This document shows, piece by piece, positions 1 through 64,000 of a stretch of 64,000 nt of DNA. A program made the translations under genes and the position numbers. The notes under the pieces are model-generated. The model was not told the DNA's origin. It saw only the letters and a list, made by a program, of their open reading frames with translations, and did no database searches. The stretch lies in contig JAHDYR010000053.1 in the NCBI GenBank assembly GCA_019828565.1, positions 222,214-286,213 of the forward strand. The letters are read 5' to 3'. The first letter of the stretch is position 1. Each line of letters opens with the position of its first letter. This DNA is from Carpediemonas membranifera BICM. Taxonomy: Eukaryota > Protista > Fornicata.

Positions 1-1
1 C

Positions 2-472
2 GTCTGGGGTCGTATCACTCCCGAGGACGTCGAGCTCGTCTTCGCGACGGCCGAGGAGCAGGGTGTGGCTGGACTAGCTGCCCTCGACGCCCCAGGAGAC
101 GTCGCTACGGCCGTTGGCATCGTGCCTGGCTGGTCCTCCATTTGTGACGCGATTGAGGATTCATTCCCCAACTGGGTCCAGAACGAATCAGATATTTCCG
201 CCGAATCTCTCACGAATCTTTTCCGGAAGAACATCCACTACAAGGAGTGCGCCGTGGGCGTTCTCCAAGACATGGACACCGAGTTCACCCAGTACCAGCA
301 GGAGCTATGGGACGGCTACAACAAGTTCACCGAGTCCATTGAGGGCGAGGAAGGTGCCATGGAGCGCATGGAGGCTGAGAAGGAGCGGCTCAGTGCCGTA
401 ATCGACTCGAGATTTGAGGAGATGAAGGCTAGCTTGCAGGATAAGGTCACCGAGAAGTGTGGTGAGCTGTGA
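2..472 (+). CDS. 3' part of a hypothetical acidic coiled-coil protein (runs off the window start)
   Basis: Frame is open from base 2 to TGA at 470-472; coding-like codon usage; no recognisable domain. Confidence 0.55.
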   Translation, partial: VWGRITPEDVELVFATAEEQGVAGLAALDAPGDVATAVGIVPGWSSICDAIEDSFPNWVQNESDISAESLTNLFRKNIHYKECAVGVLQDMDTEFTQYQQELWDGYNKFTESIEGEEGAMERMEAEKERLSAVIDSRFEEMKASLQDKVTEKCGEL

Positions 473-590
473 GGTAAATGTGCTTGTTACTGTGTGATGG
501 AGGCGTGCTGGAGTTGTGTGTTGGCCAACTCTTGAAGTCTACAATGAAGTCTTGAGAGATTGGGGATGACTTGTCAGGGCGATGAGCTGA

Positions 591-1658
591 ATGAAAGTGA
601 TGATAGACGAGATGGACGGAGATGGTATTGATAGAAAAGAAGGTCTTAAGGCAGCATACCGGTTATCCATTGCTGCAACCTCCTCTATCCCTGGGAACAT
701 CCCATCGCTTCTCTTACAAGCATACGCCAGACAGTTTCGCGAAGAAATGTCTCCAATCGTCGGCATAGAAACCAATTTCGCTTCATTAAGCGTGAATTCA
801 CTGGAAACCGTGCTCTCAAAGATCCCGCCCCTCATTGGTAACTCGCAACTCCTCCTCGACCGCGCCCGTTCCATCCTCACAGACGGCGCTCCACTGAGCA
901 TGAACATCGAGCTCGCGGATGGCGATGACCTCCCGGTCGCCCTGCACACCCTGCTCCAGGGAACACTGTGGGCCTGCCTGATGGGTGCGGGAGCTAACCC
1001 CGATCTCGAGGACAGGCTATCCATCTCCAGAGAGCACTGCATGGCCGAGAGCAAGGTCCTATGGTTCCTCTGTCGCAAGTTCTTCTTCAGTTGGTCTGTT
1101 GCCGAGAAGGACAGCGAGTATGTCTGCGGTGAACGCTTCAACGACACTTACCGCATGTACATGGGCCGACTCTTCATGGCATTTACTTGCCCATGTAACG
1201 GATTCATCAGACTCCTAATGCCCAGAGCGCTCGAGGTCTACAGCGATGGAAGTACGTACATCGCAAGGACGCCCAAAGGCCTGTGGGGCTGGGGGCTGAA
1301 CGACTGCTTTCAGCTAGGCTTTACGTCGGGCAGGCGTCCTTTAACTAACCCGACCCGTCTCACCTTCCCAACCTGCCCCAAGCTTACCGAGTACGAGACC
1401 AGCCTGCCCCCCTGGCGCAAGGAAGCTCTCGTACTCAAGCTGCTCATCCAGGCAAGCAGGACGCTTATTCTCACCCCAGTTGGCCCATTCATGACTGGCC
1501 CCATGTTCGGACACGCCCCAGTCGCTTTGGGCGATCCCCGTAAGTTCAACCGGCTCCCGGTGCCATCAGGGTTTGTCCCAGATCAGGTCATATGGAGACA
1601 GGAAACCATAGTTCTCTCGTCACAAAACAGACAGGTTATCGTTGGTGACAAGGGATGA
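591..1658 (+). CDS. RCC1/BLIP-II-like repeat family protein, apparently C-terminally truncated
   Basis: RCC1-like IARTPKGLWGWGLNDCFQLG motif; clear paralog of 27373-28869 (shared WACLMG.GANPDLEDR, LWFLCRKFFF, RMYMGRLFM); stops where the paralog continues. Confidence 0.65.
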   Translation: MKVMIDEMDGDGIDRKEGLKAAYRLSIAATSSIPGNIPSLLLQAYARQFREEMSPIVGIETNFASLSVNSLETVLSKIPPLIGNSQLLLDRARSILTDGAPLSMNIELADGDDLPVALHTLLQGTLWACLMGAGANPDLEDRLSISREHCMAESKVLWFLCRKFFFSWSVAEKDSEYVCGERFNDTYRMYMGRLFMAFTCPCNGFIRLLMPRALEVYSDGSTYIARTPKGLWGWGLNDCFQLGFTSGRRPLTNPTRLTFPTCPKLTEYETSLPPWRKEALVLKLLIQASRTLILTPVGPFMTGPMFGHAPVALGDPRKFNRLPVPSGFVPDQVIWRQETIVLSSQNRQVIVGDKG

Positions 1659-1720
1659 CAATGAGAGCGAAAGACGTTCGAGCTCACAACATGACAACAA
1701 TGATTGTGTCGTAAACGCCG

Positions 1721-3049
1721 CTAATCGTGCTTTTTATCTCCGATATCCAGACCACTAAGGGCCTGATAAAGCTCCGGCCGAGACTGCTGGATTATCTCCA
1801 TCGACAGTTCGACTTGGGCCTTCTGTAATCCGTCAGTAAACCTCTTGTTCGGCTTGAAATACTTCAGGTACCCGTTCCACTCGGTCGACCGGAGCCTGGC
1901 TTTCCTGCTGATCGCCTCCTTGACCCTACCCGCGAACTGCTGGGGCGACTCACCCGGCTCAATCGACATGGGCGGGAGGAAGTAGACATCGCCCACAATC
2001 GCCCAGCCGTGCCACAGCTTCAGGATGTACTTGGTGAACGACTCGCGCTTGGAGTTCCAGTACACGTTGGAGAACATAAAGTTGTACTTGATGGCGACCG
2101 GGCAGACATCGGCCCCGAGTTGGAAGGCCCCAACCTTAAACTGCACTGTAAACTTGTTGTTGACGCAGACGCCTTCAGGAAACACGAGCATGGGTGCCTT
2201 AGTGGTGTCAGCAATATGGTCCTTCATGACCTGGATCACCTGCTGCCTATCTTTTGCGACGAGTCGGTTGAACCATACGCAGTCGTACATCTTGAGCATC
2301 CTTTGGATCCATCTGAGCCACCCGCCCTGCTCCTGTCCTATGGTGGAGAACGGCTGAGCTCCAAGCAGGACGAGGAAGTCGATCAGGGAGGTGTGGTTGG
2401 CCACGTAAATCTGGTTGGGACGGCGGGATGGGATCATCCCGTGGTATACGATCACGGCGGACCAGGACGCCATGGTGCAGCGGGAGGCCCAGCAGAGCAG
2501 CGCTTGGAGGCGGGGGCGGGTGGTTGACTCCATGTTGAGTCGAAAAGTAAAGTGTGCGGCCCAGATGAGGGCGAAGAGCAGGATGAAGACGAGGCTGTAT
2601 ACCACTGCCCAGGCCAGGCGGAGTGGGAAGACGATGAATGTCCGGAAAGTGACGCCAATCAGATAACCGATCAAAAGCGACAGGTTCCAATTCCATGCGC
2701 GATTCTTGGGCGTCTTGAAGCACTCGGAGAACTGGTCCTGGATGACTGACTGGAACGCGGCAGTTGCGGCCTCCAGGACGCCGAAGCTGTCGAGGAGTGG
2801 ATGGACAGGCTCGCCTGGTGATGGCGGTGGAAGCGCGGTTTGGTCTCTAAGGTACCGAATCACCTTTGATTCCACTGTTCGTTCGATCGTTGCCTTCTTG
2901 TTGGCGTGCTTGCCCACGATGCCGGCGAAGAACTCGTTCTCGAAGCTATCATCCGGCATATAGTCCGTAGCACCCAACGGAGGTGAATTCACACCTCTAA
3001 ATATGCCCAGGCTCTTCACCCGTGGCATCTTTCCCTTGCTCCCGCCCAT
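1721..3049 (-). CDS. ER glycerol-3-phosphate acyltransferase (GPAT3/4/9 family)
   Basis: Acyltransferase motifs ANHTSLID, LVFPEGVCVNN, FKVGAF, PVAIKY; N-terminal TM segments; WNGYLKY C-terminus. Confidence 0.9.
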   Translation of the reverse strand: MGGSKGKMPRVKSLGIFRGVNSPPLGATDYMPDDSFENEFFAGIVGKHANKKATIERTVESKVIRYLRDQTALPPPSPGEPVHPLLDSFGVLEAATAAFQSVIQDQFSECFKTPKNRAWNWNLSLLIGYLIGVTFRTFIVFPLRLAWAVVYSLVFILLFALIWAAHFTFRLNMESTTRPRLQALLCWASRCTMASWSAVIVYHGMIPSRRPNQIYVANHTSLIDFLVLLGAQPFSTIGQEQGGWLRWIQRMLKMYDCVWFNRLVAKDRQQVIQVMKDHIADTTKAPMLVFPEGVCVNNKFTVQFKVGAFQLGADVCPVAIKYNFMFSNVYWNSKRESFTKYILKLWHGWAIVGDVYFLPPMSIEPGESPQQFAGRVKEAISRKARLRSTEWNGYLKYFKPNKRFTDGLQKAQVELSMEIIQQSRPELYQALSGLDIGDKKHD

Positions 3050-3164
3050 TTAGTATGATCCGTGCTTGACACTTGCCGGTGACTTCTCAACAGTACTTTG
3101 CGAACCCCACACCGACACAAGCAGACCAAGCCCGCATCAGCCCAGCTGAGCCAGCGCTGTCTCT

Positions 3165-4655
3165 TTACAGTTTATCCCAGTTGACACTGGTCATGCTGCT
3201 AAAGTACATGAGCGCATGGATGTTGCGAGGCTTCTTCCCAGCCTTGGGCTTGGTCTTGGCATTCCTGTGGGCAGCAAGAGGGGGCGCCAGCTCGGCCAGA
3301 GACGGTCCGCCTTCCCCGACCGCAGGGTCTGTCTCAGTATCGCAGTCTGCCTCGCCACCAACCTCGCTGTCCGCATCATCATCGCTCGTCTCCCCACCAT
3401 CATCAGTCGCATCATCGTGAGTAACCCCACCCCGCGGCGATAAATGCCGACTGGGAATCCTGCCCTCGACCTCGCCGTCCACGGCAACACCCGCCTCCTC
3501 TAGCTTCGTCCGGGCCTCCTGCTCCTTGTCCAAAAGCTCCTGCCGCGCACGTTCCTTAGCCTTCTTCTTGTCTCGTCTGTTCTGGAGACCAAGCTCTGGG
3601 TGTCTCGCGTCATAAAAGTCCGGATACGTGCTGCTGAGATCATCATTAATAAACGACCACTTCAAACTGCGGATAGGGGGTGTGGTCTTCGACGGATCCC
3701 CGATAATCACCCAGGTTGTCTTGTCGACAGGCGCCTCTCCTTCAAGCAGGCCTCGGTACGCATCTCTCGGATCCATGTGGGTCATATCGTATCCGATAGG
3801 AACGTTGTAGTGATTATTGAGATGATACACGACCGCCATCGTGTCAGAAGCCAGAGCTTTGCACAGACGGGAGTGTGCTTCTGTCGAGGAGATAGGGGTA
3901 CGTCCAGGGCCGTACTTCTTATACACAAAGCCGCATGATCCTTCAACCCCGCACTTTTGGCATAGAATGCCGTACCAGTTACGGAGTGTGGCGTTTCCAG
4001 TGAATGGTCCGAACCTAATCCCACTGAATGGGGGTGCGAACCCCAGGGCGAGCAGGGCCATCTCTTGTGTGAGGGGCGGCAGGCTGCCCTTGCCAATGCG
4101 ACTGTGGAGGAAGTTAAAGACGGACGTAAGGGAGGATATGCCGCAGGAGAATTTGTACTGGCCGCGGGAGAGGCAGGCCCAGCGCGGGTGCATCAGCACA
4201 CGGGTCCGGGATAGGCGCTCGAGGGTAATTTCGTCCGGATTGATCGAGACGGGGTCGGGCTGGTTGGCGAGAGTAGTAGCAGCCTCCTCGCCGTCCTCAG
4301 AGGAAGAAGCGGGCTTGGGGTTCATCAGAGCTTCCATGTCGGGGTGGAGGGCGCCTGAGGGTCCGAATATGGTGAGATCGTCGCGGTATGAGGGGCCGAG
4401 GTACTTCTTACGCTTCATTGGCTTGATCGGGGCGGCAATCTCGAACGCTGTTGGTTCATTCTCATTGATATTGTTAGAACCACAGCGTTTCGTCTCTTCT
4501 TCCCCGCTAGAAGGCGGCTTATCGGAGCAACAATCCGTGCTCGGAAGCGGAGCAACCTGCGGAATCTCTGCGACGATATTCGATACAGGGGTAGTATAAT
4601 GGATAACAGCCAGCTTTCCAGGCGTTTGAGTCGGGCTTTCGCTTGGAGTTGGCAT
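3165..4655 (-). CDS. BIVM: BIVM-like protein (basic immunoglobulin-like variable motif)
   Basis: QYKFSCGISSLTSVFNFL, IRFGPFTGNATL and HLNNHY motifs recalled from the BIVM family. Confidence 0.75.
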   Translation of the reverse strand: MPTPSESPTQTPGKLAVIHYTTPVSNIVAEIPQVAPLPSTDCCSDKPPSSGEEETKRCGSNNINENEPTAFEIAAPIKPMKRKKYLGPSYRDDLTIFGPSGALHPDMEALMNPKPASSSEDGEEAATTLANQPDPVSINPDEITLERLSRTRVLMHPRWACLSRGQYKFSCGISSLTSVFNFLHSRIGKGSLPPLTQEMALLALGFAPPFSGIRFGPFTGNATLRNWYGILCQKCGVEGSCGFVYKKYGPGRTPISSTEAHSRLCKALASDTMAVVYHLNNHYNVPIGYDMTHMDPRDAYRGLLEGEAPVDKTTWVIIGDPSKTTPPIRSLKWSFINDDLSSTYPDFYDARHPELGLQNRRDKKKAKERARQELLDKEQEARTKLEEAGVAVDGEVEGRIPSRHLSPRGGVTHDDATDDGGETSDDDADSEVGGEADCDTETDPAVGEGGPSLAELAPPLAAHRNAKTKPKAGKKPRNIHALMYFSSMTSVNWDKL

Positions 4656-4849
4656 TGTTGAGCAAATGAATCTATTCGAGATCGGCTAATCAGGCCGACC
4701 TGCGAGGCAGGGTCAGCTGTATCGTGCTGCTTAGCCCAGCTCGCCTGCCCTCACTCTATGTGCGCGTTGGAGGAAGATTTTCAAGGTTACGCAGTTTAAG
4801 ACAGCAAAAACGAAGTCTTCAAGCTCATCGTTCTGCTGCCCATCACCAC

Positions 4850-7800
4850 ATGCAGACCAATTATAACGAAACGAGGACAAATATCTCTTCGTCTGTCCGA
4901 CATTCGATCCCATCGCACAGCGCACACAACACAGAAGAGCAGTACACCCGCGCAGAAAGCGTAGGTGGCGACAGCAGCGTCGGTGGCTCTAGTATGCATA
5001 GCAAATCGGTTACATCTGCGGCCTCCTCCGCCGCCACGTCCACGGTTGGCGTTGGACGCACCGAGCAGTTCGAGCAGACGATGTTCCAACTAATCTACCT
5101 CGCCTCGGGCCCACAGGTCTTCTTCATGGTCCTGGCAGTCGTCCTGCTCTTCATTGACTTTGCCCAGATGGCCAGTTTCAGCCTCGACCCCTCTCTCTTC
5201 ACGCTGTCTATCTTCGGAGTCGATCTCAGCTTCATCCAGCGCACCCTCACCCTCGTCCGCGTCGGATCCTTGGCCGCATCGCTCGGGACGACAGCCCTGC
5301 TAGCGATGGGCACAACCACGCTGAGCTTTTTCGTCCTGTTCTTCCTTGTCTGCTACTTTTCCGCTCGAGCGATCCAACAGAACGCTGTGCCTAACATGCT
5401 CCTCGTACGCTTCATCAGGGTCACCCTCATCCTGTTCAACACTGCTGGGTTCATCCCCGTGTTCTCCGTGCTCACAGCGCTCACCCTACAATACGCAGGC
5501 AGTTTCAACTTCATCGACTTCACGTTGTTCTCCATATTCGGCCTTGCCTCAGTCAGCCTGACCCTGGTCGTCGGCTTCACCACCCTCACATCCTACCCGA
5601 TGACACTCACCTCGAGACACCCGCTCGCCCGCATGCACGCCCGGGTTGACATGGTCTACCTGATATCCAAGGCCATCACAGTGCTGCTGTTCCAGGTCGA
5701 CCTGCCCTCTAGGGTCATGACTGGGTGGATGCTAGGGTTCCTGCTGCTCTGCACGGTGCTATACACTGCATTTGTCCCCTTCTACAGCATGGTGACAAAC
5801 ACCGTCCGAGCCCTCTCGCTCTATGTGCTGGTGTGCTGCGCCTCTCTCGGCATTCACCTCCTTGCCGCCACTACTTTCTGTGCCCTTATCCCTGTGGTTG
5901 CGTTCCTCCCGCTGTTTGCATACCTCGTGACAGCAATTCCAGTTTCCAGATTCGTCGGAAGTTGGAAGGCGAATCTGCGCACTGTCACGCGGGATAAGCC
6001 GCTGTCGGCGAGCGACCAGATCTCTCTCCAGCCACGAAGACCTATTCTATTCCCGTTCCAGGCAGAGATCGCGCTCAGAAGCACTGTCAAGGCAATCTCA
6101 CGCTACGAAAAGCGGCTCATTGCCATTCAAAAGCGAGTACCCTCCTCCTTGGGCGAGGCGGAAGGCATGATGAACAACGACGGCACTCTCAACGTCCAAC
6201 TCCTACCCCACGAGTGGCGCGACGAACTAGACCAGCTTCGTGAAGCCATTCGACTCGAAATCGACTGTGGCATGCGTTTGTTCCAGGTTCTACTCTCCCG
6301 CTGGCCTGACTCCCCGTTCATACGCATGGCTTTCATCAACTACGTCGCCTGCTACCGGACCCAAACACTCACGTCCGTCATTACCAACAGCATGCCCCGC
6401 CTCGAGCTGACCAAGATGCTCGTCATTGACGTTCAGTACTTCATATTCATATGCCACCGGAACCCTAACTCGCTGCAGGGTGACTCCAGCGTCATGTCTC
6501 GACTGGAGATGCAGAGGAACCTGAGCTCTGTTCAGAAGAGTCAGAAGCTTCTTACGGATCAGATGCACATATTCTGGTCAATGGTGGGCCGCCAGAGGGG
6601 TGTGAAGCTGACACTCGGCAAGGTCAACACGTTTGTAGGGCTCGTGAGTCGGTTGGAGTCGACAATGTCGATGACCGAGAAGCTCTACTCCCGCGTCCTC
6701 AAGGAGCCCACGCCAAGACTCATACGACACTACGAGCAGTTCGTCACGCTGTTCTCGAGGCCAGAGATGGCAGCCGAGTATCTCAACGGTCTCGAGGGGG
6801 TCGCGGACGAGCTTGAGGTCGTGCACATGAACTCCAGAGGCGATATCGCCCAGAAGAAGAAGATCACGGTCCAGACGTTCGACTTCATACGCCACAAGAG
6901 CTCGAACCTGTCGCTTCACCTCAGGGCAGTGGTCTCGGTTGTCGCCATCGCCACGCTCTTTGTGATCTCGGTGCTCATCTGCATCATCACACTCCATCTC
7001 TGCCGCTACGTCGGATGGCAGATCGTGATTACCTCGGGCGTCGCCTTGGGTGCCAACATGATATCTGTAGGATTCTCTGAGATCCGTGAGGGATCCCCCA
7101 TGGCTCTCGCTGCCGCAGTCCAGTGTGCCGGCCCGATGTGGAAGGCCGTGTCGGACGGCATGGCCGAGTCACACATCAAGGCCGCGCTCAGCACGTATAG
7201 GCAATACACCCTGCCTCTGTTGGTTGCGGAGGACATGTCGGAGATCCAGGACGACCCATATCGTGTCATTAGTGATGTGAGCGTATCTGTTTTCGAGGAG
7301 GGGCGGGATCTTATTACTAAGACGATCCAACAACAGATTTACTCGATCCATTCGTATCTTGAATCTGAATATGTGACCGTAACGACCTTTTCCAACGGAG
7401 TGCCCAATGGGACCACGACCAAGAGTGTCGCGTCCTTCATCCCAACGGTCATATATACGGCAGAATCTATTGTAAGCTGTATTAAGAACGGCGGCACCAT
7501 CCATTCGTGCACCAGCGAGCTTGATGACAAGTTGCTTTCACAGGAATATAGCCTGGTGACGAGCGGTCTTAATGCGATGTTTGGTGTGGCCGACCGCGTT
7601 TTCGTGGTGTCCCAGCTCTTTTTACTCGTCCAGATCTGTGTTTACGTGATTATATTCACCCTCTTTGTATTATGTTTCCTATTTATATTCCTTGTCATGT
7701 ATATAATACCCGTGGCCCGCAGCATCTCCTTTAACGCCGCCCTCATCTCTCTCTTCGCGTCACTGCCACCCAAGATGGTCAACTCAATCGTCTGCGACTT

Positions 7801-9208
7801 CGACAGAAAGAAACGACGCGGGCGAAAGATGCAGCGGTCGCGCACCTCTTTCACCGAGACAAACGCCAGCCCCACCCATGGTAGGTCGAGAGAAAACTTC
7901 ACCGACACCAGTGTGGCAGGGCCCAGACAGCGGCTCGAGCCCGGCAGCCTCAAGGCACATAATCGGACACTCGGTCTCCCAGCCATCCTTAAACTGCCCA
8001 GTAAGCAGTCGGCCGCGACCACAAACACTGGGACCGGCACGCGAGACACTCAAGATTCGACCAAAGAGGGGGACACACTCAAGGGCTCTCACTTCCAATC
8101 GAGAGATAGTATCGGCCTGGATACAGATACGGTGACCGGCGAAACAGATTCACTCAGCTCTCACCACAGCATGCTGGACGAGTTTCCCGAGTCCGCACTG
8201 GCCATCGCCCTGGCTGCCACGGAGACAAGCGACCCGACCACTGGCTCAGCGCCTGACCTGCATGACGCGACTCTCTCAAACCTCTCACTCGCCATGGGGC
8301 GCCGTTCGGTCCAAATCCTGTACGCCATTCGCCAGACGCCCATTCTCTGCACGTGGCTCCTGTTATTCGTTCTCATCTTCGTCTCGATGAACCTTTACGC
8401 GCTTTACGAGACGAGCGATGTGTCCCAGTCGGTCCAGACCATCTTCATCGAGTACCGCTATCTTCTGACCCTCGCCCACATCCACCAGTGGATCGCCGGG
8501 TCAGCCTGGGGAGCAGGGGCGCCGTTGACAACAGATGAAGCCGCCCTTGGTGTCTGGAACGACTTGGCTGATTTGTCAGAAATGGTCACATTCCTCTCCG
8601 GTCAGAGTCACGAGTTGAGTCTCATCGACTCAGCATGGACTGCCGCACCGGCCTTTACTCGGTCAGTTGGGGCCCGTCTCTTGGACACCATGGCCCAGGA
8701 CCACTGGAGAGAGGGGTTGTACGCTGATGAAATCGCCGTCGTGCTGCATTCCACCAGCTGCCTCAGACTCGTAGAGTCGCAGTGCAGTTTAAGCCGGAGA
8801 TATGACGCGTCGAAGGGTCTGATGCCTGTTCTCGAGGCATATTTGATGTATGCTGAGAACGCGGCTGCCGAGCTTGAGGCTGGCATGATTGGCGGGCCTG
8901 GCCAACTTTTCGTGAATGACACGCTGCCGCTCGACGTTCTCGGCGGGGCCTTCCAGATCCAAGGAATCATGCGCACGAGGTTCACCGAGCAGGTCACCAA
9001 CACGCAGACGAACACGCTGAGCTTCCTGGTGGCGTTTGCGGTGCTGCTCGGGCTGTTCTACTACATCTATCTGTTCCGCGCCATCCGGCGACTGTCGAAG
9101 GTGCGGACGCAGTTCAGCCTCATCTTCCACTCGCTGCGGCGCAAGGAGATCCCGGCCGGGTTGCTGGCGAAGTTCCTGCTGCTGTTCCCCGAGGAGGACC
9201 TGGAATAG
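4850..9208 (+). CDS. Large polytopic membrane protein, TmcB/TmcC (tiny macrocyst)-like; paralog of 33454-37571
   Basis: Many N-terminal TM helices, a helical middle and further TM pairs; shared HPL.R.H.RV, FP.Q.E.ALR, RWP.S and C-terminal FPE motifs with the paralog; first ATG at 4850. Confidence 0.7.
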   Translation: MQTNYNETRTNISSSVRHSIPSHSAHNTEEQYTRAESVGGDSSVGGSSMHSKSVTSAASSAATSTVGVGRTEQFEQTMFQLIYLASGPQVFFMVLAVVLLFIDFAQMASFSLDPSLFTLSIFGVDLSFIQRTLTLVRVGSLAASLGTTALLAMGTTTLSFFVLFFLVCYFSARAIQQNAVPNMLLVRFIRVTLILFNTAGFIPVFSVLTALTLQYAGSFNFIDFTLFSIFGLASVSLTLVVGFTTLTSYPMTLTSRHPLARMHARVDMVYLISKAITVLLFQVDLPSRVMTGWMLGFLLLCTVLYTAFVPFYSMVTNTVRALSLYVLVCCASLGIHLLAATTFCALIPVVAFLPLFAYLVTAIPVSRFVGSWKANLRTVTRDKPLSASDQISLQPRRPILFPFQAEIALRSTVKAISRYEKRLIAIQKRVPSSLGEAEGMMNNDGTLNVQLLPHEWRDELDQLREAIRLEIDCGMRLFQVLLSRWPDSPFIRMAFINYVACYRTQTLTSVITNSMPRLELTKMLVIDVQYFIFICHRNPNSLQGDSSVMSRLEMQRNLSSVQKSQKLLTDQMHIFWSMVGRQRGVKLTLGKVNTFVGLVSRLESTMSMTEKLYSRVLKEPTPRLIRHYEQFVTLFSRPEMAAEYLNGLEGVADELEVVHMNSRGDIAQKKKITVQTFDFIRHKSSNLSLHLRAVVSVVAIATLFVISVLICIITLHLCRYVGWQIVITSGVALGANMISVGFSEIREGSPMALAAAVQCAGPMWKAVSDGMAESHIKAALSTYRQYTLPLLVAEDMSEIQDDPYRVISDVSVSVFEEGRDLITKTIQQQIYSIHSYLESEYVTVTTFSNGVPNGTTTKSVASFIPTVIYTAESIVSCIKNGGTIHSCTSELDDKLLSQEYSLVTSGLNAMFGVADRVFVVSQLFLLVQICVYVIIFTLFVLCFLFIFLVMYIIPVARSISFNAALISLFASLPPKMVNSIVCDFDRKKRRGRKMQRSRTSFTETNASPTHGRSRENFTDTSVAGPRQRLEPGSLKAHNRTLGLPAILKLPSKQSAATTNTGTGTRDTQDSTKEGDTLKGSHFQSRDSIGLDTDTVTGETDSLSSHHSMLDEFPESALAIALAATETSDPTTGSAPDLHDATLSNLSLAMGRRSVQILYAIRQTPILCTWLLLFVLIFVSMNLYALYETSDVSQSVQTIFIEYRYLLTLAHIHQWIAGSAWGAGAPLTTDEAALGVWNDLADLSEMVTFLSGQSHELSLIDSAWTAAPAFTRSVGARLLDTMAQDHWREGLYADEIAVVLHSTSCLRLVESQCSLSRRYDASKGLMPVLEAYLMYAENAAAELEAGMIGGPGQLFVNDTLPLDVLGGAFQIQGIMRTRFTEQVTNTQTNTLSFLVAFAVLLGLFYYIYLFRAIRRLSKVRTQFSLIFHSLRRKEIPAGLLAKFLLLFPEEDLE

Positions 9209-10171
9209 CTGCGGCAACTGTCACGATATTGAATCTTGCCTTAAATCTGATTTTAGGATTCGCCTCATCTTCAACGGCATCTTCAACCAGCACAATTCAT
9301 CTTAGGATGGACAAACCCATTCTGCCGCTGTCGATGAGCCAAGATGCGTTCACGTGGCTTCCGCCGCTTCCGGTGACGCCCGTTGCGGAGCAGAACATCG
9401 ATTTCCACACCGATTCGTTCGCGCCCGATGCAAGCTTCGATTTGGACCAAATTTCGTGCTTCAGCATCGCCTCAACGTGCCATTCGCCGTTCATGCGCGA
9501 CAGCCCCTTCGCCCGGTCGCTTGATTCATTCGCGAAGTCACCGACATCGGTCCGCGCAGATTCGGAAGTTCACTCCTACTTGTCTGACGAGTTTGTGACG
9601 TCCAGCTTCCAGGGCGACGCGGTCTCCTTCATCTCGCCGAAGACGCACCGGACGGCCGCGCCCAAGCGGCTCAACGAGAACCAGCAGGCCAACCAGAGGA
9701 GCTCGAGGCGCAGCTCCCTTAAAATCACGCACCACTACTCGCCGCGCACGATGCCGCGGCGGACGAGCGGGGAGGCTGACGTGAGGGTGCGCCTTCACAT
9801 GGACTCTCCAGCGGCATGCCGCAGTGTCATTAGACTTGATTGATTTCTCTTTATTGCTGGTCGCGGTACGCGGCTCTGTAAAGCTTAGCATTGTGCGGGC
9901 GCTTGATGTTGGTTACTGAAGCTGTTCGGGACGCGTTCCTGTGAATATGCGGAGAACGCATGCAAATAGGAACACTATGGAACGACGTCCCGCATTATTG
10001 CATAATGGGAGAAGCTGATACACGCGGTGGGCCGAAGCACGCGTGTAACCGACTCTATGTTCATGCCTTTGTTGACTAGCTTTTTTTTCACCAAAAAGTT
10101 TCTGCCGATTTTTTTTCATGCACAATCGTGAGGCCGGGACACCGGAGCGGGCTCGTCCAATTGTCGGCTAG
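8698..10171. repeat. Inverted segmental duplication A, copy 1 (partner 19326-20800)
   Basis: Near-identical reverse complement of 19326-20800; differences seen at 8716, a 1-nt indel near 9251 and at 10162. Confidence 0.95.
9307..9843 (+). CDS. Hypothetical Ser-rich protein (178 aa)
   Basis: ATG-started ORF intact in both copies of duplication A; no domain recognised. Confidence 0.5.
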   Translation: MDKPILPLSMSQDAFTWLPPLPVTPVAEQNIDFHTDSFAPDASFDLDQISCFSIASTCHSPFMRDSPFARSLDSFAKSPTSVRADSEVHSYLSDEFVTSSFQGDAVSFISPKTHRTAAPKRLNENQQANQRSSRRSSLKITHHYSPRTMPRRTSGEADVRVRLHMDSPAACRSVIRLD

Positions 10172-10256
10172 AACACCACAAGCCTCATCGCATCGCATCG
10201 GCTTACATCGATCTCTTTCATTGATGGCCTGAAAAATTTAGTGTGACAGTCAACGC

Positions 10257-11033
10257 TCACCGCTTGAGATAAATCGGCTTCGTCTGGAGCCTCCCTCTGA
10301 CGCCCATCTCTCTCGTCCAAGCCATCCTCAGCTTCCCAAGCTCGGACGGCATCGTCGACGCGCTCTCCACTGGCTCCAGCTCAAACAAGAAGCGCTTCTT
10401 GTCATTAGGCAGGAGTATCCTGTCCACGTCAATGGAGTCTGGCTCCCTGGTGGTGGGGTGGTGATTCTTGAGCACACGATACTGTGGCCCGACGTCAATG
10501 GTCGGTGCCGAGAGGTAGATCGGAACACTGAGCTTTGAGTCGATTTGGACTTCGAGGAACGCATGCCCGTTTGCTACGTGAGACCTGGGCTTGACTTCGA
10601 GCGGGTTGGCGGACTGGACCTTGTAGGTGGAGGTCAACGTGTGGAGCCCCTCGGCGTTGCGGTACACAACGGTGGAAGTGAACGTGTGCTCTACGGGCTC
10701 GCCGATGTCCTTGTGGACGGCGTATTCAAGGCGCTGGCCAGGGGCGAGCTCGCGAATGGACTCGTTGAGCAGGCGCTGTCGGACAGAAGTTGTCATGAAG
10801 GCATCCAGCTCGATGTTGGTGAGAATCTCGGCAGACATGTTCACAAAGCAGATCGAAAAGCCAGCTTTCTCTCCCATATAGAGTGTATTTGGCCTGGGGG
10901 CAGGCTTTAAGACCATTTGTGTGTGCTGTGGGCACATATTGCCACCAACATTGAGCAAAAGGGAGCGAGTATCGATAGCGTCCACTGACATGGATGGAAT
11001 ATAGTTCACCTTGAGGACAGTTTGGCTGTCCAT
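10257..11033 (-). CDS. TRAPPC13: Trafficking protein particle complex subunit 13-like (short form)
   Basis: LYMGEK.GFSIC, NPLEVK and LGKLRMAWTREMGVRGRLQT motifs. Confidence 0.75.
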   Translation of the reverse strand: MDSQTVLKVNYIPSMSVDAIDTRSLLLNVGGNMCPQHTQMVLKPAPRPNTLYMGEKAGFSICFVNMSAEILTNIELDAFMTTSVRQRLLNESIRELAPGQRLEYAVHKDIGEPVEHTFTSTVVYRNAEGLHTLTSTYKVQSANPLEVKPRSHVANGHAFLEVQIDSKLSVPIYLSAPTIDVGPQYRVLKNHHPTTREPDSIDVDRILLPNDKKRFLFELEPVESASTMPSELGKLRMAWTREMGVRGRLQTKPIYLKR

Positions 11034-11154
11034 GATGTGCGGCGTCAGCGTGGTGCAGTCTAGAGCGCGGTTCAGAAAGCTCGCCAGGAGATGGATACAG
11101 CGAAGATGCCACCCGGGGGCAACTTATTCGACACATCTACTTGTATTATCCTTT

Positions 11155-11184
11155 TGAAGTATCATAGAGTGCACAGTGCAAGCA
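11155..11184 (+). repeat. 30-bp direct repeat at the 3' (ORF-downstream) end of Fanzor element 1
   Basis: Exact match to 13560-13589. Confidence 0.95.
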
Positions 11185-11280
11185 CTGCGTCTCTCCACTT
11201 CAATTAGCTTGCCCGGAGGCGAAGACTAGCGGCTGGTTAGCCGTAATTGGTGTATTGGGGTTATAGTTGGGAAGACGGGC
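11170..11280 (-). ncRNA. Putative Fanzor omegaRNA scaffold overlapping the ORF 3' end (element 1); ends uncertain
   Basis: Minus-strand hairpins CGGCT-AACC-AGCCG (11230-11243), CTT(C)GCC-TCCG-GGCAAG (11208-11224) and CAGTG-CTTG-CACTG (about 11174-11187); the first two covary with element 2. Confidence 0.6.
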
Positions 11281-13175
11281 TGGATTTCTGAAAGCACTGG
11301 CTTGATACTGTGCATCCGTCATGAGGCCGCAATCCAAGATGTTCTGTGCAGCAGTCTTGTCTATGTGGGAGAGATTGAGCCAAGTGGATGTAGTAGGATC
11401 GGAATTGAGGCGTTGCTGTGTGTACCATGGAGCACCTTGTCAATTCGGGTTGTGGCATCGCATCGTGCGCCTCGTGTAACGAGTTCTACGGAACCTCGCG
11501 CGGCAGAAGGGGCAGACGAGTGAGGTTCGGAACTCGTTAGTCATCCGCACTTCAGCAGTGATGTTGAAAGCTCTCATGATGTGTGGTAGTAAGGTAGCAA
11601 AGCGACCATACGGCGCGCATGGATGCACCCGACGGGGCGTCTTGAATCTAGCGCTTCCGTAGAAGACAACCAGCCTGGTGGGGGCTGCCCGGGGAGGGGC
11701 AATACCGCGAGGGAGTCGCCGAGGAGTCCATCCTAGGGTGCGAGCAAGCTGCTCCCCAGCTCTGTGGAAGTGCTTTTGACGCAAGATGTGGTTCGTCAGG
11801 CGCACTCTGCGGAAGCTCTTGACCATCCCAGCGTCGAATATTTCCTGCTCGTGGAGGAGCACAAACCTAACCGAGTTTTGTAGACTATCTAGATTTGTAC
11901 TTTTGAATGACGCAGGAGTCATATCGAACGCGAAGCTGGGGGTCTTGGTGTACCCACACTTCGGGACCACACCGGAGCTGGTGGTGCCATCTGGGTGGCG
12001 GATGAAGAATCCACCCAGAGCCCGAGCACCCGGGTCGAAACCCATGACCTGGGCATCGGGGTCTGGCGCGGGGCGAGCATGCGTCATCCACACCCAGACG
12101 CTCCCGAGCCTTTCGCTTCATCGTCGGGTTGCCACTGGCACGTCTGCTGACGTATGGCAGAGCACCAACTTGGACCGTGAGGTCCACGGCGACCCCATCT
12201 GTCTTGACAGACAGCACCCGACGGATGTTCGGAGGAAGAGCCTCCAGCTGCTCTCGCGTCATGCGCTCAGTGGCGTGATGCTCCGGGTCGACCCCAAGTT
12301 GGGCAAGCCAAGCCGGGTTCAGCACGTTGAGAGAACAGGGAACGTGCATGAACCCGGGGCGGACCGGAGCCATCGGAACAAGCTTGGGGCCAGCCAGCGG
12401 CTTGTCACCCGGAAGAGGTGGATGGGCGGGGTTGAATGCCGCAACCATATCCGTGAGCTCTCCCGGAGCCGCGGAGATCCGCCAGACGCAGGGCAGCGTG
12501 AGTAGAACGCCCTCGTCGACTCGTCCCGGAGTTGAGATCTTTGCAAGGTGCTCATCAACGATCGCCTTGACAGCGCGTTGTTCGGTGCGCAACCGGGTGA
12601 TGTCGTCCCGGGGCACGTCTGGATCACGCTGAGTCAGGGCAGTGTCGACCCGAGTGATGATCTTCGCCAAGCGCCAGCAGTAACCTTCAAGGGCATTGAC
12701 GAGCCACAGCTTGGTGCTCGTAGCATATTCGCCCAGCCACACGTCGAACTCGCGAGGGCACTGTTGACGAGCTGCCCTGAGGGCGGTGCAGAGGCGGATG
12801 ATGAATTCGTCATGCCACAGTGGCATCTCGGCTATTGAGGTGACAACCTGCCGAACTGCGGTGTATTTTTTCGCGCCCAGGAAGCGGTCGACGAGTGAGT
12901 CGGTGGCGAGGTTTCGGTACTCTCCACTTCGCCGGTAGGCGACGATAACGATGGCCTGGTGCAGAGCCTGGTCATGCACGGGCAAGGAGAGATTGGCGTG
13001 GTGGCAACACGCGGCGATGTATGACAGAAGGCAAGTATGAAAGTACTTGGCCTTCGTGAACGAGCAGAGCCTGTTCTCCAATCCCGGCGTAGAAGTCCGC
13101 GATGAAAGGAATCACGTTTCTACGGTTATGGAGAATGGAGGATATGGAGAACTTGACCGTATAGATGCTGGTCAT
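11200..13175 (-). pseudogene. Fanzor1-family RNA-guided endonuclease (about 650 aa reconstructed), disrupted
   Basis: VKTDGVAV motif, RuvC-I VMGFDPG, VVFYG followed by rearranged RuvC-II NEFRTS, Zn finger CPFC...CHNPN*, RuvC-III HIDKTAAQNIL read in frame past TGA 11440-11442; frameshifts near 13080 and 12080. Confidence 0.85.
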
Positions 13176-13559
13176 GTGAAGCTCTGCGTTTTGCGGTGAA
13201 TGAACCGATCACTTGTTAACAACACACATCAAAGACGACAGACGTTTAATGAACGAGACTATGTAGTGATAATGGCGAGAATTAGAAGAACTGAAGTGTT
13301 TTATCTTCAGGCAGCGGCATAGAAGAGCCCGCTGTGCGATGGAAGGTGCCATGGTGATGATTGCAAGGACGTCATGATCAAGACCCCGAAATCCGACAAG
13401 CAGAAGAGAGCGGATGGAAGTAAGATGGGGTAGACGATAGGTGGGAAGCTAGTTGCTTGGCGAGAGGACTGGAGAAGCACTGATTGATGACCCCCGACGA
13501 TGATGACTGACTATCGAAATATCACTCAAGAAGAAGGAAGGGAGAGCGGGAAGGGGTAA

Positions 13560-13589
13560 TGAAGTATCATAGAGTGCACAGTGCAAGCA
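13560..13589 (+). repeat. 30-bp direct repeat at the 5' (ORF-upstream) end of Fanzor element 1
   Basis: Exact match to 11155-11184. Confidence 0.95.
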
Positions 13590-13671
13590 GTAAAGTAAGA
13601 CTCTTGTTGTATCGAGACCTCACCTTTCGATGGTGCATTTTTAGGATCCGTCTTTCGAAGTCGAGGAATAC

Positions 13672-14562
13672 ATGTCCAACCAGGTGTTTGTGGGCTCTAT
13701 TCCGCCAGGTGTCGATTATATGGAGATCAAGCGGGTGATGTCACGCGTTGGGGACGTTGCTTATGTGAAAATCATGAAGGACGAGCGTGGTGTATCAAGA
13801 AACTTCGGCTTTTGCGAGTTCCGCGATCACCGCTCTGTAGAAGCTGCCCTCAACCCAGCTGAAGTCTTCGAGGTTGAAAACCAGCGGCTAACGATCTCTA
13901 CTGCCGAGCGCCGTGGCGAGCGCGACAACCGCGATCGGCCATACGGCGGCCGGCGCGATGATAGACGCGACGACGGATACAATGACAGGTATGATCGTGA
14001 TAGACATGACCGCGGACCCCGTTACGACCGCGACGACCGCGACTATCGCCGCGACGGCAGGATGGATCGCCAGGACGACCGCGGTCCACCCCCTAGCTAC
14101 GATAGAGACGTACCTATGGGCAGACGCGACGACCGTGACGACGACTTTGTGGTAGGCGTCCCTGGCACGCCCTTCAGAAGCCCGGCACCTCCTCAGGACG
14201 ATGGCATCCCCCCCGGCGTTCGAGAGATTGTGAACAACCTCTCCAGCCAAGAGCGGTACGATGTTCTCGTCTCCCTGAAGGCCATGCGGCTGCAGCACGA
14301 AGAGGACTTCCGGACGCTGATGAACACGAGCCCGGTACTCGCATACGCCATCATCTCGATCAAACAGGAGCTCGAGCGCGAAACTCAGCAGAATGGGCAG
14401 GAGGAGCCGCGGCCGGACCAGCGTGCTGGAGGGCTCAGTGAGGAGGAGCAGCGCCGTCTAATCGAGGAGGCGCTCAACATGACTGAGGCTCAGTTTAATC
14501 AGCACAGCGACGCCGATAAGCGCGAGATCATGGAGATCAGGCGTAGGTATGGGCGGAGGTGA
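13672..14562 (+). CDS. CSTF2: Cleavage stimulation factor 64-kDa subunit / Rna15-like RRM protein
   Basis: N-terminal RRM (VFVGSIP, RNFGFCEF), hinge-like LMNTSPVLAYAI and C-terminal LNMTEAQFNQ..REIMEIR. Confidence 0.75.
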   Translation: MSNQVFVGSIPPGVDYMEIKRVMSRVGDVAYVKIMKDERGVSRNFGFCEFRDHRSVEAALNPAEVFEVENQRLTISTAERRGERDNRDRPYGGRRDDRRDDGYNDRYDRDRHDRGPRYDRDDRDYRRDGRMDRQDDRGPPPSYDRDVPMGRRDDRDDDFVVGVPGTPFRSPAPPQDDGIPPGVREIVNNLSSQERYDVLVSLKAMRLQHEEDFRTLMNTSPVLAYAIISIKQELERETQQNGQEEPRPDQRAGGLSEEEQRRLIEEALNMTEAQFNQHSDADKREIMEIRRRYGRR

Positions 14563-14655
14563 GTCGCCAGTCGTTTGTTTGTACGTAAAGCGCGTGATGA
14601 CCTGACATGTTGCACGATGCCATCGTTTGATAAGACAATCACCCAGCCGAGTTAT

Positions 14656-14835
14656 GAACCGAGGATGAGGGATATAGGGCAGTATCGCGCAATATTGACC
14701 AAGCTGCGGCACAATGTGTTGCGCAGTATAAACACATTGTTGGACCCTTCAATAGCACAAACATGGCCGCTTAACCTGCGTTTCGTTGACACAATGTGTT
14801 GCCCAGTATAAACATTGTTCGAACCTCCAGACAGG
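14656..14835 (+). repeat. Cluster of three related hairpin units downstream of Fanzor 2
   Basis: ACAATGTGTT-GCGCAGTATA-AACACATTGT (14711-14740, perfect 10-bp stem), a second copy at 14791-14818 and a diverged copy at 14656-14700. Confidence 0.85.
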
Positions 14836-14844
14836 GCCTGAAAG

Positions 14845-14945
14845 GAACGATCAAAGTGCCAAACTGCACAACATCATCCGTCCGTAGACGAATGTTGGCG
14901 GTTAGCCAATTGATGATACTGGAATGATGTTTGAAGACGTGGGAT
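14845..14945 (-). ncRNA. Putative Fanzor omegaRNA scaffold overlapping the ORF 3' end (element 2); ends uncertain
   Basis: Minus-strand hairpins TTGGC-TAACC-GCCAA (14895-14909) and TTCGTC-TACG-GACGGA (14877-14892), in the same order as in element 1. Confidence 0.6.
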
Positions 14946-16819
14946 CGATGTGCGACTGAACGGAGAGCCACTGAGCTCATCTTCTGAGGCAAGAGAACGC
15001 CACAGGATGTTCTCTGCAGCACTCTTGTCCCGATGATCAACATTCAGAGCATCAGGAACTGTTGCGCGCCACTGAGCACCACGGCACTGTGGATTTTCGC
15101 AGAGCATCACACGATGTGGGTGAACGTGCTGGTCATCACGCGGACGAACTCGCTTGTAGGGGGCGTGGCAGTGAGGGCAGACGACGGTGGTGCGATCCTC
15201 GTTAACCATGTTAAGATCGACGACAATGTTATACCTCTTGAGAAGGGGTACTATCTCTCTCGCGAACTTTCGATATGGCGCGCAAGGAATGAACATACCA
15301 GCAGGCGTGGTGAATCCCGAGCTCCCGTAGAAGACTTTCAGGCGAATGTGGGTGGCGATGGGATGGTGGCGACGCCAACCGAACTCCCGAGCCAACTGTT
15401 GGCCGCAGCGGGCGAAGTGCTTCTGGCGAAGGATGTGGTTCGCAAAGCGCACTCGGCGGAAAGACTTACGCATTCCAGCCTCGAAAATGTCGTTCGCGTT
15501 GTCCAGCACAAACCTAATAGAGTTGTTGATACTCACTAGTCTTGTGCTCTTGAACGACGCGGCCGTCATATCAAAGCCGAAACTTGGCGTCTTAGTGTAT
15601 CCGCACTTTGGAAGGACGCCGGAGCTGGTGGTGCCATCGGGGTGCCTGATGTAATACCCTCCGATGGACCTCGCGCCCGGGTCGAACCCCATGAGGTGGG
15701 CATCAGGATCCGGCGCGGGCGGAGCATCGGCATTATTGGTCCCGAGTCGCGGGCGCTCTCTTTCTCCCGCCATTTCGCTCGCTTTCGAACAGGCATGCTC
15801 GCATCATGTTGTGGCCGATAGTGGCCGAAGCCTCTCCTAATCGTCACCGCCACACAGACCCCATCGGTGCTCAGGCTGAGCAGACGGCCCATTGACCTGG
15901 GGTTGTCCCGGTAGCGTCTTTTCTGCTCTTCTGTCAACGGTTTGGTGGCGTGTGGGAGTGCGTGATTAATTCCCACACGATGACAGAAATTATCATTCAG
16001 TAGGCCCATCGTGTCACCGTAGGCCATGAAGCCCGGTCGGACGGGGGCCATGGGCACGATCGGCACGAGGCGAGGCTGGCGGAGCGACATCGAGTACTCC
16101 CCGTTGAAGTGGCTGATGAGGCCACTCAACGTCTCCACTCCGTCAGCAATTGCCCAGACGCAAGAGAGAATGCGTGGGGCAGCCTGGGAGACTGGGAGCC
16201 CGTCGTTCTCACCCATGTGAGTCGCCCAGAACAGCGAGGGGAGACACGCAAGGATCTCAGGGTTGACCATGTTGAGGATGGCGTGAACGCCGGCCAACTC
16301 CTGCTCGAAGAAGGCCGGAGAGCCAACACCTGCGAGAGCTTCTTCGAGTCGGGCGAGGGTGCCCTGTAGCCTGTCACGGTACGTCGTCACCGTGCGGGCG
16401 AGCCACAGCTTCACAGAGTTGGCGTATCGGATGAACCACTTCCGGAGACTGGGACTCACTCCATGCGACTCCGCACGACCTTCGAGCTGCGCGACCAGAT
16501 CCTGCGTGGTAGTCTCCCGCCACATCGGCAGAGTGTCGAGCGACTGCACGATGGCCGCGTAGGCCTGACCCGGATGACCGCCGCGTAGATGAGTGAGCAG
16601 TCCTTTGTGGAAGTCGGCGTCATGTAGGGGGAGTTGCCGGCGCTGCGCATAGCATTCAACCGCGAGCCGGGCCAGCAGGCATGAGTAGAGATATTTTGCT
16701 GCGGCGTAATCCCCCACTCTCCGTTCTTCGGTGTAGTTCTGTCTGAAAGCTTGCTTGATGGAGGCTTTGATCGTATATATCTCCATCTTGTTGCGCACTA
16801 CAGGTGTGCAGCTGGTCAT
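14874..16819 (-). pseudogene. Fanzor1-family RNA-guided endonuclease (about 640 aa), split by one frameshift near 15750-15775
   Basis: LSTDGVCV, RuvC-I LMGFDPG, KVFYG, NEDRTT, CPHC...CENPQC and RuvC-III HRDKSAAENIL all intact; N-terminal half homologous to element 1 (IYT.K.SI, AKY...CLL, VPMAPVRPGFM). Confidence 0.85.
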
Positions 16820-17014
16820 TGATGAAGATGACATATAAGAGCCGACGATGAACACCATTACCATCATATACAAGTGTAGAAGTGAATTTAATGTGGAATA
16901 GAAGACAATGAGACGACGTGTGAGCGATTGTGATGTTTGCAGCTGTACTGACGTCCACGAAGAAGACGCTTTGTGGAAGCCCTGGAGGACGATCTCCCTA
17001 CCGACTTAAGACGT

Positions 17015-17082
17015 GAGTAGGAGGGAGACAGGGCAGTGTTGCCCAGTATAAACACATTGTTTGACCCTTCAATAGCACACAA
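17015..17082 (+). repeat. Repeat at the 5' end of Fanzor element 2
   Basis: 66/68 identical to 42354-42421; weaker similarity appears to extend left to about 16935. Confidence 0.9.
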
Positions 17083-17133
17083 TGAAAATCCTTATCCTGC
17101 ACGGTCGAAAAAGCCGAGAGGCGAAATAACAGG

Positions 17134-17907
17134 ATGCAGCACATAGGCCAGCCATTCTCCCTCACAACAAAGGCAAGCGTCAGATACTTCGGCATTTTGA
17201 CGGCTATGAATCAGGAAGAGAACACATTCACGCTCGCTAATGTTCAGTGTTTCGGAACCGAGGGCCGTGTGCCACCTGCGAACGCGGTTCCTCCTTCTAC
17301 GGCCCCAATTGTTAGCAAAACTTTCAGTGCTGATGAGGTTGTGAACATCCAGCTCCAGCAGATGCCCCCGTACTTCGGCTACCCACAGGGCTATCCCCAG
17401 CAGCCCTCCTACGAGCAACAGCGCGCCCCGGCACCCGCTCCGGCCCCTGCTCCGGCCCCTGCTCCCGCCCCTGCTCCCGTCCCAGCTGCGATGCCCGCTC
17501 CCTCAATGACTGGTGCCCCCGCCCCCGCCCCTGTAACGATGAACGCCGCTATGGTGCAGAAGGAGAGGCCTGTGCGTGAGAAGCAGGCAGGCGCTACCAC
17601 TACTCAGCGCGAGAAGAACCCTGCTGGCGTTTACCGCCAGCCAAGGCCTGCTGCCCGCAATGAAATGAGTGTTGATGAGATTAAGAACTCGAAATTCGAC
17701 TTTGAGACTTCGGCAACAAAATTCAACAAGGATGCGATCTTTGAAGAGTTCGACGAGGGCGACAAGGCCGTGAAGAGCATCTTCTCGCAGTCTTCCTTCT
17801 TCGACGACATAGAGGAGCCCGAACACCGCCCGCCCCGCCAGAACAGGGGCAGAGGCCGGGGCCGTGGCCGTGGTCGCCCCTGGAAGCCCCGCGAGGAGGC
17901 GCTCTAG
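17134..17907 (+). CDS. LSM14: Lsm14/Scd6/RAP55 family protein
   Basis: N-terminal Lsm fold (VRYFGIL, LANVQCFGTEGR), FDF and FFD boxes, RG-rich tail, (AP)n linker. Confidence 0.9.
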   Translation: MQHIGQPFSLTTKASVRYFGILTAMNQEENTFTLANVQCFGTEGRVPPANAVPPSTAPIVSKTFSADEVVNIQLQQMPPYFGYPQGYPQQPSYEQQRAPAPAPAPAPAPAPAPAPVPAAMPAPSMTGAPAPAPVTMNAAMVQKERPVREKQAGATTTQREKNPAGVYRQPRPAARNEMSVDEIKNSKFDFETSATKFNKDAIFEEFDEGDKAVKSIFSQSSFFDDIEEPEHRPPRQNRGRGRGRGRGRPWKPREEAL

Positions 17908-18100
17908 ATAAAGGAATGAGTATGATGGCGGAACTGAGTGCGGCTGAGAGTGAACCGAGACCTACACTGAGGCAGGAGATGCAAGTTCAGTTCGTTGATG
18001 TCAAGTTGCTCGAGTCGATTTCGCAGTTTTGCGAACGACGTTTCGTCGTCTGCAGTATTGCTCTCTAGTATTTTAGCATGTCACTAATACATCCGACCCA

Positions 18101-18844
18101 ATGAATGCATATATGCTAGTTGTTCTCCAATTGGCTACTGTTTTTGCCAGTATGACGCAGATCCCCATTACTGGAGCTTCGCAAGTGATCAGCATTCCCA
18201 GCGAGGAAAGCCATATCGTTAGAAACACGTTTATTGCACTGTGTGGCGTTTCTGGAATTCTATTCATGGCTTATGCTGTTATCGATGACAAGGCAATTCT
18301 GCCCAAGCTCAGAAAGGCCTACAAGTCCATCATACGTCGCGTTGACTTGGCCCTAGGCGTTTTCCGCAACCCACAAACCCACACCCATGCCTCAAGTGGG
18401 GCTATTCGACATGAAGATGCTCGCCTAGAGTCTGATGCCATTGCTCTGAAGAACGCGATGACTGTGATCAAGGAGCTAGACGACGAGAACTCACAGCTGC
18501 GAAAGAAGGCAAGCACTCATGCCAATGAATCCCGTGACCAGGCCCGGCCGGTCGCGCAGAGACCACCGACATCGGCTCCACCGGCTCCACGGATGCCTCC
18601 TCCGCGTAACCTTGGGCAAGCGTGCTACGCCTCGTCAAAAGTCTATTCACTCACCCCGAAAGCACCGACTGACTTCTTGGCTCAGATTCGGAATGGGGGC
18701 ACGGCAGCGCTGAAGAAGCACGTGGATGTGGCTCCCAGGAAGTCGAGGGACTCGGCGGGAGGAATGGTTAGTCAGTTGGAACAGGCAATGGCCAGGCGTC
18801 GGAAGGCAATGGCCGATACTGAATCGTCTGAGGAAGAGCGGTAA
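18101..18844 (+). CDS. Membrane-anchored protein with a Pro-rich segment and a WH2/central-helix-like C-terminus
   Basis: Hydrophobic N-terminus plus a TM segment, coiled coil, PPAPRMPPP, DFLAQIRNGG..LKK, LEQAMARRRKAM and an acidic tail. Confidence 0.55.
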   Translation: MNAYMLVVLQLATVFASMTQIPITGASQVISIPSEESHIVRNTFIALCGVSGILFMAYAVIDDKAILPKLRKAYKSIIRRVDLALGVFRNPQTHTHASSGAIRHEDARLESDAIALKNAMTVIKELDDENSQLRKKASTHANESRDQARPVAQRPPTSAPPAPRMPPPRNLGQACYASSKVYSLTPKAPTDFLAQIRNGGTAALKKHVDVAPRKSRDSAGGMVSQLEQAMARRRKAMADTESSEEER

Positions 18845-19653
18845 ACGTGTTGATGATGACGAGTGTTGCATTTAGATCGCTAAAATACTCAATAAGTCCG
18901 CTCCTTGCGACTGAGACTGTTGGTACCTTACCAAGCGCGATGTTTGATGCAGTTTTGATGTTGTTAGATAATTGACCTGTCAGACAGCCTCCTGTGCATG
19001 GAAAATGATTCCACGATCTTCAAATGGCAATGGCGGGCCTTGCAGCCACTACTCCGAGGAGTACCACGCCAAAAGCTTCACGCTCAGCACAAGAGGGGCA
19101 TATCGATCATCCAGGTTGGATTGGTTACCAAGATATACACGTAAAGAAACGAAGAAGTTGCTATAGTAGCGATCCCGTTCGAGTATAGTCTTGTTGATAA
19201 TTGATAGTCTTAGCCTGCGCGACTCGACGACTGTGGTTAAAATGGCTTAAACTCAAAACTCGTTTGAAAAAGAAACAAGGAATTCACACAGATAGCAAAT
19301 ATTGACTGCTGTATGGCAATATGGCCTAGCCGACCATTGGACGAGCCCGCTCCGGTGTCCCGGCCTCACGATTGTGCATGAAAAAAAATCGGCAGAAACT
19401 TTTTGGTGAAAAAAAAGCTAGTCAACAAAGGCATGAACATAGAGTCGGTTACACGCGTGCTTCGGCCCACCGCGTGTATCAGCTTCTCCCATTATGCAAT
19501 AATGCGGGACGTCGTTCCATAGTGTTCCTATTTGCATGCGTTCTCCGCATATTCACAGGAACGCGTCCCGAACAGCTTCAGTAACCAACATCAAGCGCCC
19601 GCACAATGCTAAGCTTTACAGAGCCGCGTACCGCGACCAGCAATAAAGAGAAA

Positions 19654-20190
19654 TCAATCAAGTCTAATGACACTGCGGCATGCCGCTGGAGAGTCCATGT
19701 GAAGGCGCACCCTCACGTCAGCCTCCCCGCTCGTCCGCCGCGGCATCGTGCGCGGCGAGTAGTGGTGCGTGATTTTAAGGGAGCTGCGCCTCGAGCTCCT
19801 CTGGTTGGCCTGCTGGTTCTCGTTGAGCCGCTTGGGCGCGGCCGTCCGGTGCGTCTTCGGCGAGATGAAGGAGACCGCGTCGCCCTGGAAGCTGGACGTC
19901 ACAAACTCGTCAGACAAGTAGGAGTGAACTTCCGAATCTGCGCGGACCGATGTCGGTGACTTCGCGAATGAATCAAGCGACCGGGCGAAGGGGCTGTCGC
20001 GCATGAACGGCGAATGGCACGTTGAGGCGATGCTGAAGCACGAAATTTGGTCCAAATCGAAGCTTGCATCGGGCGCGAACGAATCGGTGTGGAAATCGAT
20101 GTTCTGCTCCGCAACGGGCGTCACCGGAAGCGGCGGAAGCCACGTGAACGCATCTTGGCTCATCGACAGCGGCAGAATGGGTTTGTCCAT
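19654..20190 (-). CDS. Duplicate of the hypothetical Ser-rich protein at 9307-9843
   Basis: Identical translation. Confidence 0.5.
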   Translation of the reverse strand: MDKPILPLSMSQDAFTWLPPLPVTPVAEQNIDFHTDSFAPDASFDLDQISCFSIASTCHSPFMRDSPFARSLDSFAKSPTSVRADSEVHSYLSDEFVTSSFQGDAVSFISPKTHRTAAPKRLNENQQANQRSSRRSSLKITHHYSPRTMPRRTSGEADVRVRLHMDSPAACRSVIRLD

Positions 20191-20289
20191 CCTAAGATGA
20201 ATTGTGCTGGTTGAAGATGCCGTTGAAGATGAGGCGAATCCTAAAAATCAGATTTAAGGCAAGATTCAATATCGTGACAGTTGCCGCAG

Positions 20290-20800
20290 CTATTCCAGGT
20301 CCTCCTCGGGGAACAGCAGCAGGAACTTCGCCAGCAACCCGGCCGGGATCTCCTTGCGCCGCAGCGAGTGGAAGATGAGGCTGAACTGCGTCCGCACCTT
20401 CGACAGTCGCCGGATGGCGCGGAACAGATAGATGTAGTAGAACAGCCCGAGCAGCACCGCAAACGCCACCAGGAAGCTCAGCGTGTTCGTCTGCGTGTTG
20501 GTGACCTGCTCGGTGAACCTCGTGCGCATGATTCCTTGGATCTGGAAGGCCCCGCCGAGAACGTCGAGCGGCAGCGTGTCATTCACGAAAAGTTGGCCAG
20601 GCCCGCCAATCATGCCAGCCTCAAGCTCGGCAGCCGCGTTCTCAGCATACATCAAATATGCCTCGAGAACAGGCATCAGACCCTTCGACGCGTCATATCT
20701 CCGGCTTAAACTGCACTGCGACTCTACGAGTCTGAGGCAGCTGGTGGAATGCAGCACGACGGCGATTTCATCAGCGTACAATCCCTCTCTCCAGTGGTCC
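20290..20800 (-). pseudogene. Orphan 3' fragment of the Tmc-like membrane protein gene
   Basis: Copy of roughly the last 170 codons of 4850-9208, with the 5' part missing. Confidence 0.8.
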
Positions 20801-20943
20801 GTTCGACCGAGACAGGCAGAACTCGAATAGACGCCTGCGACCTTCCTAACACATCCTTAACACAGCTTCCGGGGTGACTGGGCTTCCTGCTGACCAGTCG
20901 ACTCTGGCGACTTCTCGTCTGGTCGCAACAGAACACAAAGCAA

Positions 20944-21420
20944 ATGACGATTTTCCGATCGACGCTCATCGCCGTTACCGACATGGAACGCTCGAAGCAA
21001 TTCTACAAAGACGTGCTTGATGCTGAAATCATCGCTGATTTTGGCGCAAACGTTACACTCACAGGAAACATCAGCCTCCAGACGATCGAAACATGGGCTG
21101 GTTTCATACAGCAGCCAGATACCTCATACATTAACTTTGGCAACGCTAGCGAGCTCTACTACGAAGAAGACGACATCGAAAGTTTTGTCCAGCGTCTCGA
21201 GGCCTTCGAAGTCGACCTTGTTCATCCCCTATATGTGCACGAGTGGGGCCAGCGTGCGGTACGCTTCTACGACCCCGACGGTCACATCATCGAGGTGGCC
21301 GAGGGTCTAAATGCCGTCGTCGCCCGCTTCCTGGACTCGGGCATGACTCTCGCCGAGACGGCCCGCCGGATGGGGCTGTCGGAAGACTTCATACGAACCA
21401 ACGTGATGGGCGAGGAGTAG
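20944..21420 (+). CDS. Glyoxalase/bleomycin-resistance (VOC) family protein, bacterial type
   Basis: IAVTDMERSKQFY, ELYYEEDD, HEWGQRAVRFYDPDGHIIEV. Confidence 0.9.
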   Translation: MTIFRSTLIAVTDMERSKQFYKDVLDAEIIADFGANVTLTGNISLQTIETWAGFIQQPDTSYINFGNASELYYEEDDIESFVQRLEAFEVDLVHPLYVHEWGQRAVRFYDPDGHIIEVAEGLNAVVARFLDSGMTLAETARRMGLSEDFIRTNVMGEE

Positions 21421-21613
21421 TGGTGTTGGGGTGTCTAGTTTGGCGAGTGGTACAATAGCTGGGTATGGTTAGGAGCTCTGGACGGACTGTAAAGAGACAG
21501 TGCGTCTATGTGGTGATAGCATGGCCAGCAAGGCCGAGTCGATCAGATTTCCAGTTTGATTGCCCTTGTCAATGATGCTTGTCAGAAGCCGACCAGGCCA
21601 CCTGTGAGTACTG

Positions 21614-23815
21614 ATGATCAACCGGCGGCACTCATTGCTACAGAGCTACGCTTATACCAGTGATACAGACGAAAGCTCATCAGACGACGATATTGGCGAG
21701 AAAGCGCTCGACGACGTCGCACTGCAGGATATTTTCAGCGTTGATGAACTGATCAAGATCCAAGAGACGCTATACACTGCTCTAGGCATCCCTTCAGCTG
21801 TAGGAACACCGGACGGTGCTCTGATCACTCCCGTCATCGGCTGCAGCGACCTCTGTGCGGCCGTACGAGCCACCGCCGCCGGCACATCCTACTGCGCCAG
21901 CTCTGACGCGTCTTTCACTCTCCACAGCCCCGGTCAGACGTACGAGGTCCACCCCTGCTTGTCTATAGGCTTGCTTGACTCGTCAATGGGAATATGGCTA
22001 GGGTCGAAGCAGCTTGGGCTGTGGTACTCGGGGCAGATCCGGCTCAAGGGACAGGGGTGGAACCCGGACTTGGCGAGATTCGCTGAGAGTTTGGGGCTGG
22101 ACGTTGAGGAGTTCCGTCGCGACTTTTTGAAGTTGCCGGAGTGGGAGTTTGACGATTTCAATTTGCGGCTGAAATTCCAGGCCATGTATATGCGCTACCT
22201 CAGTGCGATGGCCTTCGAAAGCTACCGCAGCAGTCGGCTAAGTCTCGAGCTCGCCGAGAAAAACGAAGAGCTCAAGCAAACCGCAGAGGAGCTAGAAGGC
22301 GAGATCAAGCGGCGCATGGAGGCGCTTAAAGAGACGAATGAGTCCCTTGCCCGCTGTCTGAAGTCTCGCCGGGTCTTCCTCGGTCGTATCTCCGAAGACA
22401 TGAGGACACCGCTGCTGGGAATCTACGGGGCGTCGCAGCTCCTTGAGAACGGCGAGATGGCCGAGGGTGACGGTGACCTCGAGTCGACCATCATGATCAT
22501 GCAGACATCCTGCGAGATCTTGATGGGATTCATCGACCAGATTCTCGAGTTTAGTCGACTCGAAGTGATTATGGAGAACAACGCGGAGACAAGCTCCATC
22601 GAGCAGAAAAATCTCGATATTTTGAAACATATCAGGTCGACCTGCGCCATTTTGGAGAATGTAGCAGCCGAGAAAGACGTCGCGCTCTCCGTCGAGGCGG
22701 ACTCATCCTTCCCGTCCAGCCTGCTGTGTGACCCTCTCCGTCTCTCCCAGCTCACATCCAACCTCGTAGGAAACGCCGTGAAGATGACGCCAGACCATGG
22801 CAGCGTGCAGGTGCACCTCGAGCTGCTGCGGGACGGGGTGCCCAGACTAATCCCGCCTGACGCAAACATCGCTATTGTGGATGAGCTCGAGAATCAGGAT
22901 GCTGATATCCCACAGCTATGCCATGCGAGTGACCTTGAGGGTCGGCTGCCCAAGGCCAGAGAGGACGAGGTGCTCGTGGCTATAACAGTCCAGGACAACG
23001 GGCCTGGGATCGCCGAGGATCGGCTGTATCGGATCTTTAGTGCTTTTTCCCAGACAGACGTCGGGACGCCCCGGGTTTACGGTGGGTCGGGTCTCGGCCT
23101 CTCCATGTGTCGCTCCATCGTTGTCGCCATGTACCACGGGCTGATTGTCGCATGCAACACTGAAGCTGGCGGCGCCCTCTTCAGTGTAATACTCCCCCTG
23201 AAGGTCGGCAGCGGCTCCCCTCTTGACGAGTTCAAAGAGATGACCTCAGCCTACCCAGTCTTGCGGCGCCACTCTATAGACTACGAGCACTCCAAGAGCT
23301 TCCTCGACTCGGTGGAGGAGCATGACTTGACTGAGCACCACACCCCGCCAGAGTCCACCGGGCAGGTGAAGCAGATCTTGATTGTTGATGACATTTCGGT
23401 CAACAGGATTATCGTGGGGCGACTGATTAGATCTGCTTTGAAGGACAAGTCTGAGTTTTCCATTAGTTTTGCCAGATCTGGTGAGGAATGCCTGGAGCTC
23501 ATCAAATCTGGCCGTAGATTCGATCTGATCTTCCTCGATCTTTTTATGCCGAACGGTATCGACGGTCACCTCACTGCCCAGCAGATTAGGGCACATGAGC
23601 GGACCAGCATTGACTCCCGCACACCCCTGGTCGCCCTATCAGCCACGATCGACGCCTCTGTCATCCAGCAGTGCGAGCGTGATGGGTTCTTTGATGCTTT
23701 CCTTCGTAAGCCGTTCAAGCAGCATGACTTGGAGCAGACGTTGACCGCGTTCTTGATTGACGGTGGAGTCGAGGAGGAAGCATCGGCTAGTGATAGCGAT
23801 GTGAGTTATGTGTGA
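21614..23815 (+). CDS. Hybrid histidine kinase-like protein: PocR sensor, degenerate HisKA, HATPase_c and receiver
   Basis: PocR-like Cys pattern (CSDLC..R.T..G...C..SD, HPCLSIGL.D, W.SGQ); NLVGNAVK, VQDNGPGI, FSAFSQ, GGSGLGL boxes; receiver ILIVDD...FLDLFMP...RKP. Confidence 0.9.
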   Translation: MINRRHSLLQSYAYTSDTDESSSDDDIGEKALDDVALQDIFSVDELIKIQETLYTALGIPSAVGTPDGALITPVIGCSDLCAAVRATAAGTSYCASSDASFTLHSPGQTYEVHPCLSIGLLDSSMGIWLGSKQLGLWYSGQIRLKGQGWNPDLARFAESLGLDVEEFRRDFLKLPEWEFDDFNLRLKFQAMYMRYLSAMAFESYRSSRLSLELAEKNEELKQTAEELEGEIKRRMEALKETNESLARCLKSRRVFLGRISEDMRTPLLGIYGASQLLENGEMAEGDGDLESTIMIMQTSCEILMGFIDQILEFSRLEVIMENNAETSSIEQKNLDILKHIRSTCAILENVAAEKDVALSVEADSSFPSSLLCDPLRLSQLTSNLVGNAVKMTPDHGSVQVHLELLRDGVPRLIPPDANIAIVDELENQDADIPQLCHASDLEGRLPKAREDEVLVAITVQDNGPGIAEDRLYRIFSAFSQTDVGTPRVYGGSGLGLSMCRSIVVAMYHGLIVACNTEAGGALFSVILPLKVGSGSPLDEFKEMTSAYPVLRRHSIDYEHSKSFLDSVEEHDLTEHHTPPESTGQVKQILIVDDISVNRIIVGRLIRSALKDKSEFSISFARSGEECLELIKSGRRFDLIFLDLFMPNGIDGHLTAQQIRAHERTSIDSRTPLVALSATIDASVIQQCERDGFFDAFLRKPFKQHDLEQTLTAFLIDGGVEEEASASDSDVSYV

Positions 23816-23935
23816 TATATGCGGGCTGAAATACTATTCAGGTGTGTAAATGGACCATGTGCGACCCAACCTGTTGAATTTATAAAAGCTGATAGCAATC
23901 ATCACGGCCTGCCTGAAAGATCCACGGCATGCAGC

Positions 23936-24562
23936 TCAGTTAGTCCAGAAATCCTCTGGTACCCTGAACCCCCACTGTACGTTTGTCTCCTTGACGATGT
24001 TCTCCCACAGCCCCTTGTCATCGGCACTGTGGTCTTTCGGTCGACCCGCAGCGTCACCGACAAATACACAGGTCTCAGAGATTGATACACCGAGCTTCCG
24101 CAGGTCACGCTTGAGCATTCTAAACATCCCAGTGTTTGGTTTGCGGTACCTGTCGCGCTCCATGGCGGCGTAAACTGCGATGGGAACGTCGAACAAGGAG
24201 ACAATGCTGCGCATCTTCGTCTTGAAGTCTGCCACCGAGATGGGGAACCTGGTTGACGTCAGGCCCTTCTGGTTGGTGAAGATCACGATGACGTAGCCCT
24301 CGTCGTGAAGGGCCTTGAGCTTGGGCTTCACTTCGTCGGAAAAAGGCTCCCAATCTTGACTATCTTTCGCAAATGCAGACTTGGAGCGAGTGTGGATAAG
24401 TGTGCCGTCCAGATCGAAGGCGGCAATCTTCACGCTGTCGCCTTTGGTCAGTTCGAGGTCCTTTAGCCCATCGTTCCGGAAGACAGTGTCTGGTGAGACG
24501 TAGAAGCGGTGAGTGTTTCCTAATCTCGTCTTTTCATCCTTTCTAACCAAAAAAGCGTCCAT
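23936..24562 (-). CDS. Polynucleotide 3'-phosphatase (PNKP phosphatase domain, HAD-IIIA)
   Basis: AAFDLDGTLI, VIFTNQKG, YRKPNTGM, FVGDAAGR..DHSADD. Confidence 0.9.
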   Translation of the reverse strand: MDAFLVRKDEKTRLGNTHRFYVSPDTVFRNDGLKDLELTKGDSVKIAAFDLDGTLIHTRSKSAFAKDSQDWEPFSDEVKPKLKALHDEGYVIVIFTNQKGLTSTRFPISVADFKTKMRSIVSLFDVPIAVYAAMERDRYRKPNTGMFRMLKRDLRKLGVSISETCVFVGDAAGRPKDHSADDKGLWENIVKETNVQWGFRVPEDFWTN

Positions 24563-24889
24563 CTGGGTTCTCAGCTGCCTGCGTTCGCGAGAATGTGGCC
24601 AAACCGATCAAACCTTGCGTGGGACGAATTCTGATTAGCAACGCCTGTGCTCGTCGATTCCACGCCGCTATGTGCTGTATGAGTCTGCAGGTCGCCGGGG
24701 CAGGCACATGCTTCGCTGACGGCTCAAATCAACTGTACATTACCTCAGAGGTCGTTGACGTGGCAGACGCGTTGGACATCGCTAGTAAGGCCAGTTTGGC
24801 CCAGTCCAGCGGCGGTAACACATATTGCGAGATCAATGCTCACGAAAACCTTAAACTCCCCTTAAATCCTTTTGTCCAGAGCACTCGAA

Positions 24890-26758
24890 ATGTCTTTGGC
24901 AATGGTGAGTGAGTTTGCGGAGCACAAATACGGCGATATTGTACGCGTCCGTGCGCGTTACGTCTCCAAGATCAAGATGGGCAAGACGCTCATGTTCCTG
25001 ACGTTCCGTCAGCATGGCCTTTCATTCCAGGCCGTCCTGGACACCGAGAAGAAGGATGGCCAGTCTGATGAAGTGTTCGCGAGCATCATGAACGCGCAGG
25101 AGGTTTTCGCCGGCAAGAAGCCCACTCCTGAGGATGAGGCCCGCGAGGCTGAGCTTCGTCTCATCATCAAGCCCAAGAAGGTCAAACCCCAGAAGGGTGA
25201 GGTCATCGCCAAGAAGACCAAGGAGGAGAAGGAGGCTGAGAAGCAGGCCCAAGCCGCCGCGAAGGTCGAGCTTTCCCAGATGCTCGACGACCGCACCGGC
25301 CTCAAGGCGGAGTCCGTTGTCACCATCACCGGCGTCCTCTCCCAGCCCGAACCGCCGAAGGAGGGCGAGACCCCCAAGGAGGATGATCCTTTCAAGGTGA
25401 AGGACTACGAGATCAAGCTCCAAGCCGTGGAGATGGTCTCCCCCGTGGCCAACATGCTCCCCTTCACAGTTGCCGACGCCCAGAAGCGTATCGTGCCGGC
25501 TGAGGAGATCAAGAACCCTAAGAAGAACCCGAACGTGCTTCAAGACACCCGCTTCAACAACCGCGTTGTTGACCTCCGCACCCAGACGAACGTCGCCATC
25601 TTCAGGGTCAAGGACACCATGGACGAGGCCTTCTGCGCTTACAACCGCTCCCAGAACTTCATCCGCATCCACACGCCCAAGCTGATCTCCGGTGCCTCCG
25701 AGGGTGGCGCCGAGCTCTTCACGCTGGAGTACTTCAAGAAGCAGGCCGCCCTCGCCCAGTCGCCACAGGTATACAAGCAGATGGCCATCGCCTCTGACTT
25801 CCGCGGTGTCTTCGAGGTGGGCCCCGTGTTCCGTGCTGAGAACTCCCTGACCAACCGCCATCTGACAGAGTTTGTCGGCCTCGACGTCGAGATGGAGATT
25901 AAGGAGCACTACCACGAGGTCCTCGAGCACCTTAAGCGCACGTTCCTCCACATATTCAAGGCCACGGATGCCTCCGTCGACCCCATCTCTGGTGCCCGTC
26001 TTGTCGACATCATCGCGCAGACCTACCCGGCTGAGCCCTGCCAGTACCCCGCTGAGCCCAAGGACGTCCCCGTCATCACCTTTGTCGAGGCAGTCGACCT
26101 TGTTATCAAGCACTTCCCCGAGTTCTTTGGCGAAACCGCCGAGGAGCAGGCCGTCGCCGCTGCCATTGCCAAGACAGTCGACTTCGACACCCCCCTCGAG
26201 AAGAAGGTCGGCGAGGCTGTCCGCCGTGAGACTGGCTTCGACTTTTACATTGTGGACCAGTTCCCCGTGTCGGCCCGGCCCTTCTACACCCACCCCTCCG
26301 AGACTGACGGTTACACCAACTCTTTCGACGTCTTCCTCAGGGGCCAGGAGATCACGTCTGGCGCTGAGCGTATCCACGAGGTCTCGATGCTAAAGGCTAA
26401 CATCGACAAGATCACTCGCATGAAGGAAGGCTTTGCCACTGAGGAGATCGTCACGGAGCACGGCTGGGTGGAGGCCGACCTCCGCGCCGCTGCTGCCGCT
26501 GAGGGCGCTACCGAGGAGGCTAAGAAGGCTCTTGCCGACTTCGAGAAGTTCATGGCCGACCGCAAGACCGCCACTGAGCAGGCTGTCAAGGAGATGTTCG
26601 GCGGGTTGACCCAGTACATCGCCGCCTTCGAGATGGGTGTCGCCCCCCATGCCGGTGCGGGTATCGGTCTGGAGAGGCTGGTGATGCTCTTCCTCGGGAT
26701 CCCCAACTGCCAGATGGCGTCAATGTTCCCCAGGACGCCCGGCCGCCTCACCCCGTAA
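24890..26758 (+). CDS. DARS1: Aspartyl-tRNA synthetase, cytosolic eukaryotic type
   Basis: SEGGAELF, LAQSPQVYKQM, GPVFRAENS.T.RHLTEF, GQEITSGAERIH, GIGLER, MFPRTPGRLTP. Confidence 0.95.
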   Translation: MSLAMVSEFAEHKYGDIVRVRARYVSKIKMGKTLMFLTFRQHGLSFQAVLDTEKKDGQSDEVFASIMNAQEVFAGKKPTPEDEAREAELRLIIKPKKVKPQKGEVIAKKTKEEKEAEKQAQAAAKVELSQMLDDRTGLKAESVVTITGVLSQPEPPKEGETPKEDDPFKVKDYEIKLQAVEMVSPVANMLPFTVADAQKRIVPAEEIKNPKKNPNVLQDTRFNNRVVDLRTQTNVAIFRVKDTMDEAFCAYNRSQNFIRIHTPKLISGASEGGAELFTLEYFKKQAALAQSPQVYKQMAIASDFRGVFEVGPVFRAENSLTNRHLTEFVGLDVEMEIKEHYHEVLEHLKRTFLHIFKATDASVDPISGARLVDIIAQTYPAEPCQYPAEPKDVPVITFVEAVDLVIKHFPEFFGETAEEQAVAAAIAKTVDFDTPLEKKVGEAVRRETGFDFYIVDQFPVSARPFYTHPSETDGYTNSFDVFLRGQEITSGAERIHEVSMLKANIDKITRMKEGFATEEIVTEHGWVEADLRAAAAAEGATEEAKKALADFEKFMADRKTATEQAVKEMFGGLTQYIAAFEMGVAPHAGAGIGLERLVMLFLGIPNCQMASMFPRTPGRLTP

Positions 26759-27121
26759 GCGTCCCGTAAATAGTGGATTTAAGGAATGGGCGTGTGTTTT
26801 GCTGAATCGCCATGATCGATGTGTCATGCCTTGTGTGTTGGATCCTACCCCGCCCTCTGGCCCGGAAGCTGCGTGTTCTCCGCCCGGTCGACCCGCGTGG
26901 GCAGAGTAACACCCAGAGACTTCTCCAGAGTCGCGTTTTAGACCTTCCGCTGTTGTTGCTTAGGATGTAGTTCACCGCGGTCATAAGCAGGATCGACGGT
27001 GGGAACGTCATGACGACTCCTCTAGGACGAGGACAAAGTTGGAGTTTCATCCCTAGTTGGAGTTAGGGCGCATGACGGGATCAGCCTCTACTTGCTTGGT
27101 CACGAGGTTTCACTAGCTTTA

Positions 27122-28869
27122 TTAGACGAGACCAACACCTTCAAACGGTCCGAGACCCTCGACCACCATCGATCCTTGGCTCGCCTTGACCAGGGTCCAC
27201 GGGTCGGCGTCGACTGTGATGATTTCATTCACATGCGAAGGAGGTGGGGCCTCGCACTCGACCACCATCCCATATGACGCCATCCCATATGACACACCCG
27301 TCACGGTCAACCACTGGCCTGTGGAGTCGCGGTATGAATCGTTGCTAAAAGCAGTCGCCTCTAAGGGGAGTTTCAGCGGACTCCGCTGAAGGTGGCGGGT
27401 CTGGCCCTCAGAGACCCAGATGAGTTCATCTCATCACAATAAAACTCTTTGACCCTCTCGGGGAAGCGGAGCGGGGTGGGTGTGTCACAAAGGTCGCCCA
27501 AATCGAATCCAGGCAGGCCCGACTGGGCGATATGACGGCGAACTAAACCAGCGAAGAGCAGCTGGCGGCCGCTTAGGAAGACGTTGAAGCAACGATTGAT
27601 GCTAGACACGACCCGGTCGACCCTGAAGGGCAGGTCGACGAAGCCAGACATCGCATCATCGTGCCCGAGCCCCAGCTGGCTATATTTGTTTTCTCCGCTC
27701 ATCACCTGCCGATCGCCCATGGAGAGGATGACAGTGTGGAGTGAATTCATGATGTGATCTGGGACAAAGCTATCGGGCACGGCGACTGGGTGGAAGAGGT
27801 GTTTGTTGTCCTCCTCAACTGGGCCGACATACATGGATAAAACAACACCTGCCACGACAGTGCCGACCGGGGTGAGTATGAACGTATGAGAAGCACTCAT
27901 CGACACATCAGACACCATCCTGTGCTTCTCCCAGGGGGGCAGGCTGGCCTCGAGCTCGGCGACCTTAGGGCAGGCGGCGAAGGTGAGGCGGGTTGGGTCG
28001 ACTACACCGCCGGCCGCTGACTCGAATCCAAGTTGATTCGAACGGTTATCCCCCCAGCCCCACAGGCTCTTGGGCGTCCTGGCGATGTGGGTGAACCTGT
28101 CGCTGTAGACCTCGAGTGCCCTGGGCATCCTGGCTCTGGTGAGGGCGGTGTGTTTGTCAGTGTCGAGCATGAAGAGTCGACCCATGTACATGCGGTGGTG
28201 GTAGCAGCTGAGCTCTGTGAGCAGATAGCTCTCGCCGTCCTTCTCGGCGACGTTCAGCGAGAAGAAGAACTTGCGACAGAGGAACCAGAGGCATTTGGCC
28301 TCGGGGGTGAGAGCGTTGCGGATCTTGTCGTGCATCTCAATATAATCTGGTTGCTTCTCTCGAGCCTCTTTCAGCACCCTGTCCTCGAGGTCGGGGTTGG
28401 CCCCGTCACCCATGAGACACGCCCACACCGCGCCCTGGTTGAGCGTGTACATGGCGACCGGGAGCTCCTCGCCGGGCGCCAGTGGGATGTTCATGCTCAG
28501 CTCGGGCCTGCGCGTGAGTACCGCTGTAATCCTGCGGACAACGCTGGTGGCGCGGCGATTGTGGAGGTCGAGAGCCATGAGCGCGCGGACAGTTTCCTCG
28601 GTCGTAGTTGGATCGGCTTCGCTGTCATTGTCCGGGAACTCCTCGCCGAACTCGTGGGTAAAGGCCATTCGCATGAGAGCGGGGATGTCGCCGCGAATAT
28701 TGGCACATATGAACGGAATACGGGCGTTAATAGCGATAAAAGCAGCACGATGAATGTTTCTGTTGCTCTGAGGCATTGAGGACCGCATTGCAGCGAGACG
28801 AGCGTGAGAAGCGTCCATCTTCGCGATGCGGGCATCGATCGCCTCGTCCTGGAGCATCATACCATGCAT
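27122..28869 (-). pseudogene. RCC1/BLIP-II-like repeat family protein, likely frameshifted near 27420
   Basis: LWGWGDNRSNQLG and SGENKYSQLGLGH RCC1 repeats; paralog of 591-1658; the ORF stops at 27373 but coding-like sequence appears to continue in another frame to about 27122. Confidence 0.6.
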
Positions 28870-29404
28870 TTGAGCAATATCGGCGTCAATTTCGGAGATG
28901 TGGGCGTCCAGCCGCTGAAAAGCCTCCTGAGCATCATTCGTCTTTCAAGAACGACTCGCTGAAGTCGGTCGCCCAAGACTGACTTGGACCATTGCGATGT
29001 ACGCCCACGCAGTTTTGGGCTCAAGCCCCTAGGTCTGGCCCCACCGATTTTTGCAGCGATGGGATTCATCGTCAACCAACAGTCGCGATGAGACTTGACT
29101 GGTGTGTTTGCCAGCCCTCACAATGAACCATCGAACCACGTTCCAGCTCTGCCCATCCCCAAGCAGGGCCTGCTCGGTCGACTCAATGTAGGAGGGCACG
29201 AGACAGTCGTCTGAACGCGAGGAGACAATTCCCAAGGTCGACCCAAGCGGGTGCCGGACACTCATTTTCTCTCACTAATCGTGAAAAGCATCTTGATCGG
29301 TCCGGGCGCAGTGTAGCAGATAGGAATCCCGAAAGGTCCCAACACTGTTCGGCATATCAAAGCCTTAGTGAACCGCAAATTTATAAACAGCCGCAGAGAT
29401 CTCC

Positions 29405-30868
29405 CTACTCCCGGTCGATGGCCACGTCTGGGGCCTGCAGGGTAGGGTACATGAAATCGGGCCTCACAGCCTCAGCTAGCCCTACAGATCGACTGCCCAG
29501 AGTCGGGTCAACAAAAGTCCCCGGTACTGGATCGCCCAGATCAGTGGAGTCGTTGGAGTCAGGATTGAAGGGTGACTCAGAACACGAGCGTGTTGTCGAT
29601 CGAAGCTCCGGCTCAGAGTCTACACCAGCCTCTGACGTCAAGATGCTCTCTGCGGCCATCGCCTTGGCCCTCCTCACAGCCTTGACTGGTCGGGTTACCA
29701 GCAGCAGCAGGCCAAGCAACACCTGTGCGGTGTTGAGCACGATGTCCGAGTCAAGCGGGTCATTATAAATGAGAACCCCGAAGAACATCGAGAGGGGCGA
29801 GACGAGCAGGTTTTCCACGGCGACAACGACTGTAGGGAGTCGGCTAGTGGCCCATGAGATAACCAGCCACTGGACGCCCGTACCGATGACACCAGCATAG
29901 AGGGCTGCCGCGAGCACGTCCCAGCCCATGGATGAAAAGTCTGGGAGATCAGCAAGGAGCAGGTTGAACGGCATAGTGACGAGCCAGAGAAGGAAGGTGA
30001 AGATCGAGCTGCCGACAAAGCTGATTGTCGTGAGGATGACAGTGTCATACCCCAGACGGTGGTAAATCTTGGAAAACTCAAAATATACGGCGGCAGAGAT
30101 CGTGTTGAAAATCATGATAATCACGCCGGCAAGGTCACCTCCGGAGCTGAGGCGGAGTGACGAGAGGTCGAGGATGCCGAGGACGCCGGTGAATGCCACG
30201 AGGAGGGCGCATATGGCGACAATAGAGAGCCTCTCATGGCCAAGAGCGACGGAGAAGACCATGCTGAAGATGGGGGTGATGCAACCGATCAGGCCGACAT
30301 TCGACACGGTCGTGTAAACGGCGGCGTAACTCATAAGCAGGGGGGCGAGGCTATAGCAAGCACACAGCACTGGCAAGCCCATGAGTGTCTTGGGCTTGGT
30401 TCTCACGATACCCACGAACTTCTTCCAGCGAATAACAAAGACTGGGAGGACGATCATGGATCCTAGAGAGGAGCGGATGGTGCACCAGAGCAACGGGTCG
30501 AAGCTCTCCGTGCCCAGCTTGGTGGCGACGAAGAGGATGGCCACTAGAATCTTCACTAGGGATGAGATGACGAAGGAGAGGGCGTACATGAAAGAGTCGT
30601 AGCTCAAAGGGAGATTGGTGATGAAGGAGGGGATATGAGGCCGACGAGGAGGTTGTTTGGATGGCCATTCTGTGATTTCTTCGCTTGGAAGAGGAGACAG
30701 GTCGTGTCCAAAGGATTCCTGACTCGATTGGGGCTTGGGCGCCCACCGGTCCGAGTTCTCGTCACCGACCACATCCAGAGGAGCAACAGAGTCGCAATTA
30801 CCACTAGTTGGCTGATCTACTGGAGCACCACTCACGTTTGAGGCTTGCAAGCCATCTCCATGATCCAT
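29405..30868 (-). CDS. EamA/DMT family transporter
   Basis: About 10 TM helices, YTTVSNVGLI...P and LGHERL; paralog of 40854-42044. Confidence 0.85.
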   Translation of the reverse strand: MDHGDGLQASNVSGAPVDQPTSGNCDSVAPLDVVGDENSDRWAPKPQSSQESFGHDLSPLPSEEITEWPSKQPPRRPHIPSFITNLPLSYDSFMYALSFVISSLVKILVAILFVATKLGTESFDPLLWCTIRSSLGSMIVLPVFVIRWKKFVGIVRTKPKTLMGLPVLCACYSLAPLLMSYAAVYTTVSNVGLIGCITPIFSMVFSVALGHERLSIVAICALLVAFTGVLGILDLSSLRLSSGGDLAGVIIMIFNTISAAVYFEFSKIYHRLGYDTVILTTISFVGSSIFTFLLWLVTMPFNLLLADLPDFSSMGWDVLAAALYAGVIGTGVQWLVISWATSRLPTVVVAVENLLVSPLSMFFGVLIYNDPLDSDIVLNTAQVLLGLLLLVTRPVKAVRRAKAMAAESILTSEAGVDSEPELRSTTRSCSESPFNPDSNDSTDLGDPVPGTFVDPTLGSRSVGLAEAVRPDFMYPTLQAPDVAIDRE

Positions 30869-31553
30869 CGTCAGTAATCTGTTGATGACGCCAATCGGGT
30901 CAATATTCGGTCGAATCTCTAAATGAGCTCACAGCATCGAAGATGGCATGACTGATATAGCTGAAGTTGCATCCACCATGCGCTCCTTCGCGTGTCATGC
31001 GACCCAAGACTGTAGCGCACCATGGGGGCCACAGCTGGAGGCATCCAGGGCTGCGTCCTTGGGGAAATGATCACTAGTTCGCTGGTTAATGAGGGATATA
31101 TGCGGTTGCAAGCACAATGGCTCTCTGCTCCGCCCTTCGATGCTTGGCAGACGGTCTGATTGGGACGCCATTTTCCAGATTTAATCTTTTCAGTTGATTT
31201 AAGGCCAATACGCCATAGACCTTCGGGGACTTCGGCCAAACAGCCCCTTTCTCACGGCCATTGTCCCTACTATCAGCTTGATTGCGTCGGATCTACCCAT
31301 CATCCACGGTCGTCGTTGGTCAAGTCAAGAGCGGTCATGCCGCTGGTTGAGGCCAAAGACGAGCGTACGACAGTTCCAGAGTTTGTAGAATGCCTTATTG
31401 AGTGTCATTTGGCCATCGATGCCGTTCAAAGGTGACTGAATCACACAGAGTTTGGTAGATCCTCGGTCAAGATCTATCCACCCGCACGTATCAGGACCGG
31501 ATCCGGATCAGCTCCATCAGAACCCTTGTCGAAAGGCAAAAGAAACCAGAAGC

Positions 31554-33015
<1,462 letters not shown>

Positions 33016-33453
33016 GCTGTTGTAAACCTGTTATGTATCGACTTTATTTCTTTGCAGGGTGAATCTTCGGGGACTTGGGTCTGATTCTCAAATGATTGTA
33101 TTGAATCAAAGATGTGACTCGCCCGCATCAAGCCCAATCCGCCTGTAAGGTAGGTAGCCGGCAATGCCTACCACCAACGGTGCCAGTCCAGTCACGAGTC
33201 TCCATATAATAACACCTCAGCGACTGTTGCGAGCGATGTGATTCGGGTACTGCAAGGGGCACGATGCCGATGCAGCATGGCCGTTCAACCGAGGCAATGG
33301 CTCTTGATTGGGAAACAAGCTGTGCATAGTCAACATTGCCAAGTATCGATAGCTATCGACAATATCATTCGCCTGAAAAATCTGATTCAATTTGAGAAGA
33401 TTGGAGAACGCAGTTTTTGCCAACAAGATCGGGCGACCCAGCGTGCATAAGAT

Positions 33454-36400
33454 ATGCCCCACTTATCGCGAGCACCAAGCCTTAGCTCGCAGCAGACAGG
33501 AAGTGGAACATCTACTGATGCTGCAGAGGGCGCTGGTGCCATGCATAGCTCCAAGATCGCTAGTTTGTAGAAACGAAGCAACTTCTTTTTCTCCATTCTC
33601 ACTCAGTCTTCGAACTAAGCTACATATCAACACCAAAGAGTGCTCTGTTACGACAGATCTACTCTATATGCTTTCTCCTCGTCGCCGTGCATGCCCTCTC
33701 CATCTGTGCTGACGAATCCCTCTACACCTGGCCCATCCTGTCGACAGTACAGCACGCCCTCATGTGGACACGCCTAGGACCATTGTCTGAAGTGATCAGT
33801 ACGAGCGCCATGAATGTTGTCAGCGGCACCACTCTCCTCATCGTCGTTGCCATGCTCGTCATTCATCTTGACGCACTGAGGCAGATGTCGTCTTCCAAAC
33901 TCCCCAACAAGTGGATTATACGCGCTCTAACGGCTTCATATATGGCCCGGTCGACTATCATATATCTCCCGGCCCTCGTCATCATGGACTACCAAGTCGC
34001 CACTCGACTTTCCCTCAACGCCACTGACATCATCGTTGCCGGCATGTTCGCGGTCGGATCGCTGGCTTTTACGGCCCAGACGGCGTTCGTCCTCTTCATG
34101 TCGCATCAGTTCGCCTTCACCACGACGCACCCCCTTGGTCGGCAGCACTCGAGAGTCGAGCCGACCGCATTTGTACTCCTCTCGGTTGGTGCCGCGGTGT
34201 TCAGCGTGAAGGACGAGCACCTGCTCCCCGCTGTCAAGGGCGTCATCGTGTTCCTGGCATGTGTATTCATCGTCGCCCTCATCGTCGTCTTCACGCCCTA
34301 CTATCGTACTTTCTCACTCAGCCTTGTCCCGTCGATCATATGGATCCTTGGCGCTGCTGCCACATGCGCCGTGACCCCCTGGCTCGCCCTGTGCCTGCTC
34401 TCCCTCACACCGGTGGTCGCCCTACTCCCGATGGGCATGGTCAAGCTCACCACACTCGCCACGAGGAAGTACAGGGCGGAGGTCATGGCCCTGGAGAGCC
34501 CTGACCAGGTGCCGGAGACCAGGCCTTTCCTGCTCTTCCCATACCAGGTCGAGGTCGCGCTGAGGGAATCTCGCAAGAAGATCGCCAAGGCGAAGAAGGA
34601 CGTTGCAGTGATCAACAAGCGCGTGCCGATGGCCATCTTCGAGTTTGCCGGCACTGTTAGCGAGGATGGCGTCCTTGATATGACCCGGCTCTCAGCCAAG
34701 GACCGGGAACTGATCGCCCAGGCGCGCCAGACCATCGAGGCTGAGACGGCGTACGGCATGCGGCTGTTCTCGATCACCCGCTCCCGCTGGCCGCACAGCG
34801 CATACCTCGCCCTGACGTACATCATCTACACGGCCGCCTACCGCACCCAGTCCCTCCAGTCGGCTATGTACTCAACGGCGAGCACTATGAAGCGGTCGTT
34901 CAGCCTCGACTTCCAGTACGGGCGGTTCCTCTGCAAGAACTACACAGCTGCCCTGCACAGCGACGCCAGCGTGCTTACAAAGCTGGAGGCACAGCGAGAC
35001 CAACGCACGCTGATGAAAGCACAGCGCCAACTAGCCGACGAGCTGGCCAACGTATGGCGCCGTATCCTCGCCAACGCCGGCCAGCCCTCGACGGCAAACT
35101 TCAAGTTCTACATGGGCGCTGTCGAGAAGATCTCGGCCCTGCGTGCCCAGATCGACGCCCTGTACACGCGGGCCCTGAACCACCCGACCCCCCGCATCGT
35201 CCGGTCCTACGCCCAGTACCTCTCCATCATTGACCCGTCCCCCGCTGTCGCCGCGTACTGCGAGGAGCTGTACGGCGTCGCTGACGAGCTCGAGGTCGCC
35301 CCGGGAGAGGGGGAGAACGAGAAGAACAACGTCAGGGTGACTCGCATTGACACGGCCGACCACGGATCCGCGGGCTTCATCCACCACTCCAGAGCGGTGG
35401 CCGCCATTGTCGTCATCGCAACCTGTATCACCGCGGGCGTGCTCATCATCATGGGATTTACATACCTCCACTATAACGTCCTGTGGCAAAGTATAGGTAT
35501 TGTTCAGGTCACGTCTGGCGTGCAGTACATCGCCTCGACTCTTGCCTTGCTTAGAATCGGCATGGGCGACTACCTCGTCGCCACGACCGCATACCTGGGT
35601 GCGCCCTGGCTTGCTTCTGTTGCTGATATGCCTGCCCGCTTCCAAAAGCATGCCCTGGACAACTTCCCCACGAGTTTATATGTTTACGGGGCTGCTACGT
35701 ACGCCGACTACAAGGACGCCCGCACCTACGAGGTGCTCGACCTCGATGAGGCCTGGTACGACGACGCCCTCGACGCGATTGTGACAGTTGCCACTCATCT
35801 TTCGTACAACATCCCCGACCTGCTCTCCTCCGCCACCATCACCGTGCCCGTGTTCCAGGGCCTGGTCGAGACGGGCACCGAGGACGTCTCCCTCATGGCG
35901 TATTACTCCAACGTCGTACACGCGTGCGAGTCTCTTTCGGCGTGTGTTAGTGACGGTTTGGACGCTGGTTCGGCTACTGCGGCGGCTGACTGTCTCGATG
36001 GAATGATTGACACAATCTTGGGATACGAAAAGGCAATGATTGAGCCCGTCATGAACGGCCTGAACTCCGTGGCCGCAGACACCTTCATCCACACTCAAAT
36101 GTTCCCAACCCTCGAACTCATAGCTTTCCTATGCCTTTTGTTCGTGATGCTCGCAAGCTTCTTCACAACCACGCTCTTCCTATTCGTCAGACCAACTGTC
36201 GGCCACAACAAGTTCTCCATGCGCGCCATCCGCCTGCTCAATTTCATTCCAGGGTCCACCCTCGACGCCATGGTCAATGAAATTGATTCATTCAAAAGAG
36301 CTGTGCGGGGTCGGGCGGACCAGTCTGCTACAGCGCGGATCGAGTCAGAATTCGGCACCCCGCAGCCCATGGTGTCACCTCCCATAACCAGACGGTCGAC

Positions 36401-37571
36401 CACCCTCACGTTCCAACTGGCGAGTGTCAAGTCCCCCCTGAACTCCTCCAGGGCGCCGGGCACAGTGTCCCAGCAGAGTCTGCAGGACGAGGGGGACGGT
36501 TTCCCCAACGAGGCTGAGACACCACAGACTGAGGTGAAGTCTCTCGCACTTTTAGACACCGAGGAGACTGTGACCAGCAGTACGGATTCGGGAAAGAAGG
36601 TATATGCTCTGAGAGACTCGGACGGGACCAACGCACATCGGTTCCGGCGCAGTGTGATCCAACTACGCATGATTGGCCGTGCACTGCCGGTCATCCTCGT
36701 GTGGATGTTCCTCTTCAGCGTAGTCTTCCTCCTGATGTTCTGTGTTGTCCTCTACAGGTCAGGTCTTGCCACCACGGTCGCCATGACTCTCTTCTACCAA
36801 TACCGCACTCTCAACCGTCTTCGGGGCCTGTCTACGATGGCCATCACCATGGCCTTCGGGACACCCTCGGCACCACCACCCGTGGACGCAGCGTATATCG
36901 AACCAGTGTATTCTGGCACACTGGCCGAGCTCGACAGCTTCATAGCCCACCTGACGGGCAATAGTGCCGTCGACAACGACGTCGTGGTCGAGCCATATGA
37001 CTCTCTCCATCCCATGTTCAGTCTGCCCGCGAAGTCACTCAACCGCCTGCTCGGTAGCGGCGACTCTTGGATCGAGGGCGACTATGAGGACGAGATCACC
37101 GACCTGCTGTACAACTCGGCCTGCTTCAGGTTCTTTGACGACATGTGCGAGGCCCCTTTCGTCATGTACAGCGCCAGTGGCCATGGTGTCATCAACGCTG
37201 TGTCTGCCGCGCTTGCCTACGCTGACGCGCACCTCCGAGAGATCCAGGATGGCAGCGCCGACACGACCGTGCTGCTGGCGATGTCGTCACTGGTCGACCT
37301 CGACGTCAGCTCGGGTCTGTATCTGATCTGGGACCACCTCTACGCCAGACTCGACACCCAACTGACCAGCACAAGGACGGACGCGGCCTATTTCCTGGGC
37401 GTCTTCGTGGCGATGCTCGGCGTGTTCTACTATGTGCACCTCTATCGCTCCATCGTGAGGAACGGCCGCACTCGCCGCCAGCTCGGGCTGATGTTCCGGT
37501 CGGTCCCCAGGGAAGGCATATCGCCCAAGCTGCTGGAGAAGCTGCTGGAGGTGTTCCCTGAGGATGAGTAA
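33454..37571 (+). CDS. Large polytopic Tmc-like membrane protein; intron 33563-33606
   Basis: Removing GTTTGT...CTCACTCAG joins ATG 33454 in frame to the 1294-aa ORF; paralog of 4850-9208. Confidence 0.7.
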
Positions 37572-37660
37572 CGAAAATTTTATATTCGCAATTATGGTCG
37601 CTGGGGGAATACTCTGGCGTCATTATTTATAAATCGGACTTTTGTTTATCAAGACCCACG

Positions 37661-38839
37661 CTACTTCACTTCCCTGTCACGGTCCGAGAGCAACGGGCCC
37701 GCTAGATCCAGGACGTTCAAGAGCTCGGGGTCATCTGCCTCATGCCGCAGCGAGCTGTGCTCCGCGTGCATTATCCGGTGATAAAGTTCAGTGGCTAAAA
37801 TATGAGGACCGTTTGCAGATTTCACAAAGTCCCTCCTGTGAAGAAGACATGCGAACGGGTCAGATGAGTCAATTGGAGTCAACTTGATGATCGCGTCGAC
37901 TGTATCCGGAGTCGTGTCCGGAGAGATCGGCGACGGCGTCCTTAAACTGTCGCCCGTCGGCCGCCATTCAGTCGGCATGGGTGGAGGGACGGTGAGCGCT
38001 GATGTGCCCCGTCTGGGCCGCTGTGGTGGCGGCTGGGGTTCCAGCGGCTTAGTCTGTCGTGACTTCTTTGGTGTCTTCGGACTTGGTTTGGGCGCCACGG
38101 GCATTCGGCGGGCCCATTCGACCCAGCGCGGGTCTGTGTCTGCTAGTAGTGGCATATCGCCCAATCGCGGACCGAGAAAGTCGTAAAACTGCTTGAATTG
38201 GCCAAGTGCCGAGGGCGTCGTGGAGCACATCACCGCCTCTCCTGCAAACATGTCTCCACGCCTAGGAACACGCAGCGGGGCCATGAGAAGGCCCAGGTTT
38301 GTCCGGAGCAGGGTCAGTTGGCTCTTGGCAGTGGGGGTAAGGTCCATCTTGCCGAGGACGCCGAGCGCAGTCAGCGGAGTCATCTTGCTGTTGGTTGGGG
38401 GGAATCTGAGCGCCATCTCGTGCTCTGCGGTGAATCTCCATATGCGGGGGTCGGTCAGGCCCTCCTCCAGGGCCATCTGCTGTAGTATGTCAGCGTATCC
38501 CTCCCGAAGGGCGTCGAGGATGGGGAGTTCCCGCATGATCTCGCTGATGTCGCCGTTAGCGAGCTTCTCTAGGCGTTTGTCGTAGCACAGCACGTTCTTC
38601 ACGGTTGATCTGCGGGTGCTGCGGGAGGGGCGCCAGGTCATAAGCTCGTCGATCTCGTTAAGGAACCCGGCGACGCGTAGGACGGTGAAAACTGTACTCA
38701 GAATACGGCGCTCTTTGGACATACAGGCGGCAATGTCGTTGCGCGTGGCGACGTTGTCGTGCAGCATCTCTTTCACTAGAAGCGCGATAGCCTCGGTCTT
38801 GCCGACGCCTTTTGCGCTAGCAGGCTCTTGTTCTTCCAT
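37661..38839 (-). CDS. Hypothetical protein, possible N-terminal winged helix and Pro/Ser/Thr-rich tail
   Basis: 392-aa ATG ORF; ERRILSTVFTVLRVAGFL loosely resembles an E2F-type recognition helix. Confidence 0.55.
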   Translation of the reverse strand: MEEQEPASAKGVGKTEAIALLVKEMLHDNVATRNDIAACMSKERRILSTVFTVLRVAGFLNEIDELMTWRPSRSTRRSTVKNVLCYDKRLEKLANGDISEIMRELPILDALREGYADILQQMALEEGLTDPRIWRFTAEHEMALRFPPTNSKMTPLTALGVLGKMDLTPTAKSQLTLLRTNLGLLMAPLRVPRRGDMFAGEAVMCSTTPSALGQFKQFYDFLGPRLGDMPLLADTDPRWVEWARRMPVAPKPSPKTPKKSRQTKPLEPQPPPQRPRRGTSALTVPPPMPTEWRPTGDSLRTPSPISPDTTPDTVDAIIKLTPIDSSDPFACLLHRRDFVKSANGPHILATELYHRIMHAEHSSLRHEADDPELLNVLDLAGPLLSDRDREVK

Positions 38840-39130
38840 GGTTACGGCGTGTTACTATGTTCTAACGTGCCGCACTACCAGCTCCGGAACACTCGCATGC
38901 GAAGACCACACTGTCCCCGCCATTTACGCGAATGCATGGCACAATACAGTATATGGCAGGAATGGACACATTCCGACGCCATCACTGTGCCCCCCTCACA
39001 TTCTTAGTCGCCACGATCACTTGTCCCAACAATAGAACGCAGGACAACAAGCAAACATTTATCCGCGGGCCCAATGCCGTCTCTGTGGGACCACCTGAAC
39101 CATAGTAACCTCCACATGCCATGCTGCGCT

Positions 39131-39787
39131 TCATTCGCCGTCATCTTGGGGAAAGACCTCTCTGAGTTTCATCCTGTCGACGTCGTCATCGCCCAGGCGG
39201 AGCAGCATGCGAATAGCCTCGATGGGGCACTCGAACTCTGCCTTGTACTGCTCTACTAGCTCCAGCAAGTGTGTGTGCCACTTTGTCGCGAGGGCAAGGT
39301 GGCCTGCGATCTTCTCGGCGGTTGGGTCGGGTACGTTCGATCGTTTCGACTTAGCATGCGCTTTAAGCTTGGCAGACATCGTAGAAACTTCAGCCTGGAG
39401 TGCCTCGACCTCCTTCTCCAGCGTTTCGATGAGCTTTGCCTTGGCGGCGAGAGCAGGGGTGGCGGCGGGAGCGGCAGATGAAGCGCGAGGCTCTCCCGAG
39501 GCTGGAAGAAAGACGATGACCTTCTTAACAGTTCCATCCACTGTTACTCGCGCCACCTCCTTGTCCACAATGTTTTCAGCCACCAGCTTCTTCAGAATCG
39601 ATTGAACGTTCTTCGCTGGAGCGCCAATTCGGATAGAAAGCTCCTCCACGGTCATAGGAACGTTGATTCGTCCCCAGACCTCACCGAGAGCTTCAGCAAG
39701 TTCCGTTCTGGAGTGTTTGCTGCTCATGTTTAAGGCGGTGGCCGCCGCCTCCTTCAATGAAATCATCAAACAGGCAGCCACTGCCAT
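39131..39787 (-). CDS. Winged-helix plus coiled-coil protein (Hop2/Mnd1-like architecture, uncertain)
   Basis: NVPMTVEEL...KNVQSILKKLVAENIV wHTH-like segment followed by heptad repeats. Confidence 0.5.
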   Translation of the reverse strand: MAVAACLMISLKEAAATALNMSSKHSRTELAEALGEVWGRINVPMTVEELSIRIGAPAKNVQSILKKLVAENIVDKEVARVTVDGTVKKVIVFLPASGEPRASSAAPAATPALAAKAKLIETLEKEVEALQAEVSTMSAKLKAHAKSKRSNVPDPTAEKIAGHLALATKWHTHLLELVEQYKAEFECPIEAIRMLLRLGDDDVDRMKLREVFPQDDGE

Positions 39788-40063
39788 CTGCTACGGTCCG
39801 TCTGCCGAGTCTAATCCCTTGCTGGGTAGTCGTATAGGCATTGCTTGGAGTTGCCGAGGGCGGGAGAGCCTGGGGACGGGTCAAGATCGCTGAAAAATAG
39901 ACACACCCAAATCACGTCCATTGTGGAGAGCTTATTCTCACTAGGCCCACTCTTGAGATGACTGTAATCACCTTGTCATCTGGAAAAAGTTCGGCACAAA
40001 CCGCAAACGCGTAAAAGCTGAGGTCTGTTTCAAGGATGCGCTCTAATACAGCAAGAAAACACA

Positions 40064-40442
40064 ATGGTGAAGGTTATCGAGACTACAGAGGAGTTCCAGC
40101 AGCTCATTGACGGCGACAAGGCTGTTGTCGTGGACTTTTTCGCGGAATGGTGCCCGCCGTGCAAGGTACGTTCCCCTTCTCTCTCGTTCTCATTCAGGTT
40201 CGTTCTTATTCCCTATTCCTATGCAGATGATTGGCCCTCGTTTCATCAAGATCGCTGAGGAAAACCCCGACGTCATTTGCGTCAAGGTCGATGTCGACGC
40301 CAACCAGGGCGCCGCCGCTATCGCCGGCATCCGCGCGATGCCCACGTTCAAGGCCTTCAAGAACGGCCAGCAGATCGCTGAGGTTGTCGGCGCGAACGAG
40401 GCAGGCATCCGCCAGCTCGTCGAGAAGGCCAAGACCGCCTAA
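40064..40442 (+). CDS. Thioredoxin; intron 40166-40226
   Basis: VVVDFFAEWCPPCK, GTACGT...CCTATGCAG intron, then MIGP..KVDVD..IRAMPTF..VVGAN. Confidence 0.95.
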
Positions 40443-40853
40443 GGACTGTTCAATAAACTCTGGTTCAACGTGATCATGATGTGGTGCTGTGTCACGTCAT
40501 GGGTTGGAAGGTCGGAATTGCCCGCATGAAAACCATGACGATGTGGTCATATGCGAATGGATGACACGAGTACATGATCCTCTCCTGATCATTGGGGACA
40601 CTCATTCATACTCCCAAGTTACCAAGGGGATTTCCTCTCGACCGTGTGCCCGGCTTCTCAGAAATGGTTCGATAAAATCGGAATATCTGCCGGCAATTCT
40701 GGACCGCTGAGATCTTATGAAAGAGGATTTGTGCCACTTGCCATGCACGCGCCTTCATGACTGCTGCTCTTGCCGCATGAAGATGCCGTCTGAACCTTCA
40801 CCATACCAAATGTGCGCGCGTCCAAAACTGCGGGATACCACGAAGCGCGCGCG

Positions 40854-42044
40854 ATGGATACCCAGGATCCGTCGACGCCAGTACATTATAATGACTCCAA
40901 ACGAAGAAATAACGTGAAGTTCATAACCACCTTCATTATCAGTTCTCTTTCGAAAGTTCTCATCGGGTTTCTGTTTGTCGCGACGAAATACTGTCTCCCG
41001 TACTTCGACCCTCTGCTATTCTCCGCCCTCCGTCTCACAATGGCCTCAGTTCTCCTCTTCCCCTTCCTGGTTCCCCATATCCGCAAGCTCGTCGCCACAA
41101 CGAAGTCCCATCCCCACGCACTCCTGCTCTACCCGCTGTACGCCCTATGCACGGCCACATCCCCCGTGTTCATCAACTACGCGGCCCAATACACCACCGT
41201 GTCCAACATAGGCATCCTCACATCCCTCATGCCGGCGTACAGCTTCGTCCTCTCTGTTTGCCTCGGTCACGAGAAGCTCACGCTCGTCTCAATCACTGCC
41301 GTGCTCGTAGCAATGGTGGCCGCCCTAGGTATCGTCGACATGTCCACAATCAGCGTCAATCTCTCCGATTCCGTCGGTATCATCCTCATGGTCGCCCAAG
41401 GTGTCTTCGGTGCCGTATTCAACGAGCTCACCAAGGAGTTCGTGTCCATGGGCTTCGACTCCGTCAGCATCTCCGTCGTATCCTTCATCGGGGCCGGCGC
41501 CCTCACCTGGTCGTGCTGGCTCATCCTTGCGCCCTTCCACGGCCTCTACACATTCACTCCGAATCTATTAGACACGTCACTGCGCGCTTGGGTGTCTCTC
41601 CTGTACGCCGGTGTGTTCGGCACGGCCGTCGTCTGGCTGGTCGTCGCATGGTCAGCCCGCCAGCTGTCCGCCGTGGCCATCAGCACTCAGATGCTCATCG
41701 TCCCCCCGGTTTCGTCCATACTTGGCACCCTGTTCTTCGACGACCCTACTGGGGTCGGTACGGTGCTGAACATGTTTGAGGTCCTCCTAGGGCTCCTTCT
41801 CCTGGCCACCAGGAAACCGCGGACAAAGACCGCACCTGCCGTGGAGGAGGCTCAGGAGACATTGGAGACGGATAGCCCAATCCTCGAAGTCAAGTCGACC
41901 AGGGGTGACTCTGACTCTGACTCCGAGTTGGAGTCGAAAACACCAGAGGACATCTCCCTGTCCGCCATCCCGAGCTCGTTTGACAGCTACCCCATCCTTG
42001 AGTTCCCTGAGCACCAGGATCTCGAGCTGCCATCTGATCCGTAG
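40854..42044 (+). CDS. EamA/DMT family transporter
   Basis: Multi-TM, YTTVSNIGIL and LGHEKL; paralog of 29405-30868. Confidence 0.85.
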   Translation: MDTQDPSTPVHYNDSKRRNNVKFITTFIISSLSKVLIGFLFVATKYCLPYFDPLLFSALRLTMASVLLFPFLVPHIRKLVATTKSHPHALLLYPLYALCTATSPVFINYAAQYTTVSNIGILTSLMPAYSFVLSVCLGHEKLTLVSITAVLVAMVAALGIVDMSTISVNLSDSVGIILMVAQGVFGAVFNELTKEFVSMGFDSVSISVVSFIGAGALTWSCWLILAPFHGLYTFTPNLLDTSLRAWVSLLYAGVFGTAVVWLVVAWSARQLSAVAISTQMLIVPPVSSILGTLFFDDPTGVGTVLNMFEVLLGLLLLATRKPRTKTAPAVEEAQETLETDSPILEVKSTRGDSDSDSELESKTPEDISLSAIPSSFDSYPILEFPEHQDLELPSDP

Positions 42045-42283
42045 AGCGGGTTGGGTTGCATTGTTGCTTTTCCGCTGTCTTTATGTGTATGATTATTCTT
42101 ATCGGGCCACTGACCCTTGTCGCGGTGTTCTCTTGATTGTGTTAAATGCTGATTCCTCAGCCTGGTGTGGTCATGTCTTTGCTGCTCGCCCTGCCCCAGT
42201 GCAAGGCGAAGCTATGGGATGCAGATGCTCAGGGGTGCGTGCTGGGCGGTGAGAGAGTGGCGTTGCGTGAAGCCAAACAACAA

Positions 42284-42421
42284 CAGTGTTGCGCAGTTGA
42301 GCACTGGAAGATTTTGTGATGGGAGCGAATGTCACACGCCCGACCTTCGAACCGAGTAGGAGGGAGACAGGGCAGTGTTGCGCAGTATAAACACATTGTT
42401 CGACCCTTCAATAGCACACAA
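42284..42421 (+). repeat. Solo copy of the Fanzor-2 terminal repeat (possible non-autonomous element)
   Basis: 42354-42421 is 66/68 identical to 17015-17082; a second core CAGTGTTGCGCAGT lies at 42284. Confidence 0.8.
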
Positions 42422-42470
42422 ACTGTTTGCTTAAAGTGCGAAATTCGAGGACCTTATCAACAACCAAGGC

Positions 42471-43982
42471 ATGACGATACCGACCAGTTCGTCACGTCCA
42501 CATGCGCCAAAAGATCTACAAATTGAACAAACGGAAGGAATTCAGCTGATCCTTGCACGTCTTGGAGCACTTGAAGAAAACTCTCCATTCCTACCCAAGT
42601 TAGACTCTCTCGATGCAGTTTCATACGCACACGCCCTTTCTATAGCATATTCCATGAAAATTCGACCCGATATCATCTCAACGATGGAGTCGGACCTCTG
42701 TGCGCGCCTCACGCCCGAGACTGTCCTCTCCGCGCTCGCCATCCTTCTCACGGAGTCCAAACACCTCTCCACCCGCACAGTGTACCCTGCCGGGGTGGCC
42801 AAGGCCATCTCCTATGCGATGCGCCGCTTCAGCATCCTCATTGACGATGACTGGACTATCTTGCCCTTCCATGCACTAGCACGGGTCGCCACGATGGTCT
42901 CCAGGGTCGACTCAGCATTCCCCTCTGTACTTCTAGCCAACATATACACCTCAATCACCCCAGACCAGGTTGGGGCGATGGTCTCCATGTGTCCTGTCAT
43001 CTCCCCAACGGTAGCACCTTATCTCCTTTCCCTCGGCGTTCCCAACAGTCTGTTCCGGCTCTGTGTCAACTCCCTGGCCCACAGCATGCATACGGTGGAT
43101 CCTGATACCCTCGCCATCGCCCTCATGGATGTTCCTGACGACGCAGTTTTAGACATCCTCTCACACGACGAGGCGAGTGCAGCCGAGGACAAGATCCTGG
43201 ACATCTCACTCGCAGTGGGCAGGCTGAGGGGCCTCTCGCCCTCCAAGATGCAGGTGATGGTACGGGACGCCGTCCGCCTGCCCCAGCTCTCGTCTGAGGC
43301 CCTCTCCAAGCTCGCGGAGACTGGCCTGGTCACAGTTGACGACCTCATTTGTGCGGCCAAGTGCCAGGCCATCCCAGACCGGCCGGCGCCGTACGGACTC
43401 AACTGGGCCCGCCGAACGCCCAAGCCGACGCTAATTGACACTCTCCGTGTCCCTGCCGCGCTTATCTACGGCCCTGGTGGGGCAGGCCGGGCGAATCGAA
43501 TGGTTGATCATTTGATTGCTTCGGGGGCGCCGCAGGTGGTGTGCGTGCCATCGTCAACAACCGACGAGGACGACTATGATTTGGTCGAGTCGGCGCCGCT
43601 TGTCATTGTCATGACTAAGGCGACCCCACCGAATCTAGCAGATCGTATCTCCAGGAGGAAAAGATTGACCATATATACGGCGATCGCAGTCCCTCGAGGG
43701 TCCAGCATGGCTTCGACACCAGCCTCGACCGCCCGACTTGTCAAGACTCTAACTAGCAGAGTCGGAATCAAGTCACCGATTGAGATCATCACTTCCCCAC
43801 TCCACGGCCCTTCCTACCTGGCCTACAGCGACGGCACGCCCGCACTTGTGAGTTCATCCGACCGCCGGACAGCGATATGGAATCTGTCGCTCCCCGCTGA
43901 GCCGAGTGGCGGGGAGTTTGAGGCGGTGATGACGTCATGGCGGGCTATTCTGCGGATATGCACGGACCATGCGGCATTGTGA
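42471..43982 (+). CDS. Hypothetical protein with a BACK-like helical region
   Basis: 503-aa ORF; EDKILD...VRLPQLS resembles the end of a BACK domain. Confidence 0.55.
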   Translation: MTIPTSSSRPHAPKDLQIEQTEGIQLILARLGALEENSPFLPKLDSLDAVSYAHALSIAYSMKIRPDIISTMESDLCARLTPETVLSALAILLTESKHLSTRTVYPAGVAKAISYAMRRFSILIDDDWTILPFHALARVATMVSRVDSAFPSVLLANIYTSITPDQVGAMVSMCPVISPTVAPYLLSLGVPNSLFRLCVNSLAHSMHTVDPDTLAIALMDVPDDAVLDILSHDEASAAEDKILDISLAVGRLRGLSPSKMQVMVRDAVRLPQLSSEALSKLAETGLVTVDDLICAAKCQAIPDRPAPYGLNWARRTPKPTLIDTLRVPAALIYGPGGAGRANRMVDHLIASGAPQVVCVPSSTTDEDDYDLVESAPLVIVMTKATPPNLADRISRRKRLTIYTAIAVPRGSSMASTPASTARLVKTLTSRVGIKSPIEIITSPLHGPSYLAYSDGTPALVSSSDRRTAIWNLSLPAEPSGGEFEAVMTSWRAILRICTDHAAL

Positions 43983-44134
43983 GGGTTATGGTGTTGTATT
44001 AGTACCGATATAAATGGATCTCTCGAGATGGTCGGGGCTTTGATGTATCGTGTGACAGTTGGTGAAGTACTCTTTCCAAGCTTCAATTCCACTCACCATC
44101 ACCATCATGAAGCATGGCTCTTTACATTCTACCC

Positions 44135-45058
44135 TCATAACATAGTAAATCCATCCTCAGCCCTGAACACCACAAACTCATACTCGATCACGGAATATCC
44201 CTGGTTCACCATGGGACTCAATCCTGGAGCACGGCGGGGTGTCGAGGTCACCTTGCCGTGGTAGTAGCCGCCAGCACACCGCTCTATGGGCGCTACAAAG
44301 CGGGTAACAACCTTCGCGTCGGCTGGGAGGTCGACGGAGGTTAGCCTACGAGCATTCGTGGCGTCTTCAACAGTGAGCGTTCGCTGATCCGGAAGTGGAT
44401 TTGACGCGTTCAATTCCACTCCATCTCTCGTGATTCTGACCAAACTGACGAGAGGCACCCTCGACTTCACTCTGGCGTCGGGCTGCACCTCCAGCTTCCC
44501 GAGCCTGCCAGTCACCGACCCGACGAGAACATGGCCGTGAGAAGGGCATGTGTACTCACGCACAGCGTCCAGTCTGACCAGTCCTGGGAGTATTGGGGCG
44601 TTAGCGGGCGGGGTGGGTGCCACTGGTGTCTCAGCTGCGGCCCAGTCGTCCAAGAGGCGGAGGTTTGCTTGGATTGCTCGGCGTTGCTCTACTTTAGGAG
44701 GTACAGACATGGCTTCCAGCATCTTTCTGACCTCCCAGGGCGTCTCTGCGTGGAGCTTGGGCTCCTGGACGCGGGTGTCGTATGAGCACTCCGGGCATCT
44801 CAGGAAGGAGCCCGTTTCAGCAGTTGTAGTTGTAGCCATGCGTTCATTGCATTGCGGACATATGTGGCACTGCTTGCAATGAGGCACAGTCTCTGTGGCT
44901 GAGGAGTGTTGGAGGAATAAGCCGCAGCGAGGGCATGTGACCGAGGTGATGCGCGATGGACTACAGATCCTGCAATGAATCTTGTTGCACTTAGAGCAGT
45001 ACATCGCATTCTTCGCCGTAACGTCGGTGTTGCATGAACACCGCAGAAACAACGACAT
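44135..45058 (-). CDS. DCTN4: Dynactin p62 subunit-like
   Basis: Cys pattern YCSKC....CRIC...CPRC...CKQCHICPQC...LRCPECSYDTR plus a beta-rich C-terminus; start uncertain. Confidence 0.7.
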   Translation of the reverse strand: MSLFLRCSCNTDVTAKNAMYCSKCNKIHCRICSPSRITSVTCPRCGLFLQHSSATETVPHCKQCHICPQCNERMATTTTAETGSFLRCPECSYDTRVQEPKLHAETPWEVRKMLEAMSVPPKVEQRRAIQANLRLLDDWAAAETPVAPTPPANAPILPGLVRLDAVREYTCPSHGHVLVGSVTGRLGKLEVQPDARVKSRVPLVSLVRITRDGVELNASNPLPDQRTLTVEDATNARRLTSVDLPADAKVVTRFVAPIERCAGGYYHGKVTSTPRRAPGLSPMVNQGYSVIEYEFVVFRAEDGFTML

Positions 45059-45208
45059 TGGGAATTGACGAGATCAAGCAGACACCAGCAGCGAGCCTTG
45101 GGCTCGACAACGGCATGACACACACACTCACTCGCTCGCTGGAGCCTGGCCCAACTTTGCTGCCACCTCATCGTGACTTGCCTGCGGGAGTCATTCCCTG
45201 TTGGCGAT

Positions 45209-47431
45209 ATGGGCGGGGAGCTGAGCAAGGCGTTCAAAGGCGCCGATATTGATCAAGACAACTGTTTTCGCGATGAATCCGGCGTCATTCAAGCTGTCTA
45301 CAACGCGGACCTGCCTTCTGACGCTGGGACCAAGGCCATGTCCATCCTAGAGCTCGCCACATTCACCGAGGCCGCGAAATGCGCCGCATACGCCAAGCAT
45401 CCGCACATCCTACCAGTCGAAAAGGTCGAAGGCCCCACGAAGAACGGGCATTTCTTCGTCCTCACCCCCCATGTGGTTCCCCTGGCCGCCACAGCAGACA
45501 TGGACGCCCCCACAGACTCCCAGGTCCTCCTAGGCATCATATCCATCGCCGAGGCGCTCCATTTCTACTCCGTCCACTCTCACCTCGAGATTGCCGTCTC
45601 CGTCGACTGCATATGCCGTGCCGACTCAGACGAGTGGCTCTTCTGTGGCTGGCACAGGGCAACCAAGGTACGTGGCGACACACCAGTACCCCCACCCATC
45701 CGAGAGCTGTGCGAGGTCGTCCGGTCCTTCCTGGCCGAGTGCTACCCCAACACACAGTTCCCGGGGTTCACAGCGCTGCTGCTGGCCCGGCCGGCCACCG
45801 TAGAGGACATACTCAGCGCCCCGTGTCTCAGGGCGGTGCGGTATGACTTGTACCAGGGCATTGGCCAGCTTGCCCTGCAGGGTGACACGCATTTCTACGA
45901 CAAGCTGTCTGAAGCAGTGGACGCAGGGACCTTTTCTGACAATTACACGCGACACCGCCTACTCCCCCTGCTTTCTGATTATCTCAGCCTCGGCAAGGAC
46001 GCCTTTGTCCCCGCAGTCCTACCCTGGTGCCGAGCACTCGACCGTGTTGAGCCGTGCGACTTTACAATGGACTTAATCCGGCGTGTGATCAAGGACACGC
46101 ACGTTAGGGCCGAGCGTGGTTCTGTTGACGAGCTGAGCCGACTAACCCAAGGCCTTGCTAGCGTTGTCCAGAGCTATAAGATGCCCGGGGCGAGAGCCCT
46201 GCTGCCCACACTCAAGGAGCTGGCGCCCACGTACCTGGTGTACACGTACAGGCTCACAGAGGCGGTGATGCAGCAGTATCAGCGCGACGGGAGCAGGCCC
46301 AGAGAGGAGTGGAGCGTCCCTTTCCAGAACGCTGCCAGAGACATCATGGCCGCGTGTGTCGAGAACATCAGGGCAGGGGCGACGCTGCAGAACCATAGGC
46401 TGATGCTCTTCTACTGCATGCGGCTGACAAGCTTCCTCCAGACCACGTTCAAGCAGGGTTCAATCAATTTCCATGATTTGATCGATGAGCCCGTTGAAAA
46501 GGCAGGAAAGCTCGGCCTGACGAAGACCAGCAGACCATCCCTCATCTCCCTCGTCCTGCAGCTCCTGTCACTGCCCGAGTACCCGCCAAACGTCCCACCG
46601 CAGGAAGAGGATTCGAACAAAAGAATGCCGCTCGTGGCCGCTTGTGTGGTGGAGTTAATCAGCGCGCTGCCGAGACCGCCGAGTCCTGAGCTGACTGATG
46701 ATCTCATTGCTCAGATCGTATCTTCCATGACCACAATGACTGCTATCAGATACACTGTTATGGCCCCCGCCCGATCACCAGAGCGGGTCCAGGCCAGGGC
46801 CGTACTTGCCGCACTAGTGGGTCCGGAAAACTCTCCCGGCCGGTCTTCGACTGTCAACAAGTCAATCCGGAGTCGACCCGCACCCGAGCATGGACGTAAG
46901 CCAGTGAGCCAGAGCAAGCCCGGCGCCAGCCACGCCGTAAACGAGCTGAGCAGGGGCCCTGAGCGGTACGCATTGCCCAACAACGTGGTGACCGAGCGAA
47001 AGACTCCGGAAACCCGTCAGACCACCGGACTTGACCTCACTGGAGTCGGTATGCTCAATTTCGGCACCTCAACGCCCTCAACTGTCTCCGGAATCTCTCC
47101 ACGAAGCGCCCTGAAACACCCCGGTCAGGCGAAGAAGGGCACCGTGGTCCGCATGGACCTCGAGGGCCTGGACTTCAGCAGTTCCGGCACAGAGGACTCC
47201 GGCACAGAGTCGCCGAGTCCGAGTCGAGTCGAGTCACAGTCGGCGAGTCTTGCGAAGGGGTCGCCGCAGCCATCACCGGGAACGGACGAGCCGATTGAGG
47301 CCTCGTGGGGCGTGTCTCCGACTACTACACCAACTAGGGCGCCGCCAGAGGAGCCTGTGATGCGATGGAATGCTCCCAGTCGTGGCAGGAAGAAGCTCGG
47401 GGCTCGTCGGATTGATCCTGACTCATTTTAA
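45209..47431 (+). CDS. SCY1-like pseudokinase
   Basis: MGGELSK myristoylation-type start, degenerate kinase (HPHIL, HVVPL, IAEALHF), helical repeats and C-terminal KKLGARRI. Confidence 0.7.
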   Translation: MGGELSKAFKGADIDQDNCFRDESGVIQAVYNADLPSDAGTKAMSILELATFTEAAKCAAYAKHPHILPVEKVEGPTKNGHFFVLTPHVVPLAATADMDAPTDSQVLLGIISIAEALHFYSVHSHLEIAVSVDCICRADSDEWLFCGWHRATKVRGDTPVPPPIRELCEVVRSFLAECYPNTQFPGFTALLLARPATVEDILSAPCLRAVRYDLYQGIGQLALQGDTHFYDKLSEAVDAGTFSDNYTRHRLLPLLSDYLSLGKDAFVPAVLPWCRALDRVEPCDFTMDLIRRVIKDTHVRAERGSVDELSRLTQGLASVVQSYKMPGARALLPTLKELAPTYLVYTYRLTEAVMQQYQRDGSRPREEWSVPFQNAARDIMAACVENIRAGATLQNHRLMLFYCMRLTSFLQTTFKQGSINFHDLIDEPVEKAGKLGLTKTSRPSLISLVLQLLSLPEYPPNVPPQEEDSNKRMPLVAACVVELISALPRPPSPELTDDLIAQIVSSMTTMTAIRYTVMAPARSPERVQARAVLAALVGPENSPGRSSTVNKSIRSRPAPEHGRKPVSQSKPGASHAVNELSRGPERYALPNNVVTERKTPETRQTTGLDLTGVGMLNFGTSTPSTVSGISPRSALKHPGQAKKGTVVRMDLEGLDFSSSGTEDSGTESPSPSRVESQSASLAKGSPQPSPGTDEPIEASWGVSPTTTPTRAPPEEPVMRWNAPSRGRKKLGARRIDPDSF

Positions 47432-47593
47432 GGTATATATGGTATTGTATATAACATGTAAAGCACGCCAGTATGGGTAGACGGTCGAGCTACGCTCAGC
47501 GCTGAGCCTGCGGTCGCCGGTCGAGTTCCCGCAGTTTACCGCTTGTCATTGTGCTTGCCAAATCAACTCGGCTAATACCGACGAAGATTACTT

Positions 47594-48222
47594 ATGGATC
47601 GGTTATGTCAAGAACTGTGCCAGATATCTGCGCTTAGGTGTCTTAAGAACTTCGACTTTCGGCTTCGTTCATCCGAGGAGCTCGTTGTAATCGTTTGTAT
47701 CCATTTCTGCAACTTATACCGGCCAAAAACATCAAAACGCCGCCAGCAAGACGCCTTGAGAATATTGTCATCAATCCCCTCGCGCCAGCCTCTCCGTGCG
47801 CACGGGAAAGCATCGTAGCGCCATCCTCACAGCTCGTCTTCGTCCTGGCGGGCTACTCTCGATACAAGATCCCCGGGATCTGGCTCCGGTCATCAGATCA
47901 AGACGCCTATGCCCTTGGCCATGCGATAAGCACCACTGAGAACCTTAACCTGCCGTCTGTTGAACGATGGATGCAATACACCTTCCCCGCGGCAGCAATC
48001 CTTAGTGAACTCTCGCAACATCTGAATGGAGACGTTAACCCGTTTATAGTGGACTTCAAGGCCCTCGGGGCTATCTCCCAAGACGAGCGATCGTTGATTG
48101 TGTCGTCGCTGCTCCAATATCTCAAAGACCTGCTCGCCTCCCAGCCCGAGTTCGAGGCAAGTCTGTGGGACGATATTGTGCGGCTGACCGAGCTCCAGGC
48201 TTCCATCATCCTTGTAGGATGA
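47594..48222 (+). CDS. Hypothetical protein; proposed 29-nt GT-CG intron at 47693-47721
   Basis: 33-codon ATG exon joins the downstream ORF (no ATG near its 5' end) in frame if GTTTGT...CTTATACCG is removed. Confidence 0.55.
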
Positions 48223-48306
48223 CGGGGCAACATTCACATAAACATCAGCAGCGACGAACCCCAACCCCGCCAGCTCGTACCGCTATGTTTATACGCCATG
48301 CCATGC

Positions 48307-49957
48307 CTATTCAGACTCGTACTCCGCATGGTCATCCCACTCCCTGTATATCGGGTCAATCAGTCGACTGCCCTGAGCGAGCTGGAACGGATCAAAGGGG
48401 AAGAAGGTCTCGATGAGCTCCTGCTTAACTCGAGAGGAAGTCATGCCAAAGTTGTGGAAGGTGAACGCCTTGTCACGCGTCAGTATGTGCTCAATATCGG
48501 GTGAAAGCATGTTTCTACTCGCGCACAAGTCGATGAATTGGTCCACAATCGGCTCGAAGCACACTGAGAGCGGCTTCAAAGGGCTCTCAATGACACTCTG
48601 CATCTGACCGTCAGGGCCGAACAGGGCGGTCATCTGCGGGCACAGCAGTGTGTCAGGGTGGAAGCACGCGATATAAAAGATAGTCTGGCAAATGGTGTAA
48701 AACATGGGATGGGAAAAGACGTCGGGGATCGCGTCTGGCGCCACCTCCTCGGCCATGAGATAATCGAGCAGCATCTCGGCAATCATATGAACCGCCCGAT
48801 CGGGAACGAACGTAGCCCTCGCAACGAATGATCCAACGTAGTACGACGCGCATTGCCTGACTGACACGTCCAGACTATGGTCAAGGATTGTCTGGAACAG
48901 ACGGACGAGGAACATGGAGCAGAGGTCGCCCGGGCAGAGCGAGCAGAGATAAAACATCGCGAACTGGACGTATTTGCTGCGGTAGGTGCGGAGCACGCGG
49001 CGGACGAAGCCGGGCAGGGTGTTTTCGAAGAGGGCGATGGCTCTCGCGGGGTCACCCCGGGCTTGGCGCTCCATCCAATCCATGACGACCATGAGGCAAC
49101 GATCTAGGCGATCGGCCATCTCAATAACAAAAGCAGAGGCGTCTGGCCTTGCCCCCGTGTCCGCCAGGATCTTGTGGGGTGGTGAGAAGGCCTCGTGGGA
49201 GGATACGAAGCGGCCCTCTTGCACGGATTGGCCGCGCATGGACATGTCTTGGGCCGATGAGGGTGAGGGCTCCTCTTCGAGATCCTCGAGCAGCTCGGGC
49301 TTGATCTCCACGTCCACGAGGATCAGGCTGTTGAATATGCAGTCAATAACATCCGCCTCCCACTGCGGAGCATACTCGCACATGGCCAGCATGGCGGATA
49401 TGAACGAGACGTGCTGCTCTGCGTCAGAGTGGACGCCAGGCATCGCAGAGTTCACCACGTGTACTACAGAGTGAGTGAAGGCGTCCGGGTTGGTCTTCAT
49501 GAGGCAGCGGAGGACGGAATGGGCGAAGTGCTGTGCCTCGGGTATGAGGAAGCCGTGGCCGATAACGTGGCTCACGACGGTGCCGGCAAACGACGAATGG
49601 GCGGACACAAGCGTGGTAAGGGACTGCTGGTAGAAGAGGAGCATTGCAGGGTCCGAATACTTCCAGTACGGCATCTCGACGATGGGGGGGATGATGTCGG
49701 GCCGCTCGGCTGCTACCGCGGCAATGCAGTCCTTAACACCTTCGTAGAACTGAGATATTGAGCGTTCAGGCCAGTTTGCAAGCATGTAGGTCATCGTTGT
49801 GGTCTGTGTGAGGGGGACTGCCCGAACGAACGTTGAACTTCGACGTATCGCAAAGCATCGCATACATGTCTGTCGTCGCCTTGAACTCATCACTTTGTGC
49901 GTTCGACTTGGAGATTGCAATCGTCAAAGACGACCGAATGCGATGGGGCTCCACCAT
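48307..49957 (-). CDS. RRN3: RNA polymerase I initiation factor RRN3; intron 49804-49831
   Basis: SKYVQFAMFY, YYVGSFVARA, FYTICQTIFYI.CF, PLKPL and FFPFDP motifs; 28-nt GTTCGT...CTCACACAG intron joins the ATG 49957 exon in frame. Confidence 0.88.
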
Positions 49958-50131
49958 CGAACCTGAACACGCAGGTTTAGGTCAGATGTGCAGAAGCCGC
50001 TGAACGAGGCTTCTGACCAGAGATTCGAGTGTTAATATGCATGAATGAAGTGTAGCCTGCCCTTTATTCGCCATCCGTCAGCTGTTACATAAACTGCGCC
50101 ACGAAAGGACGTGGAGCAGTCCGACTGACTC

Positions 50132-50896
50132 ATGAGGTTTGTAGCCATAGCTATGTGAGTACTCTAATACAGCTTGCAATATAGTGCCATTGTGAAAGGA
50201 ACCACGATCTTAGTGGAAACGCGAGCCGATCCCGAGACCAAATCTCTCGTTCGGCGCGCCATAGATCAGATGCCGGATCACCAATGCAGCAACTCGTTCA
50301 GAGAGGACGATGTGTTCATCCACCACCGTGTTGACGACAAAGGCCTCAAGTTCATCTGCGTTACCAACAGTGCTGCAGGTCGGAGGATCCCCTTCAACTT
50401 CATCAGCGACATTCAGCACACATTCAACCGCACATTCCCTGACGCAAACCTTGCGGAACCTCGTGCGTTGTCGTACCAAGACAAGTTTGCCCGTGTTCTC
50501 CAGACTCGGATGGATGCGCACTCGTCGGGAAATGAGGACAAGATCACGCGAGTCCAGAACCAAATGGGCGAGGTGAAGGACATCATGCTGACTAACGTAG
50601 ACAAGGTCATCGAGCGCGGCACCAAGCTCGAGATCTTGGGCGACAACGCCGCCCTTCTCAAGGGTGCGAGCGTGCAGTTTAAGGACGAAGCAAAGAAACT
50701 ACGTAGAGAGCTATGGAGCAGGAACTTCAAGCTCTCCATGGTGATCTGCATCATGGTAGTAGTCGTGGCTATGGCGCTCTCCATCTTTTTGTGCGGCGGG
50801 CTCACTCTTCCGGATTGCCGGAGCATTGTGAACGCCGTCATTGGGTGGGTCAACCGGACAATTATAAGTCCGTCAAACAGCTCGCCGTTTAAGTAG
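50132..50896 (+). CDS. VAMP7: VAMP7-type longin R-SNARE; intron 50137-50172
   Basis: Longin domain (GRRIPFNFI), synaptobrevin motif VKDIMLTNVDKVIERGTKL and C-terminal TM; ATG AG|GTTTGT...CTAATACAG|C gives MSLQYSAIV. Confidence 0.9.
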
Positions 50897-51162
50897 AATG
50901 ATGATAGTTTTGTGTGTAAAGTGTTCCTTTAGCCCAACTGGTGTGACTCCGACCACGGACGTCAGCTCAGCCATAACGTGGAGTCTTGTGTAAAACTTGT
51001 GGCGGGCGGTAGGGTCTGTCGCCTTCAGTTGTGAATGAACTCCCGTTTGACCGTAGCACAGCAGTCGTATCGACGACGGTCCTTACGAGTGCACGCAGCG
51101 AAGTGCCTGGGTCGCCTCATCGTCACAGGAGAGTTTATCGGAGGAATGTTGGAACAAATGCC

Positions 51163-53720
51163 CTATTCGACGGTCGTGGCCGCGACGAGGCGGTCGTGGC
51201 TGCCCTTGTCGAGCTGGAGCTTCTCGGCGTCCGACGCCACGGACCGGAGGACAGCCATGCACTGGTTGCTAACGACGTACCGCCCGACGGTCTCGGGCAT
51301 CTTGTCGGAGACCTGCATGACGCGGCTGAACTCCTCGCTGGCCGCGGCGACGGCGGTATTGGCCTTGACGAGCTCGCTGCGGCGCTTGGCCTTCAGGTCG
51401 TCAAGGTCGGCGCCCAGCTGGCGCTCTTCTGCCATCTTGACGTCGAGCTGGGCGGAGATCGATGAGAGTTGCTGGTTATTGAACTTCGCAGCCTCCCGCA
51501 TGCTGCGGTTCTCCTTCGTCAGCCTGCTCTGCGTCGCCTCCAGCGCGTCCACGTCCGCGCGCAGGCTCTGCCGGAGCTCCTCCGTCTGGGCGCTGTGTCC
51601 GCCCCTGTTCTTCGCCTTGGCCGCGGCGTTCGCGGACTTGAAGGCCTCCACCATCTTCTCGTACTTTGTCACCTCCGCACGACGCGCCTCGATCTTCTCG
51701 TGGAGCGCCGAGCCCTCCTCCCTCGAGGCGCTGCTTCTCGAGGGCTGCGCGGCCGATGATGGTGGTCTGATCGAGCGGCTTGCCGTCCTCGTCAACGCCC
51801 ATCTTGGACTGGCGCACCTCGAGCTTCTTCCTGAGGTTTGCGTTGACGAGCTGCTGGCGGTTGACCTCGTTGGTGATGCGCGAGTGCTCCTCGCGCAGCG
51901 TCCTCACGTTGCTTTCGGTCTCGTCGACGAGCATCTTGACGTTCATCAGCTGCTCGGCCCGGGTCAGCTCGGTCTGCGCGAGCTTGTTCTCCCAGTAGAA
52001 GGACTTGTTGAGCGCCACGCTGACGAGCTCGGTCTTCTTCGCCACCTCCACGCGCATCTGGTCGACGCGCACGCGCTCATCGTTGCGCAGCGTCTGCATC
52101 TTCAGCTTCTCCTGCTCGCACGTGCTCGTCACGAGCTCCAGCTCGCTGCGGTGCGTGCTGGCCTCGTCCAGGCGGGCTCTGAGCATGTCGAGCTCCTTCC
52201 GGTCGGCAGCCTGCGTCCGCGCCTGGCTGGTCTCCTGCTGCTGGAGGAGCTTGAACTCCGCCTTCCGCTCGGCGAGCGACGCCTCGAGGCTCGCGATCTT
52301 GTCGTTGAGTGCGGTCTTCTCCTCCGCGGTGCGGTGGCCCTGCGCGCGCTCGAGCCGGCGCTGAAGCTTCTGGACCTCGAAGTTCACGGAGTACAGCTTG
52401 CGGACGAGCTTCTGCTGCTCGGCGTCCTTGTCGCGGACGGACGACGTCAGGTTCCGCAGCATGCTCTGCGCGCCGCTGATGTCGGTGTTGAGCGAGCGCT
52501 CCTCGCTAATCTTGGCGTCGCGCAGGTCACGCTGCTTCATGCGCTGCTCGTCGAGCGCCCGCTGCTCGGCCTTCGCGGCGGCCTGGAGCTCGACCGTCTC
52601 GTCGTAGCGCTTCTTGATCTCGGCCTGGCGCTCGGCGACGCTCCTCTCCTTCGTCACCAGCGTATTGGCGGCCAGCTTGATGGCCTCGATCTCCTTCTGG
52701 ACGCCGTCGCGCTTGGCGCTCGCGGCCAGCGTCTCCTGGTTGGTCTTGGCCGTCTGGGTCTGCCACGTGCGGCCCTCCTTCTCGCCGGCCCCGATGCCGC
52801 TGCGCACGAGGGCGTTCTGGCGCTGCCGCTCCTCGCGGGCGCGCTCGTCCTCGATACGACTCTGGCGGACGGTCTCGAGCGTCCCGAGAGACACAGTCTC
52901 CTGGTGCGTGACCTCCTTCTCGGCCAGGCGGTTGAGGCGGAGCGCCTCCTCGTCCTCGTTCATGCGGATGCGCAGCGCGTCGTCAAGCTGCGTCTCCTCC
53001 TCGGTCTCGGCCCGCTCCTCCTCGATGTCTGCGTCCTTCCTCGCCATGGTCTGGGCGAGGTCCTCGAGCTCGGCGTGGCGGCGGATGACGGCCTGCCGCT
53101 CCTCGCTGAACTCCTCGGCGAGCCTGTTCACGATCGTCTGCTTCGTGCGCGTCAAGCTGACGTCCGTCGCAAGGCCCTCGCGAAGTGCCTCCTTCTCGCG
53201 GTCGTTATGGTCGATCTTCGTCTGCAGCTCCTTCAGCTTGGCCTCGTCCGTCTTCATGTACGACATCTGCGCGGCGGCGTCGTCGCTCTTCTGCTTGATG
53301 ACGAGCGACCACTGCTCATACGCCTCCTGGCTTAGCCCAAGCTGCTCCGTCTGCGTCGCGATCTTCGCCTGTATCCCACGCAAGCTGTTCTGGTGCTCAT
53401 TGAGCTGCTGAATGCTCTGCTCGGTCTTGGCCTCGACCTTCACGATCTCCTTCTGCTCGGCCTCGGTCTCGGCGGACAGCACGCCAACGGTCTCCTCTAT
53501 GCGGGCGATCTCGGCGTCAGTTTCCATCTGTAGCTTGTTGCAGTTCTGGAGCTCCTGCTCGACGCTCTTCGTGTGGCTCTTGAGCGCCCGGGTGCGCTCG
53601 TTCTCCGAATCCAGCTTCAGCGCAGCTTCTTCGGCTTCGTCCTGGAGTTTGTCGATCTGTGTGATAGAGTGGTGTGCTACGAACTAGTTGTTTGTATTCC
53701 AGGATGCGCTGCAGGTCCAT
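51163..53720 (-). CDS. CCDC39: Axonemal ruler protein CCDC39/FAP59; intron 53657-53684, apparent frameshift near 51720
   Basis: YEQW....QKSDD....Y...DE.KLKEL and LYSVNFEVQKLQRRLERAQG...EEK.AL..KI motifs; C-terminal part continues in ORF 51163-51795. Confidence 0.8.
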
Positions 53721-53856
53721 CGTGAATTTTCGATGTTTGACATAAACTGCACATCGCAAATGTCGAGAACCCGGCAGCGTCTGGTTTGGGACGGTGACGG
53801 GGCGCGTGCTGCGGGTGGGTGGGAGTAGAATGACCCCCAGTGGCCTGGTGTGATCG
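52105..53856. repeat. Inverted segmental duplication B, copy 1 (partner 62249 to the window end)
   Basis: Reverse complement of 62249-64000. Confidence 0.95.
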
Positions 53857-54263
53857 AGCTGTGTTGCGATTCTGTGGGGGCCTCCCCTTTGCTGGTCGAG
53901 CGATGCTGCTCTTTGCAATGATTTGAATGCTACGTCGACCCGGGTGCATCGGAGCACGGGAATCCAAGCTAGCATATTCCTCGCCCATCCTCTACCCGAC
54001 AAATCTTTGGCACGATTGAGCAGGGACCTGAACCTCTTTTAGTCTTCGGAAAGTTGCACCAGTCGAGTGTACCTGCGGTCAGCGATCAACACCATCATCT
54101 CGTATCAAACCAGAGAACTCATCACATCTGACCACGACCGATCACAGGAGATTCTGTACCACAGCAATCCAAGTCTTTGAACGCAGCCCGCCAACCCTAG
54201 CCCAACTACACTTATCTATTTTACTATCCATCGGCCGGAGTCCAACCCGGCCGACGCACCAGC

Positions 54264-55316
54264 TTATTTGTACGCGTCGAGGAAGTCCAGACTGGGCGGG
54301 ACACCCAGAGAAACACGGTGGAGCCTCATGCGAGAGTATTTGGAATACGCCGCGCTCTTCTCCGTGGACCGGACCTCCGCCCAGGCCTTCTCCATCTCTC
54401 GGACGGGGGCGACCAGCTCCCGCATGCCGTGGCCAGTGATCTGGGCCAGGGTACCGTCCCAGAAGCCGCAGCCAGTGGCGTGCCGAGCCAAGGCAACCGC
54501 AGCGGCGGCGATGAGGGAGTTTGAGTACTTAAGCATACCCACATCGCGCTGGGCGAGCTCAATAAGGAAGCCAGAGGTGAGAGCAGTCTTGTTGCTGCAG
54601 CCGGCTGCGTAGCAGTATCGTTTCAAGAAGGTTCTCGCCGTGGCGACCGTGAGCGTGAAGTCGAGGGTGTTGAGGATCTCGCGCTCCATGGCGCGGATCT
54701 GGTCGCATGTGTAAGTGTCCTCGGTCATGTAGGCGAAGTCGTCGACCGGGGGCGGGGTGCACTCCTCATACTTGGCTGCGATCCAGAGGGCGGTAGTGCC
54801 GACAAGCTGGACTCTGCTGCGGGCGATTTGCTTGACGGCGAGGTATCTGTGGAGGATGTTCATGCCGAGGAAGTACGTCTCCGTCTGCATCGTGCATTCG
54901 GTGGCGACCTCAAGGAGCCAGTCTGCGACGATGGAGATCATTTGAGGCTGCAGCTGGGGCTGTTTGGCGATGTAGTTCGCCGTGGGCTGTGTGGTGACCT
55001 CGAGACGGTGGAGGTAGTCCATGATGCGCTTGACGTACTCCGGGCAGAATCTGCGGTCAGTCTCGCATGAATCGACGTCACGGACAGCCGCATCGAAGCC
55101 TGGGCCGGAAACCAGCATCTCGCCAAAAGCTTGGGAAGGGAAGATTCGATCAAGCTGCTGCGCCTGACTGGCGAGTGGAGAAACCTGCACAGATTGCGAA
55201 GCATCAGTTCCAGTCAGTGTGGGAGCAGTGCGGGCCGATGAGCTGGCCTTCTTGCTCTGGTCCTGGACGTGAGTCTTCTGGCGCACGAAATGAGAAGCAA
55301 GAGATTGCTGATACAT
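54264..55316 (-). CDS. A/B-type cyclin
   Basis: Cyclin box MISIVADWLLEV, ETYFL, QLVGTTALWIAAKYEE, MEREILNTLDF. Confidence 0.93.
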   Translation of the reverse strand: MYQQSLASHFVRQKTHVQDQSKKASSSARTAPTLTGTDASQSVQVSPLASQAQQLDRIFPSQAFGEMLVSGPGFDAAVRDVDSCETDRRFCPEYVKRIMDYLHRLEVTTQPTANYIAKQPQLQPQMISIVADWLLEVATECTMQTETYFLGMNILHRYLAVKQIARSRVQLVGTTALWIAAKYEECTPPPVDDFAYMTEDTYTCDQIRAMEREILNTLDFTLTVATARTFLKRYCYAAGCSNKTALTSGFLIELAQRDVGMLKYSNSLIAAAAVALARHATGCGFWDGTLAQITGHGMRELVAPVREMEKAWAEVRSTEKSAAYSKYSRMRLHRVSLGVPPSLDFLDAYK

Positions 55317-55615
55317 GTTGCCGCTGCTGTGTCAATGTGCTTGTATCGTTCTGTGTGGTGTAAGCTGTTGAAACGCAACGGTACAGCGGCAAGACCGAGG
55401 CGAAGAGGATGGCGCGAGAAAAAAAACTTGCGCCAACATTTTCCAGACCATTTGTGCGGCAAAAACGCTCGGCCTGCTGCCACAAAACGCTTCCGGAGCT
55501 TTGATCAGCTCAGCAATGCCGGCTAGCTGGGTGCAATTCTTTTTCCCGATGGCAAACGATACCGTCACTGTGACAGCCCCGGAATGAACCGAGCAACTCG
55601 ACCATCCAGAATAGT

Positions 55616-57811
55616 TTACTTCTTACCGTATTGCCCGAGTTGCTCCACGAGCGCCTTCTCCTCTTCCGACGCCAACCCAGCCGCAACGCGCTTCTCACCA
55701 TGCGCGGCGAGGGTCTTAGCGTACTTTCCGAGCATCTTGGCGTTGATCTCCTGCTCGAGGAGGACCTCTGTCTTCTCCTTCGTCTCCTTGTTAAAGACCT
55801 TCTTCTTCACGCTCTTCGTCTTCGGCAACCCGACGACGGCATCCTCGCCGGGGCCGTAGAGGGCGACGACATCAGCATACGTCTTGTTGACGTTCGTCTT
55901 GTCCTTATGGTCGACCGACTGATATGCCTCGCGGGCCTGGAGGAAGAACGTGCCCACGGGTATGGCGAGCAGCGCCGCCTGGAGCTCGGCCTCAACCTTC
56001 TTGGCGAGGGCCTTGGCCTCTTCCTTGCGGCGCTTGGCGTCGATGATGTCGAGCTCCTGCTTCTTCTCGGCCTCGCTGAGCCACTGCAGGACGTACCCCG
56101 CCCCATCGGTCTTATCCTGCACGCTCACGCCGAGGACGCGGAGGAGGCGTTCGCGGGTGGCATCGCAGGCGGCGAGTACTGCGACTGGGAGCTTCTCGTC
56201 GGGGGTGGCGATGGCCTTGCGGATGGACGCGATCAGCTCGGTGAGGACGGCGGCGCCCTCGCCAACAGCGGGCTCGGCGTTCTCCTCGGCGGCCAGGAGG
56301 GCTTCGATGGCCTCGGCCCCGGCGGCGTAGTCCTTGGAGCGCTTGGACTCGAGGGCTGGGGCTCGGACGGCAGCACGGAGGTCGGCCACGCGCTGTGCAG
56401 CGTCGGCGTCGGGGCCGGACTTCTCAGTCGAGATCTCCACGCCGAGGAGACCGAGAACCTCGAGTATGAAGGCCTGCAACGCCTCAGCGCCGGTGCGGTC
56501 GAGCACACCCTTCGCCTTGACGACGTCGTACTCGCGGATGAGAGAGAAGAGCCTCGCGAGGGTGCGGTCGTATCTGAAGTTGTTCCGGAGATCATCATCC
56601 ATCTGCTGGCGAGCCGCGGCGACTAGGCCAGCCACGACAGACTCCTCAGCGGCCGTTCCCTCGAAAGAAGCCAGCTCGGAGAGGACAACGCGCAGCTTAC
56701 GCTCGTCGGCAGCGGCCGTCTCGAGCAGGGCAGGCTGGTACTGGAAGTCGACGTTCCAGGCGCTGTTGAGCAGCATCAGACGCACCTGGGTCGGCGTGTA
56801 GTCACGCAGAGTGTCGGCGATGGTGACGAAGTTGCCGAGAGACTTGGACATCTTGTTGACGCAGCGGTTTCCGTCAACAAAGTCAACAACGGTCAAACTA
56901 CCTGTGTGGAAGAAGTAGTTGACCCACTGCTGGCAGCCCCAGTACGCCTCGGACTGGGCGAGCTCGTTGTCGTGGTGTGGGAAGCGCAGGTCGATGCCGC
57001 CGCAGTGGATGTCGAAGAACGGTCTCTCGGGCGTGCACAGCTTGTCCGACGCCATCACAGAGCACTCGATGTGCCACCCAGGGCGCCCGCGGCCCATGAC
57101 ACGGCCGTTCGCGTCCTTCTGGAGCTCCTCGCCGATGAGCTCGGCAGGGTCCCATGAGCACGTGTCCGCGACGACAGCCTCCTCCGCCTTCACCTTCCAG
57201 AGGGCGAAGTCTTCGGCCCTCTTGCGGCCGTCCTTAGGCCTCTCTGACTCGGGAAGGTCGTCGGGGGTCACCGTGACGGAGCCAGGCTCGAGCTTGCCGT
57301 ACTTGTGCGTCTTGGTGAACTGGTGGACGTCGAAGTAGACGGAGCCGTCGGGGCCGCAGTAGGCGAAGCCCTTGGTCATCAGGGCCTGGATGAAGCGGAC
57401 GATCTCGGGCATGTACTCGGAGACGCGGGTGATGTCGTCTGGGGGAAGGACGCCGAGGTTCGCCATGTCGTCGTTGAACAGCTGCTCGAAGCGGCGAGAG
57501 ATGTCCTGGAACGTGGAGTACTCCTTGGCGCCGGCCTGGTCGGCAATGAACTTGTTGATGATCTTGTCGTCAATGTCGGTGACGTTCTGGACAAGCTTGA
57601 CCTTGTAGCCGAAGTACTGCTCAATGATACGTCTTATGCAGTCAAGAGCAACGTAGGTGCGTGCGTGGCCAAGGTGGGAGACGTCGTAGACAGTTGGGCC
57701 GCACTGGTACCAGAGAACCTCGCGGTCAGTGGGCAGAACGAGTTCTACGAGTTCCTTCTTCTCGCTCGTGTTGAGGGAGTTCGCAACCTTGATCGGCTTC
57801 TCTCCAAGCAT
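55616..57811 (-). CDS. CARS1: Cysteinyl-tRNA synthetase
   Basis: WYQCGPTVYD.SHLGHAR, DFALWK, GRPGWHIECS, DLRFPHHDNE, KMSKS. Confidence 0.97.
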   Translation of the reverse strand: MLGEKPIKVANSLNTSEKKELVELVLPTDREVLWYQCGPTVYDVSHLGHARTYVALDCIRRIIEQYFGYKVKLVQNVTDIDDKIINKFIADQAGAKEYSTFQDISRRFEQLFNDDMANLGVLPPDDITRVSEYMPEIVRFIQALMTKGFAYCGPDGSVYFDVHQFTKTHKYGKLEPGSVTVTPDDLPESERPKDGRKRAEDFALWKVKAEEAVVADTCSWDPAELIGEELQKDANGRVMGRGRPGWHIECSVMASDKLCTPERPFFDIHCGGIDLRFPHHDNELAQSEAYWGCQQWVNYFFHTGSLTVVDFVDGNRCVNKMSKSLGNFVTIADTLRDYTPTQVRLMLLNSAWNVDFQYQPALLETAAADERKLRVVLSELASFEGTAAEESVVAGLVAAARQQMDDDLRNNFRYDRTLARLFSLIREYDVVKAKGVLDRTGAEALQAFILEVLGLLGVEISTEKSGPDADAAQRVADLRAAVRAPALESKRSKDYAAGAEAIEALLAAEENAEPAVGEGAAVLTELIASIRKAIATPDEKLPVAVLAACDATRERLLRVLGVSVQDKTDGAGYVLQWLSEAEKKQELDIIDAKRRKEEAKALAKKVEAELQAALLAIPVGTFFLQAREAYQSVDHKDKTNVNKTYADVVALYGPGEDAVVGLPKTKSVKKKVFNKETKEKTEVLLEQEINAKMLGKYAKTLAAHGEKRVAAGLASEEEKALVEQLGQYGKK

Positions 57812-58043
57812 ATATCAAAGCCGGCCTTCGATTCGATTTCGTGCAGAATTAGGTTAGGATGCACGGGCCTCTGGGTCACCCAACAGACGCCACCGAGAGA
57901 CGCATATCATCGTGTTCATCGGTTTGGGTCCTATTTTCAAAATTGAAAGTTCAAACGAGTGACGCAAAGCAAGACAGTGCAGTCATCAATCAGCCAAGGT
58001 CAGCTTTACAACCGGCCATTTCTATAGCAACACCACACATTCA

Positions 58044-59014
58044 CTAATGCCAGTCCCTTCTCAGCTTCTTCTCGATCATGGTCTGCAGCATCTGGAGCTG
58101 CGTCTGGCTCAGCTCGGGCACCAGCGTCACCATCGCATGTAACACGGCGTCCTGCCTCATAAAGTCCTGAGCGTCACCCTGCTCCTGGGCATGCCGGGGC
58201 GACTCCTGACGGGTCGGCATCTGCCAGTCCACCGGGAGCCGCTCATGGGCATGCCGCACCGGGTTGGGTGCGTGGGAGATTACGTGGCCCGGCGGTGGCC
58301 CGCCTACCGACTGTCTCGAGTCGGCCCTGGCCACTGATACTGGGGCCCTGGCTGACATCTTATGGGCAAGGTGGTCTGGTGGTGGGAGGTCGGCCTGTCT
58401 GTTCTGCTGGATAGCGTGGCCCTGAGGGGGAGGGGCAACGTGTGGCTGGGCTTGCTGGCCGGCCATGTCCATATGACGAATATCACGCTCGATCTGGGGC
58501 GTCTGGGGGTCCTCGAAGGTCATACCCGCCCCGGCCGGCTGCTCTCTGTCTGCTGGAATACGCACGCTGTTGGCTAGGCCGCTGGCCTTCGCATTTGCCC
58601 TCTCATCCTCCTCAATGGGCGTGTCGTCTAGCTTCTCGAGGTTTGGGAGGTTGGCGATGACAAAGAGGCGATACTGTGGCGCGTCGGCGATGGGGTTATC
58701 GCTAAGCCACAGTGTTTTGAGGTTAGGGAGCCGGCTGAGGTAGTTGAGCTCGTATAACTCGGAAACCTTGTTCCGACGAAGATAGAGCTCGCGGAGTTTG
58801 GGGCAGAAGGAGAAGTCGCATAGCGTGCTGATGCTATTCACCGAGAGGCTGAGCACCTCCACATTCTTCATGCGACGAACGACTGATACGTCGGAGAGGT
58901 CGTTGCCCCATATCAGTGTCAGGATAGAGAGGAATAACGAACATTGAGATTGCGCACCTGCCCTATATCAGAAACCTTGGTGCGGCCTATGATTTGGTTT
59001 GCTGTGAGGCTCAT
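58044..59014 (-). CDS. CFAP410: Ciliary LRR protein CFAP410/C21orf2-like; proposed 29-nt GT-TG intron at 58914-58942
   Basis: VRNLN|IWGNDLSDVSVVRRMKNVEVLSLSVN, LRELYLRRN, LWLSDNP, YRLFVI..LPNLEKLD and C-terminal VLHAMVTLVPELS. Confidence 0.85.
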
Positions 59015-59412
59015 TCCCGAGAATTATGTCGCAAAGCTGTCAACCCTTATACTGCATGCTGTCGTACAGCTCGAGGAGCGCTTGGCGGCTATACCAGAGT
59101 CAAGAATGCTTCTCAGGCCCAGACAAGGGGCGGGCCACTGAGGTCGGCTGTTGTGGATGAATGAGCATGGCAGGCAGACTCGTGTCGGGCGGACTGGGGG
59201 TTATACGAGCGGGCAGACATTCTTCTCCACCTGTTGTTGTAAGCACCAACTTGTTTCTCTCAGATACGCACAAACTGACTTCGTCACAACGACATCCTAA
59301 GAAGACCCAAAACCCTGTGAAAGCAGCTTGCTACCAGTGCCCTGAACCCCTCTAGCCCCCCACTCGATCCGGATCACATGCGCCCAATCGGGCGTGTATT
59401 CTGCCACAGGCG

Positions 59413-60876
59413 ATGGAGAACAGAACTGCGCCCCAGAGCAGGAAAATGAGCAGTGATCTTGTTGAGTTCGTCCGTATCCCTGGATGCGGTAGCTGTGATA
59501 GCAAGACCGCGCCTGTGAGTCGCAAGGGAAGCGGTGATCTCTCCGAGTTCGTTCGTAGGCCCGGCTATGGGGGTTCCATGGCTGATATGTCCGATGTTAT
59601 CACTCCAGAAGACTCCGATGGCCATGGCCGCGACGATGAGGAGTACTTCACCGCTGCATCCACTGTTTCCATGTCGGAAGAATGCGACGACATGGACTGT
59701 CTCTGCCACAGCATCCCCCTCTCTCACGAGGTCCACGAGGAGTACAAGCGCCTCAAATCGAGCAAGCTCGCTATCGGGGGCCTCGGGGCTCACCACGGCT
59801 CGTGGCTGTGGCGCATTGTCGACCTCATGCGGCGCTACCGCCTCAAAAAGTACTACCGCGTCCAGAACGAGCAGATCGAGGCCTTCCTCGAGGCGTACGC
59901 CGTCATACAGGCAGCCAACCACGACAAGCCCCTCGAGGATCTGCCCCTTTTCCCCTCGGAGCCCTCTTCTCTCCTGGGTACGTTGGCCGTGACGCTCTCG
60001 TTCATCGCAAACGTCATCCTTGTCGTCGTGAAGATCATTGCTGTCTACCTCTCCGGCTCTATGGCCGTCTACGCCTCCATGCTCGACTCTATACTCGACG
60101 TCGTCTCCGGTTTCGTTCTTTCACTCACGACCGTTTTCGCCAAGCGCGGCAATCGCTTGAAGTACCCCATGGGACGCTCCCGCTGGGTCAGTGTGGGCAT
60201 AATCATGTTTGCCACGATCATGGCCTCCTTCTCGCTCACCCTCATCCGCGACAACATCGTCGTCCTGACTGTCGACCGCGAGCAGTTTAAGGCTGACCTT
60301 GACTTCGAGTTGCCCCCCATCTTTATCATGCTCGGAACCATCGCGACTAAGCTTTTCCTCGCCGTCTTCTGCCGTTTCGTCGGCCGCACAGACTCTGCAA
60401 GGGCGTACGCCCAGGACCACATTAACGACGTCTTCACCAACGCGTGCGGGCTTGTCCTTGGTCTGCTCGGGTACCACCTCTTCTGGGCGATCGATCCTCT
60501 CGGGTCGACTGTGATGGCCTCTGTCATTATCATCATTTGGGTATCAAACGCGTATCAGCAGATTATCAACCTTGTCGGCAAATCTGGCCCCGATATGCTC
60601 AACAGCAAGCTGACGTTCCTGGCGATGCACCACGATCCTAGAATCCTCCGTGTCGACTTTGTGGAAACTTTCCACTTTGGAGACAACTACATCGTCGAGA
60701 TCCATATCGTACTCGACCCAGCCACAAAGCTTTCCGAGTCCCACGACGTCGAGGAGAGTCTAAAGTGGACCCTAGAGACCATGCCCAACATCGACCGGGC
60801 TTTTGTCCATGTTGACTTCGACGGTGGACCGCAGCCGATCAATGAGCACAAGGTTCTGGTTCATGGGGGAAGGTGA
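59413..60876 (+). CDS. Cation diffusion facilitator (Mn-CDF/MTP8-11-like)
   Basis: YY..QNE.I, ASMLDSILD, KYPMGR, AYAQDHINDV, IDPLG, SHDV.ESL, RAFVHVD. Confidence 0.92.
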   Translation: MENRTAPQSRKMSSDLVEFVRIPGCGSCDSKTAPVSRKGSGDLSEFVRRPGYGGSMADMSDVITPEDSDGHGRDDEEYFTAASTVSMSEECDDMDCLCHSIPLSHEVHEEYKRLKSSKLAIGGLGAHHGSWLWRIVDLMRRYRLKKYYRVQNEQIEAFLEAYAVIQAANHDKPLEDLPLFPSEPSSLLGTLAVTLSFIANVILVVVKIIAVYLSGSMAVYASMLDSILDVVSGFVLSLTTVFAKRGNRLKYPMGRSRWVSVGIIMFATIMASFSLTLIRDNIVVLTVDREQFKADLDFELPPIFIMLGTIATKLFLAVFCRFVGRTDSARAYAQDHINDVFTNACGLVLGLLGYHLFWAIDPLGSTVMASVIIIIWVSNAYQQIINLVGKSGPDMLNSKLTFLAMHHDPRILRVDFVETFHFGDNYIVEIHIVLDPATKLSESHDVEESLKWTLETMPNIDRAFVHVDFDGGPQPINEHKVLVHGGR

Positions 60877-61296
60877 CATGGCAGTGTATAAGACAGATGT
60901 GTTGTAAACTGTAGCTGGTGCGCTTGGGGAAGAGGAGTTGGGAAGGTGGTGACTTGGACTTGGTTGGTTGTGCTTGTTAGATTAGTTCAGATTCTGCCGT
61001 TCGTGACAACCGCGACAGAGGGGCATTCAGACACTCACATATCATATGTGGACCGAGCAAGACCCAGTCGTATCGTATCCAGTCGTATCTGCCACAGTCA
61101 ATGACGGTCAGCGACAGGTGATTCTTGGCCAATTCTCGCGCCATGTTGAGAGAGTCCCAGACTATGGCGACAGCAAGTGCTATGCCCCTTGTTATGCCAC
61201 CGAAATATCCTACCTTAGGCCCAAACACCACACGAGATTTCTCTAGATTTGAAAATTGAGCCCATCAATTCTGGTTGCTGCGAGTGTTGCCACGTC

Positions 61297-62112
61297 ATGG
61301 CAGATACAACGCCGTCTGAAGACGAGAACAAGAAAAAGCAGATTGCTGAGCTACAGAGAAAGCTCTATGAGAAGTACAGCAAGAGCATCACCTCACAGAT
61401 CGAGAGCATCATGCAGAATGAGTCACCGGAGCTTGTAGCGATGGTTGACGATGCTACAAGCGAGCACGAACGAGAAATGGCAGTCCTTGAGCTCGCTCAG
61501 AAGGTTGACATTGAGGCGCACATGAAAGCATACATGGCTGAAAGAAGGGCAATCGATGATGACTACGAGACCGCCAGAAACCAGGTGAAGAACGTCGTTC
61601 TCCAGCAAATCAACGAAAGTCGTCGTGCGTATGCGGATGAACTCCATAAGTACAGCTTCAGGAAGGCTCTGCCTGAAGTGCCCATCAAAGCCACCGCAGA
61701 GGAAGAGGCGCCCCGGCGCAGGTCCACCCGCTCAACTACCAAGTCCTACAAGGAATGGGTGAGCATCGACCCCTTTCCCCAGACGGAGATCCGCGAGGAC
61801 CTCAAGGCTATCCGAAGTGGCGAGCCCGACCTTGACGCCATCGAGAAGCTTGTATATATCACCTCGGACAAGAGGGGCCTGGACCTCATGGCATGCGGCC
61901 AGCGGTTCTCCAGGGGCGACAGCATCATCGTCACCCAGCTCCGGGAGACGGTCGGCGGGCCTGACACTGACCCCGTCTCTTACCCTGGCCAGATTGTGAC
62001 CGTGGCGCAGGACTACGTGTTCGTGCGGACGGTGGACCAGGACAAGCTGAAGTTCAGCATTCCAGCTGTCCGGGCGGGTCTGGTGCTGGTTCAGAAGGTC
62101 ATCGAGGGGTGA
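61297..62112 (+). CDS. Sds3/BRMS1-like Sin3-complex subunit
   Basis: N-terminal coiled coil, EIREDLKAI motif and a C-terminal small beta domain. Confidence 0.6.
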   Translation: MADTTPSEDENKKKQIAELQRKLYEKYSKSITSQIESIMQNESPELVAMVDDATSEHEREMAVLELAQKVDIEAHMKAYMAERRAIDDDYETARNQVKNVVLQQINESRRAYADELHKYSFRKALPEVPIKATAEEEAPRRRSTRSTTKSYKEWVSIDPFPQTEIREDLKAIRSGEPDLDAIEKLVYITSDKRGLDLMACGQRFSRGDSIIVTQLRETVGGPDTDPVSYPGQIVTVAQDYVFVRTVDQDKLKFSIPAVRAGLVLVQKVIEG

Positions 62113-62248
62113 TAAATTAGGATAACATGTGTCAGCCAGTGTTTATACTGAGACCCAAGCTTCTGTTATTTCGGGGCGGTTCGAAACAACCACAGTTTTT
62201 CAGGTCAGGCGATGTGCCAACAATCGGCCTCATGATTGATCACTTCAG

Positions 62249-64000
62249 CGATCACACCAGGCCACTGGGGGTCATTCTACTCCCACCCACCCGCAGCACG
62301 CGCCCCGTCACCGTCCCAAACCAGACGCTGCCGGGTTCTCGACATTTGCGATGTGCAGTTTATGTCAAACATCGAAAATTCACGATGGACCTGCAGCGCA
62401 TCCTGGAATACAAACAACTAGTTCGTAGCACACCACTCTATCACACAGATCGACAAACTCCAGGACGAAGCCGAAGAAGCTGCGCTGAAGCTGGATTCGG
62501 AGAACGAGCGCACCCGGGCGCTCAAGAGCCACACGAAGAGCGTCGAGCAGGAGCTCCAGAACTGCAACAAGCTACAGATGGAAACTGACGCCGAGATCGC
62601 CCGCATAGAGGAGACCGTTGGCGTGCTGTCCGCCGAGACCGAGGCCGAGCAGAAGGAGATCGTGAAGGTCGAGGCCAAGACCGAGCAGAGCATTCAGCAG
62701 CTCAATGAGCACCAGAACAGCTTGCGTGGGATACAGGCGAAGATCGCGACGCAGACGGAGCAGCTTGGGCTAAGCCAGGAGGCGTATGAGCAGTGGTCGC
62801 TCGTCATCAAGCAGAAGAGCGACGACGCCGCCGCGCAGATGTCGTACATGAAGACGGACGAGGCCAAGCTGAAGGAGCTGCAGACGAAGATCGACCATAA
62901 CGACCGCGAGAAGGAGGCACTTCGCGAGGGCCTTGCGACGGACGTCAGCTTGACGCGCACGAAGCAGACGATCGTGAACAGGCTCGCCGAGGAGTTCAGC
63001 GAGGAGCGGCAGGCCGTCATCCGCCGCCACGCCGAGCTCGAGGACCTCGCCCAGACCATGGCGAGGAAGGACGCAGACATCGAGGAGGAGCGGGCCGAGA
63101 CCGAGGAGGAGACGCAGCTTGACGACGCGCTGCGCATCCGCATGAACGAGGACGAGGAGGCGCTCCGCCTCAACCGCCTGGCCGAGAAGGAGGTCACGCA
63201 CCAGGAGACTGTGTCTCTCGGGACGCTCGAGACCGTCCGCCAGAGTCGTATCGAGGACGAGCGCGCCCGCGAGGAGCGGCAGCGCCAGAACGCCCTCGTG
63301 CGCAGCGGCATCGGGGCCGGCGAGAAGGAGGGCCGCACGTGGCAGACCCAGACGGCCAAGACCAACCAGGAGACGCTGGCCGCGAGCGCCAAGCGCGACG
63401 GCGTCCAGAAGGAGATCGAGGCCATCAAGCTGGCCGCCAATACGCTGGTGACGAAGGAGAGGAGCGTCGCCGAGCGCCAGGCCGAGATCAAGAAGCGCTA
63501 CGACGAGACGGTCGAGCTCCAGGCCGCCGCGAAGGCCGAGCAGCGGGCGCTCGACGAGCAGCGCATGAAGCAGCGTGACCTGCGCGACGCCAAGATTAGC
63601 GAGGAGCGCTCGCTCAACACCGACATCAGCGGCGCGCAGAGCATGCTGCGGAACCTGACGTCGTCCGTCCGCGACAAGGACGCCGAGCAGCAGAAGCTCG
63701 TCCGCAAGCTGTACTCCGTGAACTTCGAGGTCCAGAAGCTTCAGCGCCGGCTCGAGCGCGCGCAGGGCCACCGCACCGCGGAGGAGAAGACCGCACTCAA
63801 CGACAAGATCGCGAGCCTCGAGGCGTCGCTCGCCGAGCGGAAGGCGGAGTTCAAGCTCCTCCAGCAGCAGGAGACCAGCCAGGCGCGGACGCAGGCTGCC
63901 GACCGGAAGGAGCTCGACATGCTCAGAGCCCGCCTGGACGAGGCCAGCACGCACCGCAGCGAGCTGGAGCTCGTGACGAGCACGTGCGAGCAGGAGAAGC
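62249..64000. repeat. Inverted segmental duplication B, copy 2 (runs off the window end)
   Basis: Reverse complement of 52105-53856. Confidence 0.95.
62385..64000 (+). CDS. CCDC39: Second copy of CCDC39 (partial); intron 62421-62448
   Basis: MDLQRILEYKQL, GTTCGT...ATCACACAG, then IDKLQDEAE, open to the window end. Confidence 0.85.

Follow-up and report, generated by a model that had tools for sequence, protein, structure and literature searches.

Non-autonomous LTR retroelements of the TRIM and LARD types carry short terminal direct repeats, a purine tract, TG...CA termini, 5-bp target-site duplications (TSDs) and solo units. Fanzor1 nucleases such as SpuFz1, SWv-1 and CMe-1A (PMC3627910, PMC10432273, PMC10530073, PMC10711439) travel on Mariner, Helitron, hAT, Sola, MuDR, IS4-type or Crypton carriers, and a 2026 review records no known example of a Fanzor on a retrotransposon-type carrier. 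A nuclease cargo is held to be sensible in evolution only where its element excises (PMC13565253). In the unclassified elements MCi-2, MCi-5 and HAgv-1 a Fanzor is the sole or main gene and the mobility enzyme is uncertain; their TSDs are 4, 6 or 11–12 bp long, their terminal inverted repeats (TIRs) are 13 bp or absent, and LTR-like repeats or a purine tract are not described (PMC3627910). Yeast Ty3 with TFIIIB (10.1101/2021.07.27.453949) and Tf1 insert with polarity and a 5-bp TSD, within a tightly fixed interval of the site bound by a host factor.

The window analyzed here, a 64,000-nt stretch of the Carpediemonas membranifera genome, contains two homologous minus-strand Fanzor1-type genes, both real and both broken. 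The copies in which they lie belong to two of the three related families, A, B and C, that this organism has in high copy number, the first being in the divergent promoter region between TRAPPC13-like and CSTF2-like genes. We favor, with reasonable though not high confidence, the reading that both loci are decayed non-autonomous elements carrying an antisense Fanzor1 gene within ends derived from gypsy micro-LTRs and owing their mobility to gypsy machinery. They share with TRIM and LARD elements all of the features named above, together with the absence of gag-pol, and differ from them in that the terminal units are identical over 25–31 nt only, that a canonical TGG-type primer-binding site is absent from families A and B, and that an antisense nuclease gene and a predicted guide-RNA scaffold are aboard.

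Table 1 Features of the two elements and their surroundings, numbered from the first letter of the window.
Feature	Position	Strand	Basis or remark
TRAPPC13-like host gene	10257..11033	-	Pfam TRAPPC13_M/N
Element 1 TSD, 5 bp (CCTTT)	11150..11154	.	Sequence, copy flanks
Element 1, family A, full-length, non-autonomous	11155..13622	-	Genome copies stop at 11155, start at 13622 register
Element 1 far-end unit, 48 bp, 6-bp inverted ends	11155..11202	+	Repeat/copy comparison
Predicted omega-RNA scaffold, element 1	11155..11250	-	Two short hairpins and terminal stem; overlaps ORF tail
Element 1 broken Fanzor1-type ORF	11200..13175	-	ORF translations, alignment
Element 1 polypurine tract, directly 5' of end unit	13528..13559	+	Sequence; resident gypsy LTRs arranged alike
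Element 1 micro-LTR-like end unit, 63 bp (30-bp repeat and variable outer end)	13560..13622	+	Genome copies
Element 1 TSD, second copy	13623..13627	.	Copy flanks
Target motif (YGCAGKWTAWG class), 11 nt off element 1 end	13634..13644	+	Motif matrix
CSTF2-like host gene (RRM and hinge)	13672..14562	+	Domain matches
Solo end unit of family B, beyond the end of element 2	14717..14759	+	Copy comparison; own target motif 14770-14780 (-)
Element 2 TSD, 5 bp (CAATG, + strand)	14792..14796	.	Copy flanks
Element 2, family B, full-length, non-autonomous	14797..17079	-	Both ends common to most of 30 genome copies
Predicted omega-RNA scaffold, element 2	14797..14915	-	Two short hairpins and 82-nt terminal stem
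Element 2 broken Fanzor1-type ORF	14874..16786	-	ORF translations, alignment
Element 2 polypurine tract, directly 5' of end unit	17015..17036	+	Sequence; resident gypsy for comparison
Element 2 micro-LTR-like end unit, 43 bp	17037..17079	+	Repeat/copy comparison
Element 2 TSD, second copy	17080..17084	.	Copy flanks
Target motif, 11 nt off element 2 end	17091..17101	-	Motif matrix; 43 nt upstream of next host ATG
LSM14/Scd6-like host gene	17134..17907	+	Domain match

Fanzor1-type proteins and predicted omega-RNAs

An earlier note on this DNA had described two homologous minus-strand loci about 1.7 kb apart, reconstructing to proteins of ~640–650 aa in a probable metamonad. This description holds, as the ORFs are spaced by 1.7 kb and span ~657 (element 1) and ~638 (element 2) codons from start to stop, and the host is the metamonad C. 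membranifera. All of the motifs it listed were located in both loci, with TDGV at 12202 in element 1 and 15868 in element 2, GFDPG at 12042 and 15689, VFYG at 11667 and 15335, NEFRTS at 11538 and its counterpart NEDRTT at 15203, the CxxC, and H.DK.AA.NIL at 11367 and 15035. An intact set, as the note implied, is found in element 2, which keeps the catalytic D-E-D and four Cys and has one frameshift near 15750–15800, between the TDG and DPG motifs, but not in element 1, where two frameshifts (near 13085 and 12080–12095) are accompanied by a nonsense codon that replaces the fourth Cys of the zinc finger (11440–11442) and an Arg to Ile change in RuvC-III.

The DPG by which a Fanzor RuvC-I is recognized (PMC10711439) is invariant, as GFDPG, in 12 of 12 aligned proteins from the three families. 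In RuvC-II a Fanzor is expected to replace the canonical Glu with Gly or Pro and to carry an alternative Glu ~45 residues on, six before the zinc finger; here G442 occupies the canonical position, the alternative E484 lies 42 residues on, and the first Cys is residue 491. The alignment also holds the pattern D-X(125-275)-[TS][TS]xx-C4 finger-X(5-50)-RD, with D323, T487, four Cys and R540-D541. The proteins resemble Fanzor1 in the DPG of RuvC-I, the Gly and alternative Glu of RuvC-II, the C4 zinc finger, the RD of RuvC-III, a TDG motif and a length of ~640–660 aa. The predicted folding of the 3' end, which closes with a long stem, would be a further likeness. Length, the TDG motif, which is present in a Fanzor1 from the supplement of PMC3627910, and a match to Wsv486 favor Fanzor1 over Fanzor2.

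Unlike Fanzor1, this lineage has no sequence-detectable relatives outside the C. membranifera genome. Homolog searches, with separate pieces of the broken ORFs or natural open frames from other copies as queries, returned C. membranifera proteins as the only named matches, and 28 further matches resemble families A–C. The viral contigs searched held no homolog, the best result of a PDB sequence search was to Cas12f at an E of only 0.65, and NCBIfam gave no match. AlphaFold models were poor (pLDDT 38 from a 12-row alignment, 34 for a single domain), and a PDB structure search with the first of these (pLDDT 38) found no match. With a low-pLDDT model as query, the top viral match in Foldseek was Wsv486 (E 2.8e-5, TM 0.14), which is probably the SWv-1 Fanzor1. 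Nearest in a protein language model (0.97–0.98) are giant-virus clusters of 600–735 aa with Cas12f1-like_TNB/DUF8286. Both proposals of the note, a Fanzor1-type protein and an undescribed lineage, are supported.

The catalytic pattern of the predicted nuclease is kept intact in three diverged families. Within-family pN/pS is 0.5–1.1, and A/B and A/C chimeric copies exist, both in keeping with the favored reading. In both elements the terminal stem of the predicted omega-RNA scaffold stops at the element end, and the predicted three-hairpin plan is common to A, B and C despite their different letters (folding z of -2.7 for B, -1.3 for C and -0.8 for A, which taken by itself is not significant). 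In assembled contigs, depth peaks lie at the 3' ends; they are not counted as evidence of expression.

Element ends and target sites

The earlier note took long direct repeats to be the boundaries of the elements. The 30-nt and 44-nt repeats exist, but neither bounds its element: element 1 extends to 13622, 33 nt beyond its repeat, and element 2 ends at 14797, leaving the 44-nt match (14716–14759) outside as a separate solo unit, with only ~25 nt of repeat within the element. No duplication is formed by the compared flanks of this solo unit. Both elements have integrase-type ends, with TG...CA termini and, missed in the note, short TSDs of 5 bp. Across genome copies, the TSD pairs are perfect in 23 of 38 and have one mismatch in another 5 of 38, in keeping with the favored reading; the duplicated sequence and the sequence adjoining it are both random. 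The claim that TIRs are lacking is not supported: short inverted termini are present, reaching 6 bp in most family-A copies. Taking TIRs of at least 10 bp with a superfamily TSD, or Helitron hairpin ends, as the mark of a known carrier, we rejected Mariner, hAT, MuDR, Sola and Helitron, given inverted termini of 3–6 bp and a random 5-bp TSD. Nor is the carrier an IS4-type element or a Crypton.

The direct repeats, 25–31 bp long, are internal to the elements, and one copy directly follows a polypurine tract, which in each of the three families lies immediately against the end unit (13528–13559; 17015–17036; family C in L039). In element 1 the initial 30 nt of the far-end unit are identical to 13560–13589, and the 63-bp unit has ~8 solo-type matches elsewhere in the genome, without the purine tract. 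In element 2 the 43-bp unit consists of the 25-bp repeat, found also at 14797–14819, and an outer end. The last 17 nt of this outer end recur, at other places in the genome, as the end of a paired repeat of 4.55 kb. Repeats are identical within a family and unalignable between families, which also speaks for the favored reading, and the repeat of each family holds a copy of the target motif.

Dispersed over more than 100 unrelated insertion sites, the elements insert 11 nt from this 11-bp motif with fixed spacing and polarity. When a motif matrix trained on B flanks is run over 16 A flanks, its best match in 14 of them is on the opposite strand and precisely at -22; in right flanks it finds no fixed position. 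Families A and B approach the motif from opposite sides, which weighs against the favored reading. In the resident gypsy elements (at least 150 integrase matches in the genome, in the order RT-RNaseH-integrase), LTRs of 50–53 bp follow purine tracts and have the same motif ~10 nt from the LTR start. One family, with a 1516-codon gag-pol frame, has the motif 13–14 nt downstream in four of six 3' LTRs, and at 144.7 kb of contig C14 a single motif copy is flanked by a solo A unit at 11 nt on one side and by a gypsy of this family at 13 nt on the other. The two LTRs of this resident family are identical, unlike the end units of the elements. A chromodomain gypsy family (L061–L068) was rejected as helper because it does not target the motif. 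The motif was also rejected as a splice signal, as no AG follows it, and as a tRNA-gene signal, as there is no tRNA within the window. The likeness to Ty3 ends at the target, which here is a motif near protein-coding gene starts rather than a tRNA gene.

Candidate helper and route of movement

An ORF and domain scan, in which the search for DDE transposases covered rve only, found no transposase inside element 1 or 2, as the earlier note had stated. The mobility mode can still be called undescribed, but where the note looked to the repeats themselves, the evidence favors Ty3/gypsy machinery acting in trans. The outer 17-mer of family B occurs in nine same-strand pairs spaced 4551–4555 bp apart (contigs C1–C18), none of which contains the exact B repeat core. 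Examples of the paired elements lie at C3:174197–178750, C13:705343–709898 and C14:153916–158560. This recent 4.55-kb LTR-like paired repeat, known from its coordinates alone, is the likely helper. Counting against it, no gag-pol match falls inside the repeat among the 17 and 53 scored matches; no integrase match falls between two B repeat cores among the matches listed.

The elements are probably passengers of a gypsy integrase, and probably of its reverse transcriptase also. Insertion would likely use integrase supplied in trans, with a motif-bound host protein as the likely tether, in the way TFIIIB acts for Ty3. Less surely, copying may pass through an antisense RNA intermediate used by the helper reverse transcriptase, with a purine-tract-primed plus strand by which the repeat (U3/R) at one end is copied onto the other. 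As for the outer end (U5), either the helper would donate it as strong-stop DNA or the element would retain it from its own RNA, and the partial match of the end units would be accounted for in this way. It is the opposite strand from which the Fanzor gene and the predicted omega-RNA (three hairpins, finishing at the far end) would be read, with the guide drawn from the flank. Insertion would be independent of the nuclease, whose likeliest past role may have been homing into insertion-free alleles; the predicted nuclease would now be mostly a decaying passenger.

Canonical LTR replication yields identical LTRs (PMC6894440). In every copy, the end units of one element differ past the first 25–31 nt, and this partial match, which counts against the favored reading, means that the canonical route does not fit. 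Element 2 carries a private variant in both of its repeats, found twice in the genome against 256 repeat-core matches, which points to end-to-end copying; against this, it is a single case beside ~7 unshared variants and could reflect gene conversion. A TGG-type primer-binding site is absent after the far-end unit in A and B, and resident gypsy LTRs were seen likewise without one. Among the assembled contigs examined, no joint skips a whole element as an empty allele would. We put forward only tentatively, as rather doubtful, the further proposal that this is true retrotransposition, the first among Fanzors, by a non-canonical parasitic route in which an element lacking a primer site borrows helper gypsy minus-strand strong-stop DNA (U5) each cycle and copies U3/R alone across its own ends, so that the other end remains available as omega-RNA to an RNA-guided nuclease that is still active.

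Movement at the DNA level, by a Ginger/IS481-like DDE transposase or by gypsy integrase acting on DNA copies, would leave the ends gypsy-LTR-derived, make the internal repeat a promoter or binding site whose two copies gene conversion keeps identical, and have the Fanzor restore excised donor sites as Fanzors usually would. It would suit ends that differ stably, like those of DNA transposons whose left and right termini are not alike, the amplification of internally deleted subfamilies, and the argument that a nuclease makes evolutionary sense only in excising elements (PMC13565253). We consider it unlikely, given that A, B and C all have a purine tract right against the end unit, that both repeats of element 2 share the variant, and that the target motif is one used by an autonomous gypsy as well. 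Moreover, the sequence beside the TSD is random, so that restorative homing would find no TAM where the element has inserted, and, unlike Fanzor1, no constant TSD or adjoining motif fits as a TAM.

That the Fanzor ribonucleoprotein itself picks the target, with the motif as TAM or seed match to a constant repeat-derived guide and an integrase inserting alongside in a CAST-like manner, is suggested by the motif copy in each family's repeat and the fixed spacing and polarity, but is very improbable: one motif matrix serves A and B, yet their repeats and proteins differ; A targets are unlike the A repeat (of the two diagnostic positions, one is C in 1 of 15 targets and the other in 0 of 15), for which the motif was rejected as a guide match; the motif also serves a gypsy family that has no Fanzor; and copies with broken ORFs amplify near neutrally. 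A stand-alone Fanzor element, moved by direct-repeat recombination or nuclease-driven homing with no integrase, would accord with the solo units and the absence of an internal mobility gene, but is hardly credible, being largely refuted by constant 5-bp TSDs that, with TG...CA termini and so many unrelated sites, require an integrase or transposase, and repeat recombination accounts for loss products only.

Implications

That an intact catalytic pattern persists in three diverged families on a carrier of gypsy type puts the review's argument directly to the test, and raises the question of what role a Fanzor has where no donor site is left empty and the insertion point lacks a TAM. Ends that are only half identical may reveal an undescribed means of exploiting the reverse transcription of a helper. 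The system would also provide a eukaryotic integrase that is targeted precisely and whose DNA motif can be read, and it adds a Fanzor lineage without sequence-detectable relatives elsewhere.

The Fanzor1-type genes and their surroundings

The two elements lie in Carpediemonas membranifera among ordinary host genes (TRAPPC13-, CSTF2- and LSM14-like), and the nuclease motifs that the earlier note named in both loci lie on the minus strand where it had placed them. The direct repeats also exist, but rather than bounding the elements they are internal; the 44-nt match at 14716 is a solo terminal unit outside element 2. As read from the sequence, neither gene is intact: in element 1 there are two frameshifts, a stop replaces the fourth zinc-finger Cys and the RuvC-III Arg is changed to Ile, while element 2 has one frameshift.

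Features described for Fanzors (PMC10711439, PMC10530073, PMC3627910) recur across three related families, A, B and C, which are 45–55% alike; these are DPG, Gly at the canonical RuvC-II position and RD, with an alternative Glu 42 residues past that Gly and six ahead of the C4 finger. No relatives outside the C. membranifera genome were identified among 5.8 and 1.8 billion proteins. The language-model neighbours (0.97–0.98) are giant-virus clusters of 600–735 aa with Cas12f1-like_TNB or DUF8286. Predicted folds were poor, and the sole significant Foldseek match was Wsv486 (E 2.8e-5), which we infer to be the SWv-1 Fanzor1 because the virus has one Fanzor1 family and because a WSV486-related Cyanidioschyzon repeat fits the description of Fanzor1 family CMe-1A. 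Within families pN/pS is 0.5–1.1, so copies have spread under little selection on the protein. Two copies publicly named 'cytosine deaminase' (P0013) and 'chromosome partition protein Smc' (P0028) are probably misannotated.

The last 100–150 nt of A, B and C, a putative guide-RNA end, share a predicted fold plan in different letters: two short hairpins, then a long stem finishing on the element's last base. The arrangement is similar to that of stems 1 and 2 in the SpuFz1 scaffold; taken singly, only family B gives a significant fold.

Features of the window, with element ends set by genome copies
Feature	Positions	Strand	Description
Element 1 (family A)	13622 to 11155	gene on minus	left end first
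Element 2 (family B)	17079 to 14797	gene on minus	left end first
Segment beside element 2	14712-14796		third occurrence of its five duplicated letters, beside solo unit
Third family-B fragment	42286-42418		end unit, purine tract, short unique inner stretch
First inverted duplication	8698-10171 and 19326-20800		perfect, 1.47 kb, encloses both elements
Second inverted duplication	52105-53856 and 62249-64000		
158-aa ORF	20944-21420	+	

The solo unit by element 2 lacks that element's private variant and carries along 30 nt including a target motif; it appears to be an insertion, templated by another B copy, into element 2's guide-side junction. The third family-B fragment has a target motif 11 nt away and lies 52 nt ahead of a host ORF. 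The inverted duplications may have arisen by recent rearrangement, or they may be artefacts of assembly. The product of the tabulated ORF may resemble bacterial glyoxalase-type proteins, with a helix-turn-helix at its C terminus.

Copies, ends and target sites

The genome holds 67 DNA matches to element 1, at least 134 listed matches to the C-terminal piece of element 2 (~95% and ~55% identity), and 256 occurrences of the family B repeat core; family C was seen in flanks and among protein matches. In all families the termini start with TG and end with CA, and the 5-bp target duplication is perfect in 23 of 38 left/right pairs and has one mismatch in five (chance probability ~1e-55). The last 25–31 nt of each element are present again just inside the opposite end. 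No empty site was found in assembled read contigs, whose type is uncertain.

Several copies depart from this plan. At six (L040, L041, L045, L051, L015/L018 and L028) the first left-end bases are not TG and equal the target bases just past the duplication, giving an apparent 6–8-bp duplication in register. The outer 35 nt of family A left ends (L031–L060) are much more variable than the remainder and hold a small hairpin of at least two types, differing in loop length. A/B and A/C chimeras occur (L014/L043 at C10:275.3–277.8 kb, L036 and protein P0012); L036 joins an A left end to a C right end with the 5-bp duplication preserved across them. L015 and L018 (C65:305–332 kb) are inverted B copies, the left duplication letters of L015 recurring at the right end of L018, which suggests inversion through recombination between copies. 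Pieces of both families, mostly at 95–99% identity and low depth, appear in a sequencing run filed under another organism (X6), and may reflect contamination, mixed culture or a close relative.

Family B copies have an 11-bp motif, YGCAGKWTAWG, at −22 to −12 relative to the left end. When the matrix built from B was applied to A flanks, the best site lay exactly at −22, on the opposite strand, in 14/16, whereas right flanks had no fixed motif position. The motif is enriched ahead of window genes (6/29 vs 0.9 expected, a small sample). It is also present within each family's own repeat, and this accounts for family C lying 10 nt behind the copy in the end of A. Family A targets are unlike the family A repeat, which suggests that the target is recognised by a protein rather than by guide pairing. 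Bases adjoining the duplication are random, so these sites lack a conventional TAM next to the insertion.

Probable dependence on Ty3/gypsy elements

With the plus strand as reference, a purine tract abuts the end unit of each element on its 5′ side. The genome is rich in elements of RT–RNaseH–integrase order, two of which have 50–53-bp LTRs after a purine tract and the same motif ~10 nt from the LTR start. In a gypsy family with a 1516-codon frame the motif lies 13–14 nt beyond the 3′ LTR in 4/6, and at C14:144.7 kb a single motif is flanked by this gypsy and, 11 nt away in the other direction, by a solo A unit. The outer 17 nt of B occur as same-strand pairs spaced 4551–4555 bp (at least nine pairs; nine on C1–C18, more beyond), at which the exact B core is absent. 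At C14 the positions of this 4.55-kb paired element point to an LTR of 92 bp and a duplication of 5 bp; known from coordinates, the element is the likely candidate helper. Yeast Ty3 offers a precedent for a 5-bp duplication positioned by a host factor (10.1101/2021.07.27.453949). Among the Ty3/gypsy elements with 50–77-bp LTRs (L069, L070; C1:902–911 kb) some are nested or tandemly arrayed, and no TGG-type primer site was present in two junctions examined.

Canonical LTR replication yields identical LTRs (PMC6894440). Here the identity of the two ends is limited to the first 25–31 nt and a primer site is not evident, so the elements fall outside TRIM/LARD; they nevertheless behave like gypsy dependants, and we consider a gypsy-dependent mechanism reasonably probable. 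First-strand transfer can be intermolecular, joining U5 of one RNA to U3 of another (PMC6894440); were a primer-less passenger to take its U5 from the helper every time and to make the second jump at R, it would acquire the end anatomy seen here. One substitution is found exactly twice genome-wide, once in each repeat of element 2, and the remaining ~7 private changes in repeats are one-sided; given these, chance sharing has a roughly estimated probability of ~1%. In several copies a variant that recurs at nucleotide 23 of this 25-nt repeat is confined to one side, which limits the length of the copied stretch. Alternatively, the elements may move as DNA and their repeats undergo gene conversion with each other.

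For the putative nuclease of these gypsy-like passengers, our best guess is homing into insertion-free alleles. Known Fanzor1 carriers are DNA transposons (PMC3627910 among the sources), whereas the carrier here appears gypsy-derived; a gypsy beside SpuFz1 has been interpreted as a later insertion, and a 2026 review reports that no Fanzor-encoding retrotransposon has been found. Our literature search found no paper naming Fanzor together with Carpediemonas. Judged from sequence, the elements are real, and their Fanzor1, a putative nuclease, travels on an apparently undescribed gypsy-derived carrier whose insertion is motif-directed.
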